Shown here: positions 1 through 64,000 of the stretch, piece after piece
How the letters are laid out: each line of letters opens with the position of its first letter
Numbering within the stretch: position 1 is the stretch's first letter
NCBI GenBank assembly: GCA_965248435.1
Contig: OZ252100.1
Location: forward strand, 4,480,001-4,544,000
Reading direction: 5' to 3'
Source: Candidatus Latescibacterota bacterium
GTDB lineage: Bacteria > Latescibacterota > UBA2968 > GCA-2709665
Length of the DNA stretch: 64,000 bases
Program-made: the position numbers and the translations under genes
Notes under the pieces: generated by a model
Seen by the model: the letters and a program-made list of their open reading frames with translations, nothing else
Database searches by the model: none
Told to the model about the DNA's origin: nothing

Positions 1-1
1 C

Positions 2-1197
<1,196 letters not shown>

Positions 1198-1198
1198 C

Positions 1199-1225
1199 GT
1201 AGAGACGCCGGCGGGGTGTCTCTAC
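1199..1225. repeat. GTAG-type REP palindrome
   Basis: GTAGAGACGCCGGCGGGGTGTCTCTAC, near-identical to the copy at 5708-5736. Confidence 0.8.
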
Positions 1226-1254
1226 GGTGGCAAAGCAATTGAGGAATCGTAGAA

Positions 1255-1563
1255 ATGAGGCGTGTCTTCCTGGAGGATGCGAAACCTGGCGACGAGGTTG
1301 CCGAGCCGGTTGTGAGCAGTCGCGGTGTCGTCATTCTAACGAAGGGATCTGCGCTGACCCTTGCACTCATCGGCAGGATGCGGAAGATGGGCATCGCAGA
1401 GGTCCTGGTGGAGGGCGATGATCCCGATGCACCACCTCCGGAGGAACTGGATGAGGCGTTGAAGGAATTGGATGCGAGATTCGAGGGCCTAGAAGAGAAC
1501 AGGCTGATGATGATGATCAAGAGGATTTCAAGGCAGCACGTGTTGGACCGGGCTTCGACCTGA
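1255..1563 (+). CDS. Small protein resembling the N-terminal domain of HD-GYP/HDOD-associated proteins
   Basis: Pattern AKPGDEVAEPV..RGVVIL.KG..LT..LI..MRKMGI..V.VEG; lies directly upstream of the HDOD gene. Confidence 0.7.
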   Translation: MRRVFLEDAKPGDEVAEPVVSSRGVVILTKGSALTLALIGRMRKMGIAEVLVEGDDPDAPPPEELDEALKELDARFEGLEENRLMMMIKRISRQHVLDRAST

Positions 1564-1573
1564 AAGGGCAGAG

Positions 1574-2392
1574 ATGGAGGCAGCGGAGATGCGGCGCCGG
1601 GTGGAGAAGGTCATCTCCCTTCCAACGCTGCCCGGAATCGTGACCCGAATTACTCAGATGGTGGACGATCCAAATGCCACCGCGAGTGAAATCGGGAAGG
1701 AGATCGAGCAGGATCAGGTCTTGTCGGCCAAGGTTCTGAAGCTGGTGAATTCAGGCTTTTATGGGTTCTCTCAGCCGATTTCGACGATTTCGCACGCGAT
1801 GGTGCTGCTCGGGTTCAACGTGGTGAAGACACTGGTCCTCTCCACGGCCGTCCTGGATATGATGGCCAACTCCATGGTTGGTTTGTGGCACCACTCGCTG
1901 GCCTGCGCCCGCTCCTGCGGGATTATCGGGCGGCACCTGGACATGGCCGATCCGGAGGAGATCAGCGTGACCGGGCTGCTTCATGATCTTGGAAAAATCG
2001 TGCTTGAAGAGCATATGAAGGCGGAGTTCGACCAGATCGCAGATCTCGTTCAAGAGCGGAACGCGCTCTGCTATGAGGTCGAGGAGGAAGTGCTGGGGAT
2101 CACTCACGCCAATGTCGGCGGGTGGCTTCTACAAAAGTGGCAGCTTCCGAGTCAGCTCGTGGATCCGATCATGTTCCATCACAAATTCCATCCCTCGCGC
2201 GCCAACGCGGAGCGAACCGCTGTGGTTCACCTGGCCGACATCCTGGTGCGCTCCGAAGGTTACGGATCCGGTGGAGACCGACGGATTCCCGTCGCCTCCG
2301 AGGAGGCCGTCTCTCTGCTGAATCTGAAGGAACGCGACTTCCAGGAAATCATGGATGCGACGGTGGAAGCAATGCGGGGGGTGATCACTTAA
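1574..2392 (+). CDS. HDOD domain protein
   Basis: LPTLP, DQVLSAKVLKLVNSGFYG, LWHHS, GLLHDLGK, HANVGGWLLQKWQLP, VVHLAD. Confidence 0.95.
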   Translation: MEAAEMRRRVEKVISLPTLPGIVTRITQMVDDPNATASEIGKEIEQDQVLSAKVLKLVNSGFYGFSQPISTISHAMVLLGFNVVKTLVLSTAVLDMMANSMVGLWHHSLACARSCGIIGRHLDMADPEEISVTGLLHDLGKIVLEEHMKAEFDQIADLVQERNALCYEVEEEVLGITHANVGGWLLQKWQLPSQLVDPIMFHHKFHPSRANAERTAVVHLADILVRSEGYGSGGDRRIPVASEEAVSLLNLKERDFQEIMDATVEAMRGVIT

Positions 2393-3420
2393 CTGAGAAC
2401 CTGATTCATCTGCCGTGCGCTCTGATTGTTGCTGACCGGGACCTGAAAACCCTCTCCGGAAGCCGGAAAGGGTTTTCAGTTTTTGGGGTCAGATTGGAAT
2501 CGGACGCCGCATCGAAACATTTGAGCGAGCTGGAGCGCGCGATCCTGGCGGACTCCGATTTTTCGGGACACGCCCGCGGGATGATGGCGGGTCTGTCCCG
2601 TCCTGGCAGCGAGACCCAATTTTCGTGGGACCGGAATGGGCGGACTTATGAAGTCGTGATCTCCAGAATGGAAGGCGGAACGTCGGAGGTATATGCGTTC
2701 CTGTTTAACGATGTAACGGAGAGGATGCGTTTTCAGGAAACACAGGAACTTGCCCGGCGTTACCTGGAGGACATCCTGAACAACATCCAGCTGGGTGTGA
2801 TCGTACTGAGCCGCGACATGCGCATAACGAATCTGAATCGGGCGCAAGAGCGGTTTCTGAATCGGATGGGGATTCGGATGAGCTGGGTGGAGGTCATCGG
2901 AATGGAGATGGCCGAGCTCATGTCCGAGGATGCGATTTGGAGTCAGGTCGCGGAACAGGTCCTGGACCAGGGAGAGGGGTTTGCGGGTCCTCAGCGGACC
3001 TACCAGACCGAGGACGGTGACCTTATCCTGTCGATAGAGATCACCCCGCTGCGGGACCCGCACGGCAAAGTCATCGGGGCAATCCAGGTGTCGGAGGATG
3101 TGACGGAGAAGGTGAAACTGGAAGGGGAGCTGCACGATGCCGAGATCAAGGCGGAGCGACTGGAGGCGGTTCGAGAGACGGCTGTAGCTGTAAACCACGA
3201 AGTGAACAATCCGCTGGCGAGCATCCTGGGGATGACTCAGCTCCTCTTGCTCTCGGCGGAGAAACTGGACGAAGATACGCTCAGGAAGTTGAAACAGATC
3301 GAGGCTGGCGTGAATCGGATCGCAAGCGTTACGAGCAAACTCGGATCGCTCGATAAACTGAAGACCAAGGACTATATTTCGGAAGGGCCCAAGATGCTGG
3401 ATCTGGGTTTGGGGGAGTAA
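2389..3420 (+). CDS. PAS-domain protein with HisKA dimerisation domain and no HATPase domain; start codon uncertain
   Basis: Two PAS-like segments (ending DVTER and EDVTEK) and H-box AVNHEVNNPL; the protein ends ~70 aa later. Confidence 0.8.
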   Translation, partial: LTENLIHLPCALIVADRDLKTLSGSRKGFSVFGVRLESDAASKHLSELERAILADSDFSGHARGMMAGLSRPGSETQFSWDRNGRTYEVVISRMEGGTSEVYAFLFNDVTERMRFQETQELARRYLEDILNNIQLGVIVLSRDMRITNLNRAQERFLNRMGIRMSWVEVIGMEMAELMSEDAIWSQVAEQVLDQGEGFAGPQRTYQTEDGDLILSIEITPLRDPHGKVIGAIQVSEDVTEKVKLEGELHDAEIKAERLEAVRETAVAVNHEVNNPLASILGMTQLLLLSAEKLDEDTLRKLKQIEAGVNRIASVTSKLGSLDKLKTKDYISEGPKMLDLGLGE

Positions 3421-3468
3421 TCGCGTATCTCGTATTCCTTATCTCGTATCTCGTAGTTCGTATCTCGC
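3421..3468. repeat. Degenerate heptamer tandem repeat (ATCTCGT)n
   Basis: tcgcgta tctcgta ttcctta tctcgta tctcgta gttcgta tctcgc. Confidence 0.85.
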
Positions 3469-3507
3469 GGGCCAGTCATCCCGCGTTTTTTTTGCAATTC
3501 GATTCGC

Positions 3508-3529
3508 GTAGCCGCTGGGAGGTCTCTAC
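3508..3529. repeat. Partial GTAG-type REP
   Basis: gtagccgctgggaggtctctac, overlapping the stop codon of the minus-strand peptidase gene. Confidence 0.5.
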
Positions 3530-5037
3530 GGTACGGTGAGATCGAAATTGCCGACGAAGGTGAGAAAGTCCAAAAAAGTAACCCGGCGATCACCGTCCAG
3601 GTCATAGGTCGGATCGTATCCGGGCTGTCCCGCACCAAGGTCGAAATGGACAGCGAACTCGACAAAGTCTTCGAATGCGACCCGGCCGCTCGCGTCGAAG
3701 TCGGAGGCAGCCGGCGAAGTGCCGTCCAGAGGCGTAATCGAAAACGTGTAGGCCTCATCCTGGCCAGAGGTTCGGGCGATGGCCAGTGCTCTGTTTTCCT
3801 GGCCGAAAGCTGCAAGTCGCTCAGACGTGCCCTGTGGAATGGAGAAAGAGGCCATCATGGGGCTGCCGTCCCGCTCAGAAATCAGAACGGCCAGGAGGTC
3901 GCTTTCGCCCGAAAACTGGATGGAGAGGCCATCGGAATGACCAAGCGCGAGGTAATCCACTCCCCAGAGCCGCACGTTTCGGGTGAGGTCCTCGGCAGGC
4001 ACGATAACTGTATCCCGGTGGACCGGCCCGAGGTCGATCCTGGCGTATCCGAAATCGTCCGGACCATCCAGGTAAGCGGCCGCCGCCCAGGCGGCGAATA
4101 GATCTTCAAAGCGGTCCGAAACGCCAAGACCTGTAAGGACACGCTCGAGGCCGGTGATTCCGTTTTCGGGCTCCTCAACGAGGTCCTTCAGCGCCGCATC
4201 GCCATATCGTTGGGCGTAATAGGTCATGAACAGGAATGCCTGGTCGAAGTCGAAGGCAGTGTCCTCCCAAACCGTCAGGCTGGTGTTCGTCACCTCCAGA
4301 AAGGCCGAAGCCGCGGATTTCGTCGTGTCTTTATAGCCGCAAACCAGCTCGGCATATTCAGAGCAGCCTTCGTCCACCCATTTTTCTTCGTCCGGGTCCG
4401 ATCTCCAGTGCAGCATGTGCTGGAATTCGTGAGCCAATGTCGCTTTGGCGAGCTCGCTTTCTATGTCAAGGGGATTGCTGTCCAGATAGACAATCTCTCT
4501 AGAAGTCGGCGCGGCCTGGTTCTCGGCGTCGAAGTATCCGACGAAGGTGGTTCCGGTAAACGGACTGTCCAGGATGTCGAGGATGACGATCAAGATGCGG
4601 GGGTCGCCGTCCACATCTGGTTCGTGACCGAACAAGTCGGTCTCGACTTCAAAGATCCCGCGATCCTCGTGTCTGGCCGTCGCGTCGTCGAAGGCGTGGG
4701 CGAGAGATTCCAATCCGGCCTGTGTGACTCGAGAAGTCCCCCATACGTCGTCTTCGACGAAGAGGTAACAGCTTTGGCCGACCAATCGACAGGTCGTTGT
4801 CGTCTGGTAGTGCCCTTCATCTCCCAATCGGAAGCTGAAGGCCGGAACCGTGAGGGGGTCGCCCACCTGGAAGGATTGTGTGAATTGGCGGAAAGTCAGA
4901 GGTTTGTCGAGGTGCTGCCGTCTTGGAAGGAGGTGCGTGCCGCTCTTCGGGATCGGGGCGGCTGCAGCGCTGAGGCTGTTGCAGCAGGAGATGAGGATGG
5001 TGATACAGCTGATGGAGAGACGTTTCAGGAAGTCCAT
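3526..5037 (-). CDS. Secreted zinc metallopeptidase (M30/M6-like) with C-terminal dockerin-like EF-hand pair
   Basis: Signal peptide; LAHEFQH...WVDEGCSE gluzincin motif; DFDASGRVAFEDF and DLDGDRRVTFLDF repeats. Confidence 0.8.
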   Translation of the reverse strand: MDFLKRLSISCITILISCCNSLSAAAAPIPKSGTHLLPRRQHLDKPLTFRQFTQSFQVGDPLTVPAFSFRLGDEGHYQTTTTCRLVGQSCYLFVEDDVWGTSRVTQAGLESLAHAFDDATARHEDRGIFEVETDLFGHEPDVDGDPRILIVILDILDSPFTGTTFVGYFDAENQAAPTSREIVYLDSNPLDIESELAKATLAHEFQHMLHWRSDPDEEKWVDEGCSEYAELVCGYKDTTKSAASAFLEVTNTSLTVWEDTAFDFDQAFLFMTYYAQRYGDAALKDLVEEPENGITGLERVLTGLGVSDRFEDLFAAWAAAAYLDGPDDFGYARIDLGPVHRDTVIVPAEDLTRNVRLWGVDYLALGHSDGLSIQFSGESDLLAVLISERDGSPMMASFSIPQGTSERLAAFGQENRALAIARTSGQDEAYTFSITPLDGTSPAASDFDASGRVAFEDFVEFAVHFDLGAGQPGYDPTYDLDGDRRVTFLDFLTFVGNFDLTVP

Positions 5038-5047
5038 AGCTGGTCCT

Positions 5048-5770
5048 TCAGAACCCGGCTCTCAAGCGGACCCCAAGGCCCCCTTCCGGATGCGCGAACG
5101 CGCGCCACTCCATCCGCGCCGGGCCTTCCTGGGCCAGCGTCCTGCGCGCGATTCGAGCGGCGTTCAGCGCACTCGCAAATCTGTTGAAAACAAGGGCGCC
5201 CACGAAAAGGAACGCCGTCTGTCCCGCCGAGTTCGCTTTGCTGCGGAGTCTTTGAAACTCGAAACGAGACGCATCCGAGTCCCATTCCCAGAGGTTCGGA
5301 ACGGTTTCCGGTCTCAGGGTCGCGAATTCTCCGTCCAAAAATCGGGCCCTGGTATTGCGGTCGTAAATGCTTCGAAACAGAACCATGTCGTCGAAGAACG
5401 CGTTCGACTTCCCTTCCGTTTTCACACCCGCGTGGGTTGCGGCGAACGATTTGAAGGCGTCCTCACGGTCGGACTCCAGGCCTCTGAAGAGGACCGTGCC
5501 GGACCAGAAGGAGGCTTCGGTGAAGAAGAAAAATCTGGAGGATCGACGCCCGCCGGCGTAGTGCTCGCCAGCTCCGGGGAGGAGAAGAGAGAGCAGGGCA
5601 GCCTTGCGGGGCGACCTTGCGGTGTGGGATTCAGCCGCGACCTGACCGCTCGCACAGGCTATCAGGCAGATGATCAGGCTCAAGAACACCCAGGTCGGTA
5701 CGTTATTGTAGAGACGCCCCAGCGGGGCGTCTCTACGGTCAATTGATTGCGATAGATGGATTCGGGACAT
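5048..5770 (-). CDS. Membrane/outer-membrane protein (DUF5683-like)
   Basis: SPRKAALLSLLLPGAGEHY motif; C-terminal Phe; paralogous to the upstream gene. Confidence 0.65.
   Translation of the reverse strand: MSRIHLSQSIDRRDAPLGRLYNNVPTWVFLSLIICLIACASGQVAAESHTARSPRKAALLSLLLPGAGEHYAGGRRSSRFFFFTEASFWSGTVLFRGLESDREDAFKSFAATHAGVKTEGKSNAFFDDMVLFRSIYDRNTRARFLDGEFATLRPETVPNLWEWDSDASRFEFQRLRSKANSAGQTAFLFVGALVFNRFASALNAARIARRTLAQEGPARMEWRAFAHPEGGLGVRLRAGF
5708..5736. repeat. GTAG-type REP palindrome
   Basis: GTAGAGACGCCCC-AGC-GGGGCGTCTCTAC, perfect inverted repeat. Confidence 0.85.
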
Positions 5771-5783
5771 TTTTCACAATGTT

Positions 5784-6587
5784 TTAGAACCGGGTGCTCA
5801 GGCTCAAGGTCGGCGCGATGTCCCCATTGAGGTTTGCCGGAAAGACGTCAACGCGTAGATGTGAGCGGCTATCCGCACGGTTCACTGAACGGGCGAGCCA
5901 GGATGCGTGAATGGCGCTCGTGATCCGATTCAGAACCGCCAGCCCGACGACAACGGAGGCCCGCTTCAAGAGTTTGTTGCTTTCGTTTCGCTGACCCTCA
6001 TAGTCCAGCCTCAACCCGGACTGTATCTGCTCGTTGTTCGTCGCGAGGGGAAGGTCTCTGGTGTCATCCCAGCCGTAGACGAACTGATCGTATTTTCCGA
6101 TCACCTCGTAGTACTGCTGGGTGTCCACTCTTTCACACGCGCCTGGATTGGGGGCGTCGTCCTTGCAGGGCAGGAGGTGAGTTTCGTTCACGGGAAACCC
6201 CTGAGTCTGATTGAGCGTCTGCCAATCCCTGTATCTGTCCTCATCCCAAAGGCGGTCGGCAAAGGCCCGGAATTCGGTCCTCAAGTCATTGCCTCTGCTT
6301 CGCCAACGTGCGTAGGTGATCCAGATGAGGGCTTCGGCGGCCATGAATCCGATGGCCCGCTTTTTCGCTCCGGTATACAGTTCCCCCAGTCCCGGGATGG
6401 CGAGCGACATCAAGAAGGCGGTCGAGGGAGATTTGGCGGGGGTCTCTCCCTTAGGGTCGCCTTCGGACAGGGGACGACGCGCGTTCGGTTCAGAACCGAT
6501 CGCCGGCATCCCTGTAGGTTCCGTTGCCCACACGGACGACCCGAACAACATCGCGGAAAGCAGCGCGATCGCCATTTTGGTTGTCAT
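5784..6587 (-). CDS. Membrane/outer-membrane protein (DUF5683-like)
   Basis: RBS plus ATG at 6587, signal peptide, KSPSTAFLMSLAIPGLGELY, TQQYYEVIGKYDQF, C-terminal Phe. Confidence 0.7.
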   Translation of the reverse strand: MTTKMAIALLSAMLFGSSVWATEPTGMPAIGSEPNARRPLSEGDPKGETPAKSPSTAFLMSLAIPGLGELYTGAKKRAIGFMAAEALIWITYARWRSRGNDLRTEFRAFADRLWDEDRYRDWQTLNQTQGFPVNETHLLPCKDDAPNPGACERVDTQQYYEVIGKYDQFVYGWDDTRDLPLATNNEQIQSGLRLDYEGQRNESNKLLKRASVVVGLAVLNRITSAIHASWLARSVNRADSRSHLRVDVFPANLNGDIAPTLSLSTRF

Positions 6588-6615
6588 AGCCCTGCTCCTG
6601 TTCAGCAAAACAAAG

Positions 6616-9600
6616 TCAGGATCCGACGCTCTCCAGATACCCAAAGAGTAGGGTAAAGTAGAGTTTCAAACCACTTCTTTTCCCGACCATACCTGGTGAG
6701 GTCAGTGGGGCCGTGTCGAACCCGTAGGCCGCGTCGAAGCCGACTCGGGTCGGAAAGAGATAGAATGAGGTGGCATCGTACCGAACCTGCATCCCGATGT
6801 CCCGCTTCCACCCCCTTTTGAGGATGTCATCACGGGCGTCGCCATCCCAGGCACGCCCGATGCCGGCGTAGAGTGCGCCGTAGACCTGGTCGGAATGGAG
6901 GGGTCCTGTCAGCCGACCGATCCGGGTCCAGAGGGGGAACCGATATGCGGCCCGAAACATCGCAACGCGGCGCCCTTCGAGGCCGTAGAAGGTATATCCC
7001 TTCATGTAGGGCAGGCCCCCGAGATGGAAGTCGAAGAAGTCGTCCACGCTTCTGTCTATCAGGCCGCCGTAGAATCTGAGTCCGAGGGCGCTCCGACCCG
7101 GGCCCAGCCCCAGATACTCGCTCCAGTCCAGACTGAGCTGATTGTAAAAGTATCGGTCGTAAATTTCGATCAGTATGGAGCTGTTTTCCTTGAATCCGTT
7201 CAGGAAGTAGTTGAAAAACCGGTCGTATCGCAGGGTGACGTTCCGGCCTGAGCTTGGATTGATCTCGGAGTCGATCGTACGAGATACGGTGTTCCGGCGA
7301 TAGGTGAACGCGAGGTCAAGACCGTTCAAGTAGGTGGCACCCAAGGTGACCCTGTTGAAGCCGTTGAACCTCGCCTGTTCTATGGATACGCCGTAGCGGC
7401 TGTAGATGAGCCGGGCATCCAGGATGTCCCCTCGGCTCATCCGCGTGCGAACGCCGAGGTCGATTTCGTTCAGGGCGAACGTGCGGTTGAAGATACGGAA
7501 GTCCTCATCTCGATTGACCACGTCTTCCGAAACGTGTCTGGATTGCCTGTAGACTTCGAAAAAGACAGTCGGACGCCATCTTCGGTATTCGAAGATGCCG
7601 AAGAGGTCGAGGTCCCGATTGGGAGAGACCATTCCTCCGAGGAAGAGCGTTTGTTTTCGCAAGACATCGTCGGAGGTTGCGAAAAAGCCGACTTTGGGTC
7701 TACCGTCGTCCCACGCGATCCTGGGAAGCAGCAGCAGGTTGGAAAACTCATTTCCATACCGCCGACTAGGTTGAGCAGCATCGGTGCTGGCGAATCGGGC
7801 GAGCGTGCTCGCGTCGCGAACGTCTCTAAAAGGCCGGGGGTCTACCCGCTCGCGATCGTGGCTCCCGTTGATGGACCTGATTTCGTAGCCGGTTGGACCG
7901 TAGTGAGCGTAGGCGATCCGGCCATCCACGGGATTGATGTCGGGATGCATGGCCCCTCCCAGAACACGAGTCAATCGGTCTACGGCGCCGTCGGCAAGGT
8001 TGATGTGATAGAGGTCGAAGATCCCTTCCAAGTCGGAAGCGAAGACCAGGCCGGTGCCATCCGAGGTCCAGCAGGGGTCTCGGTCGGTCCCGGAAGAGGC
8101 GACGACGTAGGACCAATCCCCCCCATCGGCATCGATCACCGCGATGTCCCTGCCTCTTCCTTCCTTGAATACGGAGACCGCGATGGATTCCCCCTGTGGG
8201 GACCATCTGGGCGTGTAAATCTGTGTTCCATCATCGAACCGGGTGAGGAATCGGACCTGCTTCGATCGGATGTCCATGACCCCGAGGTTGGTTGTGCCGG
8301 CCGCATTCTTTACGAAGGCGACCTCTATCCCGTCGGGTGAAACAGAGGGATGTGCACCGCGGAGCCCGTGCGTGAGGCGAACTTCACCGGGCCGCTCCCC
8401 CTGGGGCAGCCCGACAAACCCTTTGACCTTGTGGAGCGGCCCCTCGCCCGTAGCTGAAGGGTCCACGGTATAGAGGTCTCTGAATCTGGAGCCGTAGCGC
8501 TCGGGTGGACTCCTCCTGGAGAAGAGGAGGCTGGACCCGTCGGGAGACCAGTCGAACGCCGACGTCACCCCCGGCGCGCCGAGTTCGGCAGTATCGTCTT
8601 CCTGCGAGAAGATATAAAGATTCGTGCGTCCAAAATCGCTGGCGGCGTTCGAGAGGTAGGCGAGCCGCTTTCCATCTGGCGACCACCTGGGGTGCAGGTT
8701 GAAGTAGCCGTCAGAATGAATCAGCTCGCTTGCGGTGGAATCGGCTCCGATGCGCGCCTCCTGGATCCGGTATCGCTCCTCGAGCGCGGCGACCCAGCGG
8801 CCGTGGAGTTCCCGCATCGAGATTCCGAGTGCCTCCTGGACGGCCCCTCCGAAGTCGGTGCGCCACCAAGTTGCTGCGTTTCGGTAGATCTCCCTCAGCT
8901 TTGCGTCTCCAAAGTTGTTCACAATGTGGAGGACAAGAGAGTAGCCGTGGTCGTACACCTTTTCGAGCCCGAGGCCCGACTTGGCTCCAAAGACGGACAT
9001 TTCGTCATAGCTGAGCAGTGAGCCGTTCAACGTGGCCATGCGGAGGATCATGTCCCTGTGGGAATCCCAACTGTCGTGATGCGCCCCCCTTGCCATGTAC
9101 TGCGCCGTGCCTTCGGCGTACCACGGGGGCACCTGGGTCGTCGGTACGGCATAGGAGGCCAGAATGTTGGGGTATCCGGAAAGGATGTCTTCGCGTCGGC
9201 CTTCGCTCTGGTAGCCCAGGACGTGGAAATAGATCGCGGGAATCCGCGCCGATGCCTTTCGAGCCGTCTGCAGGGAAATGATGTGAGACAGCTCGTGAGT
9301 GACGACGTTGCTCAGCCAATCAGTGGACCCCCTGAGCTCGAAGTCGAGGCTGGATGCCGAAATCTCTATCGTATTGTGGTAATAATAGGCCGCACCGTTC
9401 GCGTAGTCGTCGGTGTCTTTCAGGATCATCCTGACCTTGTCATCGGGGACAAACCGGTAGAGTTCCGTGACCGGGCCAAAGACCTGCTCGGCGACTCCGG
9501 CCGCCCGCCTCGCGAACCCGTCCAGGCCCTGGTGATAGTAGACCTTGAAGTGTGGCGTCTCCAGGACTTCCCAGTTCAGCTCGGGATGGTTGGGCTCGTC

Positions 9601-9672
9601 CAGTAACTGAGCGGAGACCGTCTGGAAGCTCGCCAACAGACAGATGGCGGTTGAGCGTAGAAGGATTCTCAT
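6616..9672 (-). CDS. Peptidase-MA-like / PD40 (TolB-like) beta-propeller / Omp85-type barrel fusion protein
   Basis: VTHELSH..WYAEG zinc motif; several WSPDG repeats; C-terminal LGGLPYMKGY plus amphipathic strands. Confidence 0.8.
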   Translation of the reverse strand: MRILLRSTAICLLASFQTVSAQLLDEPNHPELNWEVLETPHFKVYYHQGLDGFARRAAGVAEQVFGPVTELYRFVPDDKVRMILKDTDDYANGAAYYYHNTIEISASSLDFELRGSTDWLSNVVTHELSHIISLQTARKASARIPAIYFHVLGYQSEGRREDILSGYPNILASYAVPTTQVPPWYAEGTAQYMARGAHHDSWDSHRDMILRMATLNGSLLSYDEMSVFGAKSGLGLEKVYDHGYSLVLHIVNNFGDAKLREIYRNAATWWRTDFGGAVQEALGISMRELHGRWVAALEERYRIQEARIGADSTASELIHSDGYFNLHPRWSPDGKRLAYLSNAASDFGRTNLYIFSQEDDTAELGAPGVTSAFDWSPDGSSLLFSRRSPPERYGSRFRDLYTVDPSATGEGPLHKVKGFVGLPQGERPGEVRLTHGLRGAHPSVSPDGIEVAFVKNAAGTTNLGVMDIRSKQVRFLTRFDDGTQIYTPRWSPQGESIAVSVFKEGRGRDIAVIDADGGDWSYVVASSGTDRDPCWTSDGTGLVFASDLEGIFDLYHINLADGAVDRLTRVLGGAMHPDINPVDGRIAYAHYGPTGYEIRSINGSHDRERVDPRPFRDVRDASTLARFASTDAAQPSRRYGNEFSNLLLLPRIAWDDGRPKVGFFATSDDVLRKQTLFLGGMVSPNRDLDLFGIFEYRRWRPTVFFEVYRQSRHVSEDVVNRDEDFRIFNRTFALNEIDLGVRTRMSRGDILDARLIYSRYGVSIEQARFNGFNRVTLGATYLNGLDLAFTYRRNTVSRTIDSEINPSSGRNVTLRYDRFFNYFLNGFKENSSILIEIYDRYFYNQLSLDWSEYLGLGPGRSALGLRFYGGLIDRSVDDFFDFHLGGLPYMKGYTFYGLEGRRVAMFRAAYRFPLWTRIGRLTGPLHSDQVYGALYAGIGRAWDGDARDDILKRGWKRDIGMQVRYDATSFYLFPTRVGFDAAYGFDTAPLTSPGMVGKRSGLKLYFTLLFGYLESVGS

Positions 9673-12600
9673 TTGACGATCGCCGCCTTTACGAATCGGA
9701 TTTCGGAACGTCCTTCAGAAATGGCCTCGACCCGGCAGATGTAGAGACCGCTCGCGTAGTCGGTCGTGTCCCAGCCTATTTCGTTCTCGGTCATGGGTAC
9801 CGGATCTTCAAGGGAGAGGCGATCGACAACCTCTCCGATCGCGTTGATCACGATGACTCTGATCCGGGCGTGGTCGGAAAGGAAGAAACGAAGTCGGGCT
9901 GAATCTCCCCGGATGGGGTTGGGATAACAGTAGACCCGCCCGCTCGGAAGCAGCGCGCCGGCAGGCTCACCCTGCTGGAAACCGCCAGACAGATTCAGAT
10001 GGCCCGTGTTGCGCGGATTGCCGCCAGACTCTCCCCACACGACGCCGGTGCCCGTAAACCCGGGGTCGATCTCCTCCAGGTGATAGAGGTGCATCCAGCC
10101 GTTGTCGGTGAAGAAGAGAAGCTCCAGACTCCCATCCGCATCCAGATCGTCTACGAGGGGAGAGGTGCGGATTTGACCCCCGACGGAGATTGGAAATCCA
10201 GTCAAGTGTGCTCCGGCAGCGCTCAGACCATAGAGGAGCCCGCCCCTTGAACCGGCGAAGATTTCGGGCAAGGCATCGCCATCGAGGTCTGCGAGCACAG
10301 GCGGCGCTTCGATGGCGCCGGTGTCATCCTTCAAAGGAAAGGCCAGCGGCGTATCGGTCTGCAGGATGCCGTTGAAACGAACGGCCCAAAGCCGAGAAGA
10401 TCCACCGAAGAGGACCTCGACGAAGCCGTCCCCGTCCAGATCGCCCAGGACCGGCGGTGATTTCGCACCCCCTTCTACCGGAAGACTTAGCCTCGGATTC
10501 GCTCCCACCTGCTGTAACGATACCACACCTCGAGATGAGACGGCAACAATCTCGTCCAATCCATCTCCGTCCAGATCGGAGACGACCGGGGCCCCTAACG
10601 GTCTTTCTTCGAACCTCGCAAGTTCATTCCATTCGGCTGTGTTTTGAATGATGAAGAGCCGGCCGGTTTCTGTCACTGCGACAAGCTCATTGCCGGTGTC
10701 GGGTGAGACATTGCCAACCGAAAGGCTTACGATCGGCTCCGAAACAAGCGCCACCTCGCCGCGTTCCCCGGCATATTCCCCCCACACGACCCTTCCGTCT
10801 GACCATCCCCAGACGTCGACAAGCTCACTCCCCGGGAAGGCGGCAATGACGGGAGACGCGGAGAGGACTGCGCCGCCTGTGTAGGGGGTTGTCACAAACC
10901 GATCGTTCGCCCAGAGCGCTGGATTGTCACCGTCCGCGAAGATGAATTCATCGGCCCCTCCGTCACCGGGGAAAAGATCTCCCACCGCCGGCGTTCGGAA
11001 GGAGGAGAAGCCGAAGGTCTGAACTGGGTCGCCCGTAACACTCCAGGCGCTGGAACGATTGCTCCGACTGCGACCTCTGACGATCTCCTTGGCCCCGTCT
11101 CCATCCAGGTCGAGGACTCGAGGTGCCCGCAAACCGCCCATTTCAAGGCCCGTGACGGGCCATCGGTCCTGCTGTCGGCCGAAGGTGACCGCCACGGTCA
11201 TGGTGTCACCCGGCGGGCTGAGGATTTCGATCGTGATTCCCGTTGGGTAGCTCAGGTTGCTGTTCGTGTTGGGCGTCGTATCCGGACCGAAACGTAGTGC
11301 GTTTCCCACAAAAAAGGGGTCTTGCGCGCCGCCTTCGATGGTGCTGAAAGAGATCAGGCCCCCTGCGAAGAGACGGCTGGAGGAGACGTTGCCGATGTCT
11401 TCGAGGCCGTCTGCCTCTTCCAGCGAGATTCCCCTTCGGAATTGGAACGGTGCGATCCGATAGTCCGGGTTGCTGTTGAACGGCCTGTCCGGGCCGCTGT
11501 TTCTGATCACGGCATCGTCCACGTGCCAGACCAACAGCCCCGAGCCTGGGATAAAGGCGTCATAATCGTCTACCGAGAGCCAGACTCCGTCCGTTCCACC
11601 CGAAAACCGGATCTGCGGAACCCGGCCATCCAAGGCCAACCGGGAGACGCGGTTTTCAAGCAGAAAGTACTCGTCGGCACTGATCGGCACGATGACTGCC
11701 TCGGGCAGGCTGGATGTGACGTGGGGCGCGACGATGTGAGCGATGTCGCTCTTTGTGACCACTTCGGGCGTGAGCCAGCCGAGCCGGATGCGGGACCACG
11801 CAAGCATCCGGGTGGGCACAAACCCGATGAGCAAGGAATCGGATGGCTCGCCGGTCAAATTCTCCAGGCCGAGTTGGGCGGCCGAAGCGACGTTGTTGGC
11901 CCCGGAGTCCATGAGGCTCCAATCCCCGACGGCAGGGAGATCCGCTTCGAAGTTGGAGAGACCCGGCAGACCCAACTGGTTCGCGAAAAAGCGCGCCAGG
12001 GTGCCGTTCAGGCCTCCACGTCCATCGGCGCTGACGGCTTCCGGGAGGAGCATGCCCTCGGTGACACTCCGCGTAGAATTGTTTACCGGGATGGGGCCGT
12101 CGGCAAACTGATCCAGGTCCCTCGCGCTGATGAACGCAGAGGGGATATCATTTAGGGCGTTCCCGGCTTCGCCGCCGAGTCCCGCGTGGAAGACGACAAA
12201 GGCCCGGAACCTCGAAAAATCGATCGCGTCCCCTTCCGCGGCATCGGCCGCCTGAATGGCGTCGCGGAAGAGTTGCGTGATCCGTTCATCTATCTCCTGG
12301 AGGGTGCGCCCGTTGCCATATTCCTTCAGGGGTTTTTCGAGCAGATAGCTTTCCCGGTTTTCAAGCGGGTAGACCTCGTGCTCGATCCGAACGTTTCCCT
12401 CGGAGATGTCGGCGTAGTAGTTCGCCAACGCCGTCAGATGATTTTCGAAGTAGCCCCGGTCGTGTGGCGGGATATCATACGGAAAACGGTAGCCTTCTCT
12501 GGCTTCCTCAAGGCTCCGGAGGTCAAAAGTGCCGTCCCCGCTCGTGGTTCCCTCGTCAGGATCTTCCACGGGGAACGATACGCGCACGGCCAGGATACGC

Positions 12601-12674
12601 CAGGTCTCCTGTGCTTCTGACAGAGTCGTGCATCCGAGGATCATGCTCAGGCCAACCAGGAGACTCCTGTACAT
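9669..12674 (-). CDS. M6 (immune inhibitor A)-like domain, FG-GAP repeats and T9SS type A C-terminal sorting domain
   Basis: ILAVRVSFP, FHAG, WSLMDSG, EYFLLENR, GLLVWHVDD; DLDGDG repeats; YCYPNP...WD...ASGLYI...K tail. Confidence 0.85.
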   Translation of the reverse strand: MYRSLLVGLSMILGCTTLSEAQETWRILAVRVSFPVEDPDEGTTSGDGTFDLRSLEEAREGYRFPYDIPPHDRGYFENHLTALANYYADISEGNVRIEHEVYPLENRESYLLEKPLKEYGNGRTLQEIDERITQLFRDAIQAADAAEGDAIDFSRFRAFVVFHAGLGGEAGNALNDIPSAFISARDLDQFADGPIPVNNSTRSVTEGMLLPEAVSADGRGGLNGTLARFFANQLGLPGLSNFEADLPAVGDWSLMDSGANNVASAAQLGLENLTGEPSDSLLIGFVPTRMLAWSRIRLGWLTPEVVTKSDIAHIVAPHVTSSLPEAVIVPISADEYFLLENRVSRLALDGRVPQIRFSGGTDGVWLSVDDYDAFIPGSGLLVWHVDDAVIRNSGPDRPFNSNPDYRIAPFQFRRGISLEEADGLEDIGNVSSSRLFAGGLISFSTIEGGAQDPFFVGNALRFGPDTTPNTNSNLSYPTGITIEILSPPGDTMTVAVTFGRQQDRWPVTGLEMGGLRAPRVLDLDGDGAKEIVRGRSRSNRSSAWSVTGDPVQTFGFSSFRTPAVGDLFPGDGGADEFIFADGDNPALWANDRFVTTPYTGGAVLSASPVIAAFPGSELVDVWGWSDGRVVWGEYAGERGEVALVSEPIVSLSVGNVSPDTGNELVAVTETGRLFIIQNTAEWNELARFEERPLGAPVVSDLDGDGLDEIVAVSSRGVVSLQQVGANPRLSLPVEGGAKSPPVLGDLDGDGFVEVLFGGSSRLWAVRFNGILQTDTPLAFPLKDDTGAIEAPPVLADLDGDALPEIFAGSRGGLLYGLSAAGAHLTGFPISVGGQIRTSPLVDDLDADGSLELLFFTDNGWMHLYHLEEIDPGFTGTGVVWGESGGNPRNTGHLNLSGGFQQGEPAGALLPSGRVYCYPNPIRGDSARLRFFLSDHARIRVIVINAIGEVVDRLSLEDPVPMTENEIGWDTTDYASGLYICRVEAISEGRSEIRFVKAAIVK

Positions 12675-12860
12675 AAGAGGGACCGCAAGATGAGGGACAA
12701 AGGTTTCCCGGTCTTGCGGTCCGCTATCTATTCTTTGCAGTGCCCGCCTCAACCCCACGCTTCCTCGCGGTTCCCGTTTATATGCCAGTTGGTTACTGAG
12801 ATTGGATGGCGCCGATCCGAAACAGGCTTCGGTCGGCGTAGGGAGTCGCCGTTTAGCCCT

Positions 12861-13901
12861 CTAGATGGAAAATCCTCCTGTAAAGCGGAAGACGTTCCTC
12901 AGCGGGGAGTCTCCCCTGTTTGCGAAATAGGAGAGATCGAACGTGGCCCAATTGTACTTTAATCCGAGACCGAACGTGGGGGTTTTTCGATTCCCGTCAT
13001 AGTCGTAGAAGTAACCCGTCCTGAGCGCGAAGGCCGAGCCCTCAGTAAGGTCATATTGCCACTCCAGACCGGCCTTATAGTCGATATCCTTGAACTCCTC
13101 TTCTGCCGGACTGTCGGACCATCCTGTGATGAAGGAGGAGAACCCTTCATCTGCAAGGGGCTTGTAGATGTCGGTCGTAATGAGTACCGTAGAATTCCCG
13201 CCTCGGTAGATTTTGTTCGCAAATCCGAAGGTAAAGCTTTGTGGAAGCGGATCTGCCTGATCTGCGTCGATGAAGGTGATGTTCGGACCCACGTTTCGCA
13301 ACGCCCACGCAAGCGTGAATCGGTCTGTGGGCTTCCACATAAAACCGAGGTCTCCGCCGAAAGAGGTGCCGTGCCCCTTGCCCTGTTCCTGACCGACCTG
13401 CACGCCTCCCGCGAGGTCTTCGTAGATGAATTTCACGGTCACACCGATAGACATCGTCTTTGTGACGTAGGTCCCGTAGGAAAGCCCCAGGGCCAGTCCA
13501 TAACTGGAAAAGGTTCCCAAAGCGACATTTTGCTCGCTTCTGGCTTCCTGCTTACCTTCCGAGGCGTATATGATGCTGAAGCCCAGGTTACCCAGGCCTT
13601 CAAACGAATGCGTGTAGGCTCCGAACGAAGAAAAGATGTCATTCGCCAGCGTGGGGATCGGTTTGTAGAAGGTGGTGCTGAGATTACCACCGGTGTCGTC
13701 TGCCAATCCTGCCGGGTTGTAGTAGGTCGCGTTGGCATCGTCCGCGATGGCGACGTAGGCCTCTCCCAATCCTGCGGAGCGAGCGCTCGGCTGGAATAGG
13801 AGAAACTTGGCGACTGCCCTGTCTTCCGTGGCCGCCCATGCTGCGCCATAGCCACTCAGACTGAATCCGCAGAGACATAACAGGATAACGAACTTCCTCA
13901 T
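12861..13901 (-). CDS. porV: PorV/PorQ-family outer-membrane protein (type IX secretion)
   Basis: FLLFQPSARSAGLGEAYVAIADDANATYYNPAGL, ALRTGYFYD, SPLRNVFRF; RBS AGGAG before ATG 13901. Confidence 0.85.
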   Translation of the reverse strand: MRKFVILLCLCGFSLSGYGAAWAATEDRAVAKFLLFQPSARSAGLGEAYVAIADDANATYYNPAGLADDTGGNLSTTFYKPIPTLANDIFSSFGAYTHSFEGLGNLGFSIIYASEGKQEARSEQNVALGTFSSYGLALGLSYGTYVTKTMSIGVTVKFIYEDLAGGVQVGQEQGKGHGTSFGGDLGFMWKPTDRFTLAWALRNVGPNITFIDADQADPLPQSFTFGFANKIYRGGNSTVLITTDIYKPLADEGFSSFITGWSDSPAEEEFKDIDYKAGLEWQYDLTEGSAFALRTGYFYDYDGNRKTPTFGLGLKYNWATFDLSYFANRGDSPLRNVFRFTGGFSI

Positions 13902-14267
13902 CTCGAAACTCCTTTTTCTGTTCCTTGATATTGTGATCAGTCCTTCTCCCGAGTGGTTACCGAAACCTGAAAAAAACCGGGATGTGGATTTCCCCAACCC
14001 GGCGATTCAAACTCTCCTCATAAGCCTACCTCTTGCACAAAAGGTCTGGGTTCGGATTCCCACCTCGCACACCTGCATCGCGAGTAGAATTTACAGCACT
14101 GAATCTGTCTGAAATGCAAACCAAACCTTAGGGCGTGTACCGATAGACTCTCCTTAAGCCAGAATGATATCAAGGAAAAAGATCTTGTCTGACTCGCAAC
14201 CCTTGACTATTTTCTTCTAAGCCGTGTCACAGTTTAGACTGATTTTTTGCGATGAAAGAGGTGAACC

Positions 14268-14531
14268 ATGATTGATAAGGAGTTGCTGGATATCCTGGCC
14301 TGTCCGGAGAATAAGACTCCTGTTTCGATGGCCGATCAGACGCTTGTGGAAGAGATCAACCGGCGTATCGAGAAAGGTGAGCTCAAGAACAGGGGCGGCA
14401 GCCAAGTGGAAAAGAAGATCGACGGAGGTCTGGTGCGTGAAGATGGGGCCTTTCTCTACCGTATTGAGGACGGCATCCCGATTATGCTGATCGAGGAGGC
14501 GATCCCATTGGGAGAGATAAAGCTCGACTGA
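14268..14531 (+). CDS. Trm112-family protein
   Basis: LLDILACPENK...YRIEDGIPIMLIEEA. Confidence 0.9.
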   Translation: MIDKELLDILACPENKTPVSMADQTLVEEINRRIEKGELKNRGGSQVEKKIDGGLVREDGAFLYRIEDGIPIMLIEEAIPLGEIKLD

Positions 14532-14959
14532 TCGTCTTCTAATCCGGAAATCGCGTTACGGCTCTCATTCACTATAAGATCGGCAGGAAAAGTTTTCAGT
14601 CAAGCGAAGAATTTACCGAAATGCCGGACTTTGTGTCAAGTCCTTTTCTGCTCGTATGCTGATTAATATTAAGCAATTACTCAATCTTAGAGAATTCCAA
14701 AATCCTCGCCGCGGTGTGTAGACGCCCAAATCCCCCCCTGGTTCCCGAGTTTATTTTCCAGTCCCAGTTCCTCGACAAACTACCGCAGGGCCCGCCTGCC
14801 TCGCAGGAATCGGTCGCTCTCCAGACCCTGTGTCCCGAGCCTTTTCGTGCCTTTCCTCAGGAGTTATCTCATTATTATTGAAAGCAATATGGATGCCAGG
14901 CCGATAAAAGCTAGGGATTCACGTCCGGGGACCCCTTGCGGCCCTTGATCGGGGGGGCC

Positions 14960-16588
14960 ATGTTGCGATGTTTGTGTGCGGCCGTCATCGGAAGTCTGGG
15001 TGTTGTCATCGCCAGCTGTTCGGAACGGCCGGCCGAAGAAGCGGACTCCCCACAAATTTCGAGAGGTGTCTCGGATCTTCCTTCCGGTCATGTCGCCTGG
15101 CAGACGTGGTCAGAGCGGGATTCAGCGCGGCTTTCCGGCCGCCCGATCCTCCTCTTCCTGTATACGCGTCGCTCTTTCTGGTGCCGAGAAATCATCAGGC
15201 ACTGCTTCAGTGACCCCGAGGTTGCGCGGGAGATCCGTCACAGCACGATTCCCGTTCGTGTCGACGTCGACCGCCGCCCGGATCTGGCTGAACGATACGG
15301 CATGGGCGCGTGGCCGTCCGTCGTGTTCCTTTCCCCCGAGACCGAGTGGATCACCGGAAGCACATTTTTGGATCCGGAGGACCTCGTGAGACTGGTTCGA
15401 CGGATTCGTGTCTTTTTCGACCACCCCGATCGGCTCGAGGATCTGGATCGTGCCCGTCGCCTTCTGGAGGAGCGATCGGCACGTAGATTTCGGGATCGGG
15501 ACCGTTCAGCAGTCGAGCTGACACTTGAGGTGATGCTGCAGATGGCAGACAGCATTCGGGCGGCATCGGTCCGGGGCGAGGATCCTGGACCCGAAGCGCT
15601 CAGATTGCTTCTGAGTCTCGGGGAATCTCGGGGAGATTCGGCACTGAAGCGAGATGCCATTCTCGCCCTGGACCGCATTATTTCGGGTCGACTCAAAGAT
15701 TCGGATGGCGGCTTCTTTCTGGCGGAGTTGACCCCCGACGGCGTGCTCGTAGACAGGGAGAAACACCTGCTTCGGAATGCAGGTCTGCTTTCCGTTCTGG
15801 CAGCCGTGTCGGAACAGACGGAGGAGGCTCGCTTTCTGGAGGCGGCCAGGGGACTCGCGGACTTCCTCCTGGGTGGGTTCTACGACGCGACGGAGTCACA
15901 GTTTGTTGCCGGGTATGCTGGATTCTATGAACACGGTGTGCCGGAGCAATCCGGTGTTGTCACCCGGCTTCTGGGTGAGCAGACGCCACCCATCCCCGAT
16001 TTGTCATATTACACCGGTTGGAACGCCGGGACGGTTTCGGCCCTGCTGGAATTCTACCACTTGGACGAGGGAGATCGGCTCCTGGAGGTCTGTCGCGAGG
16101 TGATGAGCCGAATTCGTGTCCGCGCTGAACTTCCGGGCGGGGGGCTGAGACATACCGATCGCGGTTCGGCCGAGGGACCGCTGTTTCTTGAGGATCATGC
16201 ACTTGCAGCGAGGGCCTGGCTCGACCTCTACGAGATCGATGCCCGTCCGAGTGACCTTCGCACCGCCCGTGATCTCGTGGACTTCATGTTGGAGAATTTT
16301 GGACATCCCTCCGGGGCATTACACGACCGATCGCCAGAACCTGGGAGACCCCACTTTTCCGCGTTCGATCGCCTGATGCCGTCTGGGAACGGCGTGGCGG
16401 CACAGGTTCTGATCCGTCTGTATCGGCTGACCGGACACTCGCCTTACCTGGAGGCGGCCGAAGGGATTCTCACGGCCCTGATCGGCCCTAATCTTGACCG
16501 AGCGGCAAACATGGGAGCCCTTGGAAGGGGACTGTTTGACTACCTCCACGCCTCGGCCATACAAAAGACACAGAGCGAGCCAGAGTGA
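14960..16588 (+). CDS. DUF255/YyaL (SPATA20-like) thioredoxin-domain protein, probable lipoprotein
   Basis: WC..., VDVDRRPDL..RY...WPS.VFL, FLEDHA, PSGNGVAA; lipobox IASC. Confidence 0.85.
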   Translation: MLRCLCAAVIGSLGVVIASCSERPAEEADSPQISRGVSDLPSGHVAWQTWSERDSARLSGRPILLFLYTRRSFWCREIIRHCFSDPEVAREIRHSTIPVRVDVDRRPDLAERYGMGAWPSVVFLSPETEWITGSTFLDPEDLVRLVRRIRVFFDHPDRLEDLDRARRLLEERSARRFRDRDRSAVELTLEVMLQMADSIRAASVRGEDPGPEALRLLLSLGESRGDSALKRDAILALDRIISGRLKDSDGGFFLAELTPDGVLVDREKHLLRNAGLLSVLAAVSEQTEEARFLEAARGLADFLLGGFYDATESQFVAGYAGFYEHGVPEQSGVVTRLLGEQTPPIPDLSYYTGWNAGTVSALLEFYHLDEGDRLLEVCREVMSRIRVRAELPGGGLRHTDRGSAEGPLFLEDHALAARAWLDLYEIDARPSDLRTARDLVDFMLENFGHPSGALHDRSPEPGRPHFSAFDRLMPSGNGVAAQVLIRLYRLTGHSPYLEAAEGILTALIGPNLDRAANMGALGRGLFDYLHASAIQKTQSEPE

Positions 16589-17511
16589 CCCCTCCTGCTG
16601 AAACCGTTGTCGTTGTCGGGGCGTCGGGACTCCTGGGGCGCGCCCTTTGCAGTGTGGAGGACTCTGGGCTGCGGTTTATCCCGACCGTTCGAGCCCCAGA
16701 CGGACCGTTCACTCCAGAGGATTCCGTGAGGTTGGATATCACAGAGTCGAAACGTGTAGAGGAGGTTATCGGTGAGATCCGTCCGCGATGGGTGATCAAC
16801 ACCGCGGCCAAGACCAGCGTCGATGGATGCGAGAGGGATCCTGCAGATGCCCGAAGCGTCAATGTAAAAGGAACGCACAATCTCGCGGAGGCGTGCGATC
16901 GCGTCGGCAGTGGATTGATCTTCATTTCGACCAATTATGTGTTCGATGGATCAAGCGGACCCTACGCAGAAGAGGATACACAGAATCCACTGAACGTATA
17001 CGGTCAGACGAAGCTGGAGGGAGAGCGAGCGGTGCTGGACGCGGGTTGTCCGGGCATTGTCGTTCGGACGGCGGTCCTTTATGGCTATGATCCGAACAGT
17101 CGGCCCAACTTCGTGACCTGGGTGGCGGGCTCGGTCGCGGACAGGAAGCGGATTCGGGTGGTGACGGATGAGTGGGCCAATCCGACCTATGTCGATGAGC
17201 TGGCCGCCTTTGTGATCGGTCTGTGCCAGGATGATTTCCTGGGCGTGGTCCATTTTTGCGGCCGAGACTTCCTCTCGCGTTACGAGATGGCATCTGAGAT
17301 CTGCTCCTGCTTCCACCTGGATTTCGAGCTGGTATCGCCTACTACGTCTGCCGAACTGGCTCAAGCCGCGAGGCGTCCGCTGCGCGCGGGACTCAAGATC
17401 GATCGCGCGTCAGAAATCTTCGATGGGCGGATTGCCTCCTTTAAGGAAAACCTTGAGCGTGTCGCCAAGCAGGTCGGCGATCCTTCAGAATTGTCCGGGC
17501 AGGGCCAATGA
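16585..17511 (+). CDS. rmlD: dTDP-4-dehydrorhamnose reductase (SDR)
   Basis: GASGLLG, ISTNYVFDG, PLNVYGQTKLEGE. Confidence 0.85.
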   Translation: MTPPAETVVVVGASGLLGRALCSVEDSGLRFIPTVRAPDGPFTPEDSVRLDITESKRVEEVIGEIRPRWVINTAAKTSVDGCERDPADARSVNVKGTHNLAEACDRVGSGLIFISTNYVFDGSSGPYAEEDTQNPLNVYGQTKLEGERAVLDAGCPGIVVRTAVLYGYDPNSRPNFVTWVAGSVADRKRIRVVTDEWANPTYVDELAAFVIGLCQDDFLGVVHFCGRDFLSRYEMASEICSCFHLDFELVSPTTSAELAQAARRPLRAGLKIDRASEIFDGRIASFKENLERVAKQVGDPSELSGQGQ

Positions 17512-18233
17512 ACATGAATGAGATGATGAGCGTATCCCTGATTACGCCCACCTTCAACGAACGGGAGAATATCCCCATCCTTGCCCAGGAGATCTTTTCT
17601 GCGGTTCGGGAATTTTCAGATATCGATCTGGAGTTGATCGTCGTGGACGACAATTCGCCTGACGGTACCGGCGAGATTGCCGAAGGCCTGCGAGGACAAT
17701 ATCCGATTCGTGTGGTGCACAGGCCGGGCAAACAGGGGCTTGGGAGCGCCGTCATGGAGGGTTTTGGACTATCTGATCGGCCCTATCTGGGAGTGATTGA
17801 TGCCGATCTTAGCCACGACCCCTCGCTCATCCCCCGGCTGATTCTGGGGCTGAGGGAGTTTGATCTCACGATTGGCAGCCGCTACGACCCCAGCAGCACG
17901 GTAGAAAAGTGGCCATGGTATCGCAAATGCATATCCAACGTGGGTGTTTTTCTTGCCCGGCAGCTGACGGGTGTCATGGATCCGTTGAGCGGATATTTCT
18001 TCCTTCACCGGCACGTCGTCGATCATTTTACCCTGACTTCCCCGGGTTACAAGATTCTGCTCGAGATCCTGGTCAAGGGGACCTATAACGGGTTCCTGGA
18101 AGTGCCTTTTGTCTTTCGAGATCGTCAGTTCAGCAGCAGTAAGCTAAACCCGAAAGAATACTATCTATTCATGAAACAGATCGTTCTCTTTTCCATCGAA
18201 AAGATGACGCGGAGGAAGCGGAGCAGGCCATGA
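17508..18233 (+). CDS. GT2 polyprenol-phosphate mannosyltransferase
   Basis: PTFNERENI, VDDNSPDGT, DADLSH, GSRY, DPLSGYF. Confidence 0.9.
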   Translation: MNMNEMMSVSLITPTFNERENIPILAQEIFSAVREFSDIDLELIVVDDNSPDGTGEIAEGLRGQYPIRVVHRPGKQGLGSAVMEGFGLSDRPYLGVIDADLSHDPSLIPRLILGLREFDLTIGSRYDPSSTVEKWPWYRKCISNVGVFLARQLTGVMDPLSGYFFLHRHVVDHFTLTSPGYKILLEILVKGTYNGFLEVPFVFRDRQFSSSKLNPKEYYLFMKQIVLFSIEKMTRRKRSRP

Positions 18234-18252
18234 ACGGGCGTGGGTTTTGTGC

Positions 18253-18281
18253 TTGACTTGCGCGGGGGTGAAGGGTATGTT
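18253..18281 (+). promoter_or_regulatory. Sigma70-type promoter for ctpA
   Basis: TTGACT-17-TATGTT. Confidence 0.55.
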
Positions 18282-18324
18282 AAGCTCTCTATTTTACAGA
18301 ATATACAGACAATTAAGAGGAACT

Positions 18325-19977
18325 ATGAAGTCGGCCCTCACGCGCAGCGTCGTCTGCACAATCGTTGGTCTCCTCACGCTCTTCACTGCCGATCCAGGTA
18401 GCTCAGAAGGTCGTAAAAAGCTCGGTACCTACGAGCAGGCGCGGACGCTCGGGGAGCTCGCGGAACTGGTCCGGCGTTATTACTACGAGAGGACGGATCC
18501 GGTCGAACTCTATCACGGAGCGATTGAGGGCTATCTGTCGGCACTGGATCCGCACACCACTTACATCACGCCAGAAGAGCTGAAAGAAACCCAGGAGAAA
18601 CTGCAGGGCTCATTCGAAGGCATCGGAATCTATTTCGATATTATCGATCGTTTTCTGACGGTGCTGTCCCCGATCGAGGGGTCTCCAGCCTACCAGGTAG
18701 GTCTTCAGCCTGGTGACCGGATCGTGAAGATCGACGGTCGGTCTTCGATCGGAATCAAGGTCTCAGAGGTCACGGATAAACTGAAGGGTCCCAAAGGGAG
18801 CCGCGTAAATGTCAGCGTGCGGAGAGAAGGGTGGGACGATCTGCTCGAATTCGAAATCGTTCGAGATAAGATCGAAGTCCCGAGCGTGCCCAACGCCTTT
18901 ATGCTGACGCCCGAGACTGCGTATGTAAAGATCAGTCGATTTTCGAGTCATACGAACCGGGAGCTGCAAGATGCATTGAAGAAACTGAGGCACAGTGGAT
19001 TCAGAAGACTGATTCTGGATCTTCGGGAAAACGGCGGCGGGTACCTGGAACAGGCGGTGGAGGTTGCAGACCAGTTCATTGAATGGGGACGGCTCCTGGT
19101 CTATACCGAGGGGAGGTTTTCAAACTCCCGAGAAGATCACTTTGCCGAGGAGGACCCGGGTATCGGTCCCGATGTCCCAATTCTGGTATTGGTGAACAGC
19201 TACAGTGCGAGTGCTTCGGAAATCGTGGCCGGGGCGATCCAGGACTACGATCGGGGACTGGTGATTGGCCATACCACGTTCGGGAAGGGCCTGGTTCAAA
19301 AACAGTACCACCTCAAGAATGGCGGGGCGGTGCTGCTGACGGTTGCACGCTACTTCACCCCGAGCGATCGGCCTATTCAGAGGCCTTTTTCAGAGGACCA
19401 TGATTCGTACGTAGAAGAGGCGCGGGACGACTATGACCCGAACGCCGATCCGGACAGTGTGGCCGCTAAGCCGATTTATTATACGCGGATTCTCCACAGA
19501 AAGGTTTACGGCAATGGTGGCATCACGCCGGACATAACGCTCCGTCGAGACAGCCTTTCCATTTTCGAGCGCCGTCTAAGCCGTTCCCACCTGTTCGAAT
19601 TCGCGACGCGCCACGCTCCGGACATCATAGACGACTATTCCGACTTCGAAACCTTTGCCTCCAAGTACAAGCCCGGGCGGCGAGAACTCTCTTCCTTCAA
19701 GAATTTTCTACGCGAGCGCGAGTTTGAATTCACAGACCGCGAATTCAGAAGCAATCTGAATTTTATCAAGCAGCGGATCAAACAGCAGATTTCGCAGGTC
19801 GGGTGGGGCCGCCGCGCGGCCGGTAGACTCTACGTGCAGAACGATCCGGAGATTGTCCAGGCGTTGTCTTATCTTGATGATGCAGAAGCACTCCTCGCCT
19901 CCCGGATCAACCGCACCGGCCGAGGACGGACGCAATATTCATCTCCGGCGACGCCGAGTCAGCCCCCGATACGCTGA
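18325..19977 (+). CDS. ctpA: C-terminal processing protease (S41A) with PDZ domain
   Basis: LDPHT, GIGI, LILDLRENGGG, SASASEIVAGAIQD, FGKGLVQ, GGITPD. Confidence 0.95.
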   Translation: MKSALTRSVVCTIVGLLTLFTADPGSSEGRKKLGTYEQARTLGELAELVRRYYYERTDPVELYHGAIEGYLSALDPHTTYITPEELKETQEKLQGSFEGIGIYFDIIDRFLTVLSPIEGSPAYQVGLQPGDRIVKIDGRSSIGIKVSEVTDKLKGPKGSRVNVSVRREGWDDLLEFEIVRDKIEVPSVPNAFMLTPETAYVKISRFSSHTNRELQDALKKLRHSGFRRLILDLRENGGGYLEQAVEVADQFIEWGRLLVYTEGRFSNSREDHFAEEDPGIGPDVPILVLVNSYSASASEIVAGAIQDYDRGLVIGHTTFGKGLVQKQYHLKNGGAVLLTVARYFTPSDRPIQRPFSEDHDSYVEEARDDYDPNADPDSVAAKPIYYTRILHRKVYGNGGITPDITLRRDSLSIFERRLSRSHLFEFATRHAPDIIDDYSDFETFASKYKPGRRELSSFKNFLREREFEFTDREFRSNLNFIKQRIKQQISQVGWGRRAAGRLYVQNDPEIVQALSYLDDAEALLASRINRTGRGRTQYSSPATPSQPPIR

Positions 19978-20023
19978 GGGGCGCAGTCAAGGGTTCCAAA
20001 TTACAGAAGGATGGAGCGGCCCC

Positions 20024-20713
20024 ATGGTAGAACACCAGAAACGGACAGCCGGAAATGAGATGGGCACGCAGGTCAACCTGCCCATCAGCAAGGCGATTGA
20101 GATCAGTTTTAACAGCGTCAAGATTCGATTCGGTCGATCTTTAATCACGGTAAGCGGAATCGTTCTTTCTATCGCCTTTCTGATGTCGATTTGGACGACC
20201 ACAGCCGTCGTAGACAGCCTCAAAGGGGCCGGCAACAAGGAATTGAATTTGATCCTTCAGCAAAAGGGCATAGACATAGACCCGGACAGCGCCGCTGCGA
20301 GACAGGAAAAGTCGAAGAACAATTGGCTCGTGGTGTTGTCTCTGCTGGTCTGTCTGGTAGGCATCACGAACGCGATGCTGATGTCGGTGACGGAGCGGTT
20401 TCGCGAAATCGGGACAATGAAATGTATGGGGGCCCTTGACGGATTCATCGTCAAGCTTTTCCTGCTGGAGTCGTCTTTTATGGGCACAGCAGGTACCGTT
20501 ATTGGGGCTGTCGTCGGGGTCCTATTGACGCTACTTCTCTCTTATGTGACCTACGGGAAGGTGTTTTTTGTCCACGTACCCTGGACGATGGTCGGACAAA
20601 GTACGATTTTTGCAATCGTGATCGGATCCTTCCTCTCGCTGCTTGGCGGCATTCTGCCGGCCTATAGGGCAGCGAAAATGGAGCCTGTAGACGCAATGAG
20701 CCTAGAAGTCTAA
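20024..20713 (+). CDS. ABC transporter permease (FtsX/MacB-like)
   Basis: GITNAMLMSVTERFREIGTMKCMGA, PAYRAAKMEP. Confidence 0.9.
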   Translation: MVEHQKRTAGNEMGTQVNLPISKAIEISFNSVKIRFGRSLITVSGIVLSIAFLMSIWTTTAVVDSLKGAGNKELNLILQQKGIDIDPDSAAARQEKSKNNWLVVLSLLVCLVGITNAMLMSVTERFREIGTMKCMGALDGFIVKLFLLESSFMGTAGTVIGAVVGVLLTLLLSYVTYGKVFFVHVPWTMVGQSTIFAIVIGSFLSLLGGILPAYRAAKMEPVDAMSLEV

Positions 20714-20787
20714 AAGGCCGTGGATCGTCCGTCGTGTCCTTTCGGACACGACAGGATCGTCGTTCGTGGATCGCAAAATGTGACTCC

Positions 20788-20811
20788 GTAGGGCGAACCT
20801 TGTGTTCGCCC
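20788..20811. repeat. GTAG-type REP (second subfamily)
   Basis: GTAGGGCGAACCTTGTGTTCGCCC; a similar copy lies at 57093-57118. Confidence 0.75.
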
Positions 20812-20895
20812 GTCAATTGGCATTCCTATTCGGTCTCCTGAACAAAGGTTTTCTGCCGCAAGGTTCCTTGATCGCCAGCAATTGAGGGGTTACAC

Positions 20896-21624
20896 ATGGC
20901 TGTTGTAAGAACACTGGATGTGAAAAAGGTCTACACGATGGGTAACATGCGGGTAGATGCCCTCAGTGGCGTGGATCTTCAGGTCGAGCAGGGAGAGTAT
21001 ATCTCCATTATGGGGCCATCGGGATCCGGGAAGAGCACACTCTTCAACATGATCGGTGGATTGGACAAGCCGACCAGCGGGAAGGTCTATATCGATGATG
21101 TAGACGTCGCGCAATTGGACGCCTACGAGCTCGCCTGGCTCCGGTGTCGCAAGATCGGCTACATTTTCCAGTCCTTCAACCTGATTTCCGTGATGACGGC
21201 ACTGGAGAACGTGACGCTGCCAATGGTGTTTGCCGGTCTGACGACCGATGAGGCTCGGGAAAAGGGCGTAGGTCTTTTGGGAAAAGTGGGCTTGGGTGAG
21301 CGGGTTTCTCACAAGCCCTACGAGTTGTCCGGAGGACAGCAGCAGCGGGTCGCCGTTGCCCGTGCCTTTGCGAACGATCCGGCCATAATTCTGGCGGACG
21401 AGCCCACCGGCAACCTGGATCTGGTTACGGGGACAGAGATCATCGAACTCCTACGCAAGATGAACAAAGAATCTGACGTGACGGTAATCTCAGCGACCCA
21501 CGATCATAAGATGCTGAGCGTGTCCGATCGCGTCGTCTGGGTTCGGGACGGAAAGGTGGATCGCATCGTGGATCGAGAAGACCTCAAGATCGAGGTGGGG
21601 ACAATCGACGGGAAAGCGGAGTAG
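20896..21624 (+). CDS. ABC transporter ATP-binding protein (LolD/MacB-like)
   Basis: [28 protein letters not shown]. Confidence 0.95.
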
Positions 21625-21652
21625 ACAGCCCCTATGAAACGAAGGTGTGGTG

Positions 21653-21683
21653 AAGGGCCCTGGCAGATGATGCCAGGGCCCTT
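21653..21683. terminator. Hairpin between convergent genes (likely bidirectional terminator)
   Basis: AAGGGCCCTGGCA-gatga-TGCCAGGGCCCTT. Confidence 0.7.
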
Positions 21684-21713
21684 TGTACTAGAGGTCTCAG
21701 TTTAGCAGCATAC

Positions 21714-24700
21714 TTATTGTGTTGCCTCGCCCAGATGAGTCTGAAAGGCCTCCCGGGTCTTACGCATCTTTTGGCGGAGGGTCTGCATAAAGTCGTCGGG
21801 CCTAGCAAAGCCCACGGCACGGGAGAGGGCCACCAGGTCACGGTCATTCGATGGCAAGCGGGTTGTTGCCCGTTCGTCTTGTCGGCGCAGCACCTTCTCG
21901 ATACTTCTCAAGAAGATAAAAGCGTCCCTGAGATGTTCCGCCTCTTCGTCGATGAGGATGCCGGCCTCTTCAAGCCGCCCGAGGCTCACCAGGGTATTGG
22001 GACTTCGGAGTTGAGGTGATTCACCTCCGCGCCGGATTTGGAGGATCTGGACAAGGAATTCGATATCCACGATTCCTCCCGGCCCGGTCTTGATGCTGAG
22101 TTGCCCCCCGGAACGCTGCTGTGTCTCTATCCGCCTTCGGATGTCGACGATCTCCCTGACTTCGCTTCCTGACAGCCCGTTTCCCATCACAAAATGCTCG
22201 ATGCGGTCCAGGACCTTGCCCCCAAACTCCCCATCTCCGGCCACGACCCGGGTACGGGACAACGCCAGGCGCTCCCAGACCGCGGCCCGCTTCTGCAGGT
22301 AGCGTTCGTAGCTTTCGAAGGACAGGGCAAGGATGCTGCTTCCTCCCTCCGGGCGGAGCCTGGCATCTACCGGGTAGAGGACGCCGTAGGGCGTGGACTG
22401 CCCGAGCAGATTCAAGATTTTCTGGGCCAGACTGACGAAGAACTGAAGGTTTCCAGTGGAGCGAGATCCGTCTGTAGAACCGTCCTCCGAGTAGACAAAC
22501 ACGAGGTCGAGGTCCGAACCGAAGTTGAATTCCTTTCCTCCGAGCTTACCAAGGCCCAGGATGACGAAGGCGGCCTGGTCTCCCCGGGCGGTTCGGGGAC
22601 GTCCGTGGATGGCTGAGACCTCTTCGCACGCGATGTCGTAGACTTTTCTAAGTACTGTCTCCGCGAGAAGGGTGAGTTCCTCGAAGGTCTGGAATGTGTC
22701 GATGATGCCGACCAGATCTCTGGACCCGATCCGGAGGAGCTCCCGACTTTTGAAATGGTTCAATCCGGCGATTTTTTCTTCGCGAGACTTCGAGTGTCCG
22801 GAGATGGCATCGACTTCCGCCTCCAGTTCTCGAGGACTCGGAACGTGATGCAGGACGCCGGGGACGGTCAATCTGTCGAGCAGGGCCGGGTTTCGGACGA
22901 TCAGGTTGAGGAGGAACGGGCTGCCGTCGCACAGGGAGAGGATGAGGTCACGAAGTCCATCGTTGGTCGCAAGGATGCGGAAAAGGGTGGCGCCGGCGCC
23001 GTAAGCGGAGACGAGGCGGTCCAGATTGCTTAGCGCCCGATCCCGATCGGCCGAGGCCTGGAGCGAGCGCATGAGCGCGGGAACCAATTCGATAAAGCTC
23101 TGACGGGCAAGCGTGCCCCGGATCTTGGGCACGTGTCCGTAGGCGAGGTAGATCAGGTTTTTGTGCGCTTCCTCGGGATTGTCGAAGCCGAGGTCCCGCA
23201 GTGTGGCATTCGCCTCTGGATCTCCAATCTCCATTTCACATAGGGCCCCGATCGATCGGCCGTCTTCACCCTTAGCCTCCGAAAATACGTCTTGATAGAT
23301 CGCCTGAACGGCACTGAGGTGATCCTCCAGGACCTGCTCGTAGGTCGACGATGAAAGGAGGCCGAGGCTGTGCGCGAGGGTTGCCTGCCCGTCGGGACCG
23401 GGTAACGTATAGTCGCTCAAGCCGTGCATCATCTGCAGACGGTGCTCCACGCGCCGAAAGAAGAGATAGGCACTGCGAAGGGCCTCTGCTTCCGTATCGG
23501 TGAGGGCGGAGACCTGGTTGAGCTGGCGGATCGCAGTCAGGGTGCTACCGGAGCGAGCTTCTCCGTGAATACGTCCCACGATCAACTGAAGGCATTGAAC
23601 GATGAATTCGATGTCACGGATGCCGCCCGACCGAAGCTTTAGGTGGGTCTCCCGCTCTCCCCTCCGGCCAAGGCGTTCTTCTATGTGGCCCTTGATCCGG
23701 TGGATTTCTTCAACGGGGCTGACCTTGAAATGGCGTGGATAGATGAAAGGCTGGACGGTTTCGACGAAGTGGTTCCCGAGGGTCAAAGAGCCCGCGCAAG
23801 GACGCGCCTTGATCAGCATCTGCCGCTCCCAAAGCTCACCGCGCCGCGAGTAGTAGCTCTCATACGCCGAGAGCGGCATCGTCACCGCGCCGGAGGCTCC
23901 GTCCGGACGGAGTCTTAGATCGACGCGATATAGGAAACCCTCCTCGGTGGGCTCGGTCGCCGCCTTGAGCAGATGTTCCGCCAGCCGGGAGAAGTAGATC
24001 TGGTTCATAACGGGGCGTCCCTCGGTTCCGCCTCCTTCCGTCTCTCCCTCCTCGGAGTAGACAAAGATGAGATCGATGTCGGAACTGAAGTTGAGTTCCC
24101 GGCCACCCAGCTTCCCAAGGGCAACGACGGCGAATTCTGCACGGTTTCCCCTCCCATCTCTGGGCACGCCGTAGCGGGCGTCCAGCTCTGGTGTGAGCTG
24201 GTCTACCAACTGCTGAAGCACGACATCAGCGAGATCTGAGAGTTCGAATGCGATCTCCTGGATGGGGCGGCCGCCAAGCAGATCTCCGGCGCCGATGCGG
24301 AGCAACTCTCTCCTCGCAAGACGTCTTATGGCGTTCAGACGGGATTCCAACTTCTCTACAGATTGAACGGCTTCGAAGAATTCTGCTTCCAACATTTCTT
24401 TCGCGCAGGGGCCCTTGAGCCTTTGTTCGTCAGTTAGCCGGTAGAAGTATTCGGGGTTTCTGACCAGGATATCTGCGAGGTATTGGCTGCTCCCGATGAG
24501 ACGAAGCAGGAGTCCACACCTTTCTGGTGGGTCTTCCAGAAAGGTGTAAAAGGCGGACCGACCCAGCGCCGCACGCGCCAACCGCTCGAAATTGTTCAGC
24601 GCGCGGTCTGGACTGGGCGTTCGAAAGAGCTCGCGAAAGAATTCCGGAGGCAGAGGAGTTTGTGAAGCAGGGTCGACAAGGCACTCGAGATTCTGGAGGG

Positions 24701-24815
24701 CGCGAACCGGATCCCTAAAGCCGTGGCCAGCCAACTCACCGGCGGCCTGATCCGGTTCCTCTAGAAGCCTTCTTGCTGTGACTTCTGCAGGGTCTTTGGG
24801 GTCAATCAGAGGCAT
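21714..24815 (-). CDS. glnE: Glutamine synthetase adenylyltransferase / adenylyl-removing enzyme
   Basis: Two GKLGG.E.NF.SD.DL nucleotidyltransferase repeats; VDLRLRPDG, KLRSGGIRDIEF. Confidence 0.95.
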   Translation of the reverse strand: MPLIDPKDPAEVTARRLLEEPDQAAGELAGHGFRDPVRALQNLECLVDPASQTPLPPEFFRELFRTPSPDRALNNFERLARAALGRSAFYTFLEDPPERCGLLLRLIGSSQYLADILVRNPEYFYRLTDEQRLKGPCAKEMLEAEFFEAVQSVEKLESRLNAIRRLARRELLRIGAGDLLGGRPIQEIAFELSDLADVVLQQLVDQLTPELDARYGVPRDGRGNRAEFAVVALGKLGGRELNFSSDIDLIFVYSEEGETEGGGTEGRPVMNQIYFSRLAEHLLKAATEPTEEGFLYRVDLRLRPDGASGAVTMPLSAYESYYSRRGELWERQMLIKARPCAGSLTLGNHFVETVQPFIYPRHFKVSPVEEIHRIKGHIEERLGRRGERETHLKLRSGGIRDIEFIVQCLQLIVGRIHGEARSGSTLTAIRQLNQVSALTDTEAEALRSAYLFFRRVEHRLQMMHGLSDYTLPGPDGQATLAHSLGLLSSSTYEQVLEDHLSAVQAIYQDVFSEAKGEDGRSIGALCEMEIGDPEANATLRDLGFDNPEEAHKNLIYLAYGHVPKIRGTLARQSFIELVPALMRSLQASADRDRALSNLDRLVSAYGAGATLFRILATNDGLRDLILSLCDGSPFLLNLIVRNPALLDRLTVPGVLHHVPSPRELEAEVDAISGHSKSREEKIAGLNHFKSRELLRIGSRDLVGIIDTFQTFEELTLLAETVLRKVYDIACEEVSAIHGRPRTARGDQAAFVILGLGKLGGKEFNFGSDLDLVFVYSEDGSTDGSRSTGNLQFFVSLAQKILNLLGQSTPYGVLYPVDARLRPEGGSSILALSFESYERYLQKRAAVWERLALSRTRVVAGDGEFGGKVLDRIEHFVMGNGLSGSEVREIVDIRRRIETQQRSGGQLSIKTGPGGIVDIEFLVQILQIRRGGESPQLRSPNTLVSLGRLEEAGILIDEEAEHLRDAFIFLRSIEKVLRRQDERATTRLPSNDRDLVALSRAVGFARPDDFMQTLRQKMRKTREAFQTHLGEATQ

Positions 24816-24946
24816 CTATCTCGTATTTCGTTTCTCGTAAATCAGACGGCGGCCGGCGGAGGGCAGGCCGCCAGATGGATACCCTTTAGACTTTGGCGGT
24901 CAGCCGTCTGTGGTCTGCGGTCCTGGATGGCTTCTTTGTAGCTTAC

Positions 24947-25516
<570 letters not shown>

Positions 25517-25671
25517 TCAGATGATCAGACTACGTTCAATGCGGGCTCTGACGAAGAGGCCATTCGCGTGGGCTATCAGGAGTATGAGAAGCTGGTGGAG
25601 CCGAAGGCTTTCGACTTACCCCACGTCCAGTCTTAAAGGTGTGGGATGATCGCTCAATAGAGGAGTGCGCC

Positions 25672-26085
25672 ATGAAGGTTTCTGACCTGATGATTCGCGA
25701 TCTGGTCACGATTGGACCGAAAGAGCTCTTGCGCGAGGCATTTCGCAAGATGAATGCCCAGCACATCCGTCACCTTCCCGTCGTGGATGAGGGCCGCCTT
25801 GTCGGGATGATTACCGACCGAGATGTCAGGCTGCATGCGACCTCTTTCGCTGAGATTCGAGGAGAGGAGAAACTCTACACGATCAGCGCCGACGCGGATG
25901 TTAGAGACATCATGACGCGGGATCCGATCGTGACCTTTCCGGATACGGACCTTCGAGAGGTCATCGATCTGTTCCTGGAAGAGAAAGTCGGAGCCATTCC
26001 AGTGGTTACAGATGCCAATGAGCTTGTCGGGATTATCGGGTATACGGATCTGTTGGCCCTTTTGAGTACCGAGTTGAAAGAGTGA
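25672..26085 (+). CDS. CBS-domain protein
   Basis: IRHLPVVD..LVGMITDRD and VGAIPVV..LVGII; RBS GAGGAG. Confidence 0.9.
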   Translation: MKVSDLMIRDLVTIGPKELLREAFRKMNAQHIRHLPVVDEGRLVGMITDRDVRLHATSFAEIRGEEKLYTISADADVRDIMTRDPIVTFPDTDLREVIDLFLEEKVGAIPVVTDANELVGIIGYTDLLALLSTELKE

Positions 26086-26271
26086 TTCAAGGAGACAGAT
26101 ACGCAGACTCTATCAACCCCGAGAATAATTTTTTGAATAGACAGCTGGACTGGTTCTGTGGCAGAACGGGCCCTGGCGAATGAGGTCAGGGCCGTTTGTA
26201 TTGTGGACTGCCTCCACGTGCGTAAGTAACAGATTTTGAACAAGAGCTGGATAGACGATTGACTGTGACTG

Positions 26272-26299
26272 TTGACATTCACCCTTTTGGGTATATCAT
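26272..26299 (+). promoter_or_regulatory. Sigma70-type promoter for the sensor kinase
   Basis: TTGACA-16-TATCAT. Confidence 0.55.
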
Positions 26300-26354
26300 T
26301 CCGGAAGATACGGATTTTCGCTGACCCAAATTCTGAGCCAAGGCCTCGACTGCC

Positions 26355-28116
26355 GTGAGCCTGATCCTCCTGATTTCTATCACGATTCGCCTCTTCGCCC
26401 TGGGCTGGTCTATCGTTCTCCTAAGGCGAATCCGGGACTGGCGAATGGGGGTCTTGAGCGTGATGCTCGCTCTGATGGCGCTGCGGCAAATCCTTACTTT
26501 GTGGGAGCACTCTCAATCAGTAACGAGTTCCGTCACAAGCCAGATCACTGAGCTTCCAGGCCTTGCCGTGAGTGTACTGGCCTTCCTGGCCGTTATCTTC
26601 GTGGAGCGCGTGATTATCGAACGCCAGCAGAAGGATACTGCGATCCAATCCATCCTGGACACCACAGTAGATGGGATCATCACCATCGATGAGCAGGGCA
26701 CGGTTGAGACTTTTAACCCCGCGGCGGAAAGGATATTTGGTTATAGGTCCGATCAGGTTATTGGGAATAACGTCAACATGCTGATGCCCGAGCCCTACCA
26801 CAGTGAACACGATGGTTATGTTACCAGCTACCTACGGACCGGTAGCGCAAAGATCATCGGCATCGGTCGCGAAGTCGTGGGCCTGCGGAAAGACAGAACC
26901 ACGTTCCCGATGGACCTGGCCGTCAGCAAGTTTCGGGTGGGCAACCGGCGAATGTTCACCGGGATCGTCCGTGACATTACAGAACGCAGGCGCACGGAGG
27001 AAGCTCTGCACGAAAGCCAGCAGTCCCTTTCGACCTTGATGAGCAACCTCCCTGGCATGGCCTACCGATGCAGGAATGACATGCATTGGACGATGGGAAT
27101 TCGTGAGCGAGGGTTGTCTTGAGCTCACTGGATACTCTCCTTCTGATTTTATGGCAAACCAGAATGTATCATATGCAGAGCTGATTCACCCGGATGATCG
27201 AGAGCCCGCTTGGGAGTCTGTTCAGGCGGCTTTACGTGAGAATAGGCCGTTTCAGATTGTCTATCGTATCAGGACTGCCCAGCCAAAGGAGAAGTGGGTA
27301 TGGGAGCAGGGCAGGGGGATGCCCGGATCAGATGGAGAGACCGTGCGGATAGAGGGGTTCATCACCGACATTTCTGAACGCAAGCGTCTGGAAGAACAGC
27401 TCAACCAATCTTCGAAGCTTGCGGCTTTAGGTGAACTCGTTGGAGGGATCGCACACGAGGTCAACAACCCTACTGGAATTATTGTGATGCGTAGTGCGGG
27501 GTTGATGAGAGAGGCAGATGCTCAGGGCTTGTCGGAGGATATCATAGATGACATTGAAGTGATTCAGAGGCAGTCTGATAAGATTGCCCAGATCACGTCA
27601 GGACTACTGGCCTTTTCGAGGCAGACACCCTTTTCACCGCTGGAAGTCGATGTCAACAAAATGGTGGCCAATGCTGCAGCCCTGGTTGAAAATGTTCTGA
27701 GGAGCAAGAATATCACCTATCTCCCTGAACTCGTCGATGGGCTGCCATTGGTGACGGCAGACACTACACGGATCGAGCAAGTGCTTGTGAATCTGTTTAA
27801 CAATTCGATGGACGCGATGCCCGATGGCGGAGAACTATGTGTGTCCACGCGGCTAGACGAGGGTACTCAGAACAGACACTACGTCCGGATTTCTGTTAAG
27901 GATACGGGTGAGGGAATCTCAGAAGAGCATCTGGCCCGACTGTTCGATCCCTTTTTTACGACCAAAGAGGTGGGAAAGGGAACCGGCCTGGGACTTGCCG
28001 TTAGCTACGGAATTGTCCAAGAGCACGGCGGCCGCTTTGAGGTGGAAAGCAAATTGGGCGAAGGCGCCGTGTTTCATATTGTTCTCCCCTTTGTTGGGAG
28101 TGATTCCAGGGATTGA
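26355..28116 (+). pseudogene. Membrane-anchored FixL-like heme-PAS/PAS histidine kinase split by a +1 frameshift near 27095 (pseudogene or sequencing error)
   Basis: LMPEPYHSEHDGY...KIIGIGREV..RKD.TTFPM FixL-type PAS; deleting one G in ATGGGAATT restores WTMEFVSEG; H-box GIAHEVNNP; N, G1, F and G2 boxes present. Confidence 0.85.
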
Positions 28117-28120
28117 TATT

Positions 28121-29512
28121 ATGAAAAAAGTGAAAATTCTGGTTGTTGACGACGAAGTGGATATGCTCAGTACATGCAAAAAATTTCTGACTCGTGCTGG
28201 CCATAAAGTCTCAGTAGCAGACCGGGGGAGTCAGGCGCTTGAGATTTTCGATCAGGAGTCCTGTGCCCTGGTGATCACAGACCTGAAGATGCCGGGGATG
28301 AACGGGATGGAGGTCCTGCGAGAGATCAAGAAGCGGCGCCCTGAGACACTTGTGATGATGTTCACCGGCTATGGGACCATTCAGGATGCAGTAATGGCGA
28401 TGAAGGAAGGAGCGTTCGATTTTATCACCAAGCCATTTACACCGGATCAGCTTACAGTTTGTGTAGATCGCGCCTTGAAGCAGCTTCGGCTGGAGGCTGA
28501 GAACAAGGCGCTTCGACAGCAGCTGGAGGAGAAGTTCAAGTTCGACAACATCCTGGGGCAAAGTTCGACAATGCAGCGAGTCTTCGATTCGATCCGGAAA
28601 ATTGCCGATACCCAGGCGAATGTGTTGATCACGGGGGAGAGCGGAACCGGCAAGGAGCTAATTGCCCGAAGCGTTCATGCCAACAGTAGCCGGAAACGGC
28701 AGCCCTTTGTGCCTCTCAACTGCGGCGGAATGCCTGAGCATTTGGTGGAAAGCGAGCTGTTCGGGCACGAGAAAGGGGCCTTTACGGGCGCCGTAGCCAG
28801 CCGGACGGGCTTGATGGAACACGCCAGCGGAGGCACCTTTTGTCTCGACGAAATCAGTGAATTGCCGCTGAACCTCCAGGTGAAGCTGCTTCGGGTGCTG
28901 GAGGAGCGCAAGATCCGCAGGGTTGGGAGCAACAAGGAGACTGAGATCGATATTCGGCTGATCTCCGCAACGAACCGAGACGTGGAGGCAATGGTGAATG
29001 AAGGCACCTTCCGCGAGGACCTCTACTATCGGGTTAATACTTTTGTGATCCACCTACCTGCATTGCGGGACCGTAGGGAGGATATTCCGCTGTTGGCCAA
29101 CCATTTTTTGCAGGAGTACCTCAAGACAACAGAGAAGGAGATTCGTGAAGTGGCCCCAGAAGCTATGGATCTCCTGTGCAAACATTCCTGGCCCGGAAAC
29201 GTCCGGGAGTTGCAGCACGTGATCGAGCGGGCTGTGGCCTTATCGTCATCCCGTCAGATCGAACCCGAAGATCTTCCCGAGGGACTTGGACATGCGAGAT
29301 CTGGAAAGATCGAGCCTGAGCAGTTCGAACTCCCATTCAAGGAGGCGAAGGAGAAGGTTATTGAAGCTTTTGAGCGGTCCTATGTTGAACAGCTTCTTTC
29401 AAAACATGGGAAAAATATCTCGCGGGCGGCGCAGCAAAGTGGCATAGACAGACGGTCATTGCACCGCCTACTGGCCAAACACGAAATTGATGCTTCGTCT
29501 TTTGACGCATAA
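28121..29512 (+). CDS. Sigma54-dependent (NtrC-family) response regulator
   Basis: Receiver VDDE..DLKMP; GESGTGKE, ESELFGHEKGAFTGA, FREDLYYR, WPGNVREL; Fis-type HTH. Confidence 0.97.
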   Translation: MKKVKILVVDDEVDMLSTCKKFLTRAGHKVSVADRGSQALEIFDQESCALVITDLKMPGMNGMEVLREIKKRRPETLVMMFTGYGTIQDAVMAMKEGAFDFITKPFTPDQLTVCVDRALKQLRLEAENKALRQQLEEKFKFDNILGQSSTMQRVFDSIRKIADTQANVLITGESGTGKELIARSVHANSSRKRQPFVPLNCGGMPEHLVESELFGHEKGAFTGAVASRTGLMEHASGGTFCLDEISELPLNLQVKLLRVLEERKIRRVGSNKETEIDIRLISATNRDVEAMVNEGTFREDLYYRVNTFVIHLPALRDRREDIPLLANHFLQEYLKTTEKEIREVAPEAMDLLCKHSWPGNVRELQHVIERAVALSSSRQIEPEDLPEGLGHARSGKIEPEQFELPFKEAKEKVIEAFERSYVEQLLSKHGKNISRAAQQSGIDRRSLHRLLAKHEIDASSFDA

Positions 29513-29571
29513 CTCTTTCGCGCCTTAGGGGGCGGAACCGTCGCCATTTTTTAAGGTTGTGGGAAAACGCC

Positions 29572-29602
29572 ACCTCCTGCCTTTTGCGCAGGGGGTTTTT
29601 TT
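29572..29602 (+). terminator. Intrinsic terminator
   Basis: ACCTCCTGC/GCAGGGGGT stem followed by a T tract. Confidence 0.7.
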
Positions 29603-29612
29603 ATCTGCTATT

Positions 29613-29650
29613 TGAGACATCGGTGTCCCAACCGGGACGCACAGTCCACA
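29613..29650. promoter_or_regulatory. Candidate enhancer (UAS) 1, tandem palindromes
   Basis: TGAGACA-tcgg-TGTCCCA plus weaker CGGGACG-caca-GTCCACA starting 20 bp later. Confidence 0.7.
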
Positions 29651-29748
29651 AAGGAAAGCAATGAGGTCTGTTTCTCGGTCGAACACAATATCTATATATC
29701 TAATTACAATTCAATAATTTATGTTATGTCTTCTTGGATCACGACAAT

Positions 29749-29763
29749 TGGTACGAAGGTTGC
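29749..29763 (+). promoter_or_regulatory. Sigma54 promoter 1
   Basis: TGGTAC-gaagg-TTGC, preceded by an AT-rich tract. Confidence 0.8.
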
Positions 29764-29822
29764 GAATGGGTCTTTTGGAAAGTGTTCGTGTCCAGGCAGG
29801 TTTGGCTCTAAGGAGGTTCGAT

Positions 29823-30350
29823 ATGCAGCCGCAGAGAGTTTTTCACAACAATCCACGCGTACGGATGGACAAGGCACAGGTAGATGTCCTCGATGTGAGT
29901 ACCCAGTGTTCCTACGCCTGCGTGGAAAAGGTGGCCGGCTTGGTACAAAAAGTCGCCACGTGGATCGATATGCCCAATGAAGACAAGCAGGCTGTGGTGA
30001 AAGCCGTTACGGAGGCCGTGCAGAACGCGATTTGTCACGGAAACCGCGAAGGTGAGAGCAAAATGATTCGCGTTCGGATCCAGACCGCACCCTCCGAAAT
30101 CACCGTTTTTGTGAGGGATGACGGAAAAGAGTTTGAGGTCGAGGCGGTGCCGGATCTCATTGATCCGCAGCATCGGAATAGCCCTCACGGACGGGGCATG
30201 AATGCGCTTATGGACGATGTGAAATTCTTCTCATTGGGCAAGGGGGGGTCGTTGGTCAAAATGACGAAGCGATTCATCCCGCAGGAGGTAATAGCTCAGT
30301 CAAAAGGTTGTGGAAGGCGAAGAAAGGAGGTAGAGTTGGTTTGTCTGTGA
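29823..30350 (+). CDS. RsbW-like anti-sigma factor / HATPase_c protein
   Basis: AVTEAVQNAICHGN, VRDDG..F, HGRGM; RBS AGGAGG. Confidence 0.85.
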   Translation: MQPQRVFHNNPRVRMDKAQVDVLDVSTQCSYACVEKVAGLVQKVATWIDMPNEDKQAVVKAVTEAVQNAICHGNREGESKMIRVRIQTAPSEITVFVRDDGKEFEVEAVPDLIDPQHRNSPHGRGMNALMDDVKFFSLGKGGSLVKMTKRFIPQEVIAQSKGCGRRRKEVELVCL

Positions 30351-30571
30351 AAGTGGACCAAAGAGGAGATCTGATCGAACAAGCCGTGCAGGACATTATG
30401 ATGGGCCGGTTTAATGTTGTGGAGCTAATCAAAATGTACGGGGACGAAGTGGGGCTTAAGCTGGCCAATATTTTGTCAGCATTTAGGTTCGGAATGCTTC
30501 CCAGCGCGCGAGTTTCCGATCTGATTCACGAGAATATCGTGTCCTTCAGTAGAGAGGTCTCCCGTGTCTGA
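30347..30571 (+). CDS. Small hypothetical protein
   Basis: GTG overlaps the upstream stop, RBS AAGGAGG upstream, coupled to the next gene. Confidence 0.45.
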   Translation: MKVDQRGDLIEQAVQDIMMGRFNVVELIKMYGDEVGLKLANILSAFRFGMLPSARVSDLIHENIVSFSREVSRV

Positions 30572-31643
30572 CAGCTTGCTCGTCGTCGTCACGTTTATTC
30601 TTCTGTCTTTCATCCCGTTGTTTCCCCTCGGCCACTATTTTCGGAAGAGGCGGAGGCATCAAAAAAATGCTACACGGAAGTACGGAGTTATTCAGCGACT
30701 CGGGGAAGAAAAGGGATTGAATCAGACGGAGCTGGGGGCGGCTCAGCGCATGGCAAGAGCAGCTAGGATCCCGGCTACTACAAAGCTACTGAGGTCGGTC
30801 CGCGTCTTTGATCGGGGGATGGCGTCCTGGATGTCAAGAGTCCAGCAAATGTCCTGGCTCGAGATCGATAGGGAGGTAGAGGTGCTTAGGGCACTCAGAG
30901 AAAAGCTGGGGTTTCGCTACCTGCCTCCCGAGGAGCCGCCATCCTCGACCCGGGAACTTGAACTGGATCAAAGCCTCTACTTCCTTGCCCGAGGGAACAA
31001 GGGGCTTCGGGTGCTGTCTGCCCCTGTTGTCGACCTGGACGACTTGGCCATTCGGACTGAGGCTTTCAGGGAGGGTGGCCGCCCCGTTCGTTTCCCGAAG
31101 GGACACGAAATGTGGCTCTTCTTCTGGCCAGAATCCGGCGGCGAATGTCGGTTCAAATCGAAAGTCCTGAAAGAGGTGGCACGGCCGATGCCATATCTGG
31201 TGCTCAATCACGGAGACGGGGTGATAATCAATAGGGCCAAGGAATTCTTTACCTGCGATTTGGACGTAGAGTTGATTGCGGAGCGAGTGCCGGCCTCGAA
31301 AGTCGGTGGGGTCCAACCTTCCCAGATCCTTTTCCAGAAAGGACAACATATAGAATCGCTGCCTGTGAGACTCATTCAACTCAGCGGCAGCGGGTTCGTC
31401 GTTTCCAAGGATGCAGGCGTCGGATTAGGGGACATCATCCGGCTTAGCTGTAACGTTGAATCGATGTCGTTTTTGGACGAGTTGGTTGGAATCGCCGAGA
31501 AGGAGGTCGGCTCTGGCGTCAGGTTTCGATTTGTGAAACTGGCGACGGGGGAGAGAGAAGAGATACTTGACTATATCACACCGCGAGTAAAGGCCACGAC
31601 CACTTCAAGAGGTCGTATGGCCCGATTGGCCCCTGACCGCTGA
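30564..31643 (+). CDS. Membrane-anchored YcgR/PilZ-like protein with degenerate motifs
   Basis: N-terminal TM; CRFKSKVL..PYLVLNH (YcgR-N-like); LSGSG and GVRFRF..L...ERE.I..YI PilZ-like tail. Confidence 0.5.
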   Translation: MSDSLLVVVTFILLSFIPLFPLGHYFRKRRRHQKNATRKYGVIQRLGEEKGLNQTELGAAQRMARAARIPATTKLLRSVRVFDRGMASWMSRVQQMSWLEIDREVEVLRALREKLGFRYLPPEEPPSSTRELELDQSLYFLARGNKGLRVLSAPVVDLDDLAIRTEAFREGGRPVRFPKGHEMWLFFWPESGGECRFKSKVLKEVARPMPYLVLNHGDGVIINRAKEFFTCDLDVELIAERVPASKVGGVQPSQILFQKGQHIESLPVRLIQLSGSGFVVSKDAGVGLGDIIRLSCNVESMSFLDELVGIAEKEVGSGVRFRFVKLATGEREEILDYITPRVKATTTSRGRMARLAPDR

Positions 31644-31723
31644 TCGGCTTGGCTACTCTTTGATCCCTCAAAGAAGCCATAGACGAAGAGCTGATTCCAG
31701 AAAACGAGAATCTAGATGAAATG

Positions 31724-31752
31724 AACCGTCCGAAGAGCCGGGCGGTTTTTTC
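31724..31752 (+). terminator. Intrinsic terminator
   Basis: AACCGTCC/GGGCGGTT stem followed by a T tract. Confidence 0.55.
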
Positions 31753-31773
31753 TATTTGATCGGTTGATCGGTG

Positions 31774-31811
31774 TGGGACGTGCGCCGACTTGGTGAGACA
31801 GTCCTGTCTCA
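31774..31811. promoter_or_regulatory. Candidate enhancer (UAS) 2
   Basis: Perfect palindrome TGAGACA-gtcc-TGTCTCA (31794-31811) plus a TGGGACG half-site 20 bp upstream. Confidence 0.75.
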
Positions 31812-31905
31812 CTTCATCGGTAAATCGTTGGGTTTTCCGAGAAAGTGTCATACATATATTGTTGTTTATCAATGTGATAGTGAAATTTGACCTGGATCAG
31901 CAAAC

Positions 31906-31920
31906 TGGCATAGACATTGC
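31906..31920 (+). promoter_or_regulatory. Sigma54 promoter 2 (porin-yceI-nxr operon)
   Basis: TGGCAT-agaca-TTGC. Confidence 0.85.
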
Positions 31921-32118
31921 GTAAAAAAGTAAGTGTGGCTGATTTACGACCAACCAATCAGAAAGTCCTATTAATACAGTTCGAGCGAAAGGGGGTTGGC
32001 GCGGATGATAGCGGTGTCTGAGGCAGGTCGCTCAGTCTTGAGAAATCCTTTTGACTCGATGGCCTGCCTGTCGAAGAAAAACCTGGCCTTCAAAGGAGGC
32101 CAAGAAGGAGGTGCCACC

Positions 32119-33465
32119 ATGAAACTCTCAAATGTAGACCATGCGAAGGCCTCAGCTGCCAGCGATCCAGGCTCGCAGATTAGGGGGCACGCCGCTCGTT
32201 GGGTCCGTCAGTTCAAAGTCGGGGTGGTTATGATGTTGATTCTCGGTCTGGGATGGTCAGGGACGCAAGCCTGGGCCCAAACCCATAATTATAAATCGGA
32301 TAAAGGCATCAAGATTTCAGAATTCGACGGAATGAAACTTTACATGGATTTAAAGACCGTCGGAAGGTTCCAGTCGTTGGACCACGAAGGGGTATTTGTT
32401 GGTGGGAAAGAAACGCTGGGACTCCCGTCCGGATTTCAGACGGCCTGGGGAAATCTGGGGTTTCTGGCGGATTATGACGGTAAGGTCGAGGTCTTCTTCG
32501 AACTCTACCTGAGCAGCCGGCCACATCCCGAAAAGGTTTATGGACACGAGGGCTATCTGCTGATCCGTGGTATACCGGAGAACCTCACCACCGGACCTGT
32601 TGCGTCCCTGTTCAATGCGGTTGATTTCAAGGCGGGTCACTTCGAGATCGATTATGGAGATCACCGCTACCGGCGATCGGACAATGCGCGGGTGCAGAAA
32701 AACCCATTGATCGGAAACTACATCATAGATCCGAAGACGGTAGAAATCGGGGTAGAAGTGGCCACGGAACCCAACCGTTTCAATCTTCTGATGGGTGTTG
32801 GGAGTGGAGGTACCACAGAGAAATTCAAGAAGGGAACAGGCCTAAGTTTTCACGGCAAGCTCTGGGGTGATATTACTAAGTCCCTTAGGGCTTCAGGGTC
32901 CTTTTACCGCGTGGATCACTCCGGAAACAAGGTCCAATTTACTGGGAGCTGGAGCAATCTCTTTTCCGGACACCGGAGTGGAGGGCCCTATAGCGGTGTT
33001 CTCGCTGGTGGAAACGCTCCTGGGCAGGTGATGCCCGGTGCTGGACAGAAGGTCACCGCAACCCAGTTTGATGTGACGTGGGGTGTGGGTTCGTTGGAGC
33101 TCTACAGCCATTACGGGTGGATGCGAGACGCTGACATCAACGGCTCGGATTCCGGGTCACCCGAGGAAAGCTGGGCATACTACGCGGCAGAATCCACTTA
33201 CCGTATTACGTCGAACCTCCATGCCGCCATCCGTTATAGCGGGGCCGACGCGAACAAACTCAACGGGATTTCCTCCAAAGGCCGCATTGAGCGGATTCAG
33301 ATTGGCGGCGGATTCTGGCTGACGGAAAACATGCTTGCCAAAGTGGAATATGTGCATCAGAGATGCAACAATTTCACGGACTCAGACGGCAAGGTCGGCG
33401 GCGTAGATATCTGGATGGATCCTGTTTTTAGCGGCGCGATCTCGGAGGTATCCTTCGCCTTCTAG
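32119..33465 (+). CDS. Outer-membrane beta-barrel (porin-like) protein
   Basis: Signal peptide (AWA/Q), amphipathic strands, C-terminal Phe; YLSSRPH, FEIDYGD..RRSDNA..NP.IGNY motifs; RBS AAGGAGG. Confidence 0.7.
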   Translation: MKLSNVDHAKASAASDPGSQIRGHAARWVRQFKVGVVMMLILGLGWSGTQAWAQTHNYKSDKGIKISEFDGMKLYMDLKTVGRFQSLDHEGVFVGGKETLGLPSGFQTAWGNLGFLADYDGKVEVFFELYLSSRPHPEKVYGHEGYLLIRGIPENLTTGPVASLFNAVDFKAGHFEIDYGDHRYRRSDNARVQKNPLIGNYIIDPKTVEIGVEVATEPNRFNLLMGVGSGGTTEKFKKGTGLSFHGKLWGDITKSLRASGSFYRVDHSGNKVQFTGSWSNLFSGHRSGGPYSGVLAGGNAPGQVMPGAGQKVTATQFDVTWGVGSLELYSHYGWMRDADINGSDSGSPEESWAYYAAESTYRITSNLHAAIRYSGADANKLNGISSKGRIERIQIGGGFWLTENMLAKVEYVHQRCNNFTDSDGKVGGVDIWMDPVFSGAISEVSFAF

Positions 33466-33576
33466 ATCTCCTTGGTCTGCGGAGTCTGTGCAGAGTTGCT
33501 GGATGCCGCAGACCACATTCGGATAGGTCTTTTCAAACCGCCTTGACGATGATGAGAAGGGCGTCATCAAAAGGAG

Positions 33577-34275
33577 ATGATCGTGATGAAAAGACACAAT
33601 GTCGAGATGGTCGGCGTATTCATTCTGCTTCTTACCCATTCCTTACAGGCACAAACCTGGATCAGGTTTGAAGGGGTACCGGAAGAAAGCAGGGTCACGA
33701 TTGAGGGGACGTCTACTCTACACGACTGGACCGTCGAAAGCGAGAGCATCAAGGGGTTCTTGGAAATCCAGAAGGATGCTGATGACGACGCACTGTGGAA
33801 AGGGGAATCTGGACCAATGCGTGTGAAGATGCGCGCTAATGTTCACGTAGAGATCGTGGTCCGTTCCCTGAAAAGCGGCAAAGGGGACATGGACAAGAAG
33901 ATGTACAAAGCCTTGAAAGATAGCGAACATCCCAAAATCGAATACCGTCTAACCGAGGCGATATGCAAGGGGAGCAAGAAGATACGAGATGCCCGATTGT
34001 CATCAGTTGAGTTTGACACCAGGGGTGAATTGACAGTGGCGGGAGTAACTCTGCCGATCGAGATGGCCGTGATAGTAGACCGTATAGGCAAAGATCAATT
34101 GATAACCAAGGGGGAGACTTTTCTGAAGATGAAGGACTTCAAGATTAAACCACCCAAGGCCATGCTGGGCATGATCCGAACAGGTAATGACATCAAAATA
34201 TCCTTTGAATGGATGACGAAGTTGCCCGTGGAAACCACACAAACGGTAGGAATATCTCAGTCGGGAGACGCATAA
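33577..34275 (+). CDS. YceI-family lipid/polyisoprenoid-binding protein
   Basis: S.VTIEGTSTLHDW, SLKSG..MD..MYKALK...P.I.Y, G.LTVAGVT, M.DF.I.PP. Confidence 0.9.
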   Translation: MIVMKRHNVEMVGVFILLLTHSLQAQTWIRFEGVPEESRVTIEGTSTLHDWTVESESIKGFLEIQKDADDDALWKGESGPMRVKMRANVHVEIVVRSLKSGKGDMDKKMYKALKDSEHPKIEYRLTEAICKGSKKIRDARLSSVEFDTRGELTVAGVTLPIEMAVIVDRIGKDQLITKGETFLKMKDFKIKPPKAMLGMIRTGNDIKISFEWMTKLPVETTQTVGISQSGDA

Positions 34276-34276
34276 A

Positions 34277-34966
34277 GTGAGAAATCCCAAACGCGTTCTG
34301 GAAGGGTTCATCATCCTGCTGGCATCTTTCCCTCTGCTGGCAATGGCATCTGAGCAAAACCTATTTGTGATTGGGTCCGATAGTGAGATGCATCTGCAAG
34401 GGCGCGCGACGCTTCGCAAATGGCGATTCGAAAGTCACGAGGTGACGGGATTTGTAAAACTCGAAGCGACTCCTGAGGATCTCAAGCTGATGATTCAAAG
34501 TGTTGAAACGGCTCTCCGAAGCGGGGTGGAAGTAATCTTGCAAGACTTGGGCCTACAGATGTGCAACTCTCCTCGGGCCTTAGTGACCGTTCCAGTGGGG
34601 TCTCTTGCGAACCGAAGTTCTGCAATGACACGAGATATGTACAAAGCCCTGAAGAAGGAGCAATTTCCAGTTATAAAGTACACATTTTCCAGATTGATAG
34701 ACGTCAGGGTGATACCGGGTGCCGATACGTCCATCACTCGTCTTAGTCTGACTACGGAGGGTGTTCTGGAGATCGCCGGGGTCCGAAAGTTCATAGAGAT
34801 GGATGTTCTGGTCGAACACGATAAGAACCGATTCAAAGTATTTGGTGAGAAACGTGTGAAGATGACTGATTTTGGAATTGATCCGCCATCACAATTCTTC
34901 GGTCTGATCCGTGTGCGCGACGAGGTGGATGTGATCTTTGACCTGGTCGTGGGGACGGATTCTTAA
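34277..34966 (+). CDS. YceI-family protein (second copy)
   Basis: MTRDMYKALK..FP.I.Y, G.LEIAGV, MTDFGIDPP..FFGLI.V. Confidence 0.85.
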   Translation: MRNPKRVLEGFIILLASFPLLAMASEQNLFVIGSDSEMHLQGRATLRKWRFESHEVTGFVKLEATPEDLKLMIQSVETALRSGVEVILQDLGLQMCNSPRALVTVPVGSLANRSSAMTRDMYKALKKEQFPVIKYTFSRLIDVRVIPGADTSITRLSLTTEGVLEIAGVRKFIEMDVLVEHDKNRFKVFGEKRVKMTDFGIDPPSQFFGLIRVRDEVDVIFDLVVGTDS

Positions 34967-34975
34967 TGAAGTTGC

Positions 34976-36634
34976 ATGATGTTCCAGTGGAGGAGGGAGT
35001 CTCCAATGAGATGTGCAGTGCGTACCAGACCCGCAGGAGGAAAGTTACTTCTTTATAGCGGCATCTTACTTGGTCTGTCCCTGCTTTGTGTACAGACCTC
35101 CACCGGGGAGGGACGTTCTCTACAGCCTTCAAAGGATCTGAAAGCCTCTACTCGAGCCGTAGAATTGGGCAAGGCCACTTACCAGAGACAATGCGCTGCC
35201 TGTCACGGGCTGGAGGGGCGGGGTGACGGCGAAGCGGCCTTCCTGCTCTATCCCAAGCCCCGGGACTTCGTCGCGGCTCGCTACCGTCTCGTCTCGACGT
35301 GGGAGCGTGTGCCGACGGATGAGGACCTCTTCACCACCATCTCCCGCGGGATGCCAGGGTCGGCAATGCCGTCCTGGGCCCACCTGCCCGAGGAGACCCG
35401 ATGGGGGCTGGTTCACTATGTGAAATCTCTTGCCGAGAAGTCCTGGGCAGTGAAGCCGGCGACCGAACCAAAAGAGGAAGGTGCGTCGGGGACCGGTGTC
35501 ATCGCTGTTCCGCCCGAGACTGCTTACACGGCGGAGACGAAGAAGCAGGCCGCCTACTTTTTCAAGGAGGCCTGTGCGGGGTGCCACGGGCTGGAAGGTC
35601 GGGGCGACGGTGTGCAGCGCCAGGTGGACAGTGAAGGGTATGAAACGCGGCCGAGGGATCTGACGCGCGGGATCTACAAGGGTATCCCGGACCCGGAGGC
35701 GGTTTACCGCAGGATTGTCGCGGGGCTGCCCGGTACGCCGATGCCGATGAGCGACTGGGCCTACGGGAAAGATGCCTGGGACCTCGTCCACTACGTAATG
35801 AATATGTCCAGTGATCGGGAGCGCTCACGCAACGAAATGTTCAAGTTTGAAATCCACGCCGCGAGGGTGGCCAAACTCCCGGACCATCCCGATTCGTGGA
35901 TCTGGAATCGCGCCACGCCGGTCAACCTCCATCTGATGCCGCTCTGGTGGCGGGACGACCGGACCGAGGAGGTGACGGTGCGCGCACTGCACGACGGCAG
36001 GGAACTGGCCCTGCTCCTGGTCTGGCGGGATGAGACGCACGACCATACGACCATCCGCCCGCAGGACTTCAGAGACGCCGCTGCCGTGCAGTTCTCCCTG
36101 GATTCGGATCCACCCTTTTTCGCGATGGGGGAGCGGGGGAAGTTCGTGAACATCTGGATGTGGAAGTCTGAGCGGCAGGCGGACCTGCAGCCGGCGTATC
36201 AGGACCTGGAGAAGGTCTATCCGAATATCGGGATCGATTCCTACCCCAACTTCCAGAGGTCGCCCCTGGAACAGCCGATGCGACACGCGCTGACGCTGGA
36301 ATCGGATTCGACCTACGTGACGGGATGGGGGGCGGGAAACATCGTTTCGGACCCGACGTGGAAGCGAGCCGCGGAGGACCTCCGGGCCCAGGGCTTCGGC
36401 ACCCTGAAGGCCCGACCTCGGTTCGACCAGGCCGTGGAGGCCGATGGGGTCTACCGCGCGAACGCCTACAGGGTGGTTTTCCGCCGTGCGTTCAAACCGA
36501 AGGGGAAGGGGGCGGCGGCGCTGAAGAAGGGGACGACAGTGCCGGTGGCCTTTGCGGTTTGGGACGGGAGCGCGGGGGACCGGGACGGGAAGAAGTCGGT
36601 GACGATCTGGCAGGATTTGAAGATTTCGCCCTGA
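34976..36634 (+). CDS. Diheme cytochrome c fused to an ethylbenzene-dehydrogenase-gamma-type heme b domain (candidate NxrC/gamma subunit)
   Basis: CAACH and CAGCH with GxxMP distal ligands; FRDAAAVQF, FAMG, VAFAVWDG...RDGKK. Confidence 0.88.
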   Translation: MMFQWRRESPMRCAVRTRPAGGKLLLYSGILLGLSLLCVQTSTGEGRSLQPSKDLKASTRAVELGKATYQRQCAACHGLEGRGDGEAAFLLYPKPRDFVAARYRLVSTWERVPTDEDLFTTISRGMPGSAMPSWAHLPEETRWGLVHYVKSLAEKSWAVKPATEPKEEGASGTGVIAVPPETAYTAETKKQAAYFFKEACAGCHGLEGRGDGVQRQVDSEGYETRPRDLTRGIYKGIPDPEAVYRRIVAGLPGTPMPMSDWAYGKDAWDLVHYVMNMSSDRERSRNEMFKFEIHAARVAKLPDHPDSWIWNRATPVNLHLMPLWWRDDRTEEVTVRALHDGRELALLLVWRDETHDHTTIRPQDFRDAAAVQFSLDSDPPFFAMGERGKFVNIWMWKSERQADLQPAYQDLEKVYPNIGIDSYPNFQRSPLEQPMRHALTLESDSTYVTGWGAGNIVSDPTWKRAAEDLRAQGFGTLKARPRFDQAVEADGVYRANAYRVVFRRAFKPKGKGAAALKKGTTVPVAFAVWDGSAGDRDGKKSVTIWQDLKISP

Positions 36635-36646
36635 GGAGACAGTGCC

Positions 36647-39600
36647 ATGGCTGATGATGCGAAGCTGGAATCGGGCGGCGTTCCAAGGCGTGAGTTCCTG
36701 CGCTGGCTGGGTCTCGGCACCGGTTCGGCCGTGATGGGCGTGGGCGTGCCGTTCAGGCTGCTGGCCGCCGCCCGTCCCGACGAAAATCCACTCGCCGGTT
36801 CCATCGACCGGGGCTGGGAAGGGATCTACCGCGATCAATACCGCTACGACCGACACTTCGACTGGGTCTGTTCGCCCAACGACACCCACGCCTGCAGGGC
36901 CCGGGCCTACGTGCGGAACGGCATCGTGACCCGACTGGGGTCCACCTACGACTATCAGGACTATGCTGATCTCTACGGCAACAAGGCCACGTCGAACTGG
37001 AACCCCAGGCAGTGCGCAAAAGGCTACACCTTTCATCGTGTGCTCTACGGGCCCTACCGGCTGCGGCACCCGATCGTGCGCAGGGGCTGGAAGGCTTGGG
37101 CCGATGCCGGGTTTCCTGATCTGACGCCTGAGCTCCGGTCGAAGTACAAGTTCGACAGCCGGGGAGAGGACGAGTTTGTTCAGATCTCCTGGGATGACGT
37201 ATCCCACGACATCGCAAAGGCGCTGGTATCAATCTCTACGCGATACAGCGGGGAGGAGGGCAAACGGCGTCTGCTGGAACAGGGCTACCAGCCCGAGATG
37301 GTGGACGCCATGCACGGGGCGGGCACACGGAGCATCAAGATGCGGGGGGGGATGGGGCTTCTGGGGGTCATCGGGAAGTACGGGATGTATCGGCTGAACA
37401 ACTCGCTGTCTCTGCTCGACTCCAGGATCCGGGGCGTGTCGCCGGACAAGGCCCTCGGGGGTCGCAACTGGTCCAACTACACGTGGCACGGAGACCAGGC
37501 CCCGGGACACCCCTGGGTGCACGGGTTGCAGACGTCTGACTGCGACTTCAACGATCTTCGCTTCTCGAAGCTGATCATCATGGATGGAAAGAACCTGGTG
37601 GAGAACAAGCTGCCTGATTCCCACTGGTTCATCGAGTGCATGGAGCGGGGGGCGAAGATCGTCGTGATTGCCCCGGAGTACGGGCCGCCTTCCACCAAGG
37701 CCGACTACTGGATCCCGATTCGTCCGGCCACGGACACGGCGCTCTGGCTGGGCATTACGAAGCTGATGATCGACCGGAAGTGGTATGACGAAGCGTTCGT
37801 GAAAGGGTTCACCGACTTTCCCCTGCTTGTGCGAACGGATACACTCAAACGCCTGAGGGCCCACGAGGTCTTCCCCGATTACAAATCGACCCTTTCGCCC
37901 GACGGGCCTTCCGTGAAGATCCAGGGCCTCAAGCCGGAACAGCACGAAAAGCTGGGGGATTATGTGATCTGGGACGAAGGCCAGGACGGTCCACGGGCCA
38001 TCACGCGAGACGAAGTCGGAAAGCGCATGGCTGAGAACGGACATCGTCCGGCGCTTTCAGGAAAGTTCAAGGTCCGGCTGGTAAACGGCGAGGAGGTCGA
38101 GGTCGGGACGCTGTGGACGCTATATCAGACGCACTTGAAAGACTACGATCTGGATACCGTGGTCGACATCACCCACACCCCGAAAGAGCTGGTGGTACAG
38201 CTTGCGAAGGACATCGCAACGATGAAACCGGTGGCCATCCACCAGGGAGAGGGGATCAATCACTGGTTCCACGCCACGGAGATGAACCGATCGGCCTACC
38301 TGCCGTTGATGCTGACCGGGAACATCGGGAAGCCGGGCGCGGGAGGCCACACTTGGGCAGGCAATTACAAGGCCGCGCTCTTCCAGGGGTCGCCCTGGAC
38401 GGGGCCCGGATTCAAGGGGTGGATCGGCGAGGATCCGTTCGAGCCGAACCTGAATCCGGATGCCCCCGGGAAAGAGGTTCCGGTGCGCCTGACCTGCAAG
38501 GATGAGGAACCGGCCTACTGGAATCACGGGGATCAGGCCCTGATCGTGGACACGCCAAAGTTCGGGCGGAAGAACTTCACCGGCAACACCCACATGCCCA
38601 CGCCGACGAAGGCCATCATCTTTAACAATGTGAACCTGATCAACAATGCCAAGTGGGCCTACGGGATGATCAAGAACGTAAACCCGAACATCGAGATGAT
38701 CGTCTCGATGGACATCCAGATGACGGCCTCGATCGAATACGCCGATATCGCCCTGCCGGCCAACTCGTGGCTCGAGTTCGAGGGACTGGAAGTCACAGCC
38801 TCCTGCTCCAACCCCTTCCTCCAGATCTGGAAGGGCGGCATCCCCCCGGTCTTCGACAGCAAGGACGACCTGAGGATCCTTGCGAACATTGCCAAGGCCC
38901 TGGGTTCAGTGACCGGCGACCGGCGCTTCATCGACTATTTCAAGTTCGAGCATCAGGGAAAGCGTGACATCTATCTGCAGCGCCTCCTCGACACCTGCAC
39001 GACCACGCGGGGATACAAACTCAGCGACATCATGACGGGCAAATTCGGGCCGCCGGGCGGCTGCTTGATGAACTTCCGAACCTACCCGCGCATCCCGTTC
39101 TACGAGCAGGTACACGACGACGAGCCCTTTCACACCGACACGGGACGGATGCACGCCTACTCCGACGTGCCAGAGGCCATCGAGTACGGAGAGAACTTCA
39201 TCGTCCACCGGGAAGGCCCGGAGGCCACGCCCTACCTGCCGAACGTGATCGTGAGTTCCAACCCCTACATCCGGCCGGAGGATTACGGCATCCCGCAGGA
39301 CGCGGAGCACTGGGACGATCGCACGATCCGAAACGTGATGCTCCCCTGGTCCAAGGTGAAGAAGACGAAGAACTTCCTATGGGAGAAAGGGTTCCAGTTC
39401 TACTGCCTGACACCGAAGACGCGCCACCGGGTGCACAGCGGCTGGTCGAACGTGGACTGGCACATGCTCTACGATTCGAACTTCGGTGACCCCTATCGGC
39501 TGGACAAGCGGGCGCCCTCAGTGGGCGAACACCAGCTCCACATCAACCCTCAGGCGGCGCGGGATCTCGAGATCAACGACGGAGATTACGTCTACCTGGA

Positions 39601-40117
39601 CGCAAACCCGGCGGACCGGCCCTACCTCGGGGCGAAGCCTGACGATCCCTTCTACCGTGTGGCGCGGTGCATGCTGCGGGTCAAGTACAACCATGCCTAC
39701 CCCTACAACATCGTGATGATGAAACACGCGCCCTATATCGCTACGGAGAAGAGCGTAAAGGCACACGAAACCCGGCCGGACGGCCGGGCGCTTTCTGCGA
39801 ATACGGGTTACCAGGCCAACCTTCGCTACGGGTCCCAGCAATCGGTCACGCGTAACTGGCATATGCCGATGCATCAGACCGACAGCCTTTTCCACAAGGC
39901 GAAGGTGTATATGAGTTTCATCTTCGGGGGCGAGGCGGATAACCACGCCATCAACACGGTGCCGAAGGAGACGCTTGTCCGCGTCACGAAAGCGGAGGAT
40001 GGAGGAATGGGGGGTGCGGGTATCTGGGCGCCGGCGACCACCGGACGTACCCCTGACAATGAGAATGAATTCACCAAGCGCTACCTGGTCGGCGAGCTGG
40101 TGCAGGTCAGGTCGTAG
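36647..40117 (+). CDS. nxrA: Tat-exported Mo-bisPGD oxidoreductase alpha subunit, Nitrospira/anammox-type NxrA-like
   Basis: Tat signal RREFL; FS0 motif CSPNDTHAC...C; WSNYTWHGDQAPG (Asp Mo ligand); WAGNYKA; NTVPKETLV. Confidence 0.92.
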   Translation: MADDAKLESGGVPRREFLRWLGLGTGSAVMGVGVPFRLLAAARPDENPLAGSIDRGWEGIYRDQYRYDRHFDWVCSPNDTHACRARAYVRNGIVTRLGSTYDYQDYADLYGNKATSNWNPRQCAKGYTFHRVLYGPYRLRHPIVRRGWKAWADAGFPDLTPELRSKYKFDSRGEDEFVQISWDDVSHDIAKALVSISTRYSGEEGKRRLLEQGYQPEMVDAMHGAGTRSIKMRGGMGLLGVIGKYGMYRLNNSLSLLDSRIRGVSPDKALGGRNWSNYTWHGDQAPGHPWVHGLQTSDCDFNDLRFSKLIIMDGKNLVENKLPDSHWFIECMERGAKIVVIAPEYGPPSTKADYWIPIRPATDTALWLGITKLMIDRKWYDEAFVKGFTDFPLLVRTDTLKRLRAHEVFPDYKSTLSPDGPSVKIQGLKPEQHEKLGDYVIWDEGQDGPRAITRDEVGKRMAENGHRPALSGKFKVRLVNGEEVEVGTLWTLYQTHLKDYDLDTVVDITHTPKELVVQLAKDIATMKPVAIHQGEGINHWFHATEMNRSAYLPLMLTGNIGKPGAGGHTWAGNYKAALFQGSPWTGPGFKGWIGEDPFEPNLNPDAPGKEVPVRLTCKDEEPAYWNHGDQALIVDTPKFGRKNFTGNTHMPTPTKAIIFNNVNLINNAKWAYGMIKNVNPNIEMIVSMDIQMTASIEYADIALPANSWLEFEGLEVTASCSNPFLQIWKGGIPPVFDSKDDLRILANIAKALGSVTGDRRFIDYFKFEHQGKRDIYLQRLLDTCTTTRGYKLSDIMTGKFGPPGGCLMNFRTYPRIPFYEQVHDDEPFHTDTGRMHAYSDVPEAIEYGENFIVHREGPEATPYLPNVIVSSNPYIRPEDYGIPQDAEHWDDRTIRNVMLPWSKVKKTKNFLWEKGFQFYCLTPKTRHRVHSGWSNVDWHMLYDSNFGDPYRLDKRAPSVGEHQLHINPQAARDLEINDGDYVYLDANPADRPYLGAKPDDPFYRVARCMLRVKYNHAYPYNIVMMKHAPYIATEKSVKAHETRPDGRALSANTGYQANLRYGSQQSVTRNWHMPMHQTDSLFHKAKVYMSFIFGGEADNHAINTVPKETLVRVTKAEDGGMGGAGIWAPATTGRTPDNENEFTKRYLVGELVQVRS

Positions 40118-40142
40118 AAGACTTCGTCTGAAGGAGCCGAAA

Positions 40143-40469
40143 ATGCCTTACGATGAACCCGATGTCACCGACCCGATGATGGGTGTGGGCGTTGTGTTGC
40201 CGGGCGGCGAGGAAGCCACGCGGGACATGGCTTACGTCTTTGCTGAGGAGTTCGCCAGGCTGGGCCATTCCGAAGAAAAGATCCTGCGTCTGTTCCAGAC
40301 ACCCTTTTACCGGGCCGCACACGGCGCCTATTCCGCACTGGGCGAGGCTGTCATCCTACGGATCGTCCGGGAATGTGTCGGCGTCTGGGGACGCGTGCGG
40401 TTCGTGGATCTGGATGCGGAAAGAGAAGCAGAGGGGCTCATTCAAGTGGAACCGTGCAGGACCGAATAG
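40143..40469 (+). CDS. Conserved-looking hypothetical protein between alpha and beta subunits
   Basis: RBS AAGGAG plus ATG; FAEEFARLG..ILRLF..PFY. Confidence 0.7.
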   Translation: MPYDEPDVTDPMMGVGVVLPGGEEATRDMAYVFAEEFARLGHSEEKILRLFQTPFYRAAHGAYSALGEAVILRIVRECVGVWGRVRFVDLDAEREAEGLIQVEPCRTE

Positions 40470-40508
40470 GGATCTCGAATCGAAACTGGCCACGAGGAGG
40501 GGAGTGCG

Positions 40509-41777
40509 ATGGCACAGGTCTACAACTGGAACCTCGGACGCAAGATGGCCTATCCGTACGAGGCCGCATATCCGAAGGAGCAGTTCGCCTTCGTGTTCAA
40601 CATCAACCGGTGTATCGCCTGCCAGACCTGCACCATGGCGTGCAAGTCGACCTGGACTTTCAACAAGGGGCAGGAACACATGTGGTGGGCGAACGTTGAG
40701 ACGAAGCCCTACGGGGGCTACCCTCAGTTCTGGGACATGAAGACCCTGCAACTGCTGGAGGAAGGTAACCCGGACGGGCAGGTCTGGGACGGGTTGACTT
40801 CAGACGACCCGAAGCGGCCCTACGGTCAATTCGAGGGCCAGACGGTCTTCGAGGCGGGAAAAAAGACGCTGAAGCCCGACAGCTCGCGCGTGCTCGGCTA
40901 TCTGCCCACGGACGAGGAGTGGAACTCTCCGAATATCTATGAGGACAACCCGGTGGGCAAAAAGGGGGTGCGGGGCGAGTTCTATCCGGACGGGGTGGAG
41001 CTGCCGGTGCACAAGACCTGGTTTTTCTACCTGGCGCGCATCTGCAATCACTGCAGCTATCCGGCCTGCTTGGCGGCCTGCCCCCGAAAGGCGATCTACA
41101 AGCGCCCCGAGGACGGGATCGTCCTGGTGGACCAGAAGGAGTGCCGGGGCTACCGGAAGTGTGTCGAGGCCTGTCCCTATAAGAAGGTGATGTATCGGGG
41201 CAATACCCGGATTTCCGAAAAGTGCATCGCCTGCTATCCCCGAGTCGAGGGTAAGGACCCGGAGACCGGAGGGGAGCCGATGGAGACGCGGTGCATGGCG
41301 GCCTGTATCGGTCAGATGCGGATGCAGGGGCTCGTGAAGATGGATCCCGAAGGGACCTGGACCCGAGATCGGCAGCATCCGCTCTATTATATGGTTCACG
41401 TCGCCAAGGTGGCCCTGCCGCTCTACCCTCAGTTCGGAACGGAGCCCAACGGCTACTACATCCCACCCCGATGGGTACGTCGCGATTACTTGCGGCAGAT
41501 GTTCGGGCCGGGCGTGGACCGGGCGATCGAGGCCTATTCCCACCCAGACCGGGAGCTCCTGGCCGTGTTGCAGCTCTTCCGGCGCTCCAACCGGATCATC
41601 TACCGGTATGAGATCGAGGAGGGCCCGTTGATCTACGAAGCGGAGCTGCGAGGACGGCCGATCACTATTTACAACGACACTGTGATCGCGTTCGGTAAGG
41701 GGGGGAAAGAGATCTTCCGGACGACGGTGGAGGAGCCCATCTACGAGCGGCCCTCCGAGCACGCGAATTCGATATAA
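40509..41777 (+). CDS. nxrB: Fe-S beta subunit, NxrB-like
   Basis: CIACQTCTMAC, CNHCSYPACLAACP, CRGYRKCVEACPY, CIAC; LPLYPQFGTEPN. Confidence 0.93.
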   Translation: MAQVYNWNLGRKMAYPYEAAYPKEQFAFVFNINRCIACQTCTMACKSTWTFNKGQEHMWWANVETKPYGGYPQFWDMKTLQLLEEGNPDGQVWDGLTSDDPKRPYGQFEGQTVFEAGKKTLKPDSSRVLGYLPTDEEWNSPNIYEDNPVGKKGVRGEFYPDGVELPVHKTWFFYLARICNHCSYPACLAACPRKAIYKRPEDGIVLVDQKECRGYRKCVEACPYKKVMYRGNTRISEKCIACYPRVEGKDPETGGEPMETRCMAACIGQMRMQGLVKMDPEGTWTRDRQHPLYYMVHVAKVALPLYPQFGTEPNGYYIPPRWVRRDYLRQMFGPGVDRAIEAYSHPDRELLAVLQLFRRSNRIIYRYEIEEGPLIYEAELRGRPITIYNDTVIAFGKGGKEIFRTTVEEPIYERPSEHANSI

Positions 41778-41789
41778 GCGGAGAGAGAG

Positions 41790-42557
41790 ATGACCGAACT
41801 GAGAATCGAAGCGGAGGAACTCGCCCTGTGCCGGGCGACCCTGTACGAGGCGCTGGCGCTGGGGTTTCGCCCCCCTACGGAGGAAACGCTGGCTCGTCTG
41901 GTGGCCGTGGAGGGGGTGAGCGCACTCGCCGATGCAGCCGCGCCGCTGGACCCCGATCTGGCTGAAACGGTCAGGAGCCTGGCCAAGGCGAATCGGACGG
42001 ACGGCACGTCGGTCCTGTCCGGGCTCTACCGAACCCTCTTCGGGCATACTGCAAGGGGCGCCGTGCCGCCTTACGAGACGGAGTACGGCGTGGATGGACT
42101 GTTCCAGCAGCCCCAGGAGATGAGCGACATCGGCGGGTTTTTCGGTGCCTTCGGTCTTGCGGTGGATCCATCGAGTCACGAACGGATCGACCACATCAGC
42201 TGCGAGTGTGAATTCCTCCGTTTTCTTTGCGAGAAGGAGGTCTACGCCGCGGAGGCGGGGGATGAGGACATGCTGGAGGAAACCCGCAAGGCGGAGCGGC
42301 TCTTCCTGAAGGATCACCTGGGTCGGCTCGCGCCCGCCTTCGGACGGCGGCTGGTGCTCGAAGACCGAGGCGGCTTCTACGGTGCGCTGGGCGAATTGTG
42401 TGCCGGCTTTATCGAGGCCGAATGCCGGCGCGCCGGTGTTTCGGCCGGACCGGAACAGCTTCAGCTTCGACCGGCCCTGCCCGACGACGTGCCCATGGCG
42501 TGCGATTCGGGTGAAGACCTCCTGCAGATCGACGGGGAGTCGGAGGAGGTTGGATGA
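41790..42557 (+). CDS. TorD/DmsD-family Mo-enzyme maturation chaperone
   Basis: PPYETEY, ERIDHISCECEF, FLKDHL. Confidence 0.9.
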   Translation: MTELRIEAEELALCRATLYEALALGFRPPTEETLARLVAVEGVSALADAAAPLDPDLAETVRSLAKANRTDGTSVLSGLYRTLFGHTARGAVPPYETEYGVDGLFQQPQEMSDIGGFFGAFGLAVDPSSHERIDHISCECEFLRFLCEKEVYAAEAGDEDMLEETRKAERLFLKDHLGRLAPAFGRRLVLEDRGGFYGALGELCAGFIEAECRRAGVSAGPEQLQLRPALPDDVPMACDSGEDLLQIDGESEEVG

Positions 42558-43516
42558 GAAGAGATCCCGAGGGATTTCGGCTGAACTTCGACCACCGCCT
42601 CGTGGAAGAATCGGTGTTGCTCGCCATCCCGGGCCGGGCCGATGAGGGCCGATTCCGAAGCGTGCGAGATCGGATTTACGACGAGCCTGACCTCGACGCG
42701 CGGGATGTGGCCTTCCAGAAGCTCCACGCCGAGTGGTTTGTGTTTCTCGGCCTGGGGGATCCCCTGGAGCAGGCTCTGGATGAGCGCTCCCTGTTGAAAG
42801 CCGCGACCCGTCAATGCGTCGTGGCCCCTGCACGGTCGAAGAAGGAGGAGGGAGCAGATCTTTTCGTGTCTCCACCCTTAGAGGGTAGGGATGAGGTGGA
42901 CAGGCGGTCGATCGGCTGCCGACTGAAGACCGAGTCGTTCCTGGAGCCTGACGCCCTGCTTGCAGTGCTTCGTCACGAGTTTCTACACATCTTCGACATG
43001 CTCGATCCGGCGTTCGACTACGAGCCGGAACTGCCCCAGTCGGAGGGAGGGGCCATGGCCAAGCGCCTCCTTCAGGATCGCTATCGGGTGCTTTGGGGTG
43101 TGACGATCGACGGACGTCTCGTGAGGGAAGGTCGGGCATTGGCCGGAGTGCGTGGACGCAGAGAACACGAATTTTTCCGGACCTTTCATTTTCTAGGCGC
43201 GAACACCCAAGACGCCTTCAGCAGGTTCTTCGACCACCCCTTCCGCACCCACGGCGAACTGGTCGCCTTTGCGCAAGCTCCCCATTTGGCCTTTGGCGAC
43301 TCATCCCGTCCTGATATGCGCTGTCCTTTATGCGGTTTCCCCACGCACGCCTTTGAGCCGAACCCACAACGGATCCCTGCCGAGGTGCTTACCCGGATCG
43401 CGAGTGATTTTCCGACCTGGCGCCCTGCGCAGGGACTCTGCCCGCAGTGTGCCGATCTCTATCGGGCCTCCCCGCTCTCCAGCGCGGCAGAGGCCGTCCT
43501 TCCGAAGATTTCATGA
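42554..43516 (+). CDS. Hypothetical protein with HExxH motif and C-terminal CxxC...CxxC zinc ribbon
   Basis: LRHEFLH; CPLC and CPQC; start overlaps the chaperone stop. Confidence 0.7.
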   Translation: MRRDPEGFRLNFDHRLVEESVLLAIPGRADEGRFRSVRDRIYDEPDLDARDVAFQKLHAEWFVFLGLGDPLEQALDERSLLKAATRQCVVAPARSKKEEGADLFVSPPLEGRDEVDRRSIGCRLKTESFLEPDALLAVLRHEFLHIFDMLDPAFDYEPELPQSEGGAMAKRLLQDRYRVLWGVTIDGRLVREGRALAGVRGRREHEFFRTFHFLGANTQDAFSRFFDHPFRTHGELVAFAQAPHLAFGDSSRPDMRCPLCGFPTHAFEPNPQRIPAEVLTRIASDFPTWRPAQGLCPQCADLYRASPLSSAAEAVLPKIS

Positions 43517-43940
43517 GTTCTATGACCTCCCGAGAACGAATTCAGAGGGTGTTGGCAGCGAGGTGCCCGACCGTGTGCCGTTTCACGACGCCTACTGGGC
43601 GACGACGATCGAGCGGTGGCGTCGCGAAGGCATGCCGCCAGACAGATCTCCTGAAGAATACTTCGGGAGTGAAATCGTGCAGATCGCGGGCGACTATTCG
43701 CTGCAAGTTCCATTTCAGATGATCGAGGAGACGGATCGATATCGCGTCGGGAATATCGATGTTCGAAACCTGGCTGGAAGCCGTGAGGCGATCGAATCGG
43801 AGATCCGGTCGAAGGTGACCGCGGGGGGAGCTGGGGGCGGATACATCTATCATTCAGATCACTCCGTCCCCAAAGATGTGTCGTTGGAGAACTATCGATT
43901 CGCGCTGAAGATGCTCGAGAAGTACGGGCGTTACGATTGA
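43513..43940 (+). pseudogene. Uroporphyrinogen-decarboxylase-family (MtaA/CmuA-like) remnant with frameshift and large internal deletion
   Basis: MTSRERI..(shift)..EVPDRVP N-terminus joined directly to the GNID...GGGYIYHSDHSVP C-terminus; ~140 aa against ~350 expected. Confidence 0.75.
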
Positions 43941-43957
43941 GGCGTGAGGAGGACCGT

Positions 43958-44599
43958 ATGGACGACGTCGAGCGCTGTACTTGCGCAGACGAGGGCCCGC
44001 CCGTTATCGCGGTCACAGGCTACCGGGACAGCGGAAAGACGACCGCTATCGAGGCGATCGTAAAGGCGTGTTCTCTCCGGGGCACCCGTGTAGGGGTCTT
44101 CAAGCATTGCTGCCACGGCTACGATCTGGACCAACCCGGGAAGGACTCCTGGCGTATCCATCAGGCAGGCGCGGCCGGGACCGTCGTGATGGGCCCCAAG
44201 GGATTCGCGTTCCTCGGGGGATCCTGCCCTGACCAGGATCCACGGCGACTTGCGTCCTGGCTGTTCCCGAACGTGGACTTGATCCTTGCCGAGGGGTTTC
44301 ACTGGATCGGCCTTCCCCGGATCGAGATTGGAGATCGCGATGGAAGGACCCGCCCGGGGCATCCGGAAGGGGAGGTGCTGGGCCGTCTGCCTTTTAAGTT
44401 CGGTTCGAGGGAGATCCGGGCGGTCTGCGATCTGCTCGAGGCGAGATACGTGGAGGGGCGACGTGAACGAGAGGTCGCCCGAAGGGCGATTCTATCCTCA
44501 GCTCAAACTTCGTCGGATATCCGTCGAGGGGACATCTTCGGCAGGAGGACGACTCCCCACGCGATTACTCCGATCAGCCAGAACGCTGCTCCGATGTGA
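43958..44599 (+). CDS. mobB: Molybdopterin-guanine dinucleotide biosynthesis protein B
   Basis: GYRDSGKTT, KH..H..D.DQPGKDSW, DLILAEGF. Confidence 0.9.
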   Translation: MDDVERCTCADEGPPVIAVTGYRDSGKTTAIEAIVKACSLRGTRVGVFKHCCHGYDLDQPGKDSWRIHQAGAAGTVVMGPKGFAFLGGSCPDQDPRRLASWLFPNVDLILAEGFHWIGLPRIEIGDRDGRTRPGHPEGEVLGRLPFKFGSREIRAVCDLLEARYVEGRREREVARRAILSSAQTSSDIRRGDIFGRRTTPHAITPISQNAAPM

Positions 44600-45666
44600 A
44601 GCATCCCGAAATAGTAGAAGGGCAGGAAGTCGGAGATCACGCGGGCGATGAGGGCCAGGAGCGTACAGAGCGCGAGCGTGAGCATGGTTTTCGAGTTCTT
44701 CTGCCAGATCGCTTCGAATCCGCAGTGAGCCGCAGTGACACGTGTCGCGATGATGACGGTCAGCGTCGCGAACCCCCCGATGAAGGTCAGGTGGAGGGCC
44801 GGGATTTCGTAATCTGGAAAAAGGCCCGCCACCCAGAGGCCTGCGATTACAAACCAGAAGGAGAGCCAGAGAAGGCGCAGGTGCCAGAGCGGACTGGCGG
44901 GTCGCTGGAATAAAGGGAGTGTGCGCAGCAGGTGGACGGTGACGACAAAGGCCCGCAGGCTTCTACCCGCGGACTCTAAAACCCCCGACTCGATCCAGAA
45001 GCTGACGAACAGTGCGAGTGCCAAGAGCAGGTTGATGCCGAGGGGTGTGTGTCTGTGGCGTGACGCGGCGTCGTTCGCACTAAGCAGACGCCCGCCGAGG
45101 TAGGGGCCGACCCCCATGATGAAGCAGAGAAGCATGCCCTGTTCCACCATGCGGTTTCCAAGCTTGACAAATCCATACAAGGGCCACAGGATGAGCAGGC
45201 CCCCGACCAGGGCGTGGATCAGGCCGGCCGGGACGAAGATGAATGTCGGGGGAGGATCGTGCTTTCGTTCGGGGAATCGACGGGCGGCAAAGAGGAGCAG
45301 GTGGAGCGCTAGAAGAAGGAAGCCGACTTCAGACATGCTCCAGTTCTCCACGTATAGCTCAGCCGCAGCGAACAGGAGCAGGGCCAGACCCAGGAGGAGC
45401 TCCCACGGACGGGCACGTCGAACTTCCATGAATCTGGGTAGGGCCGTCATCAGAAACCCGGTTGCGAACCCCATCTCAAACCCTTGGATCATCAGGAGGC
45501 CGTGGTAGTTGCAAGAGAAGGTCTCGGTTAGGCCCGAATAGTACCACAGCCAGTGCGATACACCGACAACGCCGCAGAGCAAGCCGGCAGGGAAAAAAAG
45601 CCGAAAGGGTTCATCACAGAGGACCTCCAGAAAGGGGGTCCTTTTCTCGTTCGAATGGGTGACCAA
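44503..45666 (-). CDS. nnrS: NnrS-family membrane protein (start approximate)
   Basis: EPFRLFF, HGLLMIQGF..GFLMTALP, LHLTFIGG; many TM helices. Confidence 0.85.
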   Translation of the reverse strand: MVTHSNEKRTPFLEVLCDEPFRLFFPAGLLCGVVGVSHWLWYYSGLTETFSCNYHGLLMIQGFEMGFATGFLMTALPRFMEVRRARPWELLLGLALLLFAAAELYVENWSMSEVGFLLLALHLLLFAARRFPERKHDPPPTFIFVPAGLIHALVGGLLILWPLYGFVKLGNRMVEQGMLLCFIMGVGPYLGGRLLSANDAASRHRHTPLGINLLLALALFVSFWIESGVLESAGRSLRAFVVTVHLLRTLPLFQRPASPLWHLRLLWLSFWFVIAGLWVAGLFPDYEIPALHLTFIGGFATLTVIIATRVTAAHCGFEAIWQKNSKTMLTLALCTLLALIARVISDFLPFYYFGMLHIGAAFWLIGVIAWGVVLLPKMSPRRISDEV

Positions 45667-45823
45667 GTGCGCTCCGAATGGCGAGGGATTTGAAGGTGCT
45701 GATGTGTCAAGATAACCGTTCCGGCGGTCCGCGGACAAGCGTTTGGGCCGACCAGCGGGTGGACAGACGACTGGGATTTGCCACAGGCAAATCAACCCGT
45801 TCCCTGGAAAGGGAGATTAGACC

Positions 45824-45852
45824 TGGGACACGCTCGCCCCACCGGTGCGACA
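45824..45852. promoter_or_regulatory. Candidate enhancer (UAS) 3
   Basis: TGGGACA-cgct-CGCCCCA plus a TGCGACA half-site 22 bp later. Confidence 0.55.
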
Positions 45853-45955
45853 TCCACCTTACGATTCCCGCTTTCCAGTGAAGATTTCGCTTCTGTGCCT
45901 TGCCATAACTTATTTAATAACAAACTGATAATTAGTACGACGTCGGCGACGTCCG

Positions 45956-45970
45956 TGGCACGTCATTTGT
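45956..45970 (+). promoter_or_regulatory. Sigma54 promoter 3
   Basis: TGGCAC-gtcat-TTGT (one mismatch at -12), preceded by an AT-rich tract. Confidence 0.65.
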
Positions 45971-46041
45971 AAGGTGTTCATTAGATGGGTTTCGAATTGG
46001 GGGGGGTCCGGGTCTTCAAGGCGCAAAACGAAGGAGATTCT

Positions 46042-46155
46042 ATGGCTGACCTCGTCGCGATTGCGGAAAGTGTCATCAAGGGAGAGGCGCCCAAGGTGGA
46101 GGCGCTGGTTCAGGAGGCCCTGGACAATGGCGTTTCCGTCGGAGACGTCCTGCCT
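46042..46155 (+). pseudogene. 5' fragment of a corrinoid (B12-binding cap domain) protein
   Basis: RBS AAGGAG; MADLVAIAESVIKGEAPKVEALVQEALDNGVSVGDVL, then similarity is lost. Confidence 0.65.
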
Positions 46156-46211
46156 GAGAAATCATCATCTCAAAAGACAGTCTTATTGGCTTGGAGAGGA
46201 GGTGAACAGGA

Positions 46212-46793
46212 ATGGTCACCGAGACCTACATCATTGTCGCCGCATTCATCCTCGGGGCGTTCTTTTTCTTATGGCGGAATGTCATCAAAACCTACCAGAG
46301 GTTTCGCGGCAAGATGCTGGTGATGTGTCCCGAGACGCATCAAGCAACCGGCGTTGAGGTAGATGAAAGACATGCCGCCCTATCTACCGCCCATGGTGGG
46401 CCGGATCTGAGATTAAAGGCGTGTACGCGCTGGCCGGAGCATGAAAATTGTGGTCAGGGGTGTCTGAATCAGATCGAACTCTCTCCAGACGGATGTCTGG
46501 TCCGGACGATGTTGACGGATTGGTACCAGGGGAAGTCTTGTATTTCTTGTGGAAGGGAATTCCCAAAGATTGACTCCTATGACCATAAAGCGGTTTTCGG
46601 ATATGACAAGAAGCCCGCGCTGAGGAGCCCCGAGGGTGCGATTGTGGAATGGCTCGAGGTGCCAGTGGAAACGCTTCCCGAAGTTCTCTCGACGCATAAA
46701 CCGGTATGCTGGAATTGTTTGATTGTGCACAGGTTTAGAAACGGGCACCCAGAGCTCGTGGTGGACCGCCCGTGGAAGCGAAGTCAATTCTGA
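46212..46793 (+). CDS. Membrane-anchored Cys-rich protein of unknown function
   Basis: RBS GGAGGTG; N-terminal TM; CPET, CTRWP, CGQGC, C, CISC, CWNC. Confidence 0.75.
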   Translation: MVTETYIIVAAFILGAFFFLWRNVIKTYQRFRGKMLVMCPETHQATGVEVDERHAALSTAHGGPDLRLKACTRWPEHENCGQGCLNQIELSPDGCLVRTMLTDWYQGKSCISCGREFPKIDSYDHKAVFGYDKKPALRSPEGAIVEWLEVPVETLPEVLSTHKPVCWNCLIVHRFRNGHPELVVDRPWKRSQF

Positions 46794-46923
46794 ATCGTAT
46801 TCTGTCGCCTCGGCCGCCAGAATGAACGCGCCCAAGGGCTTATCGGACTCCAACTGTCTGGAGTTGTGGTTGAACGTGAAGTACCAAGCGGTCGGTGTCG
46901 CAGGTTAAGGTAGGGAGGCGAAC

Positions 46924-47201
46924 GTGAAACTTTCCGTAACAGCACTGGCCCAAGTGCAGCCATCCTGTGGGGAGCAGTGGTCCTCTTCCTGGGGACCGCG
47001 AATGCTATCTGGCCAACCTATGCGAATGCGTTTCTGCAGATCATAGACTCGATCTATCCGGGGTATCACGCTGGAGATGGGGCCTGGAGCGTCGTGGTGG
47101 GCACGCTTTATGCAATTGTAGACGGGGGCATAGGCGGGTTCCTGTTTGCGTGGATCTACAACAGATTTGCGGTTGAAGGAGAGACCGTGAGCGTAAATTG
47201 A
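46924..47201 (+). pseudogene. Small membrane protein with a 1-nt deletion near 46950
   Basis: RBS GGGAGG plus GTG KLSVTALA, continuing in another frame as SAAILWG...SIYPGYH...FAWIYNRF; length 278 nt. Confidence 0.6.
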
Positions 47202-47376
47202 TCCCCGATTTCCGGTGGATTCTGTCGATGTGTGAAAATCGAAGCGAAAATGTGTTTGTGCCAGGACAGTCCGAATAGGGACCTACGGAAAAACCGGAAT
47301 CGATTTCACCGAAGCGACAGAAGGCGTACACAGCAGGACGAAGTTATTCCCGTGTTCGTTCTAAGGAGCGTCTATC

Positions 47377-48267
47377 GTGCCCAAAGGAAAAGTGAAAGGC
47401 AGAAATGCTGGCCTGTCACCCTACTTTCGTGAGGTTCGGCGGACGGAACTATTGAGTCGGGAAGATGAAGTGCGATTGTCTGCCAGGATCCGCCGCGGAG
47501 ACACAGAGGCCCGAAATCAGCTTGTTATGGCGAACCTCCGATTCGCTTTGAAGATGGCCATGCGATATCAGGGATTTGGACTTCCCTTAGAAGATCTAGT
47601 CAGCGCCGCCAATTACGGGCTCCTGCGGGCAGCAATCAGGTTCGATGGCCTGAATGGCGTAAGGTTTATCACCTACACTGTCTGGTGGATACGGCAGTCA
47701 CTTCAGCAGGCTGTGGCTGCAGAGCCTCGTACCATCAGGTTGCCAGGACACGTCGTGGAATTACTTTCCAGGATCAACAAGGTTTCCGCGTCGCTGCAAA
47801 TTCAGTTAGAAAGACAGCCCTCGAGAGATGAGATCGCCTCCGGATTAGACGTCCCACGTCGAAACGTACAGCGTGCTATGGATGCGGCGCCGGAGCCGCA
47901 TTCACTGGACGAGGAGATCGGGAGTTCGTTCGACGGCAGCACTCGGTTGATAGAAGTCTTAAAAGACCCAGCGAGTAAGGACCCCTCTGAAGAACTGGAC
48001 CGTCTGCTCCTCAAGGAGGACGTTCGGAAGGCGCTGGAAGTTCTGAAGGGCCGGGAGGTGGAGGTGATCAAACGGTCTTATGGGCTGGACGGCAGGCCGA
48101 TGGTTAGCCTCGCAGAGATTGGACGAAGCATGCATCTGAGTCGAGAGCGTGTTCGGCAGATAAGAGTTGCGGCCCTGGAACGGCTTCGGAGGGAGTTCGA
48201 GTCAAATGGACTGGGCAACGATCTGGAACCAGAAGGACATGCTGAAGTAGCGCAGGGGGCGTGTTGA
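47377..48267 (+). CDS. Alternative sigma70-family factor (RpoD/RpoS-like, no region 1.1)
   Basis: LVMANLRF, DLV...GL..A..RFD, F.TY.VWWIRQ, TIRLP, LSRERVRQI. Confidence 0.92.
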   Translation: MPKGKVKGRNAGLSPYFREVRRTELLSREDEVRLSARIRRGDTEARNQLVMANLRFALKMAMRYQGFGLPLEDLVSAANYGLLRAAIRFDGLNGVRFITYTVWWIRQSLQQAVAAEPRTIRLPGHVVELLSRINKVSASLQIQLERQPSRDEIASGLDVPRRNVQRAMDAAPEPHSLDEEIGSSFDGSTRLIEVLKDPASKDPSEELDRLLLKEDVRKALEVLKGREVEVIKRSYGLDGRPMVSLAEIGRSMHLSRERVRQIRVAALERLRREFESNGLGNDLEPEGHAEVAQGAC

Positions 48268-48338
48268 ACCGCGCCGACCGGATATTGACGGAATCCTGAA
48301 TTCTCCCCCTGTGTGTTCACCCATATCCTTGGATTTCG

Positions 48339-48364
48339 AGCGTCTAAATGGCGCTTCTTTTTTT
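48339..48364 (+). terminator. Intrinsic terminator
   Basis: AGCGTC/GGCGCT stem followed by a long T tract. Confidence 0.55.
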
Positions 48365-48383
48365 GATGTAACTATACGATAAT

Positions 48384-49643
48384 ATGGGCCAACCTATATC
48401 CTCTTCTCACCAAGCGAGCTTCTACTACATGATCCGCCGTACCACGAATGGAGTGCGAGGAATCTTTTGGGCAGGTATATTTGGCTGTCTGTTGACTATT
48501 CTTGGTGGGGCGTGGGCCAAAGATGTGAAGTTCGGGGGGCAAGTAAGACCCCGCTTCGAGTTTCGCGATCCGGTCGCTCAGGGCCACGATACCTTTGTCT
48601 CGATGCGAGTCAGGGCACAGATCGAGGCGTTGCTGGATAGGGACGTCGGTGTCTTGATCCAGTTTGAAGACGTCAGGCTCTGGGGGGAGGAGACGAGCAC
48701 GCTTGGAGATTTCAGCGCGGACAATTTCGATCTGCATCAGGGGTATATGGACTTTAAGAAGAATGAGGGGTTTCGGGTTTCGACTAGGGTTGGGAGACAG
48801 GAGATTTCATTTGGAGGTCAAAGGCTGATCGGCGCAGTGGGCTGGGCGCAGCAGGGCCGGGCATTCGATGGCATTCGTCTTACCGCTTGGCCCGAGGGAG
48901 GAAAAGTAGACCTGCTGGCAATTAGGCTGGGGGATTCAACGGCCCCTACTTCCAGCGAAAACGCCTACTTGACCGGTGTCTATTATGTGGTATCCCGGTT
49001 CGAAGACACAACGATAGATCTCTACAGCTTTTACAACCGAGTTTCAGGGATGAGTGGTACCGATCAAATCACTTTGGGTTTGCGCACGGTCGGCAAGGGG
49101 GGCAATATCCCCTATCGGGTGGAGGGCAGCTATCAGTTTGGTGATCGAAGCGGAGAGGACGTCTCCGCTTTTATGTTCGGCGCTCGTGCCGGCCTTCCCG
49201 TTGGAGGTGGGAAAGGAATCGTCACCTTTTGGTATGACTATCTGTCTGGAGATGATGAACCTGGAGATGGAAAGGCAAATGTGTTCGACACACTATTCGG
49301 CACGAATCATAAATACTACGGGTTTGCAGATCTCTTCCGGAACATTCCCGTCCACACCGGGGGATTGGGGCTGCAGGACGCCGCAATCAAAACGCGGATG
49401 TCGCTCCAAAAGGATGTATCCCTCGGCGCGGACATTCACAGCTTCTGGGTCGCGACGAAAGGTGGATTGTCATCCAGCCGTCTTTGCGAGGAGCTTGATT
49501 TGACCCTCACCTATCGCTATAGCAAGGAGGTAACGTTCATGGGTGGTTTCTCATACGTCCTTGTTGGAGATGCACTCACAGACATCGGGAGGCTGACGAA
49601 GGATCTGAGTTTCGGATATTTGATGACGAATGTGGCGTTCTAG
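48384..49643 (+). CDS. Alginate-export-family outer-membrane porin
   Basis: GQVRPRFE, VGRQEI.FG.QRLIG...W.Q.GR.FDG, FDTLFGTNHKYYG; C-terminal Phe. Confidence 0.88.
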   Translation: MGQPISSSHQASFYYMIRRTTNGVRGIFWAGIFGCLLTILGGAWAKDVKFGGQVRPRFEFRDPVAQGHDTFVSMRVRAQIEALLDRDVGVLIQFEDVRLWGEETSTLGDFSADNFDLHQGYMDFKKNEGFRVSTRVGRQEISFGGQRLIGAVGWAQQGRAFDGIRLTAWPEGGKVDLLAIRLGDSTAPTSSENAYLTGVYYVVSRFEDTTIDLYSFYNRVSGMSGTDQITLGLRTVGKGGNIPYRVEGSYQFGDRSGEDVSAFMFGARAGLPVGGGKGIVTFWYDYLSGDDEPGDGKANVFDTLFGTNHKYYGFADLFRNIPVHTGGLGLQDAAIKTRMSLQKDVSLGADIHSFWVATKGGLSSSRLCEELDLTLTYRYSKEVTFMGGFSYVLVGDALTDIGRLTKDLSFGYLMTNVAF

Positions 49644-49644
49644 A

Positions 49645-49672
49645 GGCAGACGGCAGACGACGGACGGTAGAC
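49645..49672. repeat. Degenerate heptamer repeat (GGCAGAC)n
   Basis: ggcagac ggcagac gacggac ggtagac. Confidence 0.7.
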
Positions 49673-49742
49673 CGCCTTGCGATATTCTCAGGTTATCTAC
49701 GGGGGTGAGCCGATTGGATCCCGTTGGTTGGAGAGGAGGGAG

Positions 49743-49847
49743 ATGCCCTACAAATTCGAGAAGCTGGAGGTTTGGAAACTGGCACTAGAGAACATCGACA
49801 AGATCTATGCTTTTTCAGACGAACTCCTGGCGCAGGTCATATTGTAG
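49743..49847 (+). pseudogene. Truncated four-helix-bundle (23S rRNA-IVP/S23-like) gene
   Basis: RBS GAGGAGG; MPYKFEKLEVWKLAL..IDKIY, then stop after 34 aa; adjacent heptamer repeats. Confidence 0.7.
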
Positions 49848-49874
49848 CCCGACTCTCAAACGATTCGAACAGGT

Positions 49875-49905
49875 AAGCCCCCGGAAAGGCATTGGGGGCT
49901 TTCTT
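49875..49905 (+). terminator. Intrinsic terminator
   Basis: AAGCCCCC/GGGGGCTT stem followed by TCTT. Confidence 0.6.
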
Positions 49906-49979
49906 AATTTGTTGTAGTTTGAAAGTAAGCGAGTGGGGCTGGGGCCTTCGATTTAATTTCAAGCAATGAGGTTGGAAAG

Positions 49980-52397
49980 ATGCTAGAGGAACTGTCGGCG
50001 GACCGGGTCAGAAATATCTGCGATCCCAACCAATTGGGGCTCCAGACGACGAGGGATTGTCCGCCGCTCGAGGGGATCATCGGACAGAAGCGTGCCGTGC
50101 AGGCCCTTCAGTTTGGTCTGGAGATTCCTGAGCGGGGTTTCAACATCTACGTGGCCGGTCTGCCCGGCACGGGCAAGACCACTGCCGTGATCTCCTTTCT
50201 GGAGGAACGTGCTCGGAGCCGGCCGGTACCCCCAGACTGGGTCTATGTAAACAATTTCAAGGACCCGTACCAGCCGAAGGTGCTTAAGCTGCCGGCGGGC
50301 AGAGGGCGAGCCTTCCAGAGGGGAGTAAGGGCCTTCGTCGATCGGGCAAGGTCTGGACTTCAGCATGCCTTCGAAAGCGAGGAATACGAAGCGCGAAAAG
50401 CGGAAGTTCGGGCGGATACCGATGGGCGGCGAGATACGCTCTTCCAGGGCATGGCCGACAGGGCCAAAGAGGCGGGGTTTCTCTTCCAGGTCACGCCGAT
50501 GGGCATGGTCGTCGCTGCGTTGAAGGATGGAAAGCCAGTGGACGCCAAGGCTTTTGCGGAACTTGAGCCTGAGGTGAGGGAAGACCTCGAAGCGAAGCGG
50601 GAGACCCTTCAGGATGGGCTCAAAGAGGTGATTAAGGAGGCCCACAAGCTGGACAAGACAGCGCAGGAGCGGACCGAGGAAATGGATCGGGAGGTTGCCA
50701 TCTACGCACTCGGCCACCTGATGGAGGACCTCCTCGAGTCCTATTCCGACATTCCAGATATCACGGCATACTTGAAAGAGATGCACGAAGACATCCTGGA
50801 GAATATCGGCCTTTTCAGATCGAATCCTGACGAAAAGAAAGATCCGAGACTCGAGGCCCTTCTTGGGGAGGGGGCTGCGTTCCGAAAGTACGAGGTCAAC
50901 GTGATCGTGGATAACCACGGACGTGAAGGGGCGCCGGTGGTTTTCGAAAGAAATCCCACCTATCCGAACCTCTTTGGAAGGATCGAAAAGGAAGCTCAAT
51001 TTGGGGCCTTGCAGACCGACTTCACGATGATCCGCGGGGGCTCGATTCATCGAGCCAACGGTGGATACCTGGTGATCCCCGTGCTGGAGATGCTCAGAAA
51101 CCTCTACGCCTGGGACGGGCTTAAAGGAGCAGTGCGCAACGAGGAGGTCGTTATCGAGGAACTCGGAGAACGGCTTGGTCACATAACCACCCGCGGCCTG
51201 AGACCGGAGCCAAGTCCACTCGAAGTGAAAGTGGTCCTGATCGGAAACCCCATGTATTACCAGATTCTTTACAACCAGGACGAGGACTTCAACGAGCTGT
51301 TCAAGGTGAAAGCAGACTTTGACACACGCATGGATCGTTCGGAAGAGAACATTCGCGACTATCTTGCCTTCGTCTGTACGCTGTGTGAGAAAGAGGGCCT
51401 TAGACAGCTGGACAGCCGGGGTGCCGCAAAGGTCATAGAGTTTGGATCCAGACAGGCAGACGACCAGGAAAAGCTATCGACTCACTTCAGGTTAGTGGCC
51501 GATCTCATCCGGGAAGCGAATTTCTGGGCAGGGCGCGACGGGCAGGATGAGGTGGGCGCTCCTCACGTCCAGAAGGCCATCGAGGAGAAGGTCTACCGGT
51601 CCAATCTGATTCAGGAACGGATCCAGGAAATGATTCGGCGCGGCAGTCTGCTGATCGACACCTCGGGCCAGACCCCGGGCCAAATCAATGGGTTGGCGGT
51701 CCTGAATGTGGGCGATTATCACTTTGGCCGTCCAAGTCGGATCACGGCGAGCATCGGCCTAGGCCGGGGCGGAATTGTGGATATCGAGCGGGAAGCAAAA
51801 CTCGGGGGGCCGATTCACACGAAGGGGGTACTCATCCTGAGCGGCTACCTGGTGCAGCAGTACGCCCAGGACAAACCGCTCTCGCTCTCTGCCCGGCTGG
51901 TGTTTGAACAGAGTTACGAGGGCGTTGAGGGAGACAGCGCGTCGTGTGCCGAACTCTACGCGCTCCTTTCGGCCCTCTCTGACCTGTCGATCCGACAGGG
52001 GATCGCGGTAACCGGATCGGTCAATCAGAACGGGGACGTCCAGGCCATCGGGGGGGTGAACGAGAAGATCGAAGGATTTTTCGAGGTATGTAAGGCCGCG
52101 GGACTGTCGGGCGAACAGGGGGTGCTGATTCCGGACAGCAACGTCCAGAATCTCATGCTCAAAGAGGAAGTTGTAGAGGCCATCCGGGCAGGTAAGTTTC
52201 ATGTCTGGCCGGCGCAGACGATCGATGAAGGGATCGAGGTGCTTACCGGCGTGCCTGCCGGCGTTCGTGGCACAGATGGTACGTATCCCGAGGAGAGCGT
52301 GCACGGCCTTGTCATTGGCAGGTTGGACGAGCTGGCCAAACGGATGAAATCATTCGCACAGGACGAGTCACCAGAGAAGAGGTCAGAAGAGAACTAG
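49980..52397 (+). CDS. Lon-like (LonB/LonC-type) AAA protease, S16
   Basis: Walker A GLPGTGKT; catalytic EGDSAS and GGVNEKIEGF. Confidence 0.92.
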   Translation: MLEELSADRVRNICDPNQLGLQTTRDCPPLEGIIGQKRAVQALQFGLEIPERGFNIYVAGLPGTGKTTAVISFLEERARSRPVPPDWVYVNNFKDPYQPKVLKLPAGRGRAFQRGVRAFVDRARSGLQHAFESEEYEARKAEVRADTDGRRDTLFQGMADRAKEAGFLFQVTPMGMVVAALKDGKPVDAKAFAELEPEVREDLEAKRETLQDGLKEVIKEAHKLDKTAQERTEEMDREVAIYALGHLMEDLLESYSDIPDITAYLKEMHEDILENIGLFRSNPDEKKDPRLEALLGEGAAFRKYEVNVIVDNHGREGAPVVFERNPTYPNLFGRIEKEAQFGALQTDFTMIRGGSIHRANGGYLVIPVLEMLRNLYAWDGLKGAVRNEEVVIEELGERLGHITTRGLRPEPSPLEVKVVLIGNPMYYQILYNQDEDFNELFKVKADFDTRMDRSEENIRDYLAFVCTLCEKEGLRQLDSRGAAKVIEFGSRQADDQEKLSTHFRLVADLIREANFWAGRDGQDEVGAPHVQKAIEEKVYRSNLIQERIQEMIRRGSLLIDTSGQTPGQINGLAVLNVGDYHFGRPSRITASIGLGRGGIVDIEREAKLGGPIHTKGVLILSGYLVQQYAQDKPLSLSARLVFEQSYEGVEGDSASCAELYALLSALSDLSIRQGIAVTGSVNQNGDVQAIGGVNEKIEGFFEVCKAAGLSGEQGVLIPDSNVQNLMLKEEVVEAIRAGKFHVWPAQTIDEGIEVLTGVPAGVRGTDGTYPEESVHGLVIGRLDELAKRMKSFAQDESPEKRSEEN

Positions 52398-52435
52398 CCC
52401 GAGGTTTGAGAATCGAGTAATGGAGGAGTCCAAAC

Positions 52436-53323
52436 ATGAACGCCGAACTCATCCGCGGGATCATCCCTGCGATGATTACCCCGATGACCGAGGAAGAGGA
52501 GCTGGACAGGGAGGGATTCAAACGGCTCATCGACCATATGATCGACCGAGGCGTGCACGGAATCTTCACGGTGGGAACGGCCGGCGAATTCTGGGCCCTG
52601 AGTGTGGAGGAGAAGCGACAGATCTACGGATGGACGGTGGAGGATGTGGATGGCCGCGTGCCCGTGTATGCAGGCACCTGTGCCAATACGACTCGCGAGG
52701 CGGTTCTGCTGGCCGAGATCGCCCAGGAGGCCGGTGTGGACTGCCTGTCGGTGCTGACGCCAAATTTTATTTTGCCGAATCAGGAGGAGATGTTCTCGCA
52801 CTACGGGGCGGTCGCGAAGGCGGTGGACCTCCCGATCCTGCTCTACGACAACCCCGCGCGAACGGGGAACAAGCTGTCCGTGGATCTGGTCGTCCGGTTG
52901 GCGGAGCGGTTCGAGAATATCGTCGGGATCAAGGACAGTTCAGGAGACTTCGCACAAACGCTGGAATACCTACGCCGCACCCCCGAAGGGTTCAAAACGA
53001 TCATGGGAAGAGATTCGCTGATCTACTCGTCTCTGACACACGGAGCCGCGGGCGCGATCGCAGCGACGGCGAACATCGGGCCCGACCTGGCTGTCGGGAT
53101 CTACGAATGCTACATCAAGGGGGACCTGGAGGGGGCGATGGCGTTCCAGCGGCGTCTCGCTCCCCTGCGTCTCGCGTTTTCAATCGGGACCCAGCCGGCC
53201 ATGTTAAAAGCCGGAGCCGAACTGGCCGGGCTTCCGGGTGGACCTCCGCGGAGTCCTGTCAGCCCCCTGACGGAGGATGAGCGCGAACAGCTTCAGAAGA
53301 TCATCGAGGGTGTAGAAATCTGA
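52436..53323 (+). CDS. DapA/NanA-family aldolase
   Basis: GIIPAMITP, GTAGEF, LYDNP.RTG, GIKDSSG. Confidence 0.9.
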   Translation: MNAELIRGIIPAMITPMTEEEELDREGFKRLIDHMIDRGVHGIFTVGTAGEFWALSVEEKRQIYGWTVEDVDGRVPVYAGTCANTTREAVLLAEIAQEAGVDCLSVLTPNFILPNQEEMFSHYGAVAKAVDLPILLYDNPARTGNKLSVDLVVRLAERFENIVGIKDSSGDFAQTLEYLRRTPEGFKTIMGRDSLIYSSLTHGAAGAIAATANIGPDLAVGIYECYIKGDLEGAMAFQRRLAPLRLAFSIGTQPAMLKAGAELAGLPGGPPRSPVSPLTEDEREQLQKIIEGVEI

Positions 53324-53343
53324 ATGCGAATAAAGTTCTCTTT

Positions 53344-53381
53344 AGGGACAGGCCCGTCCCAGGTGGGACGCCCCTTTCACA
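53344..53381. promoter_or_regulatory. Candidate enhancer (UAS) 4, tandem palindromes
   Basis: AGGGACA-ggcc-CGTCCCA and TGGGACG-cccc-TTTCACA, starts 20 bp apart. Confidence 0.65.
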
Positions 53382-53488
53382 AAATGACACCAGCTCAGGG
53401 TTCTGATGGGCTCAATACAGTCCATATAAAACGTTGTTTTATAATATGTTAAAGCTAAAATGAGAAGATTTCATAAATGAAAAGGGCA

Positions 53489-53503
53489 CGGCATAGAGTT
53501 TGC
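53489..53503 (+). promoter_or_regulatory. Sigma54 promoter 4
   Basis: CGGCAT-agagt-TTGC, preceded by an AT-rich tract. Confidence 0.7.
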
Positions 53504-53598
53504 CTGGAAACCTGAGGAGCTTTGATCTTCCTTGGGATCGTGTATATTCTGCTGGAATCACGTCACTTGCCGTTTTGTTTGAATGGAAGGAAGATGCG

Positions 53599-53943
53599 TT
53601 GATACGAGCCTCTTCAAGATACTTGATGGTTTTGGCCATCGTGCTCCCGGTCCTCAGCTGTTTCTGCTGGGTGCCGATCCAGGCAGAGGCCTGTCATTCG
53701 TCCGCAGAGATGGCCGATTGTTGCTGCAACGAACAGGGCATCTCCAAGGGTGGCACGACGGATCTGGTATATGTCCTCCCTTATCCCACGCCGAAGTTGC
53801 CCGAGCTCCAGAGTTTCGCTGTCCTTCAGAATTCCGTTTCTCTGCAAACCACCCTTTTCATCGATCGGGAGCCAACTGCATCCCACCTTCGTTCTCGATC
53901 CTTCCCTTCTTTATATCTCCTCAACTCCTCCTTCCTGCTTTGA
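53599..53943 (+). CDS. Cys-rich exported leader protein upstream of the metal-efflux operon
   Basis: Signal-like helix with CFC, ACH, DCCC; C-terminal PSLYLLNSSFLL. Confidence 0.65.
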   Translation: MIRASSRYLMVLAIVLPVLSCFCWVPIQAEACHSSAEMADCCCNEQGISKGGTTDLVYVLPYPTPKLPELQSFAVLQNSVSLQTTLFIDREPTASHLRSRSFPSLYLLNSSFLL

Positions 53944-54173
53944 TCCTCTTCCAGTAGGGGAAGTGTGCACCTGGGTGGGGAGGGGGCGTTTCAGTCCCTG
54001 TCCCGCATCAGGAGTTTGCCAGGATAGGTGTGACACGCGTGTCGCACGTGATTGTCGAACCCTGCATCTATCCCCTACTCCCAACTCTCTTTTTCCAAAG
54101 TTCTCTGTTGCACAGTAGGATAACATCCAGGCCCAGGGTCTAATGGCTCTGGTACGCTATTCGTTTTGACTGG

Positions 54174-55487
54174 ATGTTTGGACCTCAAAAATGGATGGAG
54201 ATGTCGATGGGGACCAGACTGAAGCTTTTGAGATTACTGGGCGTCCCGTTGATCCTTGTGGTTTTGGGCTGGGAGCCGGCTCGCGCCCAGGAATTGGACC
54301 TGAAAGCACTCATAGACGAGGCGTTGACGAACAACCCGGAGCTGAGCGTGCTCGAGCATCAATGGGAGGCATTCGAGACACGGGTACCGCAGGCCGGGGC
54401 CCTGGATGATCCCGTGTTCCGGTTCGATGCCCTGAACCTGCCATCCAGCTCATTCGACTTCGACAGCACTCCGATGTCCGGGAAGATGTTCACGTTCAGC
54501 CAACAGGTCCCCTTCCCGGGCACGCTGGCGGCAAAGGAACAGGTGGCCCAGCACGCCGCCGCTACGGCCCTGGCCGCCTTCCAGGACCGGGAAGGGACGA
54601 TCGTCAGCCTGGTCAAGCAGGCCTACTTCACCCTGGCCTTCCTGGATCGGGCGATCGAGATCACAGCGAAGAACGAGGCGCTGCTGAAGGATTTTGTCCG
54701 GATCGCTCAGACGAAGTATGCGGTGGGGCGAGGGGTGCAACAAGATGTGCTCAAAGCGCAGGTGTCGCGTTCGGGGTTGATGGATCAGCTGTTGGTTCTC
54801 AAGAGTAAGCGTCGCATGACCGAGGCCAGGCTCAATCTCGTGCTGAATCGACCTCCGCAAGAGCAAGTGGGCATACCGGGCAAGGTCGCATTGACTCCGT
54901 TCCAGATGCCTTTGGAGGAAATCCAACAGGCCGCCCTGGACAATCGCCCCCTTTTGAAGGGGATCGACAGGACCATTCAGCAATGGGCAGCCTCGGAGAA
55001 TCTTGCGAGCCGACAATACTGGCCGAATTTCAACTTCAGCTTCGGTTATCGCCAGAGGGCGTTTATGCCGGGAGATCCTGTCGCGGGGAACGACTTTCTC
55101 TCGTTCGGGATCGGAATGAACCTCCCGATCTACCGCGGGCGAAAGCAGCGCCAGCAGGTGCTGGAGGCACAGGCAAAGTCACGGATGGCGGAGGCGCAGC
55201 GTCAAGCCGCGAGGCAGCGTGTCCTTTTCCAGGTACAGACGATCTATCTGGAGATCGAACAGCACCGGGAAGAGGCCGGGCTGTTCAAGACGGCGATTTT
55301 GCCCCAGGCTGAACAGTCTCTGGAATCGGCGATGGCGGGCTACCAGGTGGACAAGGTCGATTTTCTTACGTTGCTGAATAATCAACTCACGCTATTCAAT
55401 TTCGAGATCGACTACTTTCGACACGTAATCGGGCACGAAAAACGGCTCGCTGAGCTGGAGGCCGTGATCGGAAGGCGGTTGTTCTAG
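54174..55487 (+). CDS. TolC-family outer-membrane efflux protein (CusC-like)
   Basis: EALTNNPEL, QAGALDDP, PFPG.L, YQVDKVDFLTLL. Confidence 0.92.
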   Translation: MFGPQKWMEMSMGTRLKLLRLLGVPLILVVLGWEPARAQELDLKALIDEALTNNPELSVLEHQWEAFETRVPQAGALDDPVFRFDALNLPSSSFDFDSTPMSGKMFTFSQQVPFPGTLAAKEQVAQHAAATALAAFQDREGTIVSLVKQAYFTLAFLDRAIEITAKNEALLKDFVRIAQTKYAVGRGVQQDVLKAQVSRSGLMDQLLVLKSKRRMTEARLNLVLNRPPQEQVGIPGKVALTPFQMPLEEIQQAALDNRPLLKGIDRTIQQWAASENLASRQYWPNFNFSFGYRQRAFMPGDPVAGNDFLSFGIGMNLPIYRGRKQRQQVLEAQAKSRMAEAQRQAARQRVLFQVQTIYLEIEQHREEAGLFKTAILPQAEQSLESAMAGYQVDKVDFLTLLNNQLTLFNFEIDYFRHVIGHEKRLAELEAVIGRRLF

Positions 55488-55509
55488 TCGACAGAAAGAG
55501 GCCGGTTTC

Positions 55510-56904
55510 ATGGATAAGAGACAAATCATTGCGGTCACGCTCGCCCTCGGGATTGGGATCGGGATCGGGGTCTGGATCGGTGGAGATGAGGGGACAGGTC
55601 AGGTGGGGGCGGAGGACGCGGTCTACTACTGTCCCATGCATCCCACCTACGTATCAGATAGGCCCGGATCCTGTCCGGTCTGCGGGATGGACCTCGTAAA
55701 AGAGAAAGCGCCGGCGGAGGCTCACGTGCACAAGGGCTCCACCGCCTCAGGAGAGCGGAAGATCCTCCACTGGCGCGCGCCGATGGACCCCAATTATACC
55801 TCCGACACGCCGGGCAAGTCCCCGATGGGGATGGAACTGATCCCGGTTTACGAGGACGAAGTGATGGGTGCCGGGGGAGGCGTCAGTATCGATCCCCAAA
55901 CGGTGCAAAACATCGGCGTGAAGACAGCGGTGGTGGAGCACCGGCCGCTGACCCGGATGGTGCGAACGGTAGGGCGCGTGGACTACGACGAGACCCGGAT
56001 CACGGACGTCAACACGAAAGTGATGGGATGGGTCGAAAAGCTGTTTGTGGACTATACGGGCCAATCGGTGAGCAAGGGACAGCCGCTTCTCGAGATCTAC
56101 AGCCCTGAGCTGGTCGCGGCCCAGGAAGAGTATCTGACGGCGCTGGACTACAACCGGCGTCTGGAGCAGGGTGCAGTCGAGGAGATTGCGACGGGCGCTC
56201 GGGAGCTGCTGAACTCGACGAAGCAGCGGCTGCTCTACTGGGACATCACAGAGGAGCAGATTGGCGAGTTGGAACGGACGCGCCTGGTGAAGCGGACGAT
56301 GATGATTCACTCGCCTCAGGAAGGCGTCGTAGTGCACAAGGCGGTGTTGGACGGGGCACATATCAAAGCCGGTCAGCACCTCTACCGGATCGCAGATCTC
56401 TCTCGCGTGTGGATCTATGCCGACATCTACGAGCACGAGCTGCCCTGGATCAAGGTGGGACAGGAGGCGGAGGTGACGCTTTCTTATGCGCCGGGCAGAG
56501 TTTTCGAGGGGAAGGTGACCAACGTCTATCCTTTTCTGGAGGAGAAGACACGAACCGTGAAAGTGCGGATGGTCTTCCCGAATCCTGAGATGGAGTTGAA
56601 GCCGCAGATGTACGCGAACGTAAAGATCAGGCCGGTAATCTCCAGGCACGCAATCGTCATTCCTACTCAGGCAGTGATCCACTCCGGGGAACGCAACGTC
56701 GTGATCCTGGATCTCGGGGAGGGACGCTTTCTGCCCAGGGAGGTCAAGCTGGGCGTCGAGGCGGAAGGGATCTATGAAGTGCTTGAAGGCCTTAAGGGCG
56801 GGGAACGGATTGTCACGTCTGCGCACTTCCTGATCGATTCGGAGAGCAACCTGAAGGCGGCGCTCGCCGGGATGGCCAATGGAGAGGAAGAGGAGGTCGA
56901 ATAA
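55510..56904 (+). CDS. cusB: Heavy-metal RND membrane fusion protein
   Basis: YCPMHP...CPVCGMDL and APMDP...KSPMGMEL metal-binding domains; YSPELVAAQEEY; FLIDSESNL. Confidence 0.92.
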   Translation: MDKRQIIAVTLALGIGIGIGVWIGGDEGTGQVGAEDAVYYCPMHPTYVSDRPGSCPVCGMDLVKEKAPAEAHVHKGSTASGERKILHWRAPMDPNYTSDTPGKSPMGMELIPVYEDEVMGAGGGVSIDPQTVQNIGVKTAVVEHRPLTRMVRTVGRVDYDETRITDVNTKVMGWVEKLFVDYTGQSVSKGQPLLEIYSPELVAAQEEYLTALDYNRRLEQGAVEEIATGARELLNSTKQRLLYWDITEEQIGELERTRLVKRTMMIHSPQEGVVVHKAVLDGAHIKAGQHLYRIADLSRVWIYADIYEHELPWIKVGQEAEVTLSYAPGRVFEGKVTNVYPFLEEKTRTVKVRMVFPNPEMELKPQMYANVKIRPVISRHAIVIPTQAVIHSGERNVVILDLGEGRFLPREVKLGVEAEGIYEVLEGLKGGERIVTSAHFLIDSESNLKAALAGMANGEEEEVE

Positions 56905-56947
56905 CCAGCGATGCCTGCCGGGCATCAGCATTAGCGAATCTCGCTAG

Positions 56948-57075
56948 AACCGGGTACCGGGATAGGTAGATAGGTTACAGGGATCTTACGGTTTGGGGGC
57001 GACGCTGGGTCGCCCCGGGAAATCAAAACACGGGTACCGGGTACCGTAAAACCAGCTACCGGGACTCAGTACCAG
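56948..57075. repeat. Heptamer (CCGGGTA-like) repeats with a GC hairpin in the cusB-cusA spacer
   Basis: ccgggta ccggga..., cgggtac cgggtac, ccagcta ccggga; hairpin GGGGCGAC/GTCGCCCC. Confidence 0.6.
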
Positions 57076-57092
57076 AGATGGTCATGAGCCCG

Positions 57093-57118
57093 GTAGGGGC
57101 GAATCTTGTGTTCGCCTG
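57093..57118. repeat. GTAG-type REP (second subfamily)
   Basis: GTAGGGGCGAATCTTGTGTTCGCCT. Confidence 0.7.
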
Positions 57119-57189
57119 TTAGGCCTGATTACGTGAATTGAGCGACCGCTGGGGTCGAACGTGTCAAGAGAAGGCCAGGGGATTTGATT

Positions 57190-60100
57190 ATGCTGGAAAA
57201 AATCATTGAAGCGAGTCTGCGGAATCGCTTTCTGATCGTGCTGGGAACGGCCTTCGCCATCGGGTGGGGACTCTACGCGATGTGGAATACCCCACTGGAT
57301 GCGATACCGGACCTGTCTGACGTACAGGTGATTATCTTCACAGAATTTCCGGGTCAGGCACCGCAGGTCGTTGAGGACCAGGTGACCTACCCGCTGACCA
57401 CGGCGATGCTGGCTGTTCCGTATGCGAAGGTGGTTCGCGGATATTCCTTCTTCGGGCTGTCGTTTGTCTACGTCATCTTCGAGGACGGAACGGATATGTA
57501 CTGGGCGCGCAGCCGGGTGCTGGAGTACCTCAACTTCGTCGCAGGTCGGCTGCCGAGCGGCGTGACCCCCACGCTTGGACCGGACGCGACCGGGGTGGGA
57601 TGGGTCTACGAGTACGTGCTGGAGGATACAACAGGGGCGCACGACCTGTCGGAACTGCGGTCGATTCAGGACTGGTACCTGCGATATGAACTCACGAGTG
57701 TGCCTGGCGTGTCGGAGGTGGCCAGCATAGGGGGTTTTGTCAAGCAGTACCAGGTGACCGTAGACCCCAACCGGCTTCTGGCGTATGACATGCCCCTGCA
57801 AAAGATCAAGACTGCGATCCGCAGGAGCAACAACGATGTGGGCGGGCGGCTGATCGAGATGGGCGAGACGGAGTTTATGGTGCGAGGGCTTGGCTACATA
57901 AAGTCTCTGGATGACATCCGGAGCATCCCGGTGGGGGTGGATGCCAACGGGACACCGGTCCGAGTCAGAGACGTCGCGACCGTAGAGTTGGGGCCGGAGA
58001 TGCGGCGCGGACTGGCCGACTGGAACGGCGAGGGAGAGATCGTCGGAGGGATCGTTGTGATGCGGTATGGGGAGAACGCCCTGGCCGTGATCAATCGGGT
58101 GCACGAGAAGCTGGAGGCACTCAAGCCCGGGCTTCCCGAAGGGGTCGTGATTCAGACGGCCTATGACCGGTCGGCCCTGATCCTTCGCGCAATCGACAAC
58201 CTGACGGAGAAGTTGATCGAGGAGAGCGTCGTTGTGGCGCTCGTGTGCATCATTTTCCTTCTGCACTTTCGGAGCGCGTTCGTTGCGATCTTCACGCTCC
58301 CGGTGGGCATCCTGATCTCCTTTACTGTGATGCTGAATCAGGGAATCAATGCAAACATCATGTCCCTGGGTGGGATCGCGATCGCGATCGGCGCCATGGT
58401 TGATGCAGCCATTGTGATGATCGAGAACGTTCACAAGCATATTGAACGCGACGGGGGGAAGAAGGAACACTGGGCGATCGTTCTGGATGCCTCCCGAGAG
58501 GTAGGTCCGGCGCTGTTCTACTCGCTGTTGATCATCACGCTTTCGTTTCTTCCGGTCTTTACGCTTCAGGCCCAAGAGGGACGGCTCTTCAAACCCCTGG
58601 CCTTTACAAAGACCTACGCGATGGCTGCGGCCGCGTTTCTCTCGATTACGATCGTCCCGGTGCTGATGGGCTACCTTATTCGCGGCCGGATTCTTCCCGA
58701 ACGGAAAAACCCGGTCAACCGGTTCCTGATCTGGGCCTATCGGCCGATGATCGATTGGGTGCTGCGCAATAAGGTGAAGACGATCGTTGTGGGCGGGGTC
58801 GTTCTGTTCGTGACGGTTTTCCCCTTTTCCAGCACGGTGCTGTCCCGGTTTTCGGAAAACCCTAGAAGCCTGAGCTACCGGGCGCTCGTAAACGTGGACC
58901 GGCTCTTTCCCCTGGAGAAGCTCGGTTCGGAGTTTATGCCACCGCTCTACGAGGGAGACCTGCTCTACATGCCGACGACGCTGCCCGGGATTTCGATCAC
59001 GAAGGCGAGGGAGCTCCTGCAGCAGACAGACAAGATCATCCGGACATTCCCTGAGGTCCACCACGTGTTCGGGAAGATCGGCCGAGCCGAGACGGCCACC
59101 GACCCGGCACCGCTGTCGATGATCGAAACGACGATTACGCTCAAACCGGAGAAGGAATGGCGTCCTGGAATGACACCAGGAAAGCTGGTGGATGATTTGA
59201 ACGAGGCCCTCCAGTTTCCGGGCTTGACGAACACCTGGACGATGCCGATCAAGACTCGAATCGACATGCTCTCGACAGGAATCAAGACCCCGGTGGGCAT
59301 CAAAGTCGTGGGGGACGATCTGGAGATCCTTCAACGTCTCGGGAGACGGATCGAGAAGGTGATGCGAAGGGTACCGGGGACACTGAGTGTGTATGCCGAG
59401 CGCGTGGCAGGGGGAAACTACCTGGACTTCGAAATCAACCGGGAGGAAGCCGCACGCTACGGGCTGACCGTCGGGGATGTACAGGACGTCATCATGTCGG
59501 CGGTCGGAGGGATGAACATCACCTACACGGTGGAGGGTCTGGAACGGTATCCGGTGAACCTGCGCTACGGGCGCGAACTGCGCGACAACCTGCCAGCGCT
59601 CAGACGCGTCCTGGTGCCAGCGCCGACCGGGGCCCAGGTGCCGATCGGTCAGCTGGCCGACATTCGGTTCAGAAAAGGGCCGCCGGGGATCAAGAGCGAA
59701 AACGCCCGTCTGAACGCGTGGGTCTATGTCGACATAAAGGGCATCGACGTTGGCACGTATGTGAAGCGCGCGCAGCAGGCCGTGCTGGAGGGCGTCGCCA
59801 TGCCGCCAGGCTATACGGTGATCTGGAGCGGACAGTATGAATACATGCAGCGGGCAGAGAAACGGCTGAAGGTCGTGATGCCCCTGACCCTGGGGATTAT
59901 CTTCCTGCTGCTGTTCCTGAATTTCCGAAATGTGATCGAAAGCCTCATCGTTATGCTCTCGCTGCCTTTCGCGCTCGTTGGCGGGATCTGGCTTATCTAC
60001 CTTCTCGATTACAACATGAGCATAGCTGTGGGCGTGGGCTTTATCGCTCTGGGAGGCGTAGCTGCAGAGACTGGCGTGGTCATGCTGATCTATCTTGACC

Positions 60101-60447
60101 ACGCCTACGAAGAGATGCGCCGAGAAAAGGGGGTCGGAATGGGCCTGAGTGACATCTACAGCGCCATCATGATCGGGGCGGTGGATCGGGTGCGGCCCAA
60201 GATGATGACGGTGACGGCGATTATGGCGGGACTGCTGCCGATTATGTGGGGCCACGGGACCGGCTCGCAGGTGATGAAGCGCATCGCCGCACCGATGGTG
60301 GGCGGGATGATCTCGTCTACTGTCTTGACGCTACTGGTCATTCCGGCGATCTATGCACTTTGGAAGGGGTGGGAACTGGGCAGGAAACCAGGGCAAGACA
60401 GAAGCGTGAAAGGAGAAGAGGGAGATGCGCAAGGCACATCCCGATAG
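57190..60447 (+). CDS. cusA: CusA/SilA-type heavy-metal RND permease
   Basis: DAIPDLSDVQVI, LGPDATGVGW, GAMVDAAIVMIEN, EFMPPL.EGDLLYMP, RPKMMT. Confidence 0.96.
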   Translation: MLEKIIEASLRNRFLIVLGTAFAIGWGLYAMWNTPLDAIPDLSDVQVIIFTEFPGQAPQVVEDQVTYPLTTAMLAVPYAKVVRGYSFFGLSFVYVIFEDGTDMYWARSRVLEYLNFVAGRLPSGVTPTLGPDATGVGWVYEYVLEDTTGAHDLSELRSIQDWYLRYELTSVPGVSEVASIGGFVKQYQVTVDPNRLLAYDMPLQKIKTAIRRSNNDVGGRLIEMGETEFMVRGLGYIKSLDDIRSIPVGVDANGTPVRVRDVATVELGPEMRRGLADWNGEGEIVGGIVVMRYGENALAVINRVHEKLEALKPGLPEGVVIQTAYDRSALILRAIDNLTEKLIEESVVVALVCIIFLLHFRSAFVAIFTLPVGILISFTVMLNQGINANIMSLGGIAIAIGAMVDAAIVMIENVHKHIERDGGKKEHWAIVLDASREVGPALFYSLLIITLSFLPVFTLQAQEGRLFKPLAFTKTYAMAAAAFLSITIVPVLMGYLIRGRILPERKNPVNRFLIWAYRPMIDWVLRNKVKTIVVGGVVLFVTVFPFSSTVLSRFSENPRSLSYRALVNVDRLFPLEKLGSEFMPPLYEGDLLYMPTTLPGISITKARELLQQTDKIIRTFPEVHHVFGKIGRAETATDPAPLSMIETTITLKPEKEWRPGMTPGKLVDDLNEALQFPGLTNTWTMPIKTRIDMLSTGIKTPVGIKVVGDDLEILQRLGRRIEKVMRRVPGTLSVYAERVAGGNYLDFEINREEAARYGLTVGDVQDVIMSAVGGMNITYTVEGLERYPVNLRYGRELRDNLPALRRVLVPAPTGAQVPIGQLADIRFRKGPPGIKSENARLNAWVYVDIKGIDVGTYVKRAQQAVLEGVAMPPGYTVIWSGQYEYMQRAEKRLKVVMPLTLGIIFLLLFLNFRNVIESLIVMLSLPFALVGGIWLIYLLDYNMSIAVGVGFIALGGVAAETGVVMLIYLDHAYEEMRREKGVGMGLSDIYSAIMIGAVDRVRPKMMTVTAIMAGLLPIMWGHGTGSQVMKRIAAPMVGGMISSTVLTLLVIPAIYALWKGWELGRKPGQDRSVKGEEGDAQGTSR

Positions 60448-60588
60448 CTGCTTGCCAAATGCTCAGATACGAGATTGAATGTCGCTGCTTCACGGGTGAC
60501 GATATCTTTTGGTGAGGGGGAATTAATGGCTTTATTTAGTGGTTGAACTTACCTGCCTACGCAGGCTTATAACCCTACTGAGGGGACC

Positions 60589-61872
60589 ATGGGAAATTCA
60601 AATGCAGAAACAGCGGACAGGGAAGGGGAGCGTCTGAATCCCCTGGACATCGCCAAGCAGCAGCTCGACCTTGCGGCGGAACGGCTCCAACTGGACCAGG
60701 CCACCCACGAGCGGCTGCGGCATCCAAGGCGGTCCTTTACCTTTTCGATTCCAACAGAGATGGATGATGGATCGGTCCAGGTTTTCACCGGTCATCGGGT
60801 GCACCACAACCTCCTCAGGGGACCGGCGAAGGGGGGGATCCGATATCACCCCGACGTGACGCTGGACGAGGTGACCGCACTCGCGATGTGGATGACCTGG
60901 AAGTGCGCCCTTGTGAATATCCCTTTCGGGGGCGGGAAAGGGGGTGTGGTATGCAATCCGAAAGAGATGACTGAAAATGAGCTGAGGCGCATGACGCGCC
61001 GGATGACATCGGAGCTTATGATCATTCTGGGTCACGACAAGGATGTGCCGGCGCCGGATGTCGGTACAAACGCTCAGACGATGGCGTGGATCCTGGACAC
61101 CTACAGCATGAATGTGGGCCACACGGTTCCGAGTGTGGTCACCGGTAAACCGCTATTTCTGGGCGGCTCCCAAGGGCGCGAGGAGGCTACATCCCGTGGA
61201 TGCGTCTTTACGGTGATGGACGCGCTCGAGAATCTGGAAATCCCGACGGAGGGGATCCGGGTGGCCGTCCAAGGATTTGGGAATGTGGGGCGGATCGCGG
61301 CCCAACTGATTGAGCGAGAGGGGGCCAGGGTCGTGGCAGTAAGCGACTCGCAGGGCGGGATCTACAACCCTAAGGGGCTCGACATGGACGCTGTCGTGGC
61401 CCACAAGCAGGAATCGGGGCAAGTCAAAGACTACCGGTCTTCGGATGCGGTCACGAACAGTGAGTTGCTGGAGTTGGAATGTGATGTACTCATTCCCGCT
61501 GCCCTCGAGAACCAGATTACGAAATCCAATGCATCAGAAATCAAGGCAAAGATCGTAGCGGAAGGAGCCAACGGGCCGACAACACCAGAGGCAGACCAGA
61601 TTCTGTTCGATCGGGGTGTTTTCATGGTTCCGGATATCCTTGCGAATGCCGGGGGTGTGACCGTTTCCTACTTTGAGTGGGTGCAGGGGCTGATGGAGTT
61701 CTTCTGGGAGGAGGAGGAGGTCAACCGAAGACTTAAGCGGATTATGCAGAAGGCTTTCGCGGAGACGCTGGAGGTATCGCGCAAAGAGAAGGTCGATATG
61801 CGTACGGCCAGCTACGAGTTGGCCGTGTCGAGGGTGGGCGAGGCCGCTCGTACGTTAGGAGTGTATCCTTAA
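60589..61872 (+). CDS. gdhA: Glu/Leu/Phe/Val dehydrogenase (glutamate dehydrogenase)
   Basis: GPAKGGIRYHP, GGGKGG, DVPAPD, QGFGNVG, EGANGP, NAGGVTVSYFEW. Confidence 0.93.
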   Translation: MGNSNAETADREGERLNPLDIAKQQLDLAAERLQLDQATHERLRHPRRSFTFSIPTEMDDGSVQVFTGHRVHHNLLRGPAKGGIRYHPDVTLDEVTALAMWMTWKCALVNIPFGGGKGGVVCNPKEMTENELRRMTRRMTSELMIILGHDKDVPAPDVGTNAQTMAWILDTYSMNVGHTVPSVVTGKPLFLGGSQGREEATSRGCVFTVMDALENLEIPTEGIRVAVQGFGNVGRIAAQLIEREGARVVAVSDSQGGIYNPKGLDMDAVVAHKQESGQVKDYRSSDAVTNSELLELECDVLIPAALENQITKSNASEIKAKIVAEGANGPTTPEADQILFDRGVFMVPDILANAGGVTVSYFEWVQGLMEFFWEEEEVNRRLKRIMQKAFAETLEVSRKEKVDMRTASYELAVSRVGEAARTLGVYP

Positions 61873-62036
61873 ATCACGGAGGCTATGGGGAAATCGGCAA
61901 ATACACGGAAGGGTCGGGTGAGGTATAAAGGCTGCGAGATGGCGCTAGATGAGAAGGACTCTGGTGTGCACGGAGGGCCACGGAAATTTCCGATTGCGGA
62001 ATGAAAGGCATCGTTTACCGCAAAGGAGTGCTCACA

Positions 62037-62246
62037 ATGTTTGGTTTCGGACACTGGGAAATTCTGATCATCGTGCTGGTCCTCGTGCTGATCTTCGGTG
62101 CCAGGCGGATTCCTGAGATGGCCAGGGGTGTGGGCAAGGGAATCATAGAATTCAAGAAGGCATTGGGTGAAGGCCGGAAAGAGGAAACTCCGAAAGAGAG
62201 TCCACAAGATCAGGCAGCCAAAGAGGAGGAAAAAGATGGAGAATGA
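62037..62246 (+). CDS. tatA: Twin-arginine translocase subunit TatA
   Basis: MFGFGHWEILII..LIFGARRIPE..RG.GKGI.EFKK. Confidence 0.93.
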   Translation: MFGFGHWEILIIVLVLVLIFGARRIPEMARGVGKGIIEFKKALGEGRKEETPKESPQDQAAKEEEKDGE

Positions 62247-62569
62247 ACCTCGTCCCCCGAAGGTGCATCAGGAATTCATAAATCGGTTTCCCAAACTCCA
62301 ACTGGCGTGGGAATCTATCGCCGAGGCCGGAAAGCAAGGCCCATTGGATGAGCGTACGGCCTGGCTCGTGACAACTGGGGATCGCCATCGGGGCACTTAG
62401 AGAGGGTGCTGTAGACGCCAGTGTGCGTAAAGGCCTCTCCCTGGGCATCTCACAGGAAGAGATCGAGCAGGTCGTCGCCCTGGCTGCGGGGACGATCGGC
62501 CTGCCTTCAACGGCGGCGGCCTTTTCCTGGGTTCAGGACGTGGTGGTCAAGAACCAGACCCCGGCTTGA
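62236..62569 (+). pseudogene. Carboxymuconolactone-decarboxylase/AhpD-family protein with +1 frameshift near 62371
   Basis: GPLDERT.WLV then LGIAIGA..EGAV...RK...GIS.EEIEQV in the next frame; length 334 nt. Confidence 0.7.
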
Positions 62570-62623
62570 GGCACGCCGGGGCGTTTTAATTTCCGTCGCT
62601 TGGTTCAACGCAAGTGACTCGCC

Positions 62624-62911
62624 CTACATCGTAATCGTCAGCTTTCTCCTGCGATCCGCTCGCGTACTGCTATGTCGGTCCTGCAGGTCTTCGACCGCGT
62701 CCTTCATCCCGCTGACTCGAAATCGATGGACCTCTTCATTTTCCCGCGTAGCCTTAAGCCTTTCGCGCGCCTGCTCAAGGCTGTCTTTATCCCTCCGCCG
62801 ACCGACACGAAGGGATTCAATGCGTTTCACCAGGTTCTGGATCTCGAACGCGGTATAGTACTTGAATGTTGCGAGGATGGCAAACGCGAGAATGGCAAGC
62901 AACCACCACAT
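62624..62911 (-). CDS. Small membrane-anchored coiled-coil protein
   Basis: N-terminal TM followed by a charged heptad region. Confidence 0.55.
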   Translation of the reverse strand: MWWLLAILAFAILATFKYYTAFEIQNLVKRIESLRVGRRRDKDSLEQARERLKATRENEEVHRFRVSGMKDAVEDLQDRHSSTRADRRRKLTITM

Positions 62912-62964
62912 AAGACCGTCCTATGAGGGTGGACCTTTCCTCCTAGAGAGCATCCGGCGTGCGA

Positions 62965-63183
62965 TCACGAATGGTACAGGAGTTGATCCAGGAACTGCCT
63001 GGACAACTGTGTTTCTTCTATCCTCGAGGAAAAATCCGTCCTGAACTTCTCTATGCCAGGGAAACGCCGGCCTGGCTTCACGATCACCAGCCAAAAGTAG
63101 AGAATCACCAGTCCAACGATCAGCGCCCCGATGATGGCATAACCAATGATTTTCCTACGCCTCAGGATCTTTCTTTGCCTCAT
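62965..63183 (-). CDS. Small single-TM protein
   Basis: MRQRKILRRRK followed by a hydrophobic helix. Confidence 0.5.
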   Translation of the reverse strand: MRQRKILRRRKIIGYAIIGALIVGLVILYFWLVIVKPGRRFPGIEKFRTDFSSRIEETQLSRQFLDQLLYHS

Positions 63184-63655
63184 TAAAGTTCCGCTTACCA
63201 TAACAGGCATCACCTCTCTTCGATGCAGCACAAACGAGAATAGCCGCACCTGCCCAAAGTCTTCGGCAGTGCGGCTATATTTTGATTTTATGAGCCTCTT
63301 CTTCTGACCCCGTGTTTGACACCAGGCCAGATGAGGACACATGATTTTTCACGCCCAGACTTCTCTGCAGATGGCCCTTCTCTGAGGGCTTTTTACAAAC
63401 TAAACTGAATCATCCATAGGCGTCCTCCCCGACAGAGGAAAATCCGCCGGCACAATTCGCTAACCGCGCTTTACAATGATAAATGTACCAGGTTATGGTT
63501 CACCGTCAAGCTGTGGAGTCTTGAAAAGTGGCTGACCAGGGGCGCCGGCGGACTGCGGATAAGATTCCCTTCATGATAATTGGAAAACGGATGAGATTTT
63601 CTTATAACATAGCTTAAAATATGATGTTGCGATCGTCTTTTCTCGAAAAACGGTA

Positions 63656-63684
63656 TTGACATCTGTTGGGATGTAGGCTATAAT
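63656..63684 (+). promoter_or_regulatory. Perfect-consensus sigma70 promoter
   Basis: TTGACA-17-TATAAT. Confidence 0.85.
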
Positions 63685-63708
63685 TTAGGCAGAAGTTGAA
63701 AGTAAGAA

Positions 63709-63884
63709 GCGTGGGCGCACCATCCGAAATGATCTGTGTTCGACCGAGCGGCTTGCGCAGCACGGAAACCATGGATCGTCAGCGTAATTTCTGACCTGGA
63801 ATACAATATTCCGAAACGGCCCGAATGGCGCTGGCCAACGGTCTGAGTGAAGGGATCACGGATGTGAGTTGCGTGCCCAGACGC
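63709..63884 (+). ncRNA. Candidate structured RNA of unrecognised class
   Basis: Nested long-range pairings GCGT/ACGC, TGGGCGC/GTGCCCA, CATCCG/CGGATG, TGATCT/GGATCA, GACCG/CGGTC plus two inner hairpins; no ORF of 60 aa or more. Confidence 0.55.
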
Positions 63885-63921
63885 AGTGCAGGAAAGGAGG
63901 CTACGTGGATTTCTGTCTAAC

Positions 63922-63979
63922 GTGGCCGTGAGCGGATAGCTTCTGATTGGTTTCTTGCTCGCGGCCGCGTTCTTTTTTG
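63922..63979 (+). terminator. Intrinsic terminator
   Basis: GTGGCCGTGAGC/GCTCGCGGCCGC stem followed by TTCTTTTTT. Confidence 0.7.
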
Positions 63980-64000
63980 TCCATATGATCTTACCTCTCA

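Follow-up and report, generated by a model that had tools for sequence, protein, structure and literature searches.

A structured small RNA family of Latescibacterota with a Met-Pro-Pro mini-frame in front of its terminator

The RNA that we report here from Latescibacterota shares its outline with 6S RNA (ssrS; RF00013). Both are stand-alone genes with a strong sigma-70 promoter whose rod-shaped products measure roughly 180–200 nt and reach high depth in RNA libraries, and of the four common housekeeping small RNAs, 6S RNA alone was not otherwise found in the genome. Unlike 6S RNA, the new RNA has neither a central bubble nor a long terminal stem, it carries a trailer with a Shine-Dalgarno site and a mini-ORF, and several copies are present in some genomes. 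Bacterial Y RNAs also join their 5′ and 3′ ends in a long stem with conserved asymmetric loops and a branched apex, and one strand of the new rod, GUCCGAAAGG, is reminiscent of what we take to be the Ro-binding strand of Y RNAs; the new RNA, however, is larger than these. An identity as Y RNA was rejected because a search for a TROVE/Ro60 gene (PF05731, E ≤ 0.001) was negative in this 97.5% complete genome and the Rfam comparison returned no Y RNA family.

With regard to the trailer, two further systems invite comparison. SgrS/SgrT, RNAIII/hld and SR1/SR1P belong to the dual-function small RNAs, which encode a small peptide as well. Like these, the new RNA extends independently from promoter to terminator and combines a structured body with a short frame behind a good ribosome-binding site; in contrast to them, its peptide is not conserved past Met-Pro-Pro and its ORF abuts the terminator. 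The second system comprises the Pro-Pro leader attenuators, in which a short ORF with consecutive prolines likewise stands directly before an intrinsic terminator, so that the progress of the ribosome could decide the fate of the hairpin. The published Pro-Pro motifs are engineered parts of hisL leader reporters (PMC8129111, PMC11611912), whereas the present motif occurs naturally and has no regulated gene behind it. Our proposed logic also reverses that of attenuation, in that a passing ribosome would melt the terminator, and there is no evident conserved antiterminator. The new family combines a structured RNA body with a natural Met-Pro-Pro mini-frame abutting a terminator. A search of the full-text literature (subscription journals lie outside its coverage) retrieved neither a published description of a small RNA from Latescibacterota nor a natural small RNA whose terminator is preceded by a Met-Pro-Pro frame.

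The transcription unit and its RNA

The gene lies at the right-hand end of the window, by which we mean the whole analysed stretch of 64,000 nucleotides (G000:C1:4480001-4544000; window coordinate = L001 coordinate + 62099). A previous sequence-only reading had proposed a strongly promoted, highly structured RNA of about 175 nt behind a perfect TTGACA-17-TATAAT promoter. Both the sequence and a promoter scan place this promoter where it had been seen (Table 1), and the start of transcription is predicted at about 63691 (A). The whole 5.67-Mb genome contains seven perfect promoters of this kind, or eleven if spacers of 16–18 nt are admitted. Among the homologues, 21 of 26 copies show a TTGAC(A/T/G)-like –35 element and a TAnnnT –10 element at the same distance, as judged by a regular expression. 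Together with the covarying rod described below, the 12/12 match of the promoter upholds the description of the RNA as strongly promoted and highly structured.

The proposed length of about 175 nt is adequate for the rod but not for the gene, as the unit continues for about 100 nt past 63884. Beyond this point follow a Shine-Dalgarno site, a 9-codon frame, a terminator that ends near 63978 and then a second terminator. A simple terminator scanner missed the first terminator, probably because its hairpin has an inner stem and a long loop. A tandem second terminator was also seen in several relatives, including L012, L015, L016, L031 and L032. The gene downstream of the RNA is convergent and encodes a protein of 220 aa that combines a bifunctional-nuclease domain with a UVR motif. 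Given this convergent neighbour and the tandem terminators, the RNA is not a leader; the locus is an independent gene with a consensus sigma-70 promoter and a stand-alone transcript of roughly 290 nt.

Upstream of the gene, at 63316–63388, the window holds a second promoter-like site (TTGACA-18-CATGAT, 10/12 matches) together with what follows it. About 30 nt after this site there is a small terminator-like hairpin (63376–63388) with a T-run, which may delimit a tiny transcript or be due to chance.

Table 1 Features of the RNA gene in the window and metatranscriptome contigs aligned to it (contigs record presence in RNA libraries; their ends and depths do not give true RNA ends or levels)
Feature	Window coordinates	Strand	Details
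Sigma-70-type promoter	63656–63684	+	TTGACA 63656–61, 17-nt spacer, TATAAT 63679–84; 12/12 consensus matches
Rod	63712–63883	+	Long interrupted stem, ten short covarying helices, three-way apical junction; model R1 147.1 bits
Apical hairpin A	63778–63795	+	GTCAG 63778–63782 / CTGAC 63791–63795; R1 helix 9, compensatory change in 4/6 pairs
Apical hairpin B	63798–63812	+	GGAATA 63798–63803 / TATTCC 63807–63812; R1 helix 10, compensatory change in 4/4 pairs
Shine-Dalgarno AGGAGG	63895–63900	+	4 nt before start codon; motif conserved in homologues
Mini-ORF	63905–63931	+	GTG GAT TTC TGT CTA ACG TGG CCG TGA (MDFCLTWP*); predicted translation
Intrinsic terminator 1	63924–63978	+	GGCCGTGAGC (63924–33) pairs with GCTCGCGGCC (63957–66), T-run 63970–78; from fold of 301-nt transcript and sequence
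Terminator 2, start	63994–64000	+	CCTCTCA ... TGAGAGG TTTTTTT; remainder past window end (L001 1895–1922)
X18 contig	63699–63887		203 nt, depth 1141.7; 13 further unmatched 5′ letters
X19 contig	63699–63888		204 nt, depth 907; 13 further unmatched 5′ letters
X20 contig	63702–63898		197 nt, depth 5.7
X21 contig	63718–63878		163 nt, depth 3.2

Part of this stretch is present in 23 public runs. We examined the contigs of four metatranscriptome runs from three studies, each of which contributed one short contig with 95–99% identity to the window. Together, the four contigs cover 63699–63898, and no contig lies over the 150 nt before the promoter, over the trailer or over the downstream gene. The comparison covered RNA runs, and the contigs attest to presence in RNA libraries; the small-share RNA runs X20–X23 are uninformative on habitat. 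The RNA foreseen by the sequence-only reading is thus represented in metatranscriptomes of three studies, where rod-covering RNA occurs as short stand-alone, isolated contigs of 163–204 nt. The contig ends near 63691 and at the base of the rod hint at the mature ends, but weakly at best. That the trailer has no cover was also considered as a sign of its removal; this idea was dropped, since the contigs of relatives may simply break there.

Membership, distribution and fold of the rod

The RNA had been assigned to no recognised class, and this assessment proved correct in the Rfam search. None of the families of Rfam 15 gave a relevant match at E ≤ 1 in the interval 60000–64000, where neither a tRNA nor a tmRNA was found either; the sole match of the region was an irrelevant terminator-like SurA hit (63218–63280, E = 0.055). 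Likewise, a comparison of 11 homologue loci with Rfam yielded no relevant family and two unrelated weak matches only. At the level of BLAST, a DNA search of 41 relatives returned three short weak matches. One of these (L003) was a chance match in a coding region, and through another a clear homologue was recognised in G001, the sister species. Two strands of the rod, CCATCCGAAA (63720–29) and GGATGTGAGTTG (63860–71), are conserved according to pattern matches in relatives. A motif composed of two conserved strands was found in 5 of 53 genomes of the order, and these five sequences were used to build the covariance model R1.

Full-length matches to R1 were obtained in 20 of the 53 genomes of the order and in both of its families (f1, 6/21; f2, 13/31). 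In genus g3 (same family), R1 matched none of 15 genomes; the five complete genomes gave only fragments with E > 0.2, and sporadic pattern matches resembled gene starts. Within a sample of the phylum, R1 matched 16 of 151 genomes, all of them from families f1–f4 of one Latescibacterota class, and none of 36 genomes of other families. The exact module pattern of Shine-Dalgarno motif and Met-Pro-Pro frame was present in 42 of 168 phylum genomes, again only in f1–f4, and a reversed control pattern had no match. Some genomes contain two or three copies of the module, which in G045, G123 and G142 stand at separate places. When the mini-ORF pattern was searched over all species genomes, at least 119 stretches were retrieved, most of them chance matches at gene starts of high-GC organisms. 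The rod was present in 9 of 80 loci examined among the pattern matches listed, a count that does not bound the distribution outside the phylum. We have very little doubt that the RNA family is real. The locus founds an uncatalogued family which, as far as searched, is confined to one class of Latescibacterota. In another genome, two Met-Pro-Pro modules were seen in tandem, 116 nt apart (G118:C30:11863-12015).

A canonical second copy resides in the same genome as the window (G000:C1:5268001-5268174; L030 1501–1674; R1 41.5 bits). It has a TTGACA-17-TATGTT promoter, a Shine-Dalgarno motif and an ATG CCA CCG GAC opening of a 26-codon frame, and it is located between an hpt-like gene and a same-strand gene for a 287-aa RpoS-like sigma factor. 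G038 and G107/G093 have orthologues of this sigma factor next to the RNA. The copy in the window, a paralogue, has kept the Shine-Dalgarno motif, the start codon, the ORF length and the stop-in-stem geometry and has lost the Pro-Pro codons. In general, the neighbouring genes differ between genomes, and the downstream genes differ or are convergent at most loci. Across 40 loci, an RpoS-like sigma factor gene was found within 1.5 kb of the RNA at four (from three lineages), a ferritin gene at four, a BFN nuclease gene at two and hpt at two. The sigma-factor neighbourhood is suggestive but sparse, and gene neighbourhood was abandoned as a functional clue because even the most frequent neighbours reach no more than 4/40. 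Downstream of the RNA in G001, a highly structured stretch gave a weak match to a group II intron domain (L014 1043–1114; RF00029, 28 bits, E = 0.1); an intron may have inserted next to this RNA gene.

The fold was evaluated by energy and by covariation. In the minimum free energy (MFE) structure of 63700–63890, about 63709–63746 pairs with 63839–63884, which reproduces the long interrupted stem of the sequence-only reading, and the stem is capped by both of the hairpins that it had named, the positions of which are exact. The MFE of this 191-nt stretch corresponds to a z-score of –1.46, and 23 of 200 shuffles folded equally well; the 301-nt transcript reached –2.55, with none of 100 shuffles as good. 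As the thermodynamics of the rod alone is weak, it is covariation that places the fold beyond chance. In an alignment of 21 homologues to R1, 89.4% of cells were paired, compared with 33–47% when the 3′ partners were slid by 1–3 columns, and compensatory changes affected 35 of 46 pairs, values reached by none of 500 shuffles. Another set of 21 homologues gave 89.0% paired cells and compensatory changes in 31 of 46 pairs; both alignments were fitted to R1, so these figures lean towards the model. An independent MAFFT/RNAalifold analysis of five sequences showed compensatory change in 12 of 57 pairs.

From the base upward, the consensus consists of a closing helix, an asymmetric loop with the 3′ strand GAGUUG or a near variant, an invariant helix CCRUCCG/CGGAYGG, a GAAA loop with the helix GGUCC/GGACC, a variable middle rod and a three-way apex that bears hairpins A and B. 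Hairpin B (GGRAW...WUYCC) is the best-conserved hairpin, with 96% of its cells paired, and it is also present in the divergent relatives L203 and L204. A large central bubble is absent from the consensus and from each of 21 individual homologue folds, in which small internal loops only were seen. The homologues range from 155 to 194 nt and differ in length by non-multiples of three. Taken together, the first ~175–190 nt of the transcript fold into a covarying rod with the conserved internal loops GAAA and GAGUUG.

The trailer and its Met-Pro-Pro frame

In all 26 copies, a Shine-Dalgarno-like motif is followed by a start codon at a spacing of 3–8 nt; many of these copies are close kin (ten stem from one genus), so that this and the following counts overstate independence. 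The motif lies 5–11 nt past the end of the R1 match. In 23 of the 26 copies the frame opens with Met-Pro-Pro, encoded in the relatives as ATG CCN CCN; in G004 there is an additional in-frame ATG. Three copies deviate: the window copy (MDF), G008 (MPL) and one of the G045 copies (MAN). Positions 4, 5, 7 and 8 of the frame are C in 23–24 of 26 copies. By comparison, position 6 is A in 17, G in eight and T in one, and position 9 is G in 11, A in eight, T in six and C in one. This restriction of variation to third positions indicates selection on the proline codons and not on a pairing motif. The fourth codon mostly specifies Asp, Gly, Asn or Ile, and Glu, Val, Tyr and Met also occur.

Past Met-Pro-Pro, the peptide is not conserved. 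The sole recurrent codons are 8–9 (CGG CYG/CCG), which overlap the 5′ arm of the following hairpin (GCGGYYG); the length varies from 8 to 32 codons, and the peptide frame shifts between G001 and the second G000 copy. The frame and the terminator meet in several ways. In the window, the stop codon (63929–31) lies inside the 5′ arm of the terminator stem. The same holds for families f3 and f4, in which the frame has 8–9 codons, and the 9-codon forms (G119, G107, G093, G096, G143 and the window copy) all place their stop codon in this arm as well. Some lineages have it before or beyond the arm. Genus g6 and G002/G004 have two frames in succession: the first traverses an initial hairpin and ends a few bases short of another Shine-Dalgarno-ATG, from which the second frame extends to the terminator.

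The 16S rRNA of the genome ends in ...GGATCACCTCCTTTCT, which contains the anti-Shine-Dalgarno sequence, and Shine-Dalgarno-like motifs precede 1494 of 4175 long ORFs, compared with 692 for a control position, so that ribosome loading on the trailer is to be expected.

The module was also encountered without the full rod. In two other Latescibacterota genomes (L051, L052), an SD-ATG-CCA-CCT-GG...GGCGGCTG module with a 32-codon frame is preceded by another kind of RNA, which R1 fails to detect and whose promoter is of the sigma-54 type (TGGCATGGAA(A/T)TTGC). In L207 (G116), a minimal form consists of a short hairpin with a conserved GCGAGTTGAC strand directly before a Shine-Dalgarno motif, an MPPD frame and a terminator; the full rod is missing, and a coding region reaches close.

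Interpretation of the composite RNA

We read the locus as the gene of a composite small RNA, in which a rod body of possibly protein-binding function is joined to a translation-coupled 3′ trailer, and we rate this reading at somewhat better than even odds (roughly 0.55). The rod is probably the functional body of the RNA and, since its conserved nucleotides sit in asymmetric internal loops, may be a protein-binding scaffold. The trailer is probably translated, judging from its Shine-Dalgarno motif, start codon and Pro-Pro frame. PPD, PPG and PPN are among the strongest contexts of EF-P-dependent arrest, and Met-Pro-Pro followed by Asp, Gly or Asn is a ribosome-stalling context unless EF-P helps. 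A ribosome arrested at Met-Pro-Pro would leave the terminator hairpin intact; a ribosome completing the frame would reach the stop codon in or beside the terminator stem and melt the stem. In this manner, translation capacity (EF-P, prolyl-tRNA) would bear on what becomes of the 3′ end, be it termination at the first terminator, trimming as far as the rod or the stability of the RNA. The window copy might escape Pro-Pro control, as it has retained the geometry without the prolines. PPN is used as a standard arrest motif (PMC11611912). The proposed coupling agrees with the finding that loss of EF-P in E. coli causes premature termination at intrinsic terminators of polyproline mRNAs (PMC5021804), and with the engineered Pro-Pro leader reporters (PMC8129111, PMC11611912).

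The arrest-sensor step itself is a tentative suggestion, which we would at present sooner doubt than believe. Similarly speculative is the fuller version of this idea, according to which a new abundant RNA class would be made from a precursor with an EF-P- or proline-dependent Met-Pro-Pro translation sensor, its rod possibly being a bubble-less substitute for 6S RNA. If it were true, the level, the 3′ end or the release of the rod RNA would report the translation capacity of the cell. A mini-frame acting as an arrest sensor would give the engineered polyproline leader reporters a counterpart in nature and link the fate of an RNA to translation in a new way. Large, conserved and abundant RNAs without a known job are rare and have formerly led to new biology. 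The present RNA is shared across one class of an uncultured marine group, covaries strongly and reaches high depth in RNA libraries from the ocean; at the minimum, the locus provides a well-supported new family that is ready for Rfam.

The features of the trailer could also be explained if the transcript were the messenger of a micro-peptide, MPPxxxxR(L/P)..., and the rod a 5′ UTR that stabilises it or controls its translation and survives as a decay fragment. The strong Shine-Dalgarno motif, the start codon and the wobble-only variation of both proline codons are in agreement with such a messenger, as is the occurrence of the module behind other upstream RNA, namely in the sigma-54 promoter units of L051/L052 and behind the short hairpin of L207. 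The peptide, however, is a poor candidate for the conserved product: the two codons that recur beyond Met-Pro-Pro overlap the hairpin arm GCGGYYG, neither length nor frame is maintained, and the window copy encodes an unrelated octapeptide and yet keeps the rod best and has the strongest promoter. Moreover, conservation is far stronger in the rod than in the peptide, and a mere stabiliser would have no need of the rod's conserved loops. We therefore consider a micro-peptide messenger unlikely.

A function as 6S RNA was suggested by the size and the rod shape, which the sequence-only reading had called 6S-like. Size and shape indeed fit, but the structure does not: no central bubble appears in the consensus or the 21 folds, and the 6S model does not match. 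In this explanation, the rod would be the functional 6S RNA of the lineage, or one of two, and would bind the sigma-70 holoenzyme despite its atypical shape. What speaks for it, apart from size and shape, is the consensus sigma-70 promoter, the high contig depth and the RpoS-like sigma factor gene beside the RNA at 4 of 40 loci from three lineages, together with the lack of a detectable 6S RNA in the genome. The Rfam 6S model (RF00013) matched neither the window region at E ≤ 1 nor anything in the genome at E ≤ 10, and a scan of 114 genomes of the class at E ≤ 0.001 was likewise negative. SRP RNA, RNase P RNA and tmRNA were all found elsewhere in the genome, which leaves 6S RNA as the missing housekeeping RNA. 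In other classes, the Rfam model gave two sub-threshold matches, L209 1501–1680 (f9; 43.2 bits) and L210 1501–1676 (f12; 33.5 bits), which look like ordinary 6S RNAs. Model R2, built from these two 6S-type RNAs, detected 7 genomes of families f7, f9 and f12 and was without a match in the genome of the window and in the 114 class genomes. The class that holds the new RNA thus lacks a recognisable 6S RNA. A complementary distribution of the two RNAs was considered and dropped as an argument, since R2 also misses 28 genomes of other families and the test is therefore non-discriminating.

Against 6S stand the architecture and the context of the RNA. The lack of a large central bubble argues that the rod is not a 6S member, and its apex is a three-way junction with two 5–6-bp hairpins instead of a long terminal stem. 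The 6S covariance models do not match the rod, the conserved, translated-looking trailer is foreign to 6S RNA, some genomes have 2–3 copies of the RNA, and the sigma factor neighbour is absent at 36 of 40 loci. On this evidence, a 6S RNA in disguise appears quite improbable. Elsewhere in the genome, another promoter-to-terminator RNA follows accA (G000:C1:~709458-710050); its last ~200 nt fold into a long hairpin with no obvious central bubble.

Compared with the composite reading, it is far harder to maintain that the RNA is the leader of a downstream gene and controls it in cis as a riboswitch or leader-peptide attenuator. The layout is that of trpL/hisL-type attenuators, in which an intrinsic terminator immediately follows a short ORF with repeated identical codons: a tandem-codon ORF that abuts or enters a hairpin with a T-run was found in the 23 of 26 copies with Met-Pro-Pro, and the window copy retains the geometry only. 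Furthermore, a same-strand sigma factor gene follows the second G000 copy and the G038 copy. Regulated genes of the same operon, however, are absent; the next gene in the window is convergent, two tandem terminators come after the ORF, and at other loci the neighbours are unrelated across genomes or convergent. Antiterminator pairing, assessed by the duplex energy between the rod tail and the terminator arm, is not general. Its z-score averages –0.5 over 17 copies, with G002 (–2.6), G004 (–5.4) and G005 (–2.3) standing out, and a conserved antiterminator was dropped on these grounds, being strong in three copies only. A riboswitch was rejected because the window shows no gene behind the RNA on its strand and the surroundings vary at other loci. 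For the window copy, the leader is largely refuted, and for the family as a whole we hold it to be very improbable.

Finally, we give practically no credence to a chance structure or a minus-strand protein gene: although a 107-aa open frame (63678–64002) overlaps the RNA on the minus strand and the folding energy alone is unremarkable, this frame has no Pfam match and is not conserved as a protein in comparison with the equivalent frame of G002 (E = 0.062), the lengths of the homologues are at odds with a reading frame, and the covariation follows the RNA helices.
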